A stretch of DNA of 63,997 bases, counting the filler, from Catajapyx aquilonaris (lineage: Eukaryota): the NCBI GenBank assembly GCA_000934665.2. It is 3 parts of 3 records of this genome, joined end to end, with 100 filler letters (N's around TTAATTAATTAA, not from the genome) between each part and the next. Parts side by side here need not be neighbours in the genome. Positions count along the whole stretch, not along the records: positions 42,771 to 63,997 come from JYFJ02006110.1; 2 more parts are not named here. One strand, given 5' to 3'. Positions within the stretch are counted from its first letter, which is position 1; the number at the start of each line of letters is the position of its first letter. Shown piece by piece: positions 1-63,997 of the stretch. The notes under the pieces were generated by a model that was given only the letters and a program-made list of their open reading frames with translations, was not told where the DNA came from and did no database searches. Both the position numbers and the translations under genes were made by a program.

Positions 1-100
1 TTGTTTTTAGGTTTATTCTCATGAGTTTTATTAGTTCATATGTTGGGTTAGCTTGCGTCTCCCTTCATCGCTGACCACCCCTCATAGGGAAATGTCGTGA

Positions 101-131
<31 letters not shown>

Positions 132-559
132 AAAAAATTACAGTAGAGCCCCTATTATCCGTCACGGGACTGGGGCATTGGTCTCAAACTCTGAAGTATA
201 GACTTGTGCGGATAGAGTGCACCCGGAAAACCAGAAGTGGCGGGTCACAGGAAGTTGGCCATGACACCTGTTTAGGTCACGTTTAATCAGAATCTGAAAA
301 CCTTTTGCCCCTATCTGAGGCCCTGATACCTGTCAACAGACGGACAGACAGAGCTGTTCTAAACGACTTTTTTTCGATGATGATAAAAAGTCTAAAAAGG
401 GAGCAAGAGGATGCACTATATTAAGCGCGCCGGATCTGACGTCACTCATATCTCGAAAATGGCTGCGAAGTGTGGGTTTTTACGTTCACCAGTGAATTCC
501 ACGCATGTAATTTACCCACTGAGCGATTTTTGTCCAAATTTATTAGTGGCATGTCACGG

Positions 560-876
560 TCCTCCCTTGTTAGAATTGCACTAATATTGCTTGATCGACA
601 TTTACATTTCTTATCAGTGCAGTACTTTTTGCAACTGCACCTTATGAATCCTTGCTTACTACCTGAACTTAAAGCTGAAGCCAATCAAAGAGATACAGAA
701 CTGGTTGAAGGAACTTCGTTCAGATCTATAAAATTGGAATCAGCAGGTGTGAACTCATTGCGAGCATACAGCCTCTCTAAAATTCCTTCTTTGGTGCCCA
801 ACTGGTAGAGCCCAGATGCATTAACGTCGACAACAACCACTAACACATTCCTGGCAGCCAAACTTCCTGGATCGGG
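560..876 (-). mobile_element. Degenerate C-terminal fragment of a KRBA2/SCAND3-like (Ginger/GIN-type DDE integrase) transposase
   Basis: Minus-strand translation PDPGSLAARNVLVVVVDVNASGLYQLGTKEGILERLYARNEFTPADSNFIDLNEVPSTSSVSL*LASALSSGSKQGFIRCSCKKYCTDKKCKCRSSNI, with one in-frame stop and the Cys-rich tail typical of this family (recognised from memory). An inverted copy of its 3' part lies at ~881-981 and resumes at 3396. Confidence 0.65.
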
Positions 877-981
877 TTGAGCTTTTAAGTTCAGGTAGTA
901 AGCAGAGATTCATAAGTCACAGTTGCAAAAAGTACTACATTGATAAGAAATGTAAATGTACAGTTCAAGTAATACTAAATG

Positions 982-3353
982 GGGGAGGCGGAGTGGTGCT
1001 GCGGTAACGTATGCACCCACGGATGTTAAGGTCCCGGGTTCGATCCCAGCCCGGGGACACCCCGTTCATCTCGTGCAGAGTTCAGGGTCACCTCTGGCTT
1101 CATCTCAGGTGGTATTTCCAACAGACTAAACCACCCGGGGGAGTTCACTAAAAATAATAGCCATGTTAAGATATAGCATTGCACTGCACCTTGCACATCC
1201 CCTCCTGTCACCCTGCCCATGTGCCCGGGCGCTACGTTATCAGGTCCTGATGTATACTAATGTATATGGGTCATTCCATGTCAATTCACCGAGCTTTTAA
1301 GGAAAATTGACCCTTGGGTTGTCAGATTTTGACGAAAATCGGCGAATAGCTTTAATTACGTCTTTCAAAAATACCATTTGCGCGGTTTTGAGATTTACCC
1401 CCCCTCCCCGGAGATAGGCCCACCGAAAAAAACGTCCTTTTCGGAAGGTAGGGTTTCAGAAATCGGTCATATCTCGTGAACCAATTGAGCTACAGACGTC
1501 GTAGACCACTCCCTTTGAAGAGATTCGAGAGCCCAATCTCACTAAGGATTGAAAATTCGTATTGTAACTTTTTTGAAAATTTTGTCCCATTTTCAAAATT
1601 AAAAAAAAAAATTAAAAAAATCCGCCAAATTTAAAAATCCGATTTTTAAATATGTTGTAACTCAGACCCTTTCCCTGACATAGAAAAAAAATCTCAGGAG
1701 GAGTTTTTTGATTTAAGGAAAATAATTGCATTTGAAGGAACGCATGTGCGCCTTGAAAGTACGCAATGGGGCCAAATATAGGCCCTAATCAGTCCCAGAA
1801 TGATCCATGAACAGAGTTATCTAAATAGACACTGTCTAATGGGATGACTAACAGTGCTGGAGAGGAAATGCATGGTACTGTATTTATTACAAAAATGGTC
1901 CTTTTGCTATTTTTACAAAATTTCAAAGACTGCCAAGAATTGAGATTTTCGCATAAGAAAAAGTGCGCTGATTGATTGCACACAGCAGCTTCATGAGTTG
2001 CTTATTTAAAAGAAAGAAAGACGGGAATTAGCCTATTATATTGCCCCGCACTGTCGGTACAGGGNAATCCCTCCCCCCCCTCTCTCTCTCTCTCGAGGTC
2101 GAACCTTTTGCTGACTTTCCCCGTCAAGGCCTGTTTATGCCCTTGCGAAGTGAGCCCAGTTCGCGCGACCAGGGTGCTTTGGCAACGATAACGGTGCCCA
2201 CCAGAGATAATGTCGGAACGAATCGAGCGCAAGCGACCGTTTTTCTCCCAAGGAGTCTTTTCCGCAAGGACGCAACGGATTCGTAACCTCTGCTGTGCCC
2301 CTGCTTCTCCTCCTTCCCCCATCTACCCATTCCCTCTGCCTATATTGGTCTTGTCACCCTGCTGAGAATTTTAAATATGACCAATCAGGGTCCGGGTGGA
2401 GCCTCCCCCCTTGCAACTCTCCGTGTTCATCTGGCCACTCCACACTACGTCTCTGTCGAGACCATTTGCCAACTACCATTCTATTTCCTTATTACGCAGC
2501 TGTAAAGGTAATTGTGAATGCATATTTTGGTTTTTCTTTGTTTCAAGGCAAAGGCGAAGGGACTCAGACAGAGAAAACCGACATCCAGCACACCCATGTC
2601 CCATAGTAACGGAAATTAATGTAAAAATGGCAATTTATTAACATTTTTTGTAATCATTGCGCCAAAATTATAAAATGAGCATTTTTTGCCATGAATGCCA
2701 CACATTTCCTCTTCAGCACTGTTAGTCATCCCATTAGACAGTGTCTATTTAGATAACTCTGTTCATGGATCATTCTGGGACTGATTAGGGCCTATATTTG
2801 GCCCCATTGCGTACTTTCAAGGCGCACATGCGTTCCTTCAAATGCAATTATTTTCCTTAAATCAAAAAACTCCTCCTGAGATTTTTTTTCTATGTCAGGG
2901 AAAGGGTCTGAGTTACAACATATTTAAAAATCGGATTTTTAAATTTGGCGGATTTTTTTTTTTTAAATTTTAAATTTTGAAAATGGGACAAAATTTTCAA
3001 AAAAGTCACAATACGAATTTTCAATCCTTAGTGAGATTGGGCTCTCGAATCTCTTCAAAGGGAGCGGTCTACGACGTCTGTAGCTCAATTGGTTCACGAG
3101 ATATGACCAATTTCTGAAACCCTACCTTCCGAAAATGACGTTTTTTTTCGGTGGGCCTATCTCCGGGGAGGGGGGTAAATCTCAAAACCGCGCAAATGGT
3201 ATTTTTGAAAGACGTAATTAAAGCGATTCGCCGATTTTCGTCAAAATCTGACAACCCGAGGGTCAGGGGGCTCGGTGAATTGACATGGAATGACCCATAT
3301 GAGTAATAAAGGTCCGTGCCATATAACTCGCAAGGAGTTCGTGCACTACCCGG

Positions 3354-3395
<42 letters not shown>
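982..3395 (+). mobile_element. tRNA-derived SINE interrupted by a DNA transposon (SINE parts 982-1267 and 3297-3395)
   Basis: A-box-like TGGTGCTGCGG, B-box GGTTCGATCCC (1037-1047), (TTA)n tail to 3395, and a perfect 15-bp TSD AAGTAATACTAAATG at 967-981 and 3396-3410. Confidence 0.85.
1268..3296. mobile_element. Non-autonomous long-TIR DNA transposon, probably Sola2-dependent
   Basis: Near-perfect inverted arms of ~600 bp (1268-1870 vs 2703-3296), termini GGGTCATTCC...GGAATGACCC, 4-bp TSD ATAT. The first 8 bp of the terminus (GGGTCATT) are shared with the Sola2-like element at 18668-21109. Confidence 0.8.
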
Positions 3396-3397
<2 letters not shown>

Positions 3398-3446
3398 GTA
3401 ATACTAAATGTAATTCTAAGTGTGACTAATAAGTGTTAGAATGCTA

Positions 3447-3680
3447 GAGGCGGATTCCAAGGTCCCCTAAGTCCATTTTCAAGAAAAATGAGCTGAGGAC
3501 ATCGATTGGTAGCTTATGGTACTCCCCACCTCCTCCTGAGGTCAGAATACACCACATGTCTCTAGGTCCAAGCACGGAAATCGGAGGATTTTTCCGAATC
3601 CATATAAGTCCATATATACTTTATGATAACAAAAACTCAAAGGACACAAACGAACGTAGGGGACATTGGAATCCCGCCTC
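3447..3680. mobile_element. Small MITE
   Basis: TIR pair GAGGCGGATTCCAAGGTCCCCTA / TAGGGGACATTGGAATCCCGCCTC; no clear TSD. Confidence 0.5.
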
Positions 3681-4095
3681 TTATGATGAAGGTAATAGTT
3701 CCTGGAAAATAAACAGCATCAGCAAATGTTAAATATTTCAAACATTTGCCAAACAACAATAGGGTGATTTATTTCCAGCATCTACGTGGCATAGTGGGAA
3801 ACAGGAAACATACTGCCACAATGAGTTACGTGCATCTTCTAAGCTTCGGTTATGATGATGATGATGATGATTATTATTATTATTATTAGTCACCATAGTC
3901 CAAGAGATGGCAGGAGTATAGTGAACCTCATTTGGACCTGCAAAGTTCGAATTCTGTGTGCACATTTTAGGGCGCCAAATTAAAAAATCTGCAGATCATC
4001 GTATGATGCTCGTCGCCTGCAACGGGTTAAGGATGCTGCTTTTTTTTTTCAATTCTGCCCCACAATGCACCTATTTCTTCATGTTGCTTTCATAC

Positions 4096-7000
4096 CCACC
4101 ATGTTGTAGATCAGGATGTACCCTGAAAGCATATTTGCTCGCAATGTCAATCATGTCGTTGGGATGCAACGTCATGGTGACACCAGGTTGGACCGGGACA
4201 CCATTGAGGAGTGTAACATTTAATCCCTGAAAAAGAAGGCAATAGTCATGAATTCATGATACAAACTGCTGCACTCAATAAGAGTTTCTGGCCTTTCAGA
4301 AGGTCAGAGCAATAATTCTAAGAGGGACGTACTGCATAATTTCATGGATAGGTGGACTCATTGTTCAAATGACAAAACAAAGAATGGTTGAAAATAACGG
4401 GTAAACACAATTTTGGTTTGGGTTTCTCATCGATTAATCAGTACAAATTAAACAAAAAACAAAACAAACCTGACTTGAACCTCCACGGAAGGGCACGTTT
4501 ACGCACCTTTGTAAATAAAATCAGAGTGTTACATTAGGAAAATATCAATTCTGATGGTACTGTTGAATCTCCACGTACTATGAGCATGGAAATGGCATGG
4601 ACACTTGTCAATGGTCAGCTTACTGCCAAGTGTCCGAACCATTTCCACGCTGATAGTACATGTGCCTTTCCCTTGATCCATATAACCCAAATGTATTCCT
4701 AGGCAGGTTGGCAAATAAAAGTGGAATGTGTGATGCTAATGAGGTCAAAATATGAGGGTTGGATTTTAAATAGTGGCAACCCTATATTCCCCTTGCTCAC
4801 GGAAATGGGGTTGTAGCTTCTGAGCAAGAAGGGAGATCCATACAGACATGGGGTTGTTTCTGTCAAGTTTGAACCCGATTGTGCTACTGATGATGGTGAC
4901 AGGGTAGTTCAAAGTGGCCTCATCCTTGTGCACATGCACAGCCCTAATCCATGCCATCTACGTTAGAACAGCGCTCTTGGTGTCATATTGTGTCATTCTG
5001 TACCCGAGGGCAGGACTGTCAATGCCCAGTACTATTGTGACTTCTTGGAATACTATCTGAGAGTAACGATATGACGCAAGCAACCGCACTACCTGAACAC
5101 CAGCCCTATCATGTTGCACGACAATGCGCCTTGCCATGTTGCAGCTGCAGTGAGAGAATTATTGCTTCGTTGGCAATAAGAAACACTGGAGAACCCTCCC
5201 TACTCTTCACACATGAGAAGTCGCAATAGTACTGGGCATTGACAGTCCTGCCCTCAGGTACAGCATGACATGATATGACACCCAAGAGCGCAGTTCTAAC
5301 TTCAATGGCATGGCTTAGGGCTGTGCACGAGGATGAGGCCCCTTTGAACCACACTGTCACCGTCACCAAAGTAGCACAATCGGGTCTAAACTTGACACAA
5401 ACAAGCCCCACGTATGTCTGGATCTCCCTTCTTGCACAGAAGCCACAACCTGTTCCAAGGGGAACAGGGTTGCCACTATTTAAAATCCAACCCTGTATGC
5501 AAGGGACATTCTGAAAGTACATGACTTTTCTATGAAGGAGTTTGATATTACACATATTAAAATGGGGCAACATGTACAGGCATTCTTCCAATGATGGCAG
5601 GATATTGCATCATCCTGACATGAAGCATATCAATATTCTTCAACACACTTTCTGTTCCACACACAGTATTTCCTCAACTTTCCTTACGTTCCTACTTCCT
5701 GTGATAGATATTAGACAATCATCCTGCACCTGAGGTGAGCTGTAACAAGTGCTGTAATCCTACCTTGATCATTAAAGCAAAGCGTAACGAGGCAGTCTGT
5801 GTTCTGATTATGTAATCGGCATAGAAGGTAACCTTTGACCTCTGAGGTCACAACAGGTGCCTCATTTTCAGAAATGCTTCTTTTACATGCATGCAGAGTA
5901 CCATCCTGCACTTTTGTTCCTTGCAGGTAAGGATTCAACAACAACAACAACACCATCCCGACATTTATCTATAAGGGTAGTCAGCGATGAAGGGAGACGC
6001 AAGTTAACCCCACATAACGTGTGGGGCAAACGTCCCGGGCAGATAAAAACACTGCAGCATTGCGTAAGTAAGGAACGATTATATATTTTTTAAAATTACA
6101 CTACACAGAGAAAGATATGCCATTTATAGCTCAAGGTCCAAAAACGTCACTTCTTGAAAACAACACCGGATAGATGTCCACCTTTGCGAGAAACACATTC
6201 TTCCAAGCGCCGGACGAAACCCTTCATACTGCGCTCCAGCATGTCCAGGGGAATGTTTCTACGGCGTGTCTTATCTGATCCTTAAGGGGGCACTACAGTC
6301 ATCGACCTTCATTTTTTTTTTAATTGAAAAAAATCAAGCGTCTTTTCCTGCGTCGAATGCGGCAAACCGCGTCCCGAAATTCAAAAAACTGCCGTGTCGG
6401 GAGCCGACTCCTGGTAACCTTGCCTGGCAATGACCTTCGGAATCTTTTAACTTTAAACGCGTTTTTCTCAGTTTTCCGGATTTGGACAAGGCGGGCATCG
6501 CTCAGGCCACAAAAATTTAGCTACGGACTTCCCACTTCACCAAATTTATCCTCAAACATGGCGCTATCGTTCGGCCTAAAAGAATTAGCCTGCTCGAGCT
6601 ACTTCTATTTGTAACTTTCATAAATGTTTTCTCAAAACTGCTTAATTTTGTAGTTATCTTTCTGAAATCGTCAAAAAAATACTAAAACGATTTCAAAAAT
6701 TATAATTCTAGGTCAAACGAAAACTACATGCTCAAGGAAGCCTGAGGTCAAATCTGACGGTTGTAGGTTGACCCCAGTGCCCTAAATCGTGCCCGCAGTG
6801 GCGTGACGTCACGCAGCCCTGGCGGCCCTTTAACACATGAACGTGATTCAGTTATAGGTGCTAATACGTCTTTGACTTATGTACATTCATGAATATGAAG
6901 TCCCAACTTCTTGTCTGTAATGGTTTGTTTTTTTTGCAATTTTTTACAAAAACCTTGATTTTAACTGTAGTGCCCCCTTAAGATCAGCCAATGACTGAGG

Positions 7001-10000
7001 ACGTGTGGCGAACACCAGACAAATTAAAAGTTAAGTGTTTCCTGGGTGGGTCATTTCGAGATTTGGGGACATTCCATGGTCGCTGTGGTCGCAGGATTTG
7101 ACCATCCCCAACTTCTTCTTGTGGGGGAACCTGAAGATTTTGGTGTTTGCCACACGCCGTCAGTCATTGGCTGCCGTGAGAAACATTCCCCTGGACATGC
7201 TGGAGCGTGTTATGAAGGGTTTCGTCCAGCGCTTGGAGGAATGTGTTGCCCGCGCAAAGGTGGACATCTATCCGGTGTTGTTTTCAAGAAGTTACTTTTT
7301 TGGACCTTGATCCATAAATGGCATATCTTTCTCTGTGTAGTGTAATTTTTTTTAAATATAATCTTTCATTACTTATGCCATGCTGCGTCGTTTTTATCCA
7401 TCCATGACTTTTGCACCACCCTGCATGAACTAAATTAAAACTTGTCAAAATAAAAGTATAAACTACTAATCTTGTCCCACCCCACAGTGTGTTCAAACGC
7501 GAGAACACTTGGACAAAAATGGTAAAACCAAGTTGGCAGAGTCGTGTCAAATCTGCCCTAATGTAAGAAATTAATGTCTGAACAATAGGTTCAATTGAGA
7601 TGCATTTTATGCCAGGCAGGTACTCAAGTCGAGTGTTCGTCTGCCACCTTTTTGTGTCTATTCAGTTGGCTTCGAATGGTCATGGAAGAAAGGTCACCGC
7701 ATTTCCAAATTCAGGCTCATCCGCATTTTAAGTTGTGCATAAAATACCTCTGGCTAAGTCTCCAAGGGCTAAGTACTACTTACCCTAGTGTAGCAATTTG
7801 AATGTGACCTTGAAATATCAGTGCCAGGCACTCCTTTGTTGAGGCCTCCTCCATCACGCGTATTTGTCACGTCATTGATTTGATTTCAAAGACGAAAAGT
7901 AATGGATTTCGCAATATTTCACTTCGAATCTCACATTAAACGAAAGACTAGACTCCCTAGTTGTAGACTCACTTCGTTTCAATACCACATAATGCCACAT
8001 TTTTTCCAAAAAGGAGGCAGCATTTGTCATGCTACCCTGACAAAAGTTGCAATTACGTGCACTTAAAACTAAGTGAATCTATAACAGGGGAGTCTAGTCA
8101 TTCGTTTGGTGTGTCATTCGAAGAGAAACTTGTGAAATGCACTACTTTTCATCTTGAAAATCAGAGGAATATCGTGACCTTCGTGACAAATCCGCGCGGA
8201 ATGAAAGCCATTTTTGTCCAAGCATTTCCACGTTTGGACACACTGTGCACCCCCACCGCCCAACCCTGCGCATCTCAGACGATGGACAGGGTGAGAATTC
8301 AACTATTATAAATGGAATCTACCAGTGTTTTCTAAGGTATTGGCAAAGAAGCAACATGCAATATCTTGCACCGTGTAACTTCACACCCATTTGTGAATCC
8401 AACCCCAACTGAAAGATTCATTGGTCTTGAGCCATCATATACACCAAATATAGGTACTACAACTACTGTACATATAGGATATCACTCACAAAATGGATTA
8501 GTTGCCAATTTCCACTGTTGGAGCATCTCACAAATTCGACCTGTTTCCGGCTGAGAAACGGATCCAGGACAGGTACATCTGCATTTTCTTCTCTCCCGAG
8601 AACAACCTATAAAGAAATATGTGACAACAAGATGGGTAGGAAAATAATTGGAACTGTGCAGTCAAGATGTGTCCATAAGAACTACAAGGGCTATCTGATA
8701 ATTATTGGCAACACTGTTACCACTCGGCACCCCAGGCTTCCAGGACCGAATGTGGATAGGTACTTTCAGAGTCGGCCCTGGGGAACCCTACGGTAGCATT
8801 TGCGAAGCACTCGCAGCAGTATGTGCGGAGCAATGCCTGTTCAAAGTGTACCCCCTCCACGTGATCACCCTAAAGACAGCTCTGCTTCATCAAGATCCCT
8901 GATCGTCCCTGTTTCACGTGGAAAATCTGTCAGACAGCACCATCAAGGTCTTGTGCAGGCGTGTGGTGACGCTGCCTCCCGTATCGTTCTATTGCGAGGT
9001 TCGTACAAGCTTGAAGAAGGCCCCCTCCCATACCGCAACAAACCCGACCCATTGTGAAGCTGTGACAACTTTGTTGCATGTGGACTAGTGATGGACCTGC
9101 ATCGAATTGGCAATGGAAATTGGAAAGCAGCATCAATTCCATAATTGCAACATCATCTCCGCCAAGAACTTCGCCTTAAGAGGAAGGATTTGTTGCAGAG
9201 GGGACCCATTGCCTTCCACGACAACGCTTACTGTCATGTGGCTATTGCTGTTCGGAAATTTTCTTCGGAAATGAGAATGGGAGCTCTTGGAACATCCTCC
9301 CTATTCATCTGACATGAGTACATGTGACTACAATCAACTACAAAAATGAAGGAACCCTTAGATTGCTTTTGTTTCTGAAAGAGGGAAGCATATCGTCGGG
9401 TTAAGGAGAAAGGGTGAATAGACAATTTTTCAAAAAATGGTGAAAATGCATATCTTAAGGTATCATCACCCACCGCATGCTTTGGTGAAATGGCAGATTT
9501 GTACGTAGAACAGTCTGCCTGTACGAGAAAGTGGTTCCAGAGAATATCCAAAAACAGCACAAGTAGAAAGGACAAATATGCCATATTCGCCATTTCTCCT
9601 TACTCTGCTTTCCATGTATAGTTATATTTATATTATTGTTACAATTGAAGGGGTCGGTGGAATACTGCCCTAACCCTCCCAAACCTGATTTTGAGAAAAC
9701 TGAAGTTGAAAGTTTGAGATGACCCATAAATCACATTTTCCATAGGACAATTTTCATATCTCCCCCAATATACAAGGCACTAATAAGGGATATTTATGTG
9801 CTATTATGAGGATGGTGATGCACCACCCGCTCTAAGAATGAACAAAATAAGGTGGCCATGTGTGAAAAAAAGGGTTAGGGCAGTATTGCACCCAACTTGT
9901 AATGCGAACTAAATTGTGGTCAAGAACGTATCACAAGCTTCACTAGTTAGTTTAGTGATCATATAAATTATATCAAATGAACTGTTGTGAGATGAGGAAC

Positions 10001-13000
10001 ATTTTGGTGGCATCGGGTATAACCTAGATTGTAAAATAAAAATGCTAAAAAATTCGCATTATTGTTCAAAACGGACACATTTCATATGGTCCAATGTCAT
10101 TATTAAACACATGCTAAGCATGTGGAATTAATATGGTAGGTATACATTGTCATCTGATCATTACTATACTGTCGAAGGACAACATCACAGGTCAAGCAGT
10201 CTTGGAAATAAAACTTCTGAAATGTCTGTTTTCCACTAATTTGGTCATCTTTGGGGCCATTTTTCTCAACTGATGTGGGGCTGGGTTTAAGTTACCAGAA
10301 GCGTCATTTCATGCATAACATAGCGGTATAAGAACTGTTCACTTACCATAAAAAAATGGTTCACTCGCAACATCAAATAACGTGGAGTAGCCTATAGAGG
10401 GCTTTTCCGGACATTTCATGATTTATTATGTCCAAGTCTGATTGACCTTGATGTTGCCCTACAGTAGTAATGATCAGATGACAATGTACCTACCACATTA
10501 ATTCCACACACTTAGCATGTGTTTAACAATGACATTGGACCATATGAAATGTGTCCGTTTTGCACAATAATGCGATTTTTTAGCATTTTTATTTTACAAT
10601 CTAGGGTAAACACGTTGCCACAAAATGTTCCTCATCTCACAACAGTTCACTTGATATAATATGAACATGAGGGTACAACAATAACTTCACCTGAAATAAA
10701 TGGACCTTCGAATTCGTCTCCATTGTTTCTGAAAGACGTTGCCATATCTCCGTGGGATTTTCACCTGGGAGGCTCTTAACTTTATTTTTGGCAACACTTA
10801 AATGATTTTTATATATCAAATTATGAGATGGTCGAGCCACCAACTTGTGTGTCGTGACATGGAATGACCCAACTAACGGGCCCCCTGAGGGACTGTACAC
10901 GACCCCCAACCTGAGACATTGCACATGCACCAGTGTCCCCCCCTCCCCCTCCTATCCCTACCCTGTCCCTGCACGATAGTGGTAATCCACTCCCTTAAGA
11001 GAGCCCATGGCTCTAGCACGGGGTATATCTATTTTTTAAAAAAATGACCCAACTATTATTATTATTTTGCTGCAATTGACTACTACTTTGCACATCATCA
11101 TCATCAGGATCGAACTATGAATCTTAGGTACTCTCATCCACATCTGTGTCATCAGGCAAAAGCTCACTTTTTAACCTCCTGAGACCCCTGGTACAGTATA
11201 CTGTACCTTTGTTTTTTCCAGCACCTTCTGACTAACTCAAACGAGTAAAAAAAAACAAAGGTGATTGAAAGGTGTACTAGGGGTCTCAGGAGGTTATGCC
11301 AGACTCGTGAGACAGCTGCTCGCAGCTGCAACCTACGCGCTGCCATATTTGAATATGGAGGGTTAGGGCGGTTTTGGTGCAGAAAAGGCATTCATAACCT
11401 TGCAGCAAGAAAAACATAGTTTGATTTCTCGCCAACAAATGGCAGAAACGGGACTATCTCAGTGTACTTTATTAGATATTTGAGTGTAGTATATGGAAGT
11501 GCGCGAAACTCAATTTGTGTCATTTGGTGGGTTAGGGCAGTATAGCACCGACCCCTTCAATTACTCCCACTCCTTTTGATTTTTATTGAAACTAAATGTA
11601 AATCCATGCCTAATAAGGGGCGAATGTTGTGAGTGACATGGACTTTCTTTTTCTAACAATTTAGGAAGAAGGGCGAATATCCATTTAATCTATTACACTG
11701 AATTATATTTAATAATTTTCTAATAGTGACCGCCAAAGAAAATCAATGCATTGCTCCAATGCAATCCAAAAACTTTTAGCTTATAGAGTGATACTGCGAT
11801 TTGTGAAGACGATTTTAAACCTATTATTAGCTCTCCTGTAAAATTTATAAAATGATCTATTCGCCCTGACGATATCTTATGGTGGTCTGTGCATAACTCC
11901 TCCATACAAAAAAATGTTGACGACATTCGAAGCTTTCCATGGATATGGGAAAATGTGATAAAAATAGCTACACCTAGGTAATATGAAATGGCCAGTGTGT
12001 ACCCATACTGGTATGAAAATTACAGCAGTGTTGCCAATAATTATCGGACAACCCACGTATGAGTATTACTTCAGTGATGCCCACAAGTGATGTGAATAAT
12101 GTGTGTTGCATCATGCCAGGGACACTTCCATTACTCCATGAGTTACACTAAGCAAACCTTCCTAACATATGCAAAAGTTAGTGCAGTTTTTTGGAAAAAT
12201 AAAAAATATGTAAAACTTGTTTGCAAAACATATTTATCAAAATATTGGCCATCACTTTCAATAACCCTTTGCCAATGTTGGGGCAAAACTGTGTGTTTTA
12301 ACCCTTTGAGGCCTATGTGCATCACATGATGACCTTAGCATTTTTGAATGTGGCGCACTAGGATGTGCATAGAGAATTTGACCTTTGCGGTTCAATATGC
12401 TCCTGCCATCTCTTGGATGGTGACTCAGCTACCATAACAGTCCCAGAATCCCCACGGCTTCCGCAAAGTTGAGTCGTATATGCCAAGGTCGTGTTGCTCC
12501 CACACGCTAATTTATGTAAACATGCATCCCCAGTACAGGGTGTCCATAAAGCCTGGACCCTTGGGAGTTTCTCATAGTACAATGTTGTGGTAATATTATG
12601 TAACCATAATAACAATGTATAGTGACTAGGTAAACTTGTTAGGCCTATCAACGTCCTGAGAGCCAGACGATTCTTTAAAAAATATTTCTGGGACACCCTG
12701 TAGATGAATTTTTCCCAGCATTTTACATTCAAAAGGACCACCACGAATTAAAATGACTCATTTTGGCGCGAAGTTGTTTTTCATTAATACCACTCCTACA
12801 TCTAATTTTGGGCAAAAAAGAAGGGGGAAAAAAAACGGTCCAAAAACCTGCCAAAAACTCCGCTGTCAAACTTTTTGTGACCAACGACCCTTTTTTTGCT
12901 ATAACTTGGCAAATTTAGGACATTCGAGATTAATCTTCGAGAACATTTTCATTTGACTATTTCTTTGATGAATGACATTTAGTTTAAATTTTTTGAGCAA

Positions 13001-15466
13001 ATAGCACGACCAGGAAAAAATAAATTAGGCGGCAATGCGTAGTTGGGGCCTGACCAAGATCCGGTCTGGCGGCTCCCGGTGGCATCCCAGGCCGCCAAGG
13101 GGTGGAATCCCCCTACCCCCGGGAGATTTTCTTTCAGATATTTTTTCTGATCGCACTATTTTCTCAAAAAATGTAAACTAAACGCTATTTGTCGTAGAAG
13201 GAATCACACTATGATTGTCTCAAAGGTGAAGACCGAATGTGCTATATTTCGCCAGATAGAACAAAAAATATGGCTGGGTCACAAAAAGTGCACCGTCTGA
13301 GGGTTAATACACTGTAATGTCATGATATGTCATCTTTAAATTTGCAAGATAATAATTATTTCTGTCCCTACAGTAAGGACAATAATTTTAAGAATATTTG
13401 CATGTCTTTACTTTTTAATGAGACAAATGTTCCAAGCATAGCCTACTTCTCACACTTTCACAATATAGTAATAAAAGTAAAATCATAATTTTACACATAC
13501 TTGCAACATAGATATACATATTAAAGCTACCTTTAATATCTATGACTTGCAAGTATGAAAGAAATTAATCATAAACTTTGTCAAATTACCAGGTCACAGT
13601 ATTATTTTCCAAATGATACGAGACAGAATTTATCCCTCATCAGATATATCCGATACTGCATCATTTCTATTCTACAGGGTGGCAAGACGTAAGGGGCATA
13701 TGTCTGATGAGCAGTAAAACAATTATTAAGAAATTCATACAAGCCAGTGAAACTACAAGAAAACAAGTACAGAGTGGGGAAAACATAATGCATATTGATT
13801 TTCCACATAGTGGTCAACTTGGGCACCATTCGATGCAAGCTTGAAGTCTTATTTCGCCGAATGGCCCGTAAGGGTACATAGCCTCCCTGGACCTTATGCC
13901 AGGTTACTTTTTTCTTTGGGGACACTTAAAAAAAAACAAGAGTGTATCAAGTGTGTAAAACAAGTGACATCAGGAGAAATTACATTAAATTTTTTTGATG
14001 ATTAAACTTAAGGTCGACCTGGATACAAGCATGCCAAATCATCCAAAACCTGGCATGACTCATCTTCACCAAGGTATTATTGAGGTGTTTAATTCAATTC
14101 CTGGGTGATCAGCAGAAAAGCATGCCAGAAGGGCAAAATAAGACTTCAAGTTTGCATTGACTTGAATGGTCCTCAAGTTGACCCAAGTTGGAAAATCAAT
14201 ATGCATTATGTTTTCCTGACTCTATATACATGTTTTCTGATAGTGAGGTTTTTTTGTTTTTTTTGTTGCAGAATCTGATGGCAAATTAATCAAGCACTCA
14301 TACTGCTCCAATGTCAGACAGGCTGGCTTTTCTGACACAGCAGGTATGGGCTTCCAACACAAAAGTTATCTTTCATTTTTTCATGGAGTTCTTCCAGCAA
14401 ATAACAGTTGAAACAATCAAGTCAACAGAGCAGATGAACATGAAACTCCTGATATCTCCAGGTATGTCAGAATCTATTTCTTCTAAATACTTTCACCACA
14501 TGGAAGCTGTCTAGATTTCAACTTTTCATTGATTCTGCCCAAACTTGATTATCTTTTATCCCTGTAATGCCCACTGGGTCATATCTGGCACACTATTTAG
14601 TGCAATTTTTGCAATTTTTATATTTCCTGTAAGTGCCAAATTGCACTAAATGGTGTGCCAGATATGACCCATTACAGGGTTATCTGACTATATTTATTGA
14701 CTGAGCATTTGTGATGGTTTTTGATTGTGAGCAGAAACAGGGGAACCCAGATAAAACCCCATGCAAACATGAAAAGACCACTCTGAAACTCCTTCCACAT
14801 GATCAAGTCTTCATTTGACCAGGGTCTAAAACTGAAGACCCCAGAGGTGGAAGGCTGTGGTGCTAGCCACCGTGCACCCTCACTAATGCAGAATAAGGTA
14901 TGCAACACTGTTCATATTGTAATTTCCCACAAACCTATGGCACCCTGACTTGTTACAAACATGGCATCAACCTCTTCAGCTCCAATACCCGATCCAGGAA
15001 TGAATATGTGACTGGGCCAAGGGGTTAGCAACTCCCCAAAAAAGTGTACACCAGATCCTGGAACCGGGAGGTTCCACCCGGTTCCAAGCCTGTTCCACCT
15101 GGTTCCTTGGCCAGTGTGTACACCGGTTCCAGGGAGTTGCTAACCCCTTGGACTGGGCAATACACGTTATTGCTTGTGATCAGTTTTTTTCAATGCTCCA
15201 GGTCACCTGTTTGCACCTCTTTCTGCCTCCAGCAGTGTGATTCCCAGCTCTATATTCTAGGCACCCTATTGAAGAGACATTGTCAAGCACCAAAAATATT
15301 GCAGAATTGTACACTTTTTGTTGTTTAACCTTAGATGCACATGCAAGACTAACAAAATACTCACACTTTTCTTCGCTGGATCTTCAGGTAAAAAGAAGCC
15401 AATAAGTCCGGGCTGGCGGTTCACCTCATTGGGCTGTAATACCCTCTTTAGGTATGCCTTATGCAT
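4096..15466 (-). CDS. FHA-domain protein (RNF8/CHFR/TCF19-like N-terminus), first three coding exons; remainder not resolved
   Basis: Exons 15365-15466 (MHKAYLKRVLQPNEVNRQPGLIGFFLPEDPAKKS, GTGAGT donor), 8490-8606 (VVLGREENADVPVLDPFLSRKQVEFVRCSNSGNWQLIHF, AG acceptor and GTGAGT donor) and 4096/4100-4226 (GLNVTLLNGVPVQPGVTMTLHPNDMIDIASKYAFRVHPDLQH). All join in phase 0 and give the FHA hallmarks GR...SR...N.T..NG....L..ND.I.I. Confidence 0.7.
4753..5495. mobile_element. Mariner-derived foldback element (transposase remnant with ~290-bp inverted arms)
   Basis: TA-flanked TIRs GAGGGTTGGATTTTAAATAGTGGCAAC / GTTGCCACTATTTAAAATCCAACCCTG. The plus strand at ~4979-5207 reads GVILCHSVPEGRTVNAQYYCDF...LHDNAPCH...ETLENPPYS with stops. 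Arms ~4753-5045 vs ~5216-5495. Confidence 0.85.
6017..7423. mobile_element. Tc1/mariner (maT/rosa-like) foldback remnant hosting a nested insertion
   Basis: 7035-7290 encodes FPGWVISRFGDIPW...DLTIPNFFLWGNLK...LEECVA..GGHL, a transposase C-terminus. An inverted copy lies at ~6070-6281 plus 6982-7020. Left boundary approximate. Confidence 0.75.
6286..6977. mobile_element. TTAA-targeting non-autonomous DNA transposon (Kolobok/Sola3-like termini)
   Basis: TIR GGGGGCACTACAGT / ACTGTAGTGCCCCC, TSD TTAA (6282-6285 and 6978-6981). Removing it restores the host transposase reading PQSLADLKDQIRHAV. Confidence 0.8.
10876..11042 (+). mobile_element. 5'-truncated SINE
   Basis: 13-bp TSD AATGACCCAACTA (10863-10875 and 11043-11055). 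The 3' end GGTAATCCAC...GGCTCTAGCACGGG is shared with the SINE at 29714-29969. Confidence 0.65.
11175..11293. mobile_element. 119-bp piggyBac-type MITE, copy 1
   Basis: TIR CCTCCTGAGACCC / GGGTCTCAGGAGG, flanks TTAA/TTAT; second copy at 27477-27595. Confidence 0.8.
12536..12700. mobile_element. Small Tc1/mariner-type MITE
   Basis: TA-CAGGGTGTCC...GGACACCCTG-TA. Confidence 0.6.
13750..14245. repeat. Old MITE-like inverted repeat
   Basis: Degenerate arms ~13750-13865 vs ~14125-14245 (GGAAAACATAATGCATATTGATTTTCCA / TGGAAAATCAATATGCATTATGTTTTCC). Confidence 0.55.
14560..14679. mobile_element. Hairpin MITE with piggyBac-like CCC...GGG ends
   Basis: CCCTGTAATG..TGGGTCATATCTGGCACAC.ATTTAGTGCAATTT vs its reverse complement ending CATTACAGGG. 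Confidence 0.55.
14726..14880 (-). mobile_element. Old tRNA-derived SINE fragment
   Basis: The minus strand shows a degenerate tRNA-like head followed by a GGAGTTT..CATGTTTGCATGGGGTTTTATCTGGGTTCCCCTGTTTC core resembling V-domain SINEs (from memory). Confidence 0.45.
15018..15150. mobile_element. hAT-type MITE
   Basis: TIR CAAGGGGTTAGCAACTCCC / GGGAGTTGCTAACCCCTTG, perfect 8-bp TSD GACTGGGC. Confidence 0.8.
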
Positions 15467-16747
15467 GGCTTTGATGCAACACTAAAGCGTAGGGCCACGC
15501 TGAAGCAGTTTTGATGAATGTTCACACACAAGCCTAAACCAGCCCCTCAACTTGCCCTCAGCAGACAATCGCAACGTGTGTTTGAAATTTTTTCAGCCTG
15601 ACTACCACCAGAGGGACCCCAGAATACTTTCAGAAAATCTCCAGTCTCTAACTCCTCCAAACCGTGAAATTCCGGTGGGCTATGACCACGCTGGATCAGG
15701 CTGGATCACGCTGAGATCTCTACCCTACACTGTACACTACCCCTGTCGTGACCACCGCAACAGCACCATCTTCCCTCTCCCGTCTCCTCGTCGCTGGTCG
15801 CTCGTCCTCGCCTCATCGCCTGTGCAGTCCTCGCTCTCCTCACGCTCCACAATATGCTCCACAACAAGCTAATATCAACGAGATGACTGTTTCTAGGTGA
15901 AAAGTAGCTTAGCAACTATTTTTCTAAACAAACTTTAGTCCCGCGGTTGCGCTGCTCAGAACACACGTGAGTTATAATGTGGACCCGGACCATAAAATTA
16001 CGACAAGTTTAAAAAGCAGGACAACACCGTGTCAAGCACCACAAAACCATTGGCACCTTCAGACAACAGCTATAACCGTAGCTATAGCTATTCATTGTCC
16101 GTTTGCCCGCCATTTAGCCCGCCATAGCCCGCCAAAGGTGTGCCCGCCACCTGCCGCCGATCATACTCAACATCAGCTGGAGCCGGTTGGAACCTCCCTG
16201 CCATCTACTGATACAACTCGTACCGCCTAGGCAACTGGTTATCTTTTTTTTTCTGAGCAGGAAGAGCGGCGGGGGACGTTGCCAGATATACGTCGTACTC
16301 GTCCAGACCTCTTCTTCTGTAATAGCTCTATCATGCGACCTGTGTGTGATTCATTCTGATCAGTCAGCCATTTACACGGGCGTTTCTGTCTGTGTTGCGA
16401 GGCGACTGGAGTCGGAGTCAGCTAGTCGGACAGGTGAGGAAAGCAAATGTAGAATAGGAATTGGGCTGAATTTGTTGGAATAGGACGACAATTTAAATTT
16501 GGAAAACGGGGATAAATTGTCACCAGATTATGTGTGAACATGCAGGAATTTGGAGTACTGGTAGTCTTAGTGGTTATATTCAAATGTTTCATTCTACGTT
16601 CACAAGTGGGCATGGGTCACTTATTTGGCGTTATTGTTCTGTTGGGCTTGTTTTGTTGGGCCGACTAATTTCTGCAAGTATTTGAATAGGTTCGAATGGT
16701 TTCAATCAGTTCACCATAAACTTCTTTGAAGGAACCGCAGCTGGAAA

Positions 16748-18095
16748 ATGGGGGCCCATGTGTCCAGGACTGACTTCGAGTGGACGCATGATGAGGAACC
16801 ACATGCTTCAAGGCGCAAGCTGATACTCAGTAAGCAAGAGTTACCTCTAGAGTACATTTAATGCCCCTCAATCTGCTGTGTAAAGGAGAAATTGCCCTTT
16901 TTGCACCGAAGCAGTAGTGGTGGAGTGGTATGGTGTCCAACTGCTAATCGGGAAGTCCTGGGTTCGAATCCCGGAGGCCGGCGACCCTGACCATGGTTTT
17001 CTGTGGTTTCCCATGGTCCTCGCAGGATAATTCTTGGGTCGTTACCGTAATCATAGGCCACAGCCGCTTCCTTCCTTGCCTCATTCCGATGAAAAAGTAG
17101 TAAAAATGGAAAGAGTTCCAGACAAAAACATTTGGAGTAATCCCCCCCTTGAAAGGCCGGGTTGGCTGATAATGGGGTATCTTCAAAAAAGAAAGGGGGG
17201 GGGGGGGNNNNNNNNNNNNAAGCAGTATATTTTCTATATTTTTAGGTGAACCCATAATTCTGACTTGTTTGAAATTTTTTGTAACAATTGGGCCTGTTCC
17301 ACACTACCTGATGTTCTTTTACTGATTCAGTCAATTGGTTGTAGTTTTATTACATCCTTAATAGGTGGAAAGACCTTAAGGAGGCTGTAAAGTGAGTGTG
17401 ACTGTGCTATGATGAAACCTCTGTGAAAATACATTTAAAGTTAATAATGCCAGTTGAATCCTGAATTTGCTGCACAACATTGGAAACTTTTTATCAAAAA
17501 CCGAAAGGAATGGGACATTGTAGCAGTGACTGTGACAGGTTAGTGTATGTACCGCCGAAGCGAGTACGACTGTGACAGGTTACCTTAAAAAGGAATCTAC
17601 CAAATTCTGGAAAAACTAAAAATAGTTCTTGTTACATTTTTATTATCATTAGAACTCCTGATGACGTAAGTCATGTGCCAGGCACAAGGATTTCAGATTG
17701 AGATGCGTGACGACTCGCATTAATTTGGGAATAGTCACGTCAACACCATAATTGGCCCCAATTGATTAATCAGCCATCTGTGTGACCTCTCCTGAAGGTC
17801 AATTTTTCTTGGCAACAGAATTGTTGACCTTACTCCCTCTTCTTTCTCTAAATTCCGCTGTTGCCACATGTCATTACAAATTAAAATAACTTTTTTGTTT
17901 TGTTTTTTTCTATTTCAGAAAAGTACCCCAAGATCAAGGAGCTGTTTGGCTACGACCCAAAATTCAAATGGATTGTGACCGGGATGGTTTTCCTCCAATT
18001 TGTTGCCTGCTTTGTACTGAGGGACAGCCCCTGGTACATCCTACTTCTTGCTGCATATGGTTTCGGGGGTGTCATCAACCATTCACTTATGCTTG
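16748..18095 (+). CDS. DEGS1: Sphingolipid delta(4)-desaturase DES1 (infertile crescent), exons 1-2 only
   Basis: Exon 16748-16829 MGAHVSRTDFEWTHDEEPHASRRKLIL (phase 1, GTAAGC donor). Exon 17919-18095 KKYPKIKELFGYDPKFKWIVTGMVFLQ...AYGFGGVINHSLML (GTTAGT donor). The downstream His-box exons are not seen before the contig break. Confidence 0.93.
16905..17185 (+). mobile_element. tRNA-derived SINE in DEGS1 intron 1
   Basis: B-box GGTTCGAATCCC; body GACCCTGACCATGGTTTT.TGTGGTTT..CATGG...GGCC..CGCTTCCTTCC shared with 29714-29969. Confidence 0.8.
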
Positions 18096-18667
18096 GTTAG
18101 TCTACATATGATGTCTATCTTTTGGGTGGAGTGTCAAATTGAATTAAATCCAATGTGATATTTGAATCATATATTCAGCTACGGACGTCAATACAAATTG
18201 ATCACCAATCACTTCAACTATCATTTACATACCTTTTAACTGTTTTAAGACCTGCAACAAGATTTGTTCCTTCTGACAAGTACATTTTAAAATGTGGCAA
18301 CAATAAGAGGGCTCAAGAGTTAATTCCTAATTATTTTGAAACCTGTCCATTGGCTGTTATGTGGTAAACATGCAACATTACTGAGAAGGATGTATGGCAG
18401 CAATAGTAGTATCTTTATCTTAACAATTTAATGCTTCAGTAGTGAGAGACTGAACATGTTTTAGCCCCCAATGAGAATCTACTCAACGGGACCAACATGC
18501 AGTGTGGTCCAATTGAAATGTCGGCAATTATTATTAGCTATTTTTTGGTACTAAGCTGTTTATTTTAGGGCGCTTACTCTCAAACAGTTACGTAGGTTAA
18601 GGGCTGTCAAATTTAGTAGCTGTGAACACTTGATTGACAGACTTGATTGCTGGTCTCACAAGTTTAT

Positions 18668-21109
18668 GGGTCATTTTCATTTTTTTTGCACATTTTCTGT
18701 GTCAATGTAGAAAAAAAACAATTAATAACTGTGACCAATCCTGCAAGTCATTTTACATTTACGTGAAAGAGACATTCATATGTGTTCATTTGATATCAAA
18801 AACATGGATTAGAATTCATTCAGTCATATGTTAATAAATGAAAAATGATTAAAAGTGTATGGAAATGAGTTGAAGCTGATAGCAAGATTAGCTCTTTGTG
18901 AATTTCATACAGCTGTGTCAGTACCCGGATTTTGGAACCCAAGTTTTTTTTTTTACTCTTGTTATCATTGGATACCCCAAAGTTTATACATAGCATTGTC
19001 ATTTGTGATATAACTAAATGTTACAAATCATTTAATAAGGATGTGAAGCGTGACACTGTCACACTCTGTTACCATCTGACTGGCACCCTTGCTGGAACTT
19101 CTGAAATTGCTCAAAATAGGCCAGCAAAATGCCCAAGTGTAGCATAGATTCAGTCGCGAGGGAATCCTTTGTCAGTTGGGAGTTGAGTGCTGGACAAGGA
19201 GCGTCTCCTCCTTGTCCATATTTTCTGCATGTCACGTATGCTACCTTCTGAAATCCTATTCCACTGCATGTAATTGTCAAAGCTGAATTGAGCTTGTTGC
19301 ATACTAAGGTCCCACCTCTTCAGGTACTAATGACTTTTCATGAAAACAAATAGTCTGCAAGGAACAAATTGCTACATTGAATTTGTCACTGTTGGTTACT
19401 GTCACATATGTTACCTACCGTAGAGTAACATATGTGACAGGCTTGGTAACAAATGTGAATGATGTCACCTATTATGCTATAAGGCAGAACAGCCTAACAT
19501 CTGTTTGATTTCATCATCGCAGCCATTGGGAATGCATATTCATAAGCAGCCATGACTGTTGCCTATTATTGTCACCAACAATAAGCAACAGTTATGGTTG
19601 TGGTGGATGTTATGATGGTTAATAATACGCCAAAGTCGTGGCCCATGCGTGTGAGTAGGGTTTCCCAATAGCTGCTACGATGACATCAAACAGAAGTTAG
19701 GCTGTTCAGCCTATAATTGTATTTAGATCATATTCATATAGACTTCTCAGAGAACTATTCATGTCTGCTAAGCCAGGAAATCCAATCCTACCATTTTGGA
19801 GGATGGCGTTCACAGGCAACATTGCACACAGGGGTCCTGTACCTTGCAGAACAGAGGCCACTTTCTTTTGCATCGATATCTGCCTGTCATGACCATAGCC
19901 CACCAGCCATCTGGGCACACATGTCCCCTGTGATCCACTACTTAAAAGAGATTGCACCAGAGGTGAATACACTACATTTTTTTTCTGATGGACCTTCCAT
20001 GCAATACAGGCAGAAGAAAAACTTCTTTCTCTTCAACAAATTGCTTCTGGGAGAGGGATTTCAAAATGGAACGTGGTTTTTTTTTAAGGCAGGACATGGG
20101 AAGGGGGCTGCCGATGGGGTAGGAGATGTGTCTGAAGCTCACAGCTGATGCACAAGTAGCCATGTAAAAGATATATCTGGTGCTAAAGCATTCTATGATC
20201 ATTTGAAGAATGCCACTAATGTGAAATTGTTTTACGTTACTGAGAATGAAGTAGACTCTGTGTCAAAGAATGTGCCATCATGTATTCCAACTCGGAAAGG
20301 TACCATGGCTGTCCCCAAGTTATGTGCGAAACACTGGGACAGTTAGGTTTCAGAGACGTGTCATGCTTCTGTGAAGGAAAAGAAGGATTTTGTGATTGTT
20401 ATAATCCTGGATTGTATTTTCTTCGTTGTCCCTTGTCTGCCTCAGATAATACATGATATGTCCAACCTCATATATAGTATAGAAAATGTGAATCAAGTTC
20501 TTGGGTATGATTCAGCATATTGCTATTATCGTTTCTTGAAATGAGGAGTTGTCACATCTGTTACCAAATATCACGTCTGTTACCCATGTGAGTCTTTACC
20601 ATAGCATTAGAGTGGTATGAGGTACTGTTAATTAAAGTATAGTAAGTGAACGCCTCCCAGATGCCTTACATATTTAAAAATATTACACCTATGTGCATGA
20701 GCTTCATAACTAATCGTAAGTGAAACGTCGTGAAATTTTAATAACTCTCTTTACCAGCCATTCCTATCCATAACAAATGAGCCAAATTTCCTGTTTCCTG
20801 TAAATGAAAAATAATACTCTCACGAGAGTGGTGCTCTCCGCTGCATGGGAGCATTAAAACTTCAAGATTACGTACACCGTGGTTTTAAAAAACATCCACA
20901 CAATGGTAACAGAAATGACAAAGGAAGCCACTATGCACTGTTAAATCTGTACCGTAATATCAATTAAACTTCTCCCACCATATCATGTCCAACATGGGAT
21001 TAAAATAGTACAGATGATTCCAAATCATGTGGTATGAGTAAAAACCGGTTTAGGTTTCATATTTCACAAACAAATTTCTGGATTTGCACACAAAAAAAGA
21101 AAATGACCC
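18668..21109 (+). mobile_element. Internally deleted Sola2-like DNA transposon with transposase remnant
   Basis: TIR GGGTCATTTTC.TTTTTT / AAAAAAGAAAATGACCC, 4-bp TSD TTAT. ORF 19717-20148 has HIDFSENY..EIQSYHF..TLHTG...FSDGP..QYR..NF...GHGKG..DGVG motifs, matching my recollection of Sola2 DDE transposases; frameshifted downstream. Confidence 0.8.
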
Positions 21110-21291
21110 TTATACAGGGCTGTACGAAAGGTTCGGATTGCTTCTTTGATGTACGGTTCTTGAGATATTCTAAAGAGAAATTACTCCTGTTGATTTTGGC
21201 TCCATGACAGATAATTGCACTTGAAATCATGTGACGTCACTACTGGTCTCCGCTAGCTTGCATGCTTGGGAGGGAAAGCAAAGGTAACTAC

Positions 21292-21391
21292 NNNNNNNNN
21301 NNNNNNNNNNNNNNNNNNNNNNNNNNNNNNNNNNNTTAATTAATTAANNNNNNNNNNNNNNNNNNNNNNNNNNNNNNNNNNNNNNNNNNNN
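21292..21391. other. Artificial contig-join spacer
   Basis: Exactly N44 + TTAATTAATTAA + N44 (stops in all six frames), identical to 42671-42770. Confidence 0.97.
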
Positions 21392-21469
21392 CATTCCGCT
21401 CGCGTTTCTCTTTCATTTGATTGGGTTTTTCATTGGGTTTTGACCGCTTCCACTAACCGAAAGAAATTA

Positions 21470-23102
21470 CACAGCGCAACAAAAAAAATAATCGGCGTGT
21501 TACTCGGAAACCACTATGCACATCATGTTAGTAGGTACCAAAGTAGCTGGGAAACGCCCGGGATTTCTCTCCCAAAATGTGCAGGGGGCCAGGGTGACCA
21601 AAAATCCGAAAAATTCAAAATATTGACGTTTTTTGGCCTATTTCCAGGTCTGGCAACCACTGTAAGTTTCGGATTTGGTTTTTGCTGGCATTAGGTGAAT
21701 TCGTTTATGGCTGAGTGTAGCAATAGTGTAGCAATAGTGTAGCTCCAGCGAGAGTTCTGCATTCGTTTATGACGAAGCTGCTCTAAAGGGGCGGGGCTTG
21801 GCGTAGCACTGCATTCGTTTATCCCAGTGCAAGGGTCGGGTGTAGCGCGAGTGTAGCTCTGGCCTGCACGCTCGTTCGGGAGGGTGCAAGCGGTGTAGCA
21901 GTGGGTGTAGCTCCTCTTACACTGTGACGTTTCACACACGTGACCAGGCTGCGCGAGAGCTACACTCCAGTGCTACACTCAACCATAAACGAATTCACCT
22001 CATAGGTGTTACCTGGGACTAGTCTGAAGCCACTATGGTGTTTAAAGTCAATCTTTTATAGAAATTGTAGGTTTTCCAGGGTCCTTTTCATGGAAAAAAT
22101 TCCGTTTTTTGGTACTTTTTCGTCAATTTTTGGGGAACAGTGTATGGACTTTTTTTTAAAACAAGTGTAGCGTAATGGGCTCTTTAGAGACCCTACAATC
22201 GAGGAATAATAGTAGAACTTTCCTATGCAACCCTAGTACGCGTGTGCAAAAGCCTATCTTGGGTAAAATCGCGTTTTTTCGCATTTTCGGTGATTTGACG
22301 TTTTTCAGCATTTAAAACCAAATATTCCTCGGCTTTAAAATAAATGAATTCTTCTTATTAGTCTAACAAACTGTCAGGGACCCCCATTGTATGGAAAAAG
22401 ACTACGATTTCCATAAGCAACAGCCTACGTGTGTATTATTTTTTTTTGTACGCGTACGCGTACGTGGGTTGCTTATGGAAATCATAGTCTTTTTCCATAC
22501 TATGGGGGTCCCTGACAGTTAGTTAAACTAAGAAGAAATCATTTATTTTAAAGCCGAGGAATATTTGGTTTTAAATGCTGAAAAAAGTCAAATCACCAAA
22601 AATGCGAAAAAACGCGATTTTACCCAAGATTAGGCTTTTGCACACGCGTACTAGGGTTGCATAGGAAAGTTCTACTATTATTCCTCGATTGTAGGGTCTC
22701 TAAAGAGCCCATTACGCTACACTTGTTTTTAAAAAAAGTCCATACACTGTTCCCCAAAAATTGACGAAAAAGTACCAAAAAAACTGAATTTTTTCCATGA
22801 AAAGGACCCTGGAAAACCTACAATTTCTATAAAAGATTGACTTTAAACACCATAGTGGCTTCAGACTAGTCCCAGGTAACACCTAAGGCCAGCAAAAACC
22901 AAATCCGAAACTTACAGTGGTTGCCAGACCTGGAAATAGGCCAAAAAACGTCAATATTTTGAAATTTTCGGATTTTTGGTCACCCTGGCCCCCTGCACAT
23001 TTTGGGAGAGAAATCCAGGGCGTTTCCCAGCTACTTTGGTACCTACTAACATGATGTGCATAGTGGTTTCCGAGTAACACGCCTTTTTTTTGTTGCGCTG
23101 TG
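21470..23102. mobile_element. Palindromic non-autonomous DNA transposon (CMC/Chapaev3-like)
   Basis: Termini CACAGCGCAAC / GTTGCGCTGTG, 3-bp TSD TTA. Essentially one inverted repeat centred near 22450 with ~650-bp arms once the nested insertion is removed. Confidence 0.75.
21692..22001. mobile_element. MITE nested in the left arm of the palindrome (possible AT TSD, ISL2EU/Harbinger-like)
   Basis: TIR AGGTGAATTCGTTTATGG.TGAGTGTAGCA / TGCTACACTCAACCATAAACGAATTCACCT; absent from the right arm. Confidence 0.75.
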
Positions 23103-24406
23103 TTATCCAAAAAAGGCCTCATTGTCGACAATTTTCAAATTTGCACGTTTTTTTTTCTCCACACGGTATTGCGCAATATGGATGAAATTTGATATGCAGC
23201 ATTATGGAACACGACAGCTGTGAATTCCTTTATCAAAATCAGATGTGTTCTGGCAACATTTTAGCCCACTTGATTGGAAAGAAACGCTATATTTTGAGGA
23301 TTTTGGTTCTTTGACTGCCCCGAGGTCAAAAACAAATCAAAGTCAAAATGAATGCCCGAGTTACTATACACATTCAAGATCAAGAGACACTGCGGGAAGG
23401 AAGTGGAATGACAAAAAAACCCGACGTCAGCCGCAGCCGGGATGCAAAAAATAGGGAGGAGCCATTGACGGAGGAGACGCTGACGACCTGACGGGGGCGG
23501 GAGGTGAAATCTGCTCGTCGGCAGGATTTCTGTTACAAATAATAATCTATTCGTATAAACTTGCGCTATTAGTACTTCTCCCTTTCCGCAATCAATAAAT
23601 GACGGACTCCTCAAATTGCGAAAGCTTGTAGGTGTCAGTAAAAGCAAGAGTAAATAATAAATTTACACCTTTTATTTACCTGATGTATTAATTTTTATTT
23701 GCGGACAGGAAGTGGCATGACAAAAAAATTATTTCATTAATTATAATTTTTATTTATTTCATATTATTTACTCTTGGTAAAAGTCGGATAACTTTTGATC
23801 ACAAAACTTGGCACATTCAAGGCAGTGCGGAAAGTAAGTGTAATCTTGGTGGAATTCAAAGGAAATGACAAATCCGATGCCAGCCGCAGCCGAGCTGCGA
23901 ATAACAGGGAGTCACCAACTGGCCGTGGTTAAAATCGCTTTCCCTAATCCCCAACAATTCACAAACAAGTCGGCTTCATCTTGACCCTACAAGCACGGAG
24001 CCTTTAGTCATCCAAGTGCTTGGATGACTAAAGGCTCCGTGCCTACAAGCTTGTCCCAAAAGGGACCCAGTCACTCCCGGCGATGGAGGTATGTCTTCCC
24101 CCGTCCTTGGTCTCCCCTCCTCGCTCCAAAGACCCTCCGGTCTTGCCCTCCGGTCACCACCACCAACCCACCCTCCCGGCCTTCTATCCGGTTCGCCCCG
24201 CCCACTGGGTGTCCACTTTTCAATGACCCCCCCCTCGGCTGCTTCCCCGACCTAGTTCTCCCTCTCCCGCCAGGAGGAAACGAGTATGCTCAATCCACTC
24301 GCGTCAAAAGGATGGTCACACAAGTCAGTCACTCTGAATTATTTACTCTTGGTTATATCCTGTCTATTCAGGTATTACAAAAATCTGTATCCTCACTGTC
24401 TTTCAG

Positions 24407-24660
24407 GTGACCAGGTCCTGGTGGCAATCAAAGGACAAAAGAAGAAGGGGATCCTGGTGGGAGTGAAGCAGAAGCAGAAGCCCCTGATTCCTCGCTTTGA
24501 TACTAACAACCTAGTTCTCATTGATGACATGGGAACTCCTCTAGGGACCAGGATACACGTTCCCATTCCCACCATACTTAGGACCATTCTCAAGAAGAAA
24601 ACTGTGGCCAAGAAGGCAGATTATACCAAAGTGTTGGCCATTGCCACTCATTTTGTTTAA
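24407..24660 (+). CDS. mRpL14: Mitochondrial 39S ribosomal protein L14, terminal coding exon
   Basis: TTTCAG acceptor then GDQVLVAIKGQKKKGILVGVKQKQKPLIPRFDTNNLVLIDDMGTPLGTRIHVPIPTILR...KVLAIATHFV*. AATAAA at 24752 and 24827. The upstream exon is not found in this contig. Confidence 0.92.
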
Positions 24661-24949
24661 TAGACGGCCAAAAAGAATCATTTAATAAGCAACTGCATGC
24701 TTGTAGTTACTCCCACAGTAGGTGCACCAACCTGCTGTTATTAATACCTGCAATAAATAGTAACAGTTGAACTCATATAACAGAGGATGTTAATATAAGT
24801 TGCATACCAGATTTCACTTATAGCTTAATAAAATGAATATGAGAATTGTGCCACAAAACTGTTTAAAACCTACTATTTTTAATGTTGCTCCATAGAGACA
24901 GTTGCAGACTTATACTGGATAGTACTCAACTTCAGGCAGTTTGTTGATA

Positions 24950-25400
24950 GATGGAGGGAAGTCAGACAGGCAATTTGTCCATAAGTGTAGCGGGAGTTGG
25001 ATGGAATTTGTGTAAAGATGGTGATGATCCTTCAACATTCACCAGAGTGGATAAAAGAGCAGTCATTTTGTTTTGTGCACAGCAAGGACAAAAGCTATCT
25101 AAACATATTGGCGAATGTAGGCACCAGGCACAATGTAGATATGCCATGAACGTCGAAGTCATGTGCCTGTGACTGTTGTGAAAAATTTCAGGTATCACAG
25201 GTCCATTCCATTGGCCTGGCAGCAGCACATCTGTCAGAAAACTTTCACCTTCATGGAATATTTTACACCACTCAGAGGCAAGTGACTTCAAGATATATGG
25301 GAGACCCATGTAGTACCTGCATTTGCCAATACATTTCGATAGGTTTTGTCCATTCCATACCCAAAACTCTCCTTCTTGGTGCACACCAGGAGTGGCACCA
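24950..25400. mobile_element. Degenerate mariner 5' fragments in opposite orientations
   Basis: Plus strand STFTRVDKRAVILFC; minus strand ASEWCKIFHEGESFLTDVLLPG (mariner HTH-like). Confidence 0.5.
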
Positions 25401-25419
25401 TATTTGCACAGCTTCTATA

Positions 25420-25855
25420 CAGGGTGAAGGGAAACTCACGCCAAATCGCCAGGTAGACTGATAGTGCTCATAAAACTAATATAGGGATGTGCAATTCGTT
25501 TTGGGCTCCTTTGCATAGTTAATGCGTACAGCACTGTCAAAGTTTCGTGACGTCACTAAGAAGCAAAAGTCAGTTCGAGGGCCTCCGGTCTCTTGCCTTG
25601 GTCCCCTAACACATTGTCCACGATTGTCCGTGTGCAAAAGGTGATCAAATCCTGTCAGAGTAAGAATCTGGGTACGGCACCCGTGCACTTTGTCGTTTTT
25701 TTACCTCATATTGTACCATCCAGCCCTCTACACTTTAATGGCGCCATATGCATTAGCTACACAATGGAGCCCAAAACCAATTGCACATCCCTATATTAGT
25801 TTTGTGAGTACTATCAGTCTACCTGGCGATTTGGCATGAGTTTCCCTTCACCATG
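25420..25855. mobile_element. Tc1/mariner-type MITE
   Basis: TIRs of ~90 bp beginning CAGGGTGAAGGGAAACTCA.GCCAAATCGCCAGGTAGACTGATAGT, TA on the left flank. Confidence 0.75.
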
Positions 25856-26395
25856 GATAACTGACACTCCACTTACAAGTTAGAGGCAAGTTGCCTTAAC
25901 TAATGAGTTCGATATGAGTCTCACATCGCATCGCAAATGGCCTGTTTAAAAGTACATTATTTCACCTTTCTCATTTAAATTTAATCCTCCCTTGTACAAT
26001 GAGGCTTCTGAGAGTGGGTGCATCCATCATATGACCCATGGTTAGGTGGATGTGTGTCGTGCAAATATTTGACAGGTCCTGGGGCAGCCCAAGGATGTTT
26101 CCTTATTAATTGGCTTGCAGAGTAGGACACAAGTGTCCTCTTTCTATTTTGCATTACTTTATAGTAAATTTCGAGCCTGACAAAACTTCAGATGCTCTCA
26201 GGTTCACTAAATCTAGCAGGTTAAAAAAGAATTATGCATCCCTATGTGGTTGGTAGCAGAATATTGTTTTTCTGTCACTATAAAACATGTAAAAAAATTA
26301 CATTAGGTTGTGTCAGGGACACAAGCCGCAGTTTTTGCAGGCTCAACCTACGTTATGTTTCACTTTTCTCCACTATAATGGCGGGGGCATGCAGG

Positions 26396-26650
26396 CGTGG
26401 ATACGTCTTTAAAATCGGATAAGGGGGCATGCAGGCAAACTCGAGCGTTACAGAAAAGCGTCTGTTATAGCAGACTCGGTTATAGAAGACTGTTATAATA
26501 GACTAACGCTTTTCTTGCTCGAGTTTGCCTGCATGCCCCCGCCATGGGCCCCCTGGCAGGGCCCTGCTGTAACGCTTTTCTGTAAAGCTTTTCTGTAACG
26601 CTCGAGTTTGCCTGCATGCCCCCTGATCCGATTTTAAAGACGTATCCACG
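26396..26650. repeat. Hairpin MITE-like element with internal subrepeats
   Basis: Arms of ~65 bp, CGTGGATACGTCTTTAAAATCGGAT.AGGGGGCATGCAGGCAAACTCGAGCGTTACAGAAAAGC; motif GGGGCATGCAGGC occurs four times in both orientations within 26380-26625. Confidence 0.65.
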
Positions 26651-27476
26651 TCAAAAGTGATTAGTTGACATTCATCTGGCCACCTGCATTAGCTTGTGAC
26701 TGGGTGGCCTCTCTCTTTTCTCTGGTTAAGCTTCCACTAGATCAGTTTTGGCCTTTTCCGTTAATGAAATACTTCCTTTTCGATGACCGTATTTTTTAAA
26801 TATGCCACATGCCTGTGGTTTCTTGGACCTGGAATTTTATCAGATTTTGTACCACACAGAACTTGTGCTGTTATTTTTTTTAGATTTTTGCACAAATATT
26901 TTTCATTGGAGCATTTTTCATTTTTGAGCACCATGGAACACTCGTGCATCTTCCACCTCAGCTTCCAAGTGGAGCATTTTTTAAATAGAAAAAGTAAGAA
27001 GGGGAAGGTACTCTGTGTAAGGTTAGGATTGCAGGGAAGGTTTTTCAGGACTCAGTTATCAACAGTTTCTCTGACATGCTCTGGCCACAATTGACTATGT
27101 GTGCTGTCAGGAAGGAAACAAAGGCCTTTGATTCCTCCTTGAGATTGTGACCTATATTAATGTGTTGAGCAAATCCAGAGCAAACCCTAAGACAATCTTG
27201 AACCTGAATCCCATCACTATCATGTTTTCCAACATCTTAAATAGAAGTTTTGACTGGGGATGAATTCTCATCAGAATAAAATCAAAGAGTAAATTACATC
27301 TTTGCTGTGTCTTGTATGTAGATTGCAGCAATTTTAATCACCTCAGCGACTCCCTATGCAATCTGCAACCTAGTGTCATGACAATTTAAAGTAAAATTGT
27401 ATGGAGTTGACAGCTAGATGTTTAAAAAAAGGTAAGTATGTGGTGAAGGACACAATCATCTACAGCACTCCTTTAA

Positions 27477-27595
27477 CCTCCTGAGACCCATGGTACAGTA
27501 TACTGTACCTTTGTTTTTTCCAGCACCTTCTGACTAACTCAAGCGCGTAAAAAACAAAAAAAGGTACAGTATACTGTACTCCGGGTCTCAGGAGG
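27477..27595. mobile_element. 119-bp piggyBac-type MITE, copy 2
   Basis: TTAA TSD on both sides, TIR CCTCCTGAGACCC, homologous to 11175-11293. Confidence 0.85.
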
Positions 27596-29025
27596 TTAAA
27601 GATACACTCCACTCAAAATGCAAGTTGGGCTCTAAAAATCCTGATTCCGAGGGTATAAGCAGTTTTTCTGAGAGACGAAAGGTAAGGCCAGGGCGAGGCG
27701 TTCAAGTCTCAGAATTTGCGTCGTCTGCTAATGAGCTGCTCCGATTTGCCCTAGATTTGTTTGACGCCTGTGCTTCCTTAATATCGGCTGTCAATGTTCC
27801 CACACTCAAGTTAATATAATAAAAGTTGCACAGAAACATGGAAATACCTTACTGGACCATGGCTTGCACATAAAAAAGCCAGATGCTTTGTACCCCATTC
27901 CTTTCATATGAGATCTAAAAAAAATTACATGCCGATGCCCCATCTTCATTTATTAAACAACTGACTGTGCAATTAATGTTTTACCGGTATAAGACACATC
28001 ATGTACAGTATTATTACTATCCAAGAACCCTTAATACTTTCACAAATTGTTGAATCATTTACAATGCTGTGTGTTCATAAATCGCCAAAAAATATATGCC
28101 CAAAAATCACAAGTAATAATGATTTTGAAAAGCCCCGGAAGATCAGAAACGAACGAAGGCTTCTACTTCAAAAAAAGGTCACAAGCTATAGAAGTGGTCA
28201 GTCACAGTGGGCTTTTTAGCACAATGGCAAAGAATGTTTCAGCAAAGGCAAACAGGCCGTCACAGCCAGCTGGCTGATACTATTTCGTACGAACTTCCCA
28301 AGTTTTAGGTTTACAGTTTTATGAGTCAACAATGTATTCTCTATAGCTACTCCTATGTAATTCAAATGTGGGTACTGGCCAAGCAAAATGCAGTATCGAG
28401 AAGAAATGTCATTTATGAAGAAACTAAATACGAGAACTTAGGACTAAAAGCGTGGAGTCGAGGCACGGAGTTATCATTTGTGGATTCCTAAAGCCTTCTA
28501 CACATGGGCACTAGTTTTGGTAAACAAGTAAACTTATGTTAGTCTTAAGGATCCACCAATCGGCGCAAACCTTCCCTAGTCCCCCCCCATCACCTTTGAA
28601 CGCTCCTCGCATTTCTGAATCTCGCTGCACAACGCAGAATGCAGTAATAGAATACCTCCTTATCTCCCAATTTGCTTGCTTTCTATATAGGTTTTATATT
28701 CCACTTAAGAACATTTTGAAGGACGTATGTGTCAAGGTCATATGAACTCTGTGCTGAATAGTAGGATGTACATGTACACCGATTGGCACAAAACGGTAAG
28801 AAAATCTACGGAAGGCAGATATGGCCTGAGAGTGTCTTCATGCGAAAGTACGTAATGATGGTACAATAAACATATCCGATGCAGTTTGGACGTCATCGCT
28901 ACCTTGGTAAATCAGTAGGCCTATATGTCAAATACTGTACTGTACTTCGCTTTCTTACGTAGGATGGGGCAACTCTCACATGTAAGATGTAATGATTAAC
29001 AGGTATATATCATGACTGTGTAGAT

Positions 29026-29387
29026 CAGGGGTGGGCAAACTACGGCCCGCGAAGACAATTTGTGCGGCCCGCGCAAAAATTTCGGTAAGCTTATTCCTGA
29101 AAATGTTGAAAAATTAATATTGCAACATTTTATGCCTGTGCCTTTTTTTTCATTCTTTTAAAATATTGTTTTCTATTTATACATGCCATTTTCATCGATA
29201 TATTTAGGTAATGCTATCGATTTTCAGAGAATTTAATGCTAATGCAATTAATGGAAGTTCATTTAAAACGATGGATATATAATTGTAAACGTTTTTATAA
29301 GTTGAAATTTCTTTTGTCAGATGCGGCCCGTCAATTTTATTAAACTCTCTATGCGGCCCACGGAGAAAAAAAGTTTGCCCACCCCTG
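29026..29387. mobile_element. hAT (Buster/Charlie-type) MITE
   Basis: TIR CAGGGGTGGGCAAACT / AGTTTGCCCACCCCTG, GCGGCCC subterminal motifs, perfect 8-bp TSD GTGTAGAT. Confidence 0.9.
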
Positions 29388-29402
29388 GTGTAGATACTGT
29401 AA

Positions 29403-29563
29403 AGGCCATTTCACAAAAAAATGTCGCGCGGCAAACGGCGCGCGTTGCGGCAAATTTATTATTTATATTTATTATTGCCAACAATTGGCAACAATAAATA
29501 TAAATAAAAAATTTGCCGCAACGCGCGCCGTTTGCCGCGCGACATTTTTTTGTGAAATGGCCT
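29403..29563. mobile_element. PIF/Harbinger (Tourist-like) hairpin MITE
   Basis: Near-perfect palindrome AGGCCATTTCACAAAAAAATGTCGCGCGG..., TSD TAA. Confidence 0.85.
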
Positions 29564-29713
29564 TAACACAAACTTGAGAGATATACTGGGTGTTTCATAA
29601 CTGATTAAGACAATCTTTGGGCACCAGTAGGTCGTTTTGTGTGGAGGTGTCCTTTGGCATTCGCAGCCGCGTCATTACTGAGATATTCAGCAACAGTAAT
29701 AATAATCAGAATC

Positions 29714-29969
29714 ACCGAAGCAGGTTGGTGTAGGGGATAAGGAGCCCGCCTGCTAATCGGAATGTCCTGGGTTCGAATCCCGGGGCCGGCGACCCTGACC
29801 ATGGTTTTTTGTGGTTTTCCATGGTCCCCTCCAGGACAATTCCGGGGTCGCTTCCGTAAAAATAGGCCGCTTCCTTCCTTCCCTATTCCTGGTCTCATCT
29901 AATGGTGGTAATCCACCCCCCTAAGGGAGCCTAAGGCTCTAGCACGGGGTATGAAATAATAATAATAAT
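29714..29969 (+). mobile_element. tRNA-derived SINE
   Basis: B-box GGTTCGAATCCC, body shared with 16905-17185, (AAT)n tail. Confidence 0.8.
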
Positions 29970-30900
29970 CAAAATAATAGTGCAGTCTACAACACCCCTA
30001 TCGCCTAGGCGACTGCCGCCTCTACACTTCATGAAATCGCTCGGTGTTTGAATTTATGAAATTTATTGAAATGTGGTCCAGACTCCTGCATTTTGTGGAA
30101 ATCGATATCTTGTTGGCATACGATCTAGCACCTGTACATGTTTGAGTGAGTCTTAGTACGTCTAAACACGTTAGTTACAGGCTTCGGCAATGTTTAACTA
30201 ACAGCAAAATTGTGGAGCAACTAACATTAGGCTGGGATTATCAAAGAGTAGAAAAAATAAGCTACATAACCGCAAACCTTAGTTGAGTTTAAATTCACCC
30301 GTCGCATTTGCACAAAACTACCTATGAAAATAATTACCGCATTAATATAGACCTATACTTGTAGCGGCTACTATTGAAATTAATGAAAGAATTAAGTTAC
30401 AATACCTCACATAAAGTGAAATGGGATTTTAAAATTGAATTCGAACAGGAATGAAAGTGCTCTTATCCTTATAAAGAACCAAGCTCACCTGTAGAGTGCT
30501 CCAACCTCCAAATGTAATATATTAGGCCTGACACCTCTGTGGCAGTGCAGGTCACAAAATTCTTATACTGATGATAATTATATAGGCTATATAATTATAT
30601 TTTTTTTGCAGTAGGATCCCTTTCGGATGGAAAACAATCGTAATAGTAATTTAAGTAACCTTGCAAGTAGTCAAGCGCATCGAGACCTGTAAATCACACA
30701 ATTCACTAAGCTTTTCGTTTCATCTACGGGCAGCTATATTTAAGTTGCTATGGGATTTCCAGAGACGTTGCACTAAGCCGTCTCCCGCCAGAGACAATTG
30801 ATATGAAAGAGATCCGTATATAGAACCCCAAATTGGCTAGACAATCGCTAACAGTAATAACCCAAGGCAAAGTACCAAAATAGGTTACCAGATGGGTTCC

Positions 30901-31028
30901 ATGATGATGATGATGATGATTATTATTATGACTATTATTATGAGTAATATTATTATTATTATTATTATGATTATTATTATGATTATTATTATGATTATTA
31001 TGATTATTATGATGGTTATTATTATTAT
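30901..31028. repeat. Compound (ATG/ATT)n microsatellite
   Basis: Directly visible. Confidence 0.95.
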
Positions 31029-31826
31029 GGGTGTTTTTTTTACAGGGATTTGTGCATCTTCGTATATTCCAGGATAATTCAATCTCAACAGGAAGCTCTG
31101 CAGTGGTACGTACAATATCGCGCCTGCACAACCAATAATATTGTGTCGAGTCAATTGATTCGCCTTCAAAAGAGCTAGGGTAATTCAATACACTTGGGCG
31201 AGAGGGGTATTCGCAGATGTACGTTACGCAACACGGACTGGAGCTAGGCAGCAGTAGGCCTATACTGTAAGGCTATATAGTATCCAGAGGTTTTTTTTTA
31301 TCAAAGCTGTCTGAAAATGGGATGCCTTTATATAGTATTTTGAAGCTTTCAGCCTCGTGTGCGCTATTCAGGGCCAGGTTCCATAACAAGGAAGGCGGTA
31401 TCATCGCTCAAGGCAAGTTGATTCGGGACAACTTAATTGTACGAAAATTGCAATCCCTGCATCTCAAGAGAGGATATTTCCGTAAAAAATGCTTTTTGGA
31501 GTGCAGGAGTCTGGCGACACAACCTCCGCCAGGGAAATATTCATGCATTTGTTAGACTTGCAATATATTCGTACTTGTGGTCATGCATCACAAAAATACC
31601 AATCAAATATCGACGTAGTGATAGAGTGTTTACTACTGTCTACACTGCCATTATTGGTGAACCTGAAACTATGGTGAAATAAACTTATTTATAGAACAAA
31701 TGAAAATGTCAACAACATATTATTGTCAGTTTCGAGCACTATACTTATCCAGTGGATCCCATTTATTCATCCCTTAAAAAAAGATTTCTTCCTAAGGAAC
31801 TACTTAAAATTTTCTACATTTGCAGC

Positions 31827-34800
31827 ATGGACGGGAAGAAGAAGGCAGCTATTGAAGTGTACGCTAGAATTAAGCCACCCGCGAAGAATGTTCCATGCTG
31901 GGTAAGGAAATTTATTAATAATAATATTGGTCAATTCATATTTCCTGTGATGTAACCAAACCATTTCTCTACCACCTCATGTGCAGAATCATACTATTGC
32001 AAGTAGCCTTATGGAGGAATGGCAAATGTTGTACATGACCCGATGCCGTGACAATAGTAAGATAGATGGACACTCATACAGGTATGGTGTTTCTTCTTAA
32101 CTTTTTCGTCCTCAGTCCATATTATAACCTAATCTAACGTATATGGTTTGAAACCTTGATTTGCTGGGCAGTCATATTTAGGTCGAAATTTAGTTACAGG
32201 TATTATAGGTCATATAAATATTATGTCAAGGCCTATTTTCAATAATATTCGACTAGCATGAGTCCTGATTGACTCAATTGATTACAGGTTCAGCCGTGTT
32301 TTTACACCGGATGTGAACCAAGAAGAGGTTTTTGAAATCATGGGAAAGCCTGTAGTAGAAAGGTAAGAGACGAATCCTAATCCGGCCATTATCTAGCTGT
32401 TAAGAAAGGCGCGCATTTGATGAACTTAGGCGCCCCTTCAACTTACGTTAGTACTCTCGTAACACAAGATGTTTGCCGGGGTGGTGGTAGTAATATCTTT
32501 TTAATACCCATCAAAAGAGCTGTAGCGCAGTATTTCATTCTGGAATTTGTATAACGCTGGATGTCCGGGTTTGTACTGTACCCTATATATGGATCCTAGG
32601 GCTTGAGCATGTTATTAGTGTAAAAGCAACATGAGCCAAATTTATAGTCGTTGGAGTGTGGGCTTCCTTACCCTAGCGGAATGTGGAATTGAGCCCCGGA
32701 GCCTACAAGCCATTAGTACTTTTGCAATAGAAAGGAAGCATAACATTCTCGTGGATATACAAGAACAACGTCACAGGCTATTGATCTAGGTTTGCTTGAG
32801 ATTTCAGAGTAACATTCGCCTCTCTCACGGCCTGCCACATTTTCATCATCGAGAGCCCCGAGTGAAACTCGAGCACATGCATCCATCAGAAATGCGCGAT
32901 ATATTAGAGGCCCTCCACCGGCTATTTCGAGTAATACTTCGATTTTCCAATCTTCCGTCTTCTTAAGACATCGGATGACTTTTTGGAGCTTCCGTGATGA
33001 TGTTGAACTTATTTATGATTCACAACTTGTGCAGCCACGCTGCAAACATCTGCTAATGTAGTTGGTAGCGGGGTCCTAACTTAATAAACCGCAACGATAC
33101 CAACTTTCACTCCGAGCAGTAAATCGAGCAAATATGAGGAGAACTTGGTGGCAAATGCGTCATAACGATACTGTAGGCTATACAGCGGGGCGTGCCGATG
33201 GGTCTGCCGGCAAATAATCAAGTCATCATAAGTGACGGAAATTGCATTCCCTGAAGCAAATTCCATTAGTCGCGATCTCTGTTCCACTGCGATTTATCCC
33301 GCTCGGTTTCAAATGGGATGCAAATGAAGCTTCGTGTGTTTATGTCTTTGCAAAATTTGGACATATATTTTTTTTTTCCTTGCCCTCGATTCATGTGCTG
33401 GATTTTCCACAGAGTTCTGAATGGATACAACGGGACCATATTTGCTTACGGCCAGGTAAGTGTGTGTGGATTTGTATATTGATAATCATTAGATGCGACC
33501 TTAATTGGCTTCTTTTAGACTGGAGCAGGGAAGACCTATTCTATGACAGGAGGCGATATGGGTGAGATAGGATTGATTCCTAGAGCTTTGTCCTACATGT
33601 TCTCCAAATTTCGCGAGGTAAGCTTTGAGATATAGATTGAAAGGCTGTTAATCAATCTCATGAATATTCATTGTGACCTCGACAGAATACCACCTGTAAG
33701 CATTCGGTCTACCTATCCTATCTTGAGATTTACAACGAGAACGGATACGATCTCATTTGTCCTAGAAAGACTGACATCCTTGGGATAGAAGAGGTCCCGT
33801 GAGTATCCCATCTTCCCTAATGGGCCAATAAGTAATGAGAGGTGTACAGTGGAGTCTGAGCTAACCTAAGTGGATATTATGAACCGGATTTTCATTCGGG
33901 CTTACCGTTATACTGCCTGGAATTCTTCATGCAGTGGTCCTAGCTCGCTCGAGGCACCTTCCACTTGTTATTGTCGTTTCAAATCTGCCATGCTTTTCCT
34001 GAATACAAGTTTTAATTACCTAGTGGTTCCAAAAACATGCCAGAAGCTGAAAAACAATATTATTATCCCAGCCCATATTTGCTTATTTATTTCCTTAATT
34101 GCATTAATGCATTCACAGAAAGGTAGTTTTGATGGAAGACGCCGAACAAAACCTGCACTTGAAGAATGTGAGTGTGATGCCTGTCCTTTCTGAAGATGAC
34201 GCTTTGGCCTTGTTGCTTCTAGGACAAAAGCGGAGGTGAGTAGTTAGCAATCCGGTAGAAAGCGAGGAGCTGATGTGATTTGTTTCAGGGCAACTGCGAT
34301 AACCCCGATGAACCTGTCATCGACCCGGTCCCATTGTCTCTTCACAATATACGTTATTTCTAGAGAGGAGGGATCGTGCGTGACCAAGAAATCGAAACTT
34401 CACATGGTGGACTTGGCAGGGTTTGTTCTACAAGTTTGGCTGGCTACAGACCACAAAACTGTAATTATTTTTTTTCCAGCTCGGAGCGAGTTCACAAGTG
34501 CAAAGTGCTTGGAAAAACTTTGAATGAGGCTAAAAGCATCAATCGTGCCTTGCACTTTTTGGAAAACGTAATCATGGCTCTGGGTGAGAAAAAGAGGCAC
34601 CATGTTCCATATAGGAACAGCATGATGACTTCTATCCTTCGGGACAGCTTAGGAGGAAACTGTCTGACTACTATGCTGGCTAATGTGTCCTTGGAGGAAG
34701 TCAACTGGGAGGTGCGAAATAATAGCTCTTCAATGGTTTTGACCAACTTTCTGATCATTTCCTTTATTCGCCCCAGGAGTCGGTGTCGACGTGCAGGTTT

Positions 34801-37299
34801 TCCCAAAGAGTATCTCTGGTGGAAAATTTGGCCAAAATCAATGAGGTCCAAGATCCGTTCGTGTTGTTGAGCAAACTACGCGATGAAGTGTGTCGGCTTA
34901 AACAGGAATTGGCTCTGGCTAATGGCCTACAGGTTAACACCAGATTATTTAACCCATTACATAATTCCTAATTTAGATCCGATTATTGAAAATCTGAGAC
35001 ACATGGTATACATGGAAAAAAAGTTTCGGACAAACGTATCCTGTCGTTAAAATAGTACTCTATCAATGTGAAGGTTGAGAAATAAAGTTCCTTCCCCTTG
35101 CTATAGTGCTTATGTTGTATAGAGGCACGATATATTTATCTGAAATCTGAAATACAGTATACCTACTTGAAAGAAATGATCGTTTTATCTGGGTGGCAAG
35201 TCATGAGGAAGTGATGAAACGGAAAAGTCTTATGCCTAAAAATGTGTTCCTACCAATTGTTTTGGACACTAATTTCCTGTTCAGGAACAACATTAATTTC
35301 CTTGTTACTCGTGTATGCCTTCATCATGGGTGAATGTGTAAGTTTCATGTAGGAATACTCTGACGAGTTGACTGAAGAGGAAGTACGACAATGCCGCCTG
35401 CAGATCGCGGAATATTTGAATAACCCCAACCCTGCTAGTTGTGACATACCAGTGGAAGCTGACATGCGCAAGATCAAACTAGCCTTCCAGCTAGTGAGGA
35501 ATGAACTATCCCCAGTTCATCCCAAAAACCAACCAAAAACAAGCCGGGAGGAACAAACAAGACTGGGAGAAAAGAAAGCTTCTCCCCGAAACATTGAAGC
35601 CCAAAAGTTAATCAGACAGCGAGACATGGAAATCAGTATCCTTTTTCTCGGTTCTATGAGTGACTTTAAAAAAATAAATAACAAGTACTTAACACTATCA
35701 TAGAGATACTCATCGACTTGCTTCATAAGGAAAAGAATAACTCTCCCGCCAGCCTGTCAAGTAGCACCGACATCAGTGCATCACTCCTCCTACACACTTC
35801 TTCATCTCTTGTCCGGATCACAGATGATGAAAGTATGGCCACATTTTTATATCGAAATCGCAGATTCTCAGAGTTAAGCAATCAAAAGTGCAAAATGTAG
35901 ACTTTAAACTCCTTGCAGTGTTTTAGTATTCACATCTAGGCAGGAAAATCGGCTTTATAAGAAAGGTCTTGTCAACTCCTTACAGTTCAGCATATAAACC
36001 CTCGCCTGGCTTTTAACATTTAAGCTCCTTATAGGTAGACAGCAGTGTACCAGGACTCATTATTATGCAGTTAATAATAATAATAATAACAACTATTTTC
36101 ACTCTTCACAGGCGATTCTTTGAGGAATGCGAAGAGAGAAGCCCTCAAGGAACGGCTTTCAGTCTTGTATGCTAAAGGGAAAACCGGTGCTGATAGCATC
36201 AGGAAGTGTCGGGATAAAATTAGTAAGTATCTCTCCAGCAGTCATAATTACGCAGACATAATATTACGCCTATTGATTTAAAGGCCTGGCAGCATATGTT
36301 GTCTTCACTCGAGTCGTTAAACCCAACTAACTAACCAACCAAAGGGGGTGCCGTTTTGTAGCACATTGTAACATACCAATAAGCTTCTGGGCTTCTATGT
36401 GGAGTCAAATAATATTGCTTGCACATCACAAAGCACGGTTTATCGACGGTTCTGCTGGCTCCGGCTGTTGGTTTCCCCTTAGTAGCTTCAAAATATGCAG
36501 GATTTTACAGAAGCGTGCGATATGTAACATGTCAGTTAATCTTAATGTAACTACGAAGTAATGCCTGCGTTTTGCCTAATTGGATATAAAATAATTTTAT
36601 ATATACTGTATAATGTAACATCTTCGTGAGGCGCCAGCCCGGAGTTCCCCCCTTCATCTCGTACAGAGTTTGGGGCCATCTCTGACTTCGTCTTGACTTA
36701 TTATGTAACATCTTCACATAAACAGTACAGTTTATGGCATTCATTTATGGACCTCATGCCATTGGGACTTTACCTTCAGCGCCACATGCCTTTCAAGCGC
36801 TTACTTGTGTGATGGGCTGTAATTTTTATATTCCCTGCCAAAGTATGACTACTAGGCTACAAGCGGAAGCTTGCACATTAGCTATAAAAAACTGTATTCC
36901 CTATACACATCTTGAATAATGGATGCCAGGAAAGTGCTTCAATTTTTGAAAGGAATACTGTCAGAGCACTACAGCAATTCGGAGCCGCACGTACCCTGAC
37001 CTCTAAGCTCTAACACTGTTATCACTTTATTGAAAGCAGTGCCAGAAATATGGTGCAAAATGAGCAGTTGCCAATTCAATATTTTAAAGGAAGAGCACCA
37101 TCCCTGCAACATCAATAATGTAGCAAAATTATACATTACCTGCTAAGGCTTGATTGCATGGACGCAATGTAAACCCAAGGAAAAGAGGAGCTGTCAAAAA
37201 ATGAAACTGCCGAAAAATATGTCATTTTCGGGAGTCGAGTTGTATGAATGAATATCACTTGCACTCAAATATGTCCGCAGAATAAATCTGAGAACGGGG

Positions 37300-37330
<31 letters not shown>

Positions 37331-38796
37331 ATATCCCGAGAGGGCCGAGAATAAATGAGCAGTTTCATCTCGGGCCAGTTGCTAACAACTTTTCTAGAAC
37401 ATCCTTGGCTCGACCATTGAGCTCGATGACAGGCGCCCAGCATGAATGCCACCATGCAATAGTGGCCTCTGTAAACTCAATCACGTCATTGATGAAGCCT
37501 ATCACACTTACGGAAACCAGTCCTTCTTGCATGCGTTTCCTTCCGGCCAAATCGAGGGTCGAGCAATCTCACTTTGTTTATTATTTATTTATTTTGTGGG
37601 GGGTCCCCCCGGAATCGTCCCAAATGTATCCGCGCCCTGGCTGCAATTTGGGAGATAGTTCTGGTAAATTCAAGTGAAAAGGTAAAAGACGGCGTAAGTA
37701 GAAATCCGGGGTGTTCGGGAGAAAATATCTTGCTTTCCCTCAGGAAATAAGTGTAATCAAGAGCTATTAGCTCTTGTTGTAATTATATAGGAATACTTAC
37801 GTTTAGGGACAATTCCATGGCAGATTTGATAAAATGTGCACTCACACATCGTTATTTGTGTATAGATCCTAGATTTTGTTCCCGGAAAATGCAGTATTTG
37901 GGAAAATTTGCGTTCAAACAAATTGACCGGATTTTTATTTTGCAGGTTTTCTCAAACACCACTTGCATGATCAGGAAGCCAGTATTGACATAGATGACGT
38001 AAATTCACTGGTTCAGAGGAAAGAACTACTTGAGAGTCTGTCAGCTGAGAAGTCGATGTTAGAAGCTGAGGTTTCGAAGCTGAAAAAGGTCAAAGAGGAC
38101 GTGTATGAAATTCAACACGAAATTGTGTCGTTGGAAAAAGACAGAAAAGCTTCGAAGGCGGTGATACCAAAACGTTCTTGTTCCGACACAGCTGTCATCA
38201 CAACCAAGTCATTGAACAAATTTGCATCACATCCTCTCGGGTTGTCAGATGTGAAGGTACCCGGTAGTACCTTCTGGTGGGAGCAAGCCAGATCCAAAAT
38301 AGTACAAGCCATGTCAAAGGATATGACATCCTCAACAACAACCTCTGGTATTTCATCATTTCCCACTCCAGAGGATGTTCCAACAGAACTGGCTTCAGCA
38401 GAGGATACTTCAACTACCTTCAATATCAGAACCAAGAGAAACACCACTGACACCAAGAGAAACCCCACTGACACCAAGAGCACCACCACTGGCACCAAGA
38501 GCAACACCACTGGCACCAAGAGCAACACCACTGTCACCAAGAGCAACACCACTGGCACCAAGAGCAACACCACTGGCACCAAATGTGACGAGAACGGCAG
38601 AAGCAAGGGCAACGGCAAGAGCAAAGGCAGGAGCAACGACAATAGCAACGACAGCGACAACGACAACTGCAACATGGGGGCTCAGCCTGCCACGATCATG
38701 TTGACTGGAGACGAAGAAACAGACGAAGACATCCTAGCTTTTTGCAAGGCCCGGCGCCGTGTTCTGAGTCACATGAAAGTTCTCCGAAAGAAATAG
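31827..38796 (+). CDS. KIF6: Kinesin-9 family motor KIF6, 14 coding exons, 836 aa in my model
   Basis: Exons 31827-31901, 31987-32081, 32288-32362, 33413-33455, 33519-33617, 33686-33798, 34119-34235, 34289-34420, 34480-34711, 34777-34932, 35353-35635, 35704-35832, 36112-36222, 37946-38796. All are GT-AG and phase-compatible (2511 nt). Motifs GYNGTIFAYGQTGAGKT, SYLEIYNENGYDL, SSTRSH, DLAGSER, HVPYRNSMMTSILRDSLGGNC and the KIF6-type C-terminus LTGDEETDEDILAFCKAR. Confidence 0.93.
38431..38583 (+). repeat. Coding 21-bp minisatellite (7 copies, TKSNTTG-like heptapeptide) in the KIF6 last exon
   Basis: Unit ACCAAGAGCAACACCACTGGC and variants. Confidence 0.9.
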
Positions 38797-41700
38797 TGCC
38801 ATATTTCTTCCCGCTGCAACTCTCACAAAAACAGTTAGGCAAAAAGCCTACAAGTTTAGCAATTTATGAGGTGTACGTTATGGACTAATTAAAATTTGAA
38901 ATTCCTCGGCCTTAGAAAAGGGCGGTTTAATCATTATTAAATGCAGGAAAGTGCAGTAAATCTCTTCTATACAAGCAATAAGTCAACGAAGACCTTCTTG
39001 AACCTATCCTTCTTTGCATGGTTTTTCCGAGCGTACTAATTTACAACCGGAAGTAGCCTGCATCCAAACCTAGAATTTTTTTAAACATGATTAAATAAGC
39101 TGAATAAAATTCATAAAATGGTTTAGTTCACAACATTCAAGATGAACGCTTTATTTCGGAGCAGAAAGAAGCACATGCTCATCCTGACAACATCATTATC
39201 ATCCTTCATTTCTAATGGTCAACACGAGAAACGCTTGTAGTACATATTTAATAATATCAATACATATCAAACAAAAGATATACCGCAATAATAGTAGTGC
39301 ACAAAAGGAGTTCAAGGCTGGAATAACCAAACCATTTCAAGCAGCAGCATGCTCGCCCTTTAAAGTACACAGATTCCATTACCATACACATGCTGCTACT
39401 CCCTCGTGCGCATCAACTTGAAAGATAATGCGCTATAGCATCCAGTACATTAACACAATCCTCAATTGAGATGATGAGTGGAACACAGATTGAATGTAAC
39501 ATGCACTAGACTGGGTTTGAATGAACCACGCAGGAGAGATATAAATGCGAGGACGAATGCACAAAAGTGGCGATATTGCTCTCACGTCACGCACTCGCGA
39601 TTGAAATGAAGGGCGCGCTACAAAAGGTATCATCCACAACATGGACCAAATTAAAGTACTCAGATTGTCAAGCAATCGGACTGGAATTTTGCTAGTACCC
39701 TGTAAGTATATGCTAACACGATTGCACACTCGAGAGTCAGAGAAAGAAAAAAAAAAGTCAAATCAAACAACAGAATTATCTCAATCCAAATGATCGTCAG
39801 TGGGTTTTTTTTGACACAGATGCGACTTAATGTTACTTCATAGTCAGAAGTGACTTATGGACACAGTCACACATACCTTGTGCTCAGTCCTTTTGACTAT
39901 GCCTTGTGGACCTGGACAAACTCCCCAAGCAGTATGATGCGGTTATTTTGAATCGTCGATCATATCGCTTTGGCAAAGGCTGGATTCGTGATTATAGTCA
40001 TCTCTAGAAGTATGAAGCAATTGTACTGATTTAAAGGGCCTAAATTTGTCGCTGTTAATTACTGAAGTTCACTTTGTGAGTCTGGTTGGGAGTTATCTTG
40101 GGGCCACTTGGTATTATTATGTATAAATTAGAGGCCATTTGGACTATATTTCTATTGTTTCGAATACTCTTTTTGTAGTAGTAGAATAGTATCCAGATGT
40201 CAAAAATATAGAACAAACTAGTGGTAGAATCACAAACTACATCTTACTAAAACACTACGTACTGATTAGTCATCGCTATGTTTTGCACCATGAAAAGCGC
40301 ACCCCCACATCTTGGGTTATCACAACATTAATTTCATAACAGTAACGTCCACATGGATTTCTCAGTCTTTGTCTTAAACCTGGTTCTAATTTCAAATATT
40401 CTCACGCACGTGCAAGTTTACAGTTACATAACACTGCTATACACTCACATGGACCTTGAACCTTGATCGTGAAAGTCTGGTGGGACGTAGATGTTACCTA
40501 GTGTCATTAATCAGAATACGAGATTATTCACAGGAATTCCGAAAAAGGTCACTCAAAAGGCATCCTCCAAAAATTTATTCTTACATTTCAGTGCACGAGA
40601 CGCTTTCAGCTGTAATGGTTTATCAGTAGACCTATATATGTCTATCATCATTCACCACAAAAATTATTGCCATTATTTTACATTCGGCAAAAATATGTTC
40701 TCGCCATATAGCAGTTCTAGAAAACACATTTGCGTGGCAATTTCCATGGTAAATGATGAGCCTACTGATGGCGTATACAGAAATATTGGAAAAATCACAA
40801 CTGCTCCGGCGCACCGAAAAGCAAAAATTAATTAATATGCCTCTTCCGTCCAAACTGCCGCACAACAGGAATTTCTGACACCTAACACAACACCTTGACC
40901 AACATGAAAAACAGGTGAGTTTGGAACAAAACATCGAGAATGTTTCACGATTATGCTTAATTTTTTGGTGAGTGTATAGCTGGAGACATACTTCGAGACG
41001 TCAGCTACATAACATCCAGACATGTTTCTCTAATTCGGCGTAATTGGTACATGTAATTTAATCACTATGATTAGTTATTGTAATGAGAGTAGATAGCGAA
41101 AAACCACAACAGACACCAATCCACAATTCCATTTAGATCGCGTTAATGATGTCATTACCGCCAGATTATTAATAGAGAGGCTTATTACAACAACAGCAGG
41201 TACCGATAAAGCGATTCAGTTCACTTGGCGTAGATAATAGTTTTGGCACACTTTAAGTCAGGTCGGAAACAGAATTTTCAAAGCACTCATTGCTTGTCTG
41301 ACCAGAGATATAGTGCACACCAGAGCAAAATAAAATGCCAACACAATTCATTCTGAACTCTAACACGACTAAGCAATTGAGACAGCTCTATAGCCTCGAT
41401 CGAAAAATCTGTTTTCTTGGCAAAAAGACAGAAGCTGCTCAACCTCTGCGTCACATGAGTCGTAGTTTACAGTAATAATCAATAACGATATGAATTTTGC
41501 GCAAGTCTAAAGCAATATGAAAAATATTTCGCGTATATACAAGCACGTGGCTTATATGGATAATTTCTTATACGGTGTAATAAGCCCATATGAAACAATG
41601 TTACAGGAACAAATCAAATAATTTATTGCAAGGACCTTGGAGAATAAAGTTTCTGTTATTAGAAGCTATTTATCACTAATATATTTCTTTTCGAACATTC

Positions 41701-42670
41701 TGTAACCTGACTAACATTTACTTTCTTAATAGTCTGAATTGAATATGTTTTTGTTATGCAATATTTTCAGGGGAGTTGACATTCATAGAGACAGTCAAAA
41801 TGGCCATTAAAATAAACAGTAATAATTCATTAGGTTTGTATTTTCAGCTCCCAGAAGGATTTCATTAAGCTAAATCAATATTTTTTTTGCCACTAATAAG
41901 TAAAAAATGAGTGCAGGCTAAATGTTTGCATGACGCGAGAGCATCTCAATTGCTCCATCCCAAGAAGACTTTTTTTTGAATGGCTTGCAGAAAATAAAAT
42001 GAGGCAGATAGTAGGTGCTCGACTAAGGTGACACCCCTTATCGCATACTGTATCTTGTGACGTCACCGGAATAAAGTGCAAGGTATAACATTCTTTCGAT
42101 CTGCATACCGAATTCCTACAATGCAGAATTCCAGGACAATTACACACTTAGGTTTCATACCTCCATTTATTTTAGCCAGAAGTTTTATCCTTGTTATGAC
42201 AGTTAACTATTGTTAGATCATAAAGGTCCGCACAAACCACTTCCAATAGGCCTACACGTAACAGCCTATTCTGATTCTGCGCATAAAATTTATACGGTAT
42301 TTCCTTTGTGCCTGTGAGATATCTATATGATTTCTGTAGGTGTTTCAGTCTCAGAGCAAATTCAATTTCCAATAAATTACCAAATTACCGGTATACTGTC
42401 AATATTGATAGCAATATAGTGCCGGTGCAAAAAAAACAATATACAGTATTGGCCCTTACCGAAATTTAACCCAGCCGCGAGCTTGCCGCTAGCTCGCCAG
42501 AAGCTGGCCAGCTCGCCTCAGGATAGCCGCCACGTCGCGGGACCTCGCGGCTTTCAAATATTCTCCTGACCTAGTCATGACGAGCTAGCCGCTACTTGGC
42601 GCCGAGCAAGTCATTCCGCGAGGTCAAGTCTCTTTTTCTGACCTCGTCATGACGAGCTAGCCGCTACTTG

Positions 42671-42770
42671 NNNNNNNNNNNNNNNNNNNNNNNNNNNNNN
42701 NNNNNNNNNNNNNNTTAATTAATTAANNNNNNNNNNNNNNNNNNNNNNNNNNNNNNNNNNNNNNNNNNNN
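42671..42770. other. Artificial contig-join spacer
   Basis: N44 + TTAATTAATTAA + N44. Confidence 0.97.
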
Positions 42771-42894
42771 TGATGGGTCAATGAAAGCAATGATGTGCTC
42801 CAGAAAGTGATTAACCAGTTAGTATTTACAAAATCTTGTGTGGAAACTGTTACATATTAACTACTACGCTTGCTGATGTTGTGTCTTTTTCCAG

Positions 42895-42975
42895 GTCGTT
42901 GAGCCCATGGAGAACCTCTCGTTGGCTTATGAAGACTATGGGATGGTGCAGGTCGTCAAAGGACGACCAGGATAG
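42895..42975 (+). CDS. Putative terminal exon of an unidentified gene
   Basis: Polypyrimidine tract and CCAG acceptor, VVEPMENLSLAYEDYGMVQVVKGRPG*, AATAAA near 43102. Frame assumed; product not recognised. Confidence 0.4.
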   Translation, partial: VVEPMENLSLAYEDYGMVQVVKGRPG

Positions 42976-45483
42976 TAGCCATGTTGACTCAGAAAGGTCA
43001 TTCAATTTATGTTCCCATTAATTCCCAAATGCCTTTTTTTTTTTTTTTCGAAATTTGTGACCTGCACTCTTGTAACAATCAATAGACACATGGGGCTACT
43101 GAATAAAGAATAAGAAAACATGAGTTTTTCTGTGACTTCATAAAGGCCATCCGTGGCACAATAATTTATTTAGGGATTATTTTAGTATGAGAAGACATCC
43201 CAATAACACTTTGTTTACCTAAGTCAAAATGTGTGGCAAATTATTTATTATTATTATTTTTAAATGTAGGCTGCCATAATTATTATATTATCCCATTCCC
43301 AAGCCAATTGGCTTGTTTGGAGGTGAACTCAGATAATTATGGTGGATAATATCAGCTCTTGATAACAAAAGAAAACTTTGCAGAATGTTTAGAATATCTC
43401 AGTCAGCAATGTGCAATATAAAACAGAAAGAGGATACAGTATTTTGATCAGCTTACAGTCAGTGACAGGCCTTACTAGTAGGTAAGTCAAGTACACCTTG
43501 AATTAAATGACAAAAATATTTAGCACTTATTTTGGGAAAGTAAAAATAGTGAATATTTATTTCACATTATACTGTGACATAAGGGCCTACATATTTGTAG
43601 CAAAATAATGTTGCGTTTTTTGACACTGAACAGGTCCACATGAATCCCTTACTTCTATTCTAGAATATTATACAAGTCTAATATGTTTTGAAAACTCATT
43701 TACTATTGAATTGCCATACCTACAGACCTACAGTTCCAACTACTATGATCTGCCAGTCCTAGGTTGCAATTTATACAGGTTGAATTTGGCACCTGAAAAT
43801 CATCCACCTAGCACTTTAATACTTTATGTGAATCATAGGTTCTGTACAGAAATGTTGTAGGCTGTACAGGAACTGTGAATCACAAAGTATTATTTTGAAG
43901 GTTCTAAATGACAAAATCCGCACCATGAGAGACCATTTTGATGAAGTCCATGAATTTTCCCATTACAAATGCACTGTGGGAAACGAGTTCTGCTTGGAAT
44001 TTTTAATGTGTAATTGCTACTCTTGGCCTAATCGTTGACATAATAATGCAATTTGATTAGGATTGCACGTAAATGATAGCCTCTGAACACGGCGCTCGTT
44101 GGAAAGGCGTGAAAGCGTGAATAGTAATAAAAATAATTGTTTATTATATCATCTGCTATTCGCTTTTTCTGGTACATTTGGCAAGAAGGAGACGGCAAAA
44201 AAATGATGGACTTTTGGGATACTGCATTTTTTGTGGATAGTTTCATTAATCAGTACCGGTATGTAGCCGTGTGCATTACAGGCATATGGAGAGCAGAAAA
44301 CCTTGCGCATTCGTTGCAAAAGTGGCCATTTGGCTATAACAGACTTCGGTTATAACACTTCTTTGTCAATGGTCTCTTGAAGTTTGTTATATCCGGATTC
44401 TACTGTCATTATGCACATATTATAAGCAGCTGAATATCGCAGATAATCGGAAAAATAAGGGCTGAAAATAATCATGGCTACAAGTACGGACACAAGAATG
44501 GTACGGTAATAAAGATATACCGTCTACGTATGTGAAGCGAAAATCATAAGAGAGTTTCTCTTATAATTTTCGCTTCACATATACGTATCTTTATTTGCCA
44601 TATTATGATATTGCATGTAAGGGGCATTGGCTCAGATTGGCCCAGAGTGCAGGTGCCGGAGTGCAATACGCGGCCAATTTTAGGAAAGTCTATCGTTTAT
44701 CTGCACATAGCGACGCGGTACTTTGTACTTCAAACATGTTGGCTACGCGTCGCAAACAACCGGTTGCCGGGAGAGCATCACAACAAAGGGCGTCTTCTTA
44801 CCCCTGCCACGCGAACCGTTCAGACGAGTGCTAGGACCACAGTATTAATGAAGGAGGTGGGAAATATGAAAGCCATGATGGTTGCGCTGCAGTTCGTTAA
44901 CCCAAAGAACGATATGATGTCACACCAGCCGTGTTTTCTGAGCGTGTACAGTAGTATACCTGCAGAGTGAGTCGTGGGCATGATTGGAGGGGAGAGCCGG
45001 GTGGTGGCGGGCGGAACTTGGCGTCATGTAGTTCGTTGGTTTAACGGACTGTGTGAAGGTGTACTTCGCGCTTGGCAAAGCCACAATAACGTTCGTTGGC
45101 CTGCGGCGCCACAAGACGGACAGTAAATGTTGCGGATACAGAAACCCACAAAAAGCGCCCGGCTCCGCTCTCGCTCCGCAAAAACTTAAAATATCACGCA
45201 CAGGCGACGTACCGTGCCTGGCAGGGCCACAACAATGTACAGTACTGTTGCGGTAACAAAAAGCCATACAGCAACACCAAGACAAATGGCTATTCCATCC
45301 ACTTAATCACCTCAAAATCCCGAATTGAATCCCCGAAAGCCCGAAAAGAAGAATAAAGCACAGTTCCATGTAACCATGTTCCATGTTCCATGTATCAATA
45401 GGCACCCGATTGTTTGCGATGCAACATTGCCAACCGTCGGGAGGCCTTGTTGTTAACGTGCGGATAAACAATAGCTTATAGTA

Positions 45484-45857
45484 CAGGAAAGAAAGGTCGG
45501 AACCCCGGACAAATTCCTTAGCGAGATTTTTTTGTTTTAACATGTTCATATGGGTGTCCTTTACATTTGACCAAAAGTCCCCGCTTGTAGCTGCGCTGCT
45601 TCAGCCGCCATCTTGGAAAAATGGCGCCCAAAACACGTTAACACAAAACAATATTTTTCTCCACAAGTAAGTCTCGGGCGTCTTTTTATGTGGGGATCAA
45701 ATGTGTGCCATGTGAATCAAGGATTATTTTAAGACTATGGAAAAGGACACAGAGGTCATAGGNCTTTTGGTCAAATGTAAAGGACACCCATATGAACATG
45801 TTAAAACAAAAAAATCTCGCTAAGGAATTTGTCCGGGGTTCCGACCTTTCTTTCCTG
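45484..45857. mobile_element. Tc1/mariner-type MITE
   Basis: Perfect TIRs of ~95 bp beginning CAGGAAAGAAAGGTCGGAACCCCGG, TA flanks. A single N at 45763 abuts the right arm. Confidence 0.7.
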
Positions 45858-45974
45858 TACTATTATCCCAATTTTATAATAGCGCACTGCACAATCCAAC
45901 AGACATTCCCCTTTGAGGCACTCCATGATGATGGGCATTTTCTCTCTCTGTCAAGCACACACCCACACATGCTG

Positions 45975-46241
45975 TACATACATACACATGAAGTAATGAG
46001 GTGAATTTGGGCGGTTTTAGAAACGGGAGATAATGGGAGAACCCCGATAAAACCCGCCGAGCTACGCGGCAGAGACCACCAACTCTACCCACATAACATA
46101 ACTTATCCACATAACATAGGGAACTTACCCACATAACATGACTTACCCACATAACATATGGAACTTCATCCGAATCGGGATTCGTACTCGAGACTCTGGA
46201 GGAGGGTGGCCGGGACCATAATCTCCGCACCGGCCTGCCGC
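45975..46241 (-). mobile_element. tRNA-derived SINE with internal 18-22-bp tandem repeats
   Basis: Minus strand has B-box-like GAGTACGAATCCC, four TATGTTATGTGG(G/A)T repeats, a core GTTGGTGGTCTCTG..GGGTTTTATCGGGGTTCTCCC and a (TATG)-like tail. Confidence 0.55.
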
Positions 46242-46636
46242 TTGTCCCTTATTGCCTCCTTCTCTTCTTAGCACGTCCATCCGGCGGGCATTGATCTTGT
46301 AGTGTCCTCTTCTAGTCTTCTTCTTGTCCTCGGCAGCCATCTTCTTGTTCTCATTAATAGCCATCACATCATCTTGTCCGCAGCCAGCAGTGGACCTTGA
46401 TCTTTCTTTCCCCGAGGTCTTCATATACAGTAGTCTCATCGGCCTTAGTATTTATTAACCTAGACAGTAAAGCATTTTGAGTGAAAAATCGTCAAGCCTT
46501 TGTGACAGGTAAATAATTTGCCTGTCATAAATATATAGAAGAAGGTCATACAAATCCCTGGTGACGGTACCTTCCTGAGCAAAAGATAAAGTGAACGCTA
46601 ATGTAAAAATATATACGCACAATGGTGAAAAGAATT

Positions 46637-46771
46637 ATATTATTATTGAAATATTATTATTATTGAAATATTATTATTATTGAAATATTATTATTATTGA
46701 AATATTATTATTGAATTATTATTATTATTGAAATATTATTATTATTATTGAATTATTATTATTATTATTGA

Positions 46772-46831
<60 letters not shown>

Positions 46832-46835
46832 GAAT
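46637..46835. repeat. Interrupted (ATT)n microsatellite
   Basis: Directly visible. Confidence 0.95.
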
Positions 46836-47026
46836 TATATGTAATTATAATATGTAATTATAATGTAATGATATAATTATAGCACTTACATTACCGTACA
46901 ATAATGGTAACAAAAAACTTAAAAAGCGAATAATACTTTATCTCGAAATGACAAAAAGTCGAGATACAGGATTTTGATTTGGGTCGTCAGTGGTGGCAGA
47001 AGACTCTGTTTAGGTTCTTCACGGCA

Positions 47027-47368
47027 TCAGCAGATAGTGTGGAATTTGCAATGGAGCGATTCATCAACCGACATAAAAGCACCCTTGTTGACAAATTCGC
47101 CACAGTAGTTCGGGGCCGAGAAAATTGTTACGAGTTTCCCATGAGAAAAAAACTCGTAACCTTTTTCCACCAATTGATGGCCCCGACACATCAGAATCAG
47201 CTTGTTCGTTTCCAAGAAAGTTGTGACTTCTCCAGTACCAAAAAACACGCTGATCCCTCGCTGATTATTGAACGTGTAGGTCCCGACTTGCGGATTAGGA
47301 TCAGCCCACAGGAGATCACACATTAGTCCTACTTTTGGAACTGATGAAGGCCGGTCCAAACTTTTGAT
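47027..47368 (-). pseudogene. Orphan terminal exon of a divergent PP1-like Ser/Thr phosphatase catalytic subunit
   Basis: TTTCAG acceptor then IKSLDRPSSVPKVGLMCDLLWADP...RGISVFFG...CRGHQLVEKGYEFF...LVTIFSAPNYCGEFVNKGAFMSVDESLHCKF. The reading frame is intact, but no upstream exons (GDIHG/GDYVDRG/RGNHE) are visible. Confidence 0.8.
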
Positions 47369-47622
47369 CTGAAACAGTACAGTGACATTGAATGGGATGC
47401 AATATAAAACGAGTTATTGTTGGCTAAATTTGACTGACTTTTTTGCACAATCTTTCCCTTAATATTCAGATTGAGATATTATTGCTACATTAACTGAAAG
47501 ATATCTAAAGGCCGGTATCCACGTACGAGAATCTCGCATACGAGGAGCCGCCAAAATTCAGTGTTCGACCTGTTCGGCCATATATACATGACCATGTATG
47601 ACACCATGTATACATGGTCGAA

Positions 47623-47919
47623 GGCTCCTCCTGCGGTAGTGATGGCACTGGGAACAACGTTTTGGGTTCATCATCATGTGTTGGCTGTTCAGGTTCAGGT
47701 TCCTCCACCGTTGGCGATGGCACTGGTGGCAATATGGTTCAGGTAGCAGCATGCTGCTAGTGCTGCTACCTGAACCATATTGCCACCAGTGCCATCGCCA
47801 ACGGTGGAGGAACCTGAACCTGAACCTGCCCGAACTGCCAACACAGGATTGACCCAGGAAGAACCCAAAACGTTGTTCCCACTTCCCAGTGCCATGCCAT
47901 CACTAACCCAGGAGGAGCC
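47623..47919. repeat. Inverted duplication (hairpin) of a Pro/Glu-rich coding-like segment
   Basis: Arms 47623-47751 and 47761-47919 with a perfect inner stem of ~65 bp. Both arms read LPPVPSPTVEEPEPE..EPKTLFP outward. Confidence 0.85.
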
Positions 47920-48128
47920 GGTATAGTGTTGCCCCCAGCGCTTTCACCGATTCTGGACGACCAATAAGCTCTCAAGTTATTTTCAAGCACTCCAGCAGGG
48001 TACACAGCAGCCTGTACCCCCAACACACGGTGTAGGGAGAATAATTATACACCTTGCCCAAACGCTTGGCAATTTGCATGCGGGTGGAGGAGGAGTTGAC
48101 CACACCCTGCCAGCTGTTCCTGCCCTGA

Positions 48129-48368
48129 TTCATAGGAACACATGGGCTGTACTGGGATCCAGGATCCTACCCCAATAGAATTCCGGTCAGCAAGTTTCAC
48201 TTTCAGGATGCTTTCAAATCGATCCCTACATACGGGTATGAGTTTGAGCCGGGAGGACTTGGCTTCAAAAACCTGGAAGAAGTGCTGAATAGACTAAAGG
48301 ATGTGAGGATTTTCATCACACACAGGAGCCTAATTGTGGAGCTAATAAAGGATGAGTCTGCACCATGA
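48129..48368 (+). pseudogene. LOTUS/OST-HTH-like domain fragment (C-terminus of a degenerate gene)
   Basis: Stop-to-stop frame not in the ORF track: ...SYPNRIPVSKFHFQDAFKSIPTYGYEFEPGGLGFKNLEEVLNRLKDVRIFITHRSLIVELIKDESAP*. It matches the LOTUS pattern I....F...F...YG....P..LGF..L.E.L..L.DV by eye only. Confidence 0.55.
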
Positions 48369-48696
48369 ATTGAGTTTCCATATCATAATCAGGTAAATCA
48401 TTCTTGTTGCGGAAAATCAAGCCAAAGTCAATGTGATGCTATCAGGAGGCTTTTGGTCATCAGGATACAAAAGTAGCGATGGCGATACTATATTGCTGTT
48501 CCAAAAGAGACTGCAACGGTGTCTGGCGGGCATATGGCGATGGGGATGCTGGAAACAGAAGGAGGATCAGCACCAATATCCGGAGAGATTACATGACCAC
48601 TCCAGCAAGTGTTGACAAGGCGGATTTGCCTCCGTAATGTGTGCTTGTCCTCACAAATACGGCTGAAAATAGTACAGTGAGTTTATTTTTCTGCAG

Positions 48697-51170
48697 AGGT
48701 GGACCTGTTGCTGTTCGTGACCTTCAACAAGATCAAGGCGTTGACGACGAGCATAACCGACCTGAGCCGAGGGCTTGAGTGGGTCTCACCCCGGATGGCA
48801 CCAAGGTGTACAGGATTACACCAGTCAAAGAAAAGGAGGACATGGACGACTGCACCATTTATGTGTTAATAGTCAATATAGCCCCGTAATGTCATCCTCT
48901 GTCACTAATTATCGCTTTAATTTACAGGAGCAACTCCCACCGTTTGTGATTCATGAGTGGCTGAAAGGAATCTTCTCAGAGTACGGTCCTGTCATGTTGT
49001 ACGTTTCAATCCCACGTTTCCGCAAGACTGGAAGAGTCAAGGGATTTGTATTCGTTGAGTATGATAATCCTGACGCTGCCAACAGAGCATTGGAGGTAAT
49101 TCTTTTGAGTTTTCTGGTCACTAATAAATACACTGCACTCCCGATTATCTGGGTGCGGATTATCCGTGCATCGCCAAAACAAAACAGAGTCCGAAAATAT
49201 GTCGATATGTCTCGCAAACAAAGAAATATAACATACTTTTTCCGTTAAAAATCTATAAAACATGTTATTACTGTATTTTGATTAAACCTTAGCATACAGT
49301 ATGAGCAGTAGTTCATTAAAATCTCTGAATAGCTAATTTTTATGTTGTCAGGGACCATTTTCTGATTATCCGGGAACACCTGTGCATTGATTAGACCAGA
49401 TAATCAGGAGTACAGTGCATTTTAATGACAATTGACAAGTCAATATTTTTCATGGACACACCCGTCACAATTAAATGGGGAATGTTTACAGTTATTGAGC
49501 CTTTTAAAACAGACTGCTCTAATTAATATTCATTTAAGTTAGCATTTTTGGCACTAACCTGCTTATTTTAAGGAGTTACTAAAGGAATAATTACTTTTTG
49601 TGCCTATCTTAGCTGCTAATCGGCTAAATTGAATCAGATCCAACCTCTGAATTGCAATGCCTATTGGAACAATTGGCTGATCTATGATAATATTGGAATA
49701 TTTCAGGCTTTTGTAGCTGCAGGATGCTGCCTTCCTGTGGACATGGCTCCAGACAAGCTCAAAAGCATATAAGGACGTATGAAGCTGCAGAGGTATAGAA
49801 GGGGAAGAGGCAGGATAGAGGTTGAAAAGAAGGATAAGGAAGGCAGAGAGGATGACATGAAAGAGGAAGGTGAAGAGAGCAGGAAGGAAAGAGTAGGAAG
49901 CATTGGGAACAGCGAGCGTGATGGGGATGACAAGGGTAACCAGAGGAACCAAGAGGAGGAAGGTGGATTCCGACATGGAGAATGGAGGTGACAGACAGGC
50001 CGATAAGGAGAATGTTCAAGATAAGGATGGAGCTGAGTGCATCCAAGGCCCAAGTACTGTGGCAGAAAAATGCGAGAGTGAGAACCCAGGAGAGAAAAGT
50101 AGTACCGGTACTGAAAATGACAAAAATGCGCCAGTCTGAAAGAGGTCGCATGAGAAAAAGGAAAGCCGATGATGAAGACATAGGTGGAAAAAGAAGAAAA
50201 GTGGACGATGAGACAGCCGAGGAAGAAGCAAAAGTTGCAGATAAAATTAAAGCCGAATCTGAAGAGGAGAGTGAACCTGAAGCTATAAAGGCTCACGTTG
50301 ATGAGACCGAACCTGAGTCAAAAGCGGTTCGCACTGAAGAGACCGAAGATGAAGAGACTACTGACGACCTGAAAAAGGAGCCTGAATCCACCGGAAAAGA
50401 TGTGGAAAAGAAGAAGAAAAACAAGAGAAGGAAGTTCAAAAAGCAGATTAAAGGGCAGCATGAAGTTGCATCTATCAGACTGCAAGTGATGTCCAAGTAA
50501 GTAGCAGCATCTCGAGGTTAACTGTAAATTCTTCAACACTGTGCATGTTAAATCCTGATTGTGCTCCATTTCACCTTACCAGTACTGAATTGTTTCTCTC
50601 CATTGCCAGACATCTCTGGAATCAGTACCTGAACCTTCAGTGGGCTAATATGAAGCAGCAGATAAGGGAAAGTAGGAGACGGGACGAAATGGGGGACGTC
50701 GCGTTGCTGAGGTTCCGGAAGAGACAGTCGAAGAGCAGGCTGTCCCAGAGGAAGCCAAACTCAAGAAGGCCCTGCCACCGCCTCTGGATTTCACTCCTGG
50801 AGTGGTGATCAAGATTACCCTCCATGTACCTCTTGTGGATGTCAAGGAGTTCAAAGTAATAAGCTGTTTATGGGGGAAGAAATATTTATAATTGCTGACG
50901 CTGGTTTTACCTTAAAGGAGAAGCTTCGTGTATGACCAGGAGTCAAGTACGTGGATGCCAATGAAGGCTAAATGAACGTTCGTGCTATGCGATGAGTCTG
51001 CCACGGCCACAGACCTTGCTGAGTCTAAGCCTGAGGAGTACAAGTGGAGCCAGGCAGCCGTTTTGACTGGTGCTGAGGGAGAAGTGTACTGGGAGAAAAT
51101 CCAAGCTGATCGTGAACAGAATCGGAGCGGGAAGTTGGGTTGGATCTCATCTCAGCCCAGGCAGAGATGA
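48697..51170 (+). pseudogene. LARP7: Unprocessed LARP7 (La-related protein 7) pseudogene
   Basis: La-motif part VDLLLFVTFNKIKALTT...PDGTKVYR, RRM1 TIYV|EQLPPFVIHEWLKGIFSEYGPV.YVSIPRFRKTGRVKGFVFVEY (exon 48928-49095), Lys-rich linker ending LQVMSK, YLNLQWANMKQ, xRRM FTPGVVIKI..GVKYVD..YWEKIQADRE. Introns are retained. Multiple frameshifts and stops, and a GT>TT donor after TIYV. Confidence 0.85.
49131..49417. mobile_element. pogo/Tc1-type MITE in a LARP7 pseudogene intron
   Basis: TA-CACTGCACTCCCGATTATCTGG ... CCAGATAATCAGGAGTACAGTG with GATTATCCG subrepeats. Confidence 0.65.
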
Positions 51171-52415
51171 AGGCAAAAGATTCAATGAAAAAGTTACATG
51201 CGTTTAAATAGTGCTTGGAGCCTCTCAGGCTCCACCTACAGAGTTAAGGGTTAAGCTGCTGGCGACGTCCCCTGTCATCCACCCTCCTGAGAAGATAACA
51301 CTGCGCCAAAGAGCCGGATCTAAAGCCAACTGTTGCCATGCCTTGCACACTAAGGAAGCTCTCTTCATCAGATCCTGCTTTGAAAAGGTATGAAAAGACC
51401 TTTGTCTTCATCTCCAGTGGGAGGTCCCAGTGCCATGTCTTCCTGGGTTCACCCTGCAATCATGTTCAAATAATTATACAGAATATTATGAGCAAATTAT
51501 GTTCATATAATTATGCAGATTATTATGAGCAATATTCATATCATCCATATGAAATCTGCATGTTCATCATGCAAACAACACCGAAATTTGTCGAATCTAA
51601 TACCTCCATGGCTCCAAATTGGGTCTTGTTCGAATCATCTGGATTTGGCAAAAGACACTAAATATTTGTGCTAAAATTATTTGGCAGTGTTCAAAGAATA
51701 TAACTCACTGGATGACAATCAATGCAATTCAAACCGCGAGCATCTTACTGAAAGAGTAACGAGTACATCGCTGAAACAGAAAAAATAATAACAAGCTGTC
51801 ATTTTAAGCTATTAAACACTTATTATTATTATTATTCATCACATTAAGTGATTATAAACATTTGACACTTTTAATATGACGCAAAGATGCTCAAAGTTGC
51901 ATCAAGTTAAAACATATTGATTCTTCTCCAGGCACGTAATCCATACCGCATCATTGGAACAATCATTGGATAATTTTGTTGCGTCATTTATGAACAAAAT
52001 ACTTAATTACATGTTAATCTTACATCGGTTAAATCACATCAAAAACAAAAAAACAAACATGCGTGACAAACACCCGTCAAACTCCAACAACATCTAAATA
52101 TGTCAAGTGTAACTAAGTTAATTGAAGCATCATTTCAGAATACAATTAAAATTGACCACATGCTTTAAAAAAAATGATTTCTTGAACCGCATAAGAGCTT
52201 CACAACATTTGTACATCAAATGGTTCAAGCGGCTCAACTTGTCGCAACAATCATCGTTTTGACGTAACGTCAAACTAGCCGTCAATACTTTTGCCTCGTC
52301 GTAATTAACATCGTTTGAACATCGACATGACTCGCACCACCAATAGTGCGTAACTTTTGCCTCATCGTAATTATTAACATCGTTTGAACATGATTCGCAC
52401 TTTCAACTGCATCCT

Positions 52416-55400
52416 TTACAGGAAGTAGAGCCTGTCGCTCATTGACTCGTCAGGAAGCTGGTGCATGTGGTTGGCCACCAGGGTCGTCAGCTTCTCTGCG
52501 TACTGGCATGGAGATGGAACCCTGACCTTTCCGCACCAGTTGAAGTACATGTGGGTCAGAATGTAGGTCGCAACCTGGATGTCATCGGCCGGCACTTTCC
52601 GCTCGTTGTACGGAATCGAGACGTTCGCTGGGGTGACTGTGCCTTGTAGAGACTCCTGGGAGGCGATCAGGAAGTCGCATTTCCCAGGGGCCATTATGCC
52701 CGAGTCGACTATGGTGCCGCCAGCTGGGTTCCCGCCGTCGGTTGAGAAGATCCACGAGTGACACTGTCGGTTGACCACCATGGCCACCAGCTTGTACGGG
52801 CAAAGGTCGCCCAAGCCGCTCAGGTAATTGTACAGTTTGTCCAAGTAAAACTTGACCCACTGGACCTCCCTGTACATGGTGCGGGTGATCTGGCCTTCAC
52901 TCACGCCATTGCGGTACACGAATATGGTGCTGGGCAATAGCCCGCGGTTGCAGTCTGCGTAGTGCTTTGCGGGGGCGGCCACCGCTTTTCCGATGTTCTG
53001 CGGCATATCATTCTCATCCGCTTCTCGGCTGGCTTGGCTGAAGTACCGGCTACAGTTGTCTCTGTAGTTGGCCACGACCGAGCCCACGGTGGTGGCAGGA
53101 TCCAACGAATCGAACGACACATCAACTCCGACGAACATCCCGTTTTCTATAGGGTGCTCAACGGCCCAGGGCTCTCCTCCGAGCTTGCAGTTGATCTGAA
53201 TCGCCATTTTCACAGCGACGAATCCCAGTCCCTTATTACCCGGATTAAGCCGCCATCCGAGGACCATCCGGCTTGCAATGCACAGCTCCGTGTTGCACAG
53301 CACCTTCATGTCATCGTACACATCATCAATCACTCCATCCATTACGACCAGTACGAGCTGGATGGGACCAGGCGACTGGCTGCTTCCACCCGGCCCATCA
53401 GGTCGTACGAAGCCATGGTACATCGAACGCATCACGTGCACATGGTAACCAGCCGAGGTGTCATCCAGAACAACGCTACAAAGAATATCGTTAACGACTT
53501 GAACTCCGTTATATTCAGATTCAACTCATGTGTGTCTCGGAGGCGGAATATGAAAGCCGAGCGCTCTGGCGGAGGAAATCAGCCGAGGTATGAACTGGCG
53601 TGTGTCACGCTCATGGGCAGCAGATGTCATTACCACCCAGTTGTTAACGACCGCGCATGCAGACATGTGACTGACTGAAAATTAATACAATTAATTAATT
53701 CTAGTTTTCGCAAGTTGTCAACTAACTTACATCTCAGATATTTGGTCCAGTCTCTGTAGATACCCGGATCGATCTTGCCTCGTTTGCAGGACAGCGTCCA
53801 GAGCGGCTGCAGCACCCGGGCGCTCACCTGGATGCTACCGTGTCTGATGCTGATCCCCCAGTAGCTGAGCTCACGTTGCACCTGGTCTTCATCGTTAAGA
53901 GAGGTGCACAGTTCCTCGATCTGGGACAATCGCTGCGCTGGCCCCATGTGGGTGAGGTGTGAGAGGGCCTTCATCAGTCGGAAGTCGGATCTCATCGCGG
54001 TGGTCAGTCCTGTCAGATAGGAAAGTTCGGGCACGAGATAAACCGTCTCTTGGACATCATCCAGAGCTTTCTTCCCCCGCTTCTTGGTGACGACCAGGAG
54101 CGGTTGCAGCGAATACTTCAGATCGATGTCATACCGCTGAAGAATGCCAAGTCGTTAGTCGGTGATGCGCATAATGCCCCCAATGCACTTACATGCTTGT
54201 AGTAGTCGACGAATGTTGTTTGCACGCCCTTGTAATCAAACTTTGAGGACGGATTCACCGTCCAGTCGACTCCTATCACCAAGTATGTCCTGCGGTTGTA
54301 GTGGGTCATAACAATAGTCCCTTTAAAGAACTGCTCGCAGTGCTTGCGATAGTGCACTGGATCCTTAGCCCGCGCGCTGCTCAACACGTCAACGACAGTC
54401 GAGCTGCGAAGTACTTTGTGGGTCATATCCACTCGCAGGAGCAATCCAGCGTCGCGTTGATGGACGGACGTAATGTATCCGGGCCACAGCTCCAACTGCT
54501 CTCTTTCCATCGTGATTTTCTACTTTCTGTCGTAGAAGTAGCGGCCAAGCTGATCGAAATCTTTGTGTAACATACACCTACGCAGCAATATGCCAACTAG
54601 CTGCACGTACAAGGCATCAGCCGGATCAAGTACTTTGACGACCTCGACTTCAACTGTCATAAGTATGCTGTCCGAATTACGCTTTGCCTTGATGATGATG
54701 GGCTGCGGCAAAAAAATTAAGATGAGTATAACTGTGCGGGTTACAGCTTCTCGTTTACTTACCTCTTCTACCCTCCTTGCCGCGTAAATCACCGAGCCGT
54801 CGAAAATGTACTTTCCGAGCTTCTCCTCCATGACGTGGCTCATCGAGCGGAGAAGCCCTTTGCGGAATATCTGTTCCTCTTCGTCCGGCGTGATTGTGAC
54901 TTGGTATAGATAGATCCTGAAAGCTTCCTTTTGCTCAATGTCGAAATAGTTCAACAGGACTTCAACTGGTCTCCCGCAGGATCCCAGGCCAGGCGTGGGG
55001 AGCTGGGGATGAAGCGGTAGTCCTTCAGCCGGCCAGAGCTGTCCGTCCTGCTTCTCACTGGTGTCGGACCAGTCGAAATCCCTTTCCTTTCGAGGCTTCA
55101 GCCTTATGGAAGTGCCCTTGTTAGAGTCTGTCCACGGATGTTTCACTCGGGGCTGGGCTTTTCTATCCGCAATAACTGATTCAGGGTTGATTCCTCCGAC
55201 GGCACCTTCATCCTCTGCAGACCATGCCGCTTGGTCGACCTGCAGCCTCAGAGCCTCCACTTGCAAAGCTAACGTGTTGTCTGAGGACACAATAGCTGAT
55301 TTGGCACTAGGAACAAATGGAGGTGCCTCAGGCTCCTGCGACTACGGAAGCAGCGGGTACAAACGGAGGCGCGTCGGGATTCGGTGCAGCTTTTGGTTTG

Positions 55401-55516
55401 GCGGCACTGGTAGGAACAAAATCTGGTGCGTCCGGATTAGGACAGAATGACTGCGGGATGGGCTGGGTGTAGTACGAAGCGACAGACGAATCCTGCGGAT
55501 CCGGCCAACATTGCAT
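52416..55516 (-). pseudogene. piwi: Piwi/Aubergine-family Argonaute paralogue, near full-length but disabled in this assembly
   Basis: Exons 54763-55516, 54193-54702, 53731-54136, 53530-53674, 52416-53475 with 54-60-bp introns. N (G..GRPVEVLLNYF), L1 (LELWPGYITSV..DMTHKVLR), PAZ (YNRRTY..VDW..TFVDYY..QPLLV..YLVPEL), MID and PIWI (QINCKLGGEPW, GVDV, GTVTP, LTHMYFNWCGKVRVPSPCQYA, RLYFL). Lesions: frameshift near 55335-55345, in-frame TAG at 54520-54522, and donor ATGAGT instead of GTGAGT at 53529. Confidence 0.92.
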
Positions 55517-55702
55517 CGCCTCATTCTGCAAGAAATCCGCAGCATTAGACACATTGAGAGGCATTGTTGCAGTATGTCTCACCCAAGATGCGGCTCCTTC
55601 AGGTGGATGGCGGCGCAACAGGGTCACTCAAGGCAGCGGTATCACCTCTGTGTTAAACAGGAATTGTTTGCTGTTGTCTGCGGGCATATACTGGGCTTGA
55701 TA

Positions 55703-55707
55703 TAATA

Positions 55708-55779
<72 letters not shown>

Positions 55780-58620
55780 TTTATTTCCCTATACAAAGCA
55801 GTATTTGGAAAGACCATCCCCCTCCAAAACTTACATAACAATATCACATAGTTGTAATTTTTTCACTGCACATTTAAAAAAATTATATAAAGAAAAAACC
55901 TTTACAGTAGGCATATCTATGTACAAGGTATATACATCATCTGGTGGAACCCTCGGAAAATCTCTTATACACTCAAGAGCTTCTTGGTAGAAAATACACT
56001 CAAACAGGATATGAAAAAGAGAACAACCAACCATATCATTACATAAGGAACATATTTCTTCATTGTCAATTTTCATACAGTAGTAACCTTGGATGTAGAG
56101 AACTCTGGAATTATTCCTTAAATTTATCATTAATCGCGTTAATTTTAGTGGCATCCCCTGATGCAAATAATTCTCCTGTAAATATCCATTCGAGATTTCA
56201 AAATAATGTTTATATGCTCGTGTGTTCTCCAATGCCACACGGTCCGCCTCGAGTGTATTATCCACAAAGGTTGTAATTAGTTTGCTTGCATCAATATCTT
56301 CATAATTTGTCAACCAATATTGCCAAGATATTCCAGCGTTTATTAACAGCGCTTCTGCAAAAGTATACCAATCCCTACTCTTTTTCTCTCTCTCACATAT
56401 TTGGTATTCAAAACCTTGCCTAATTATACTTTCCCTTGGTTCTCTCATAATTTTTTTAAGAAACTTCAACAGTTAAAAAAAAATTTGTATCGAAATTGTT
56501 CTGCGTCCTGTTTCATATCTAAGAAAATAACCAGCACTGGAACGGGGCAGAGTAAAAAAAATTTCAAGAAAAAGGTTTGGACGCGATCCACATCCTGCAT
56601 ATATTGCAAAGCCCACAAATGTGAGTTATACAATATACGTAGATGGCGCTACTTGTGCATCAAACAGGCGAGTTGCAGTATTTAACTTTCTTAACTTTAG
56701 TTTAATTAAAGTTGGCCACATCATATTTATCACTTTTTTTCCTTTACTAACAAAATATTGTAATGCTCTACTGAAGCTTCCTGATGAAGCAAATAATATT
56801 CCTAAATATTTATATTCATTTACTATTTGTACTTTTTCTCCATCCCAAAAAAAGTTCAAATTTTTTGGAAATTGACCACCTTTCCGAAACACCATCACTT
56901 TTGTTTTTGTCAAGTTAAGTTGCAATAAATTTTCTTTTAAATAATTTGCGAAAGCCGTGAGTTCTTTCTGTAAATACATTGGATTTGTTCCCAGCAACAC
57001 AATATCGTCAGCAAATTGCCTGGTCCAAAATTCACTCCCGGTATTTCCTTATCTTGAAACATATTCTTCATATCCGCCACAAATAGATTAAATAATATTG
57101 GGCTTAACGGCTCACCCTGTAGCACTCCTTTCCTTATTGGTATTTGCGTATTGTTGTCTTGGGATACAACTGTTGCCCCTTGATATACAGGGTGATCCAA
57201 CTTTATGGCACCAGTAGTTATTGGAAAAATCGCGCAAGCTGCTTGTTTATAAGCATGTCGTTGCTAAGAGATGCTTTCTGGCTCTTTCTGGAGAATCGGG
57301 AATAGCACCTGCTGATATTAGGTCCAATTCCCATGTAACAATTAATGAGGGAAAAAAGGGTCATCCATGGGAAACAGGCTCTGTTCTGGTGTTCGCCGGA
57401 GGGTTTCACATGAGGTCACTAGCGGCCAAACCAGAGGCCTAATCCGTCGGAACTGGACAGACCCGGGTGTGTCAATAAATAGGCCTTCTGGTCTGTTCAT
57501 TGTTGGCCGCAGTTGGCGCAGCGTTGTTTAGTTACCAGTATAAATAAATAGCTCTTGTAGAGTCAGGACCAGGACATGCCTTACTCACGGGGCCTGTTCG
57601 AGGGCCGCCCAAGGGCTTCCAGGGTTCTAACAGTACAGTCTGCATTGGGCATTCTCTCATTAATTGGTACATGTATGGGCATTGGACCTAATATCAGCAG
57701 GTGCTAAGACTGGTAACTAAACAACGCTGCCTGTTGACCTGTCCCAGTTGCGCCAACTGCGGCCAACAATGAACAGACCAGAAGGCCTATTTATTGACAC
57801 ACCCGGGTAGTTCCGACGGATTAGGCCTGTGGTTTGGCAGATAGTGACCTCATGTGAAACCCTCCAGCGAACACCAGAACAGGCCTGTTTCCCACGGATG
57901 ACCCTTTTTTCCCTCATTAATATTGTTACATGGGCATTGGACCTAACATCAGCAGGTGCTATTCCCGATTCTCCAGAAAGAGCCAGAAAGCATCTCTTAG
58001 CAACGACCTGCTTATAAACAAGCAGCTTGCGCGATTTTTCCAATAACTACTGGTGCCATAAAGTTGGATCACCCTGTATGTTAATTAACGTCTTCAAAAA
58101 ATTATTATTACTTATTCCAAATCTCCATAGTTTTTCAAATAGCAATTTATGGTTAACTGAATCAAAAGCTTGTTTAAGGTCTACAAAAACCGCATATAGC
58201 TTCCCCGATTTTTTTGCGTATATTTCTGTACCAGTGAATTCAATATAAAAATTAAATCTTCGCATGATTTTCCTTTTCTAAACCCCACTTGGGTCTCAGG
58301 AAACCGATCATGCTTTTCCGCCCATGTAGACAATCTATTTACCAAAATGGAAGTAAACAATTTTAGCAGATGATTTAGTAGCGCTATCGGTTCTGTAATT
58401 CTGGGGGGCTTCCGGATTTCCCTCTTTAAAAATTGGGATCATCCGGATTGTCACCCAATTTTGTGGCACAGTATGAGTCGTCAAAATTTTGTTATACAAT
58501 TTAAGTAGAACATTTTGTAACTGACTCGATTCTAGTTTCATCACTTCGTTTGGAATAGTGTCCGGACCCACTGCTTTCCGGGTACGTAGTCGTTGAATAC
58601 TATATTGTAATTCTCTCAGC
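55703..58620 (-). mobile_element. 5'-truncated non-LTR retrotransposon (RTE-X-like LINE), frameshifted
   Basis: RT motifs KAVGPDTIPNE, IPIFKEG.P..PQNYR, FVDLKQAFDSV, GVLQGEPLSPILFNLFV, FADDIVLL, KTKVMVFRKGG, YKYLG; C-terminal CSLC...HILFEC; AATAAA plus (TTA)n tail at 55703-55786. Confidence 0.88.
57188..58076. mobile_element. Long-TIR Tc1/mariner-type MITE inserted in the LINE RT
   Basis: TA-CAGGGTGATCCAACTTTATGGCACCAGTAG ... CTACTGGTGCCATAAAGTTGGATCACCCTG-TA with arms of ~350 bp. Removing it restores TLINIYQGATV. Partial copies at ~60998-61296 and ~63820-63901. Confidence 0.88.
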
Positions 58621-58714
58621 TGGGCTTGATATATCTGCTGTCCATCTGAAACCGGCTGGCCCCACCTGGCGTCGGACAACGGGTGATCAGGAGGTCGTGC
58701 AAATGGGGGGTTCC

Positions 58715-60283
58715 AGCCCACTGCACCTTTCTGGCCGTAATCTCCAATGACCCCCACACCAGCTTCGGGATGCAGCGGCCTCTGCGGCTGTGGACCTCTT
58801 CCTCTATGCCTGTTCACCGCTCCCAGGTCCACGTTACGAAGCAAACCCCTTCGTCCCTCCATGCCAACTGCAGGAATTAAATCAAAATAATTTTCAATGC
58901 TCTTGTGATGCTTTTTTTGCTGCTAAAAAGCATTAGAAGAGCATTAAAAATTTCATTTCAATTTTAATCTTTTTTGTTGCTAAAAAAGCATTAAAAATTG
59001 AACACATTAATTTCCAAAGGGCCCAAGTCGTCTATTTGGCCAAAACTGAGGTAAGACCGGATATCTGTTCACAGTACCCGGCTGCATATGTATGCTGCAT
59101 AGGAAGTCCCAAGTCCCATTCGAACAGGAGGAAAATGGCATTGGGAAATTTCGATGTTTGGTAGAAAGGGCAAAACATATTGTAGAACGACCAGCAGGTG
59201 GCGATAGTGGGAAGCATGAGCTGGGTAAGTTATTAGCTGCATGAAACTGATGAAAGGACATCACAAAAATAGCAGGTATGGCCTGCAGTAGTGCCTGCAA
59301 AATATGATTTCATGATGTCCATGTACTGCAAAATGCATTAGCAGGTGGTATTGACTTCAATATTAGTCTTGGAATGCTGAGGCTACCTCTTGTGTTATCC
59401 AGGATTCCCCATCCACTTAATGTTTTTCCAAAGGGCCCAAGTCAGGCACTTAATTTGATTTATTATTAGCACACTGTTCGTCGCATGGTGTTAATATTGC
59501 TTCAACGCAACCCTTTTTAGATAATAAGGTTCATTGTGTTAAAATCCCAACTGCCAGGCAGTAATTCTGTTCTTGTGGCATCGTTTTTTCCTTCTCCTGG
59601 AAATTTCATGTTGCCGGACTTGGGCCCTTTGGAAATTCATGTGTTCAATTGATTCTCCATGATTAGAACACTGGATTAGAACCACCAACCCCCCCCCCCC
59701 CCTCAAANCCCCCCCCCCCCCTCCAAAAAAAAAAAAACGGCCGAAAAATGTTCTAGAAATGTCTAGAACACTTCCCTTCCAACCAGGGGCCTTATTTCTA
59801 TTGTGCTTTGGTGCAACTAGTGGCCAGCCCACAGCACCTTGCTGACCGTAATCTCCAATGACCCCCACACCAGCTTCGGGATGCAGCGGCCTCTGCGGCT
59901 GTGGACCTCTTCCTCTATGCCTGTTCACCGCTCCCAGGTCCACGTTACGAAGCAAACCCCTTCGTCCCTCCATGCCAACTGCAGAAATCAAATCGAAATA
60001 ATTTTTAATGCTCTTGTGATGCTTGTTTGTTGCTAAAAACATTACAAATATTCATTTCAATTATTTTCAATGCTCTTGTGATGTTTTTTTTGCTGCTAAA
60101 AAGTATTAGAAGAGCATTAAAAATTGATTCTCCATGATTAGAACTCTGGATTAGAACCGCCAACCCCCCCCCCCCCCANNNNNNAAAAAAAAAAACATGT
60201 CCGAAAAATGTTCTAGAAATGTCTAGAACACTTCCCTTCCAACCAGGGGCCTTATTCCTATTGTGCTTTGGTGCAATTAGTGG
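58715..60283. repeat. Local segmental direct repeats
   Basis: ~58715-59000 repeats at ~59826-60121, and ~59648-59822 repeats at ~60122-60283. Confidence 0.75.
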
Positions 60284-60843
60284 TGTACGACTAGGGGCAT
60301 CCCGTTGCCCATCGCATGTACTGATGAGTACTTGGGCAATGAGTACAGAGGATTGAAGGGGATTCTGACCTGGAAGGAAGGGGCGACGCGACGCGGCAGC
60401 TCCTTCCGTACGTTGATGACAAAAGAACAGGAAAAGGAACAGCTAGAGAGGGTTGGAAATAAAGACAGGTTAGGTTCTGTTCGAAACTACCAAGGTTGGC
60501 ACTACGATGTACAACCCTCCCCTGCGTGGAACACCCCCTATACTGCTGATCTATACTGAAAAAAATTAATTAAAATTATAATATTTTAAAATGTGCATAA
60601 AATAATTATACTCTAAATTAAGTTTTAATCAAGAGCTAGTCCGGTGCGAAGATTCGTTGGGATGTCAAAATGAGCCAATCAGAGACTACAGCAATGTTGT
60701 GACGTCACAATTTGAGTAGAGTAGCCAAAATGGACCGTGACGTATTTGTTTACAGTTTTTCGCCGCGGCCATCTTGTTGGTTGGGCAGAAACAGCTATGG
60801 TGGCATGCTGAGCGGGTTATTTCTGCAACAATATTTCGCGTAA

Positions 60844-60994
60844 AGGCCCATTCACACAGGCCGTCGACGGTTTTGGTTTTGGACCAATCAGAGCGGGCCC
60901 TCACGTAACCAACGGGTCATGGTTACCGTGAGGGCCCGCTCTGATTGGTCCAAAACCAAAACCAAAACCGTCGACGGCCTGTGTGAATGGGCCT
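60844..60994. mobile_element. PIF/Harbinger hairpin MITE
   Basis: AGGCCCATTCACACAGGCCGTCGACGG palindrome, TSD TAA. Confidence 0.85.
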
Positions 60995-61297
60995 TAATGG
61001 GTCCAATGCCCATGTAACAATATTAATGAGGGAAAAAAGGGTCATCCGTGGGAAACAGGCCCGTTTTGGTGTTCGCTGGAGGGTTTCACATGAGGTCACT
61101 ATCTGCCAAACCAGAGGGCTAATCTGTCGAACTAGACAGACCCGGTTGTGTCAATAAATAGGCCTTCTGGTATGTTCATTGTTGGCCAGTTGGCGCAGCT
61201 GAGACAGGTCAACAGGCAGCGTTGTTTAGTTACCCGTCAATAAACATGGGCATTGGAGCTAATATCAGCAGGTGCTATTCCCGATACTCTAGAAAGT

Positions 61298-62044
61298 ATC
61301 TAACCAAAAACGGACTCGTAAAAAAACCGCCAAGTCCTGGGTCACTCCGCCTAAAAAAGTTGTGAGATCATGGGTGGACACCAATAAGCCTCTTTGTGAG
61401 ACTATAGATTAAGTCAAGTTACTTGGCTCACGATTGGAGACTATAGACTTACAACTCGTAGACTTGGCGCATGGTTCGAGACTATAGCCTAAGGTGAGCG
61501 ACTTGGCTCACGGGGAATTATACCGGTACAAGGTGTTTCACAACTCGTGTCCAAAACTTTGAGGTTGAACTCGTGTGCACCAGTGGATCACTTTATACAT
61601 AGAGGTGAAGCGATTCACTGGTGTTCAGGGGTTTACCCTAGAAGGTTTGGGCGCGAGTTGAGAAACACCCTGTATGGCTTGAAGGGGAATTTGTTACTCC
61701 ACGAGTACGGTAATTAAGGAATTGCGGCCTGGACATTACAGCTGTAAATGGAAGGCGTGTAACACTCTTGGGTTGATCAGAAACTACTAAATTTTACCAT
61801 TAAGCCGCCTATTGCTCTTCATGCCCGGTGAACCAAGTGGCTCAACCTTAGTCTATAATCTCGAACCATGCGCCAAGTCTACGAGTTGTAAGTCTAACTT
61901 ATAGTCTCCAATCGTGAGCCAAGTAACTTGACTTAATCTATAGTCTCACAAAGAGGCTTGGTGTCCACCCATGATCTCACAACTTTTTTAGGCGGAGTGA
62001 CTCAGGACTTGGCGGTTTTTTTACGAGTCCGTTTTTGGTTAGAT
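61298..62044. mobile_element. Foldback element with ~215-bp arms (nested small Tc1-type MITE at 61529-61672)
   Basis: ATCTAACCAAAAACGGACTCGTAAAAAAACCGCCAAGTCC... and its reverse complement; internal GACTTGGC.CA.G..GAGACTATAG subrepeats; no TSD seen. Confidence 0.7.
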
Positions 62045-62300
62045 CTCAAGACTTTTTGTGCAGTTGCAGTAAATAAGGAATGATATTTTCTCTGGTACAC
62101 AGGAAAATACGATATAAGTGTGGAATTGATAGGTTTTTATTTTCAAAGTGTCTGAGGACACACATAACATGTTTGTAAGAGGGCCGCCCATGCCATGCTC
62201 TTCCCAACCTTATTCCATCACCCCAAACCAACAACTCTTCCATCATACACATCTACCTTGTCTCCGTGACATTAGGAGGGCTAACTAATATTGTCTAATA

Positions 62301-63160
62301 TTATGTCCGAGTCTGTTGTATTCCAGTATAAGGAGTTTCTATTGGGTTAGCTTTTACCTGGGTATGGTCAACGTTGACTATATGGATTCCGTCAATTGTT
62401 GTGACACGAGCCAAGGGTACGTAGGTTTGGCCGCAACAGAAAAGTGATGAGCCGATGTCGATTAGGGCAGTGTCTAAGCTCAAGCCGTGACTCTTGTGAA
62501 TTTGTGATGGCGTATAAGCTATCGTTATAGGGAACTGTTTTCTATAAGCTTAGACGAATGCTTTTGTTGTAACTTCAAATTTGCTCTTTACAGGCCCTAA
62601 ATCGTGTTCCAATCCGAAAGAAAGTTGAATTTTTATGGACTTTATTTTTTTGGAGTGTCTGGGTCGTACATAACACTCAGTGTCAGTACGGTACCCATTG
62701 CACCGTTAACCAACCCAATTAACATAATCTTTGTGCCAAGTTTAATATAGTAATGTTGTTGTTTTTCGAAACCAGCCGTATTAGATCAGAACAATCCTCT
62801 TCGTACTTTTTGAGTATAGCTTATTGACTGGAGCATAGATCTGGGACAGTCCAACGAGTCCTCAGCTTCCAGGATGATCTCAGGAGAGTTTATAGCTTCA
62901 AGTATGGCTTTATGTAAGGCTTTGCACAATGTGGTTGGTTGCCAGCAAACAAAAAAATATTACATCTTCTGGCAGGCTGGATAATTGCCTCGCAAGTTGA
63001 TCGAATCAGCCAGTAGGATCAGTCGACGTGATATTCACGAGTCTCTCAGTAAGTACCTGGATATCGCGTTATTGGAAATTATTCCCAAGCGTACACGATA
63101 AAGCACAAATTCACTATTATTTTGCTGTCTCATATTATTTTATTGTTAGTTCATCGACAA
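62301..63160 (-). mobile_element. Degenerate PIF1-like helicase of a Helitron/Helentron
   Basis: Frameshifted motifs GLVNGAMGTV, RKQFPITIAY, IHKSHGLSLDTALIDIG..LF..GQTYVPLARV. Confidence 0.75.
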
Positions 63161-63511
63161 TCAATCAGCAATGTTAGTAATGAAATCAATTGTTAGTTCA
63201 TCAACAATCGATCAACAATGGCTTAGATGCAATGTTTTATTTTCTCTTTCTAATACCTGCAATAAGTTGTCTGGTGCCTAATAAGTTTTATTTATGGAGT
63301 TGTTCCCCTTGGTTTGAGATTTCCATACTGTTCCATTTTGTCTCTCCTGATCAATAATGGCTGCTTCAAGTTATTAAAAAGCTGGCATCTCGAATAAAGA
63401 TGGCCTATTCCTAATGTTCATATATTAAGTAGTAGCCCTTGTTTTGAGGATTTCAGATCAGTTTCCATTATGTCTCTGCGATCAGTAATGGCTGATTTAC
63501 GAATTTTTTAA

Positions 63512-63658
63512 GGGCCGTTTTCTCGAACAGTGGTTTAAATGTAAACCAGGTTCAAAGCCAGTTTAACCCCTGATTTGATTGTTGTTAGGCTGTTGTCAAG
63601 GGTTTAAATCGGCTTTGAACCGGGTTTACATTTGAACCACTGTTCGAGAAAACGGCCC
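63512..63658. mobile_element. PIF/Harbinger hairpin MITE
   Basis: GGGCCGTTTTCTCGAACAGTGGTT palindrome, TSD TAA. Confidence 0.85.
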
Positions 63659-63997
63659 TAAGACTAGTAAAAGGCCCACAGCAGTGCATGTTTATTTGGT
63701 TGGGCACCTGGTTACATGACAAGTCGCAGTAGGTGATGTGTCGAAATGTAGACTGTGTGTGTGGTGTGGAGTGATGTGGAGTGATGACTTGGCGGGGTGC
63801 ACTGCCGTGCACCTTGATCTCTTAGCAACGACCTGCTTATAAACAAGCAGCTTGCGCGATTTTTCCAATAACTGTTGGTGCCATAGAGTTGGATCACCCT
63901 GTGTGTGTGTGTGTGTGTGTGTGTGTGATCAGGTCTTGACTAAGGTCTGGGGACGGAAGTCTGTGGTTTTACTGTAGCTGTGGGGACCAGTTCCAAT

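Follow-up and report, generated by a model that had tools for sequence, protein, structure and literature searches.

In this work, a PIWI-clade Argonaute gene was identified on the minus strand at positions 52416-55564 of the window (the whole 63,997-nt stretch of Catajapyx aquilonaris DNA that was analysed), and three PAM2-like motifs were found in the N-terminal tail that it encodes. The sequence evidence shows this array to be genuine: a Piwi subfamily carries PAM2-type motifs that are under selection. The best overall explanation, to which we give a probability of about 0.5, is that the locus represents a degraded member of a Piwi family whose triple PAM2-type tail would dock on poly(A)-binding protein (PABP). 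As this particular copy is very probably dead, no function is claimed for its own product.

Gene structure and PIWI-clade identity

The gene has five exons and four introns of 54-60 nt, all on the minus strand. The ATG at 55562-55564 is the first past an upstream in-frame stop; one of the two A's at or just before 55564 is missing in one paralogue contig, which leaves the ATG intact. Exon 1 (54763-55564) encodes a disordered N-terminal tail, in which all three motifs lie, and the first part of the Argonaute N domain, exon 2 (54193-54702) the N domain, linker 1 and the first half of PAZ, exon 3 (53731-54136) the second half of PAZ and linker 2, exon 4 (53530-53674) the MID region, and exon 5 (52416-53475) the PIWI domain up to the stop TAA at 52418-52416, with the C-terminus ...RLYFL. 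Introns 1 (54703-54762, 60 nt), 2 (54137-54192, 56 nt) and 3 (53675-53730, 56 nt) all read GTAAGT...CAG. A paralogue contig has a 3-nt indel in intron 1, and 1-nt indels occur in paralogue-contig sequence at 54139 and 54142 in intron 2. The removal of intron 3 is seen as an exact join of 53731 to 53674 in one contig of run X5, and in none of runs X1-X3. Intron 4 (53476-53529, 54 nt) is probable; it starts with AT, not GT, and contains a TGA at 53528-53526, and some paralogue contigs have a 1-nt indel in it. An X5 contig with a loose end at 53471 reads from exon 4 into exon 5 minus these 54 nt, and the 18 residues that they would encode, if translated, are an insertion relative to four of the five aligned Piwi proteins. 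A 50-nt GT-AG version of intron 4 was rejected because it retains the TGA and breaks the frame, and a processed retrocopy was rejected because the introns are still present. On the opposite strand of the locus, no Pfam family was matched in the four ORFs tested.

The first-pass annotation had called the gene a Piwi paralogue, and this was confirmed. The exon 5 product matches Pfam Piwi (PF02171) at 187.7 bits (4e-55; cutoff 28.9), two exon pieces match PAZ (PF02170) at 47.6 and 43 bits (cutoff 28.8), and ArgoN in the exon 1 product reaches 25.9 bits, under the cutoff of 30.9. The best solved relative is Siwi (PDB 5GUH; 6.8e-52, 180 bits), followed by PIWIL1 (173.6 bits), Drosophila Piwi (163.8 bits) and PIWIL2 (about 135 bits). 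By comparing the PIWI-clade structures (134-180 bits) with human AGO1-4 (at most 74 bits), the protein is placed nearer to the PIWI clade than to the AGO clade. When longer proteins were searched with the PIWI domain, six matches were obtained, a crab and a collembolan protein among them, and no database protein in this set was above 36% identity. An Atlas search with the same domain returned generic Argonaute clusters only. Of the catalytic tetrad D-E-D-H, the D, E and D are present in the window copy, and the fourth position is Glu (GAG, 52494-52496, minus strand) in CQYAEKL versus CQYAHKL of Siwi; His stands there in Siwi and in four aligned homologues.

Probable decay of the window copy, and its paralogue contigs

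The gene in the window has very probably become a pseudogene. Its reading frame is interrupted by a frameshift at 55330/55329, by an in-frame TAG in exon 2 (54522-54520), and by intron 4 with its AT start and TGA. The break point of the frameshift lies at 55328-55331 (minus strand), where the window copy has an 11-nt deletion relative to its paralogues, which shifts the frame, creates a new TGA at 55330-55328 and shortens motif 3. The 11 extra bases (6 + 5, behind 55329 and 55330) were found in one contig each of X3 and X5, from two studies; these are the only two of the four runs that cover 55329/55330, so X1 and X2 were left out of this comparison. Read on the minus strand, the insert encodes G-P-N-P, restores the frame and gives motif 3 as PNPEAPPFVP. 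At 54522, the TAG allele is in the minority, with a depth of 49.5 out of 255.9 in X1 and 34.5 out of 202.6 in X2. The change A>T, which turns TAG into AAG (Lys), accounts for 206.4 of 255.9 and 168.1 of 202.6, respectively, and for all of X3 and X5. Moreover, at several conserved sites only the paralogue contigs have the canonical residue, among them N.R at 52760/52754 versus H.W in the window copy, and P-H at 52451 versus P-D. The lesions, the replacement of the catalytic His by Glu and the non-canonical residues at conserved sites fit relaxed constraint, and very probably no functional protein is made from the window copy. An alternative genetic code was rejected as an explanation of the stops, since an amino acid is encoded in the paralogues where the window copy has TAG, and the TGA is intronic.

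The paralogue contigs are 90-95% similar to the window, come from two studies and lack the frameshift and the TAG of the window copy; their depth per contig is about 90-170, versus about 20 for window-identical contigs. In the main paralogue, all indels fall in introns or UTR, save the frame-restoring one of 11 nt. Among 40 of its 302 differences from the window, 35 are coding, 20 of them synonymous and 15 replacements, the latter including TAG to AAG. In X5 contigs, exons are joined at introns 3 and 4, and because of these exon-to-exon joins they look like transcripts; one X5 contig spans 55175-55423. At least one further divergent paralogue contig (depth 11.8-28.1) carries several deletions. 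The contigs behind this evidence are short, derive from a collapsed gene family and are in no case full-length, and nonsense substitutions within them are possible. The expectation that intact paralogues keep the motifs was thus borne out in part: contigs restore the frame and complete motif 3, and a full-length intact paralogue or orthologue was not seen.

Three PAM2-like motifs in the N-terminal tail

Motif 1, PNPDAPDFVP (55412-55441, minus strand), is preceded by F-C and therefore reads F1 C2 P3 N4 P5 D6 A7 P8 D9 F10 V11 P12; a 20-residue cut-out of it scores 15.6 bits with Pfam PAM2. Motif 2, PNPDAPPFVP (55355-55384, minus strand, 15.7 bits), follows 57 nt (19 codons) past motif 1, and the remnant of motif 3, PEAPPFVP (55309-55332, minus strand), scores 13.3 bits. 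The frame of motifs 1 and 2 opens with the ATG at 55564-55562 and closes with the TGA at 55330-55328, and motif 3 lies in the ORF 55341-54520, which continues into the Argonaute N domain. The 188 disordered N-terminal residues contain no RG and one GR, which falls where the N domain begins. The first-pass annotation had placed the three peptides in the first coding exon, motif 3 in the frame of the N domain and the other two one frameshift away, with no RG tract; the ORF reading on the minus strand agrees with it on each point.

The motifs form a 19-residue repeat unit. Motifs 1 and 2 are identical at 9 of 10 residues, encoded by 3 identical codons, 6 synonymous codons and 1 replacement. The linkers between the units share only 1 of 8 residues and 10 of 24 nt. 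The proposal that the motifs are conserved against their disordered flanks therefore holds between the repeat units, and this pattern of conserved motif and diverged linker is the one that short linear motifs with a function show. TRF found no 57-nt DNA repeat across the units, so the units are old. In 200,000 composition-preserving shuffles of the 188 N-terminal residues, scored with an ELM-style PAM2 regex, at least two regex matches occurred in 0.0085% and at least three A..F.P cores in 0.011%, and one full match occurred in 1.3%, the tail being Pro/Ala-rich; the copies arose by duplication, so these are not independent events. The codon pattern is stronger evidence than the shuffles that the motifs are beyond chance.

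In its published form, PAM2 is defined as --Phi-(P/V)-A--F-P; position 4 is polar (Asn or Ser), and Ala7 and Phe10 are invariant (PMC2854688). Motifs 1 and 2, and motif 3 as completed in the paralogue contigs, have P3, N4, P5, A7, F10 and P12 and thus agree at 6 of 6 defining positions. PAM2 is the sole Pfam family matched in the tail. A 79-residue query from 55567 reaches 20.2 bits with PF07145 over two stretches, against a whole-sequence cutoff of 20, and the 99-residue ORF reaches 19.3 bits, so that the Pfam support is marginal. The description of the motifs as tandem and PAM2-like accordingly stands by the published definition (positions 3, 4, 5, 7, 10 and 12) and only just reaches the Pfam cutoff. 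Position 3 is said to be "occasionally proline", as in PAN3, and eRF3 PAM2-C pairs Phe1 with Pro3; at position 9, Glu is preferred (PMC2854688), and E-F-x-P has been called invariant (Huntzinger et al.). The tail has Pro at position 3 in place of the usual Leu; at position 9, motif 1 has Asp, and the other two motifs have Pro. The PAM2-N of eRF3 also has Pro at position 9. Because of Pro3 and of Asp or Pro at position 9, the affinity for MLLE may be low. The single match listed by an Atlas feature search, a cluster with 65% PAM2 members (score 0.76), is a weak lead. Complex prediction with a 47-residue two-motif peptide and an insect-type MLLE domain (metagenome locus L051, 95% identical to leafhopper PABP) gave 0.21 and 0.20 versus the mark of 0.34, in runs made with neither controls nor an alignment, a result that carries no weight for or against binding.

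Relatives that bear the motifs were searched for at several depths. The 193-residue exon-1 piece gave 50 matches at E<=0.001, and none at <=1e-10, among 1.84 billion representatives; all 50 begin at query residue 76 or later, so none covers the motifs. The 78-residue tail gave 143 candidates among longer proteins, none at E<=10, and no match at E<=10 in a PDB sequence search. A metagenome scan of exon 1 relatives gave 90 pattern matches, of which none was confirmed. In a regex scan of 56 distant Piwi proteins, no N-terminal PAM2-like motif was present, the sole match being the conserved C-terminus of a crab protein; the motif is therefore not deeply conserved. The literature searched contained no description of a PAM2-type motif in a Piwi protein.

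Proposed function, rival explanations and known systems

We read the locus as a degraded copy, with its introns still in place, of an arthropod PIWI-clade Argonaute gene that is multi-copy and fast-evolving. In better-preserved copies, the tail frame would be continuous from the ATG, with three 19-residue units of the form PNP[D/E]AP[D/P]FVP replacing the RG repeats. Each motif would fit into the peptide groove of an MLLE domain, for which cytoplasmic PABP is the likeliest source, and such docking by the motifs is plausible, at roughly even odds. The three copies could let a small-RNA-loaded Piwi grip several PABP molecules along the same poly(A) tail. It would mean that target recognition is coupled directly to mRNA fate, with no GW182-like adaptor and possibly with no slicing. 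The outcome could be deadenylation or repression, as with GW182, PAN3 and Tob, or stabilisation and translation, as with Aubergine-PABP; the direction of any effect on the mRNA is pure inference. More tentatively, and with odds clearly below even, an expressed multi-copy Piwi subfamily may have swapped its methyl-arginine/Tudor tail for a PABP-clamping triple PAM2, making a GW182-independent, possibly slicer-independent piRNA effector that controls deadenylation or translation.

The repeats could also be a selected short linear motif for a partner other than MLLE, such as a lineage-specific piRNA-pathway factor that replaces Tudor docking, with a coincidental likeness to PAM2. We regard this as rather unlikely. 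The signature of selection is silent on the identity of the partner, the Pfam scores are at or under threshold, the residues at positions 3 and 9 are not those most frequent in PAM2, and one full regex match by chance is the 1.3% event above. Against such a partner stand the agreement of each full motif with all six published positions, including the turn residue Asn4, Ala7 and Phe10, the Phe1 and Pro3 pair of motif 1 as in eRF3 PAM2-C, and the absence of any Pfam match in the tail other than PAM2. The partner could instead be the HECT ubiquitin ligase Hyd/UBR5, the second animal protein known to have an MLLE domain, in which case the motifs would control Piwi turnover or regulation. The MLLE of UBR5 binds PAM2 peptides, and the motif evidence is equal to that for PABP; a tandem array of three would, however, be better suited to multimeric, poly(A)-bound PABP than to one ligase domain, and we consider the ligase an improbable partner.

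It is improbable to a similar degree that the repeats are functionless, a proline-rich, low-complexity tandem duplication whose units have stayed similar through recent duplication or gene conversion within a largely decaying family, as the dead window copy and at least one further divergent paralogue contig with several deletions might suggest. Six of the seven codons that differ between motifs 1 and 2 are synonymous, the linkers are unalignable and there is no repeat at the DNA level, a pattern contrary to the one that a recent duplication or conversion would leave; the 20 synonymous versus 15 replacement differences to the main paralogue (among 40 of 302 differences) also speak against it. 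We find it very improbable that the window gene is functional, with lesions that are assembly errors or rare alleles, and that the motif-bearing protein is made here. No window-identical contig spans the 11-nt deletion, so an assembly fault at that site is possible, and the AT donor is known from the assembly alone. The TAG allele, however, is present in X1 and X2 contigs, an 11-nt deletion and substitutions are atypical of assembly errors, and three independent lesions together with the Glu for His and the non-canonical sites point to relaxed constraint. A decayed copy of a Piwi family with a proposed PABP-docking tail remains the preferred reading.

The PIWI-clade proteins Siwi, Aubergine, Drosophila Piwi and mouse MIWI have in common with the window Piwi the N-PAZ-MID-PIWI architecture, the C-terminal ...LYFL and a disordered N-terminal docking tail. 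Canonical PIWI tails are described as carrying methylated RG/RA repeats that bind Tudor proteins (PMC8249470, PMC10681313). Tails of the Aub/Siwi type have RG/RA repeats, a feature that is common in the PIWI clade though absent from some members, and the first 150 residues of crab Piwi2 contain 10 RG/GR, whereas the window tail has no RG and three PAM2-like units. The window protein also differs from the Aub/Siwi type in a PIWI domain at most 36% identical to database proteins and in the Glu at the fourth catalytic position. The motifs resemble the PAM2 ligands eRF3/GSPT1 and PAN3 in the 12-residue peptide, with a hydrophobic residue at 3, Asn4, Pro or Val at 5, Ala7, Phe10 and Pro12; PAN3 and eRF3 PAM2-C are described with the Pro3 of the window motifs, and PAM2-C with the Phe1 of motif 1. 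They differ from them in that Glu9 is replaced by Asp or Pro. Moreover, the PAM2 motifs of eRF3 and PAN3 sit in translation or decay factors, whereas the array in the window sits in an Argonaute. Two adjoining PAM2 motifs are reported for eRF3/GSPT1, multiple copies raising the affinity (PMC2854688). With three non-overlapping copies 19 residues apart, two or more MLLE domains could bind simultaneously.

PIWI proteins affect mRNA stability and translation besides transposons, and their route to the poly(A)/PABP machinery is understood only in part. GW182/TNRC6 likewise links a small-RNA-guided Argonaute to PABP via PAM2-MLLE, a link that is here predicted from sequence. For human TNRC6, Phe-to-Ala in PAM2 is reported to abolish PABP binding and silencing, and the conserved PAM2 of Drosophila GW182 is reported as dispensable for PABP binding (Huntzinger et al.), which speaks against the docking proposal. 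In GW182, the motif is on a separate AGO-bound adaptor, whereas in the window family it would be inside the PIWI-clade Argonaute itself. To our knowledge, the PIWI clade does not use GW182. As a precedent, Aubergine is described as contacting PABP directly via its N-terminal half, with a change in the fate of piRNA-targeted mRNA (PMC7196074). Aub(1-482) bound PABP RRM1, not PABC/MLLE (Ramat et al. 2020, PMC7196074), and this counts against an MLLE route. The paper, on translational activation by Aubergine-PABP-eIF3 in Drosophila germ plasm, makes no use of the term PAM2. If the proposal holds, it would describe a hitherto undescribed way for Piwi to reach mRNA tails, and the tails of duplicated Piwi genes would be a site where new partner specificities evolve. 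Aubergine reaches PABP through RRM1 and the window family would do so through the MLLE groove, which would be a second, structurally defined PIWI-to-PABP route beside the one mapped contact, and a PIWI-clade counterpart of the AGO-GW182-PABP axis in one polypeptide.

Gene structure and the N-terminal tail

The minus-strand gene at 52416-55564 is, judged from its sequence, a PIWI-clade Argonaute. Its Pfam matches are Piwi (187.7 bits), two PAZ segments from separate exons (47.6 and 43 bits), and, more weakly, ArgoN, ArgoL1, and ArgoL2. Among solved structures, those of PIWI proteins scored 134-180 bits with the PIWI domain, the best being Bombyx Siwi (5GUH, 6.8e-52), and those of the AGO clade at most 74 bits. 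Exon borders were derived from string positions, the reading frame, and an alignment with five distantly related Piwi proteins. The start codon ATG is at 55564-55562, and exons 1 (55564-54763), 2 (54702-54193), 3 (54136-53731), 4 (53674-53530), and 5 (53475-52416, including the stop codon) are separated by introns of 60 nt (54762-54703), 56 nt (54192-54137), 56 nt (53730-53675), and probably 54 nt (53529-53476), all on the minus strand. Six gene pieces matched only themselves within the window in tBLASTn, so it holds a single copy of the gene. No Pfam family was found in the four opposite-strand ORFs tested across the locus.

The first-pass annotation had claimed three PAM2-like peptides in the tail (PAM2 is the peptide that binds the MLLE domain of PABP), the third in the frame of the N domain and the first two one frameshift away. 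All were found on the minus strand in the frames claimed: PNPDAPDFVP (motif 1, 55441-55412) and PNPDAPPFVP (motif 2, 55384-55355) in the ATG frame, which closes at a TGA at 55330-55328, and PEAPPFVP (the remnant of motif 3, 55332-55309) in the frame running on into the N domain. The absence of an RG tract was also confirmed, the 188-residue tail having no RG and one GR; the Piwi2 of a crab, a distant relative, has 10 RG/GR within its first 150 residues. After restoring 11 nt, the three units are spaced by exactly 57 nt (19 codons). A comparison of motif and flank conservation among the repeat units came out in favor of the motifs: between units 1 and 2, the motif part is identical at 9/10 residues and 21/30 nucleotides vs. 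1/8 residues and 10/24 nucleotides in the linker part, and the motif codons comprise three identical, six synonymously changed, and one replaced. TRF detected no DNA-level repeat in the motif region. Since residues were kept in the motif and not in the linker, and no repeat persists in the DNA, the duplication is old and the peptide was retained while its surroundings drifted. As far as sequence goes, this is the pattern expected of a short linear motif under selection.

Lesions of the window copy and paralogue contigs

The window copy carries a frameshift in exon 1 at 55330/55329 and an in-frame TAG at 54522-54520, within the conserved 'GR.Y(F)Y...LE.WPGY' stretch. Its intron 4 starts with AT instead of GT, contains a TGA (53528-53526), and adds 18 residues missing in four of five aligned homologues; the sole alternative, a 50-nt GT-AG version, was rejected because the TGA stays and the frame is lost. 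In addition, Glu replaces His as the fourth catalytic residue (52494-52496, minus strand), giving the slicer tetrad D-E-D-E. This copy is very probably a dead gene.

Five public sequencing runs from one organism and two studies contain parts of the window, and contigs of four (X1, X2, X3, and X5) were compared. Contigs identical or near-identical to the window had per-contig depths of about 19-21, and those 90-95% alike about 90-170, which suggests several collapsed paralogues, depth being only a rough guide. In the abundant form, the TAG at 54522 is AAG (Lys), which accounts for 206.4 of 255.9 of the depth in X1, 168.1 of 202.6 in X2, and all of it in X3 and X5. That the window locus is instead functional and its lesions assembly errors is unlikely: AAG does not make up the whole depth in X1 and X2, and the stop allele is thus a real minority form. 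The frameshift site at 55329/55330 is covered only in X3 and X5, by one contig each from the two studies. Both have 6 + 5 extra letters, encoding Gly-Pro-Asn-Pro on the minus strand; with them the frame is open again and the remnant becomes a complete motif 3, PNPEAPPFVP. The remaining indels of the main form all fall within introns 1-4 or UTRs, and that at 55564 deletes a single A of an AA pair, with the ATG left intact. The 40 substitutions examined out of 302 comprised 5 non-coding and 35 coding (20 synonymous and 15 replacement), a synonymous excess that is, on these counts, far above neutral expectation. Several conserved sites show the canonical residue in the paralogue and a different one in the window. 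Of the intact paralogues sought, the contigs show the restored frame and a complete motif 3; no full-length paralogue was seen among contigs of the four runs, and the paralogues may carry nonsense substitutions. In X1-X3, a contig of lower depth (11.8-28.1) over 54043-54925 lacks several segments of 35-120 nt that the window has, which suggests that the genome contains one or more additional paralogues in worse condition.

X5 comprises about 32 Mb of contigs, and its kind is not on record. It looks transcript-derived because one contig links 53731 to 53674 exactly, removing intron 3 (GT..AG on the minus strand), the loose end of another at 53471 reads as the exon 4-exon 5 junction, and the intron-3 joint is absent from contigs of the three DNA runs. 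An X5 contig spanning 55175-55423 covers the motif region. The paralogue contigs have the tail in frame and appear to be spliced.

Around the gene, fragments of a reverse transcriptase, with RVT_1 scores (28.1 and 23.4 bits) that do not reach the Pfam cutoff, lie at 55831-57263 on the minus strand, about 270 nt upstream of the start codon and beyond a trinucleotide (TAA/ATT) microsatellite of roughly 26 copies (55702-55779). The promoter region may have been displaced by what is left of a non-LTR-type retroelement. In the 3' flank past the stop codon (52300-52413), summed contig depth in X1 reached 1328 vs. about 130-400 over the gene, and at 52353-52391 the paralogue contigs continue with dissimilar sequence; the duplicated unit seems to be bordered here by a high-copy repeat. 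An RRM_1 ORF (42.4 bits, 48766-49245) and then a Lys/Glu-rich ORF (49940-50500), both on the plus strand 2-3.6 kb past the 3' end, probably represent a gene for an RNA-binding protein with no relation to the Piwi gene. A kinesin motor domain (PF00225, 83 bits) is represented by its C-terminal part in an exon-sized plus-strand ORF at 34364-34867. At 21292-21391 and 42671-42770, the window has two N-run pairs of like layout, 44 N on either side of 12 bases, resembling masked or withheld stretches or assembly gaps.

PAM2 likeness and proposed function

In Kozlov and Gehring (2010; PMC2854688), PAM2 is defined as --Phi-(P/V)-A--F-P, with mostly Leu and 'occasionally proline or phenylalanine' at position 3, Asn or Ser at position 4, invariant Ala7 and Phe10, a preference for Glu at position 9, and usually Pro at position 12; Pro3 occurs in PAN3, and eRF3 PAM2-C binds via Phe1 plus Pro3. 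Motif 1 reads F1-C2-P3-N4-P5-D6-A7-P8-D9-F10-V11-P12, of which P3, N4, P5, A7, F10, V11, and P12 are common to motifs 2 and 3. The HMM scan that had been proposed gave a divided result at the Pfam cutoff of 20 bits: a 79-residue query from 55567 reached 20.2 bits over two stretches, and the 99-residue ORF (19.3 bits) and single motifs (15.6, 15.7, and 13.3 bits) remained below it. The sole match listed for the tail in a protein-language-model search was a small cluster with 65% PAM2 members (score 0.76), which is only a lead. None of the database relatives carries the motif; the nearest shares 36% identity in the PIWI domain, so this Piwi subfamily is fast-evolving.

In this subfamily, the tail has three PAM2-type peptides under selection and lacks RG repeats. 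The claim of a PAM2-bearing Piwi is partly supported, by the peptides, their codon pattern, and the in-frame paralogue contigs, and does not extend to the very probably dead window copy. We hypothesize, at roughly even odds (0.5), that the peptides each bind in the groove of an MLLE domain, PABP's being the likeliest. The peptides may serve a partner other than an MLLE domain: Pro instead of Leu at position 3 and Asp or Pro instead of Glu at position 9 count against a strong binder, and E-F-x-P is termed invariant in PAM2 by Huntzinger et al. (2010; PMC3018788), in whose work the Drosophila GW182 PAM2 is also dispensable for PABP binding. On the other side, PAM2 is the sole Pfam family in the tail. 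This likeness would equally serve docking on the MLLE domain of Hyd/UBR5, which we rank behind PABP. A repeat without function would have to account for peptides retained amid drifting linkers. If PABP is the partner, the 19-residue spacing would allow several PABPs bound to the same poly(A) tail to be engaged together. More speculatively, the mRNA could be repressed or deadenylated, on the model of GW182, PAN3, and Tob, or stabilized or translated, on that of Aubergine; the family may also act without slicing.

The motif evidence is specific and open to direct experimental test. A full-text literature search, judged by titles and abstract openings, found no description of a PAM2 motif in a PIWI protein. 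The nearest precedent is Aubergine, whose N-terminal half binds PABP directly, although through RRM1 and not PABC/MLLE; that text does not use the term PAM2 (Ramat et al., 2020; PMC7196074). What is new here is the combination of a PIWI protein with a PAM2 ligand, each of a kind already known.
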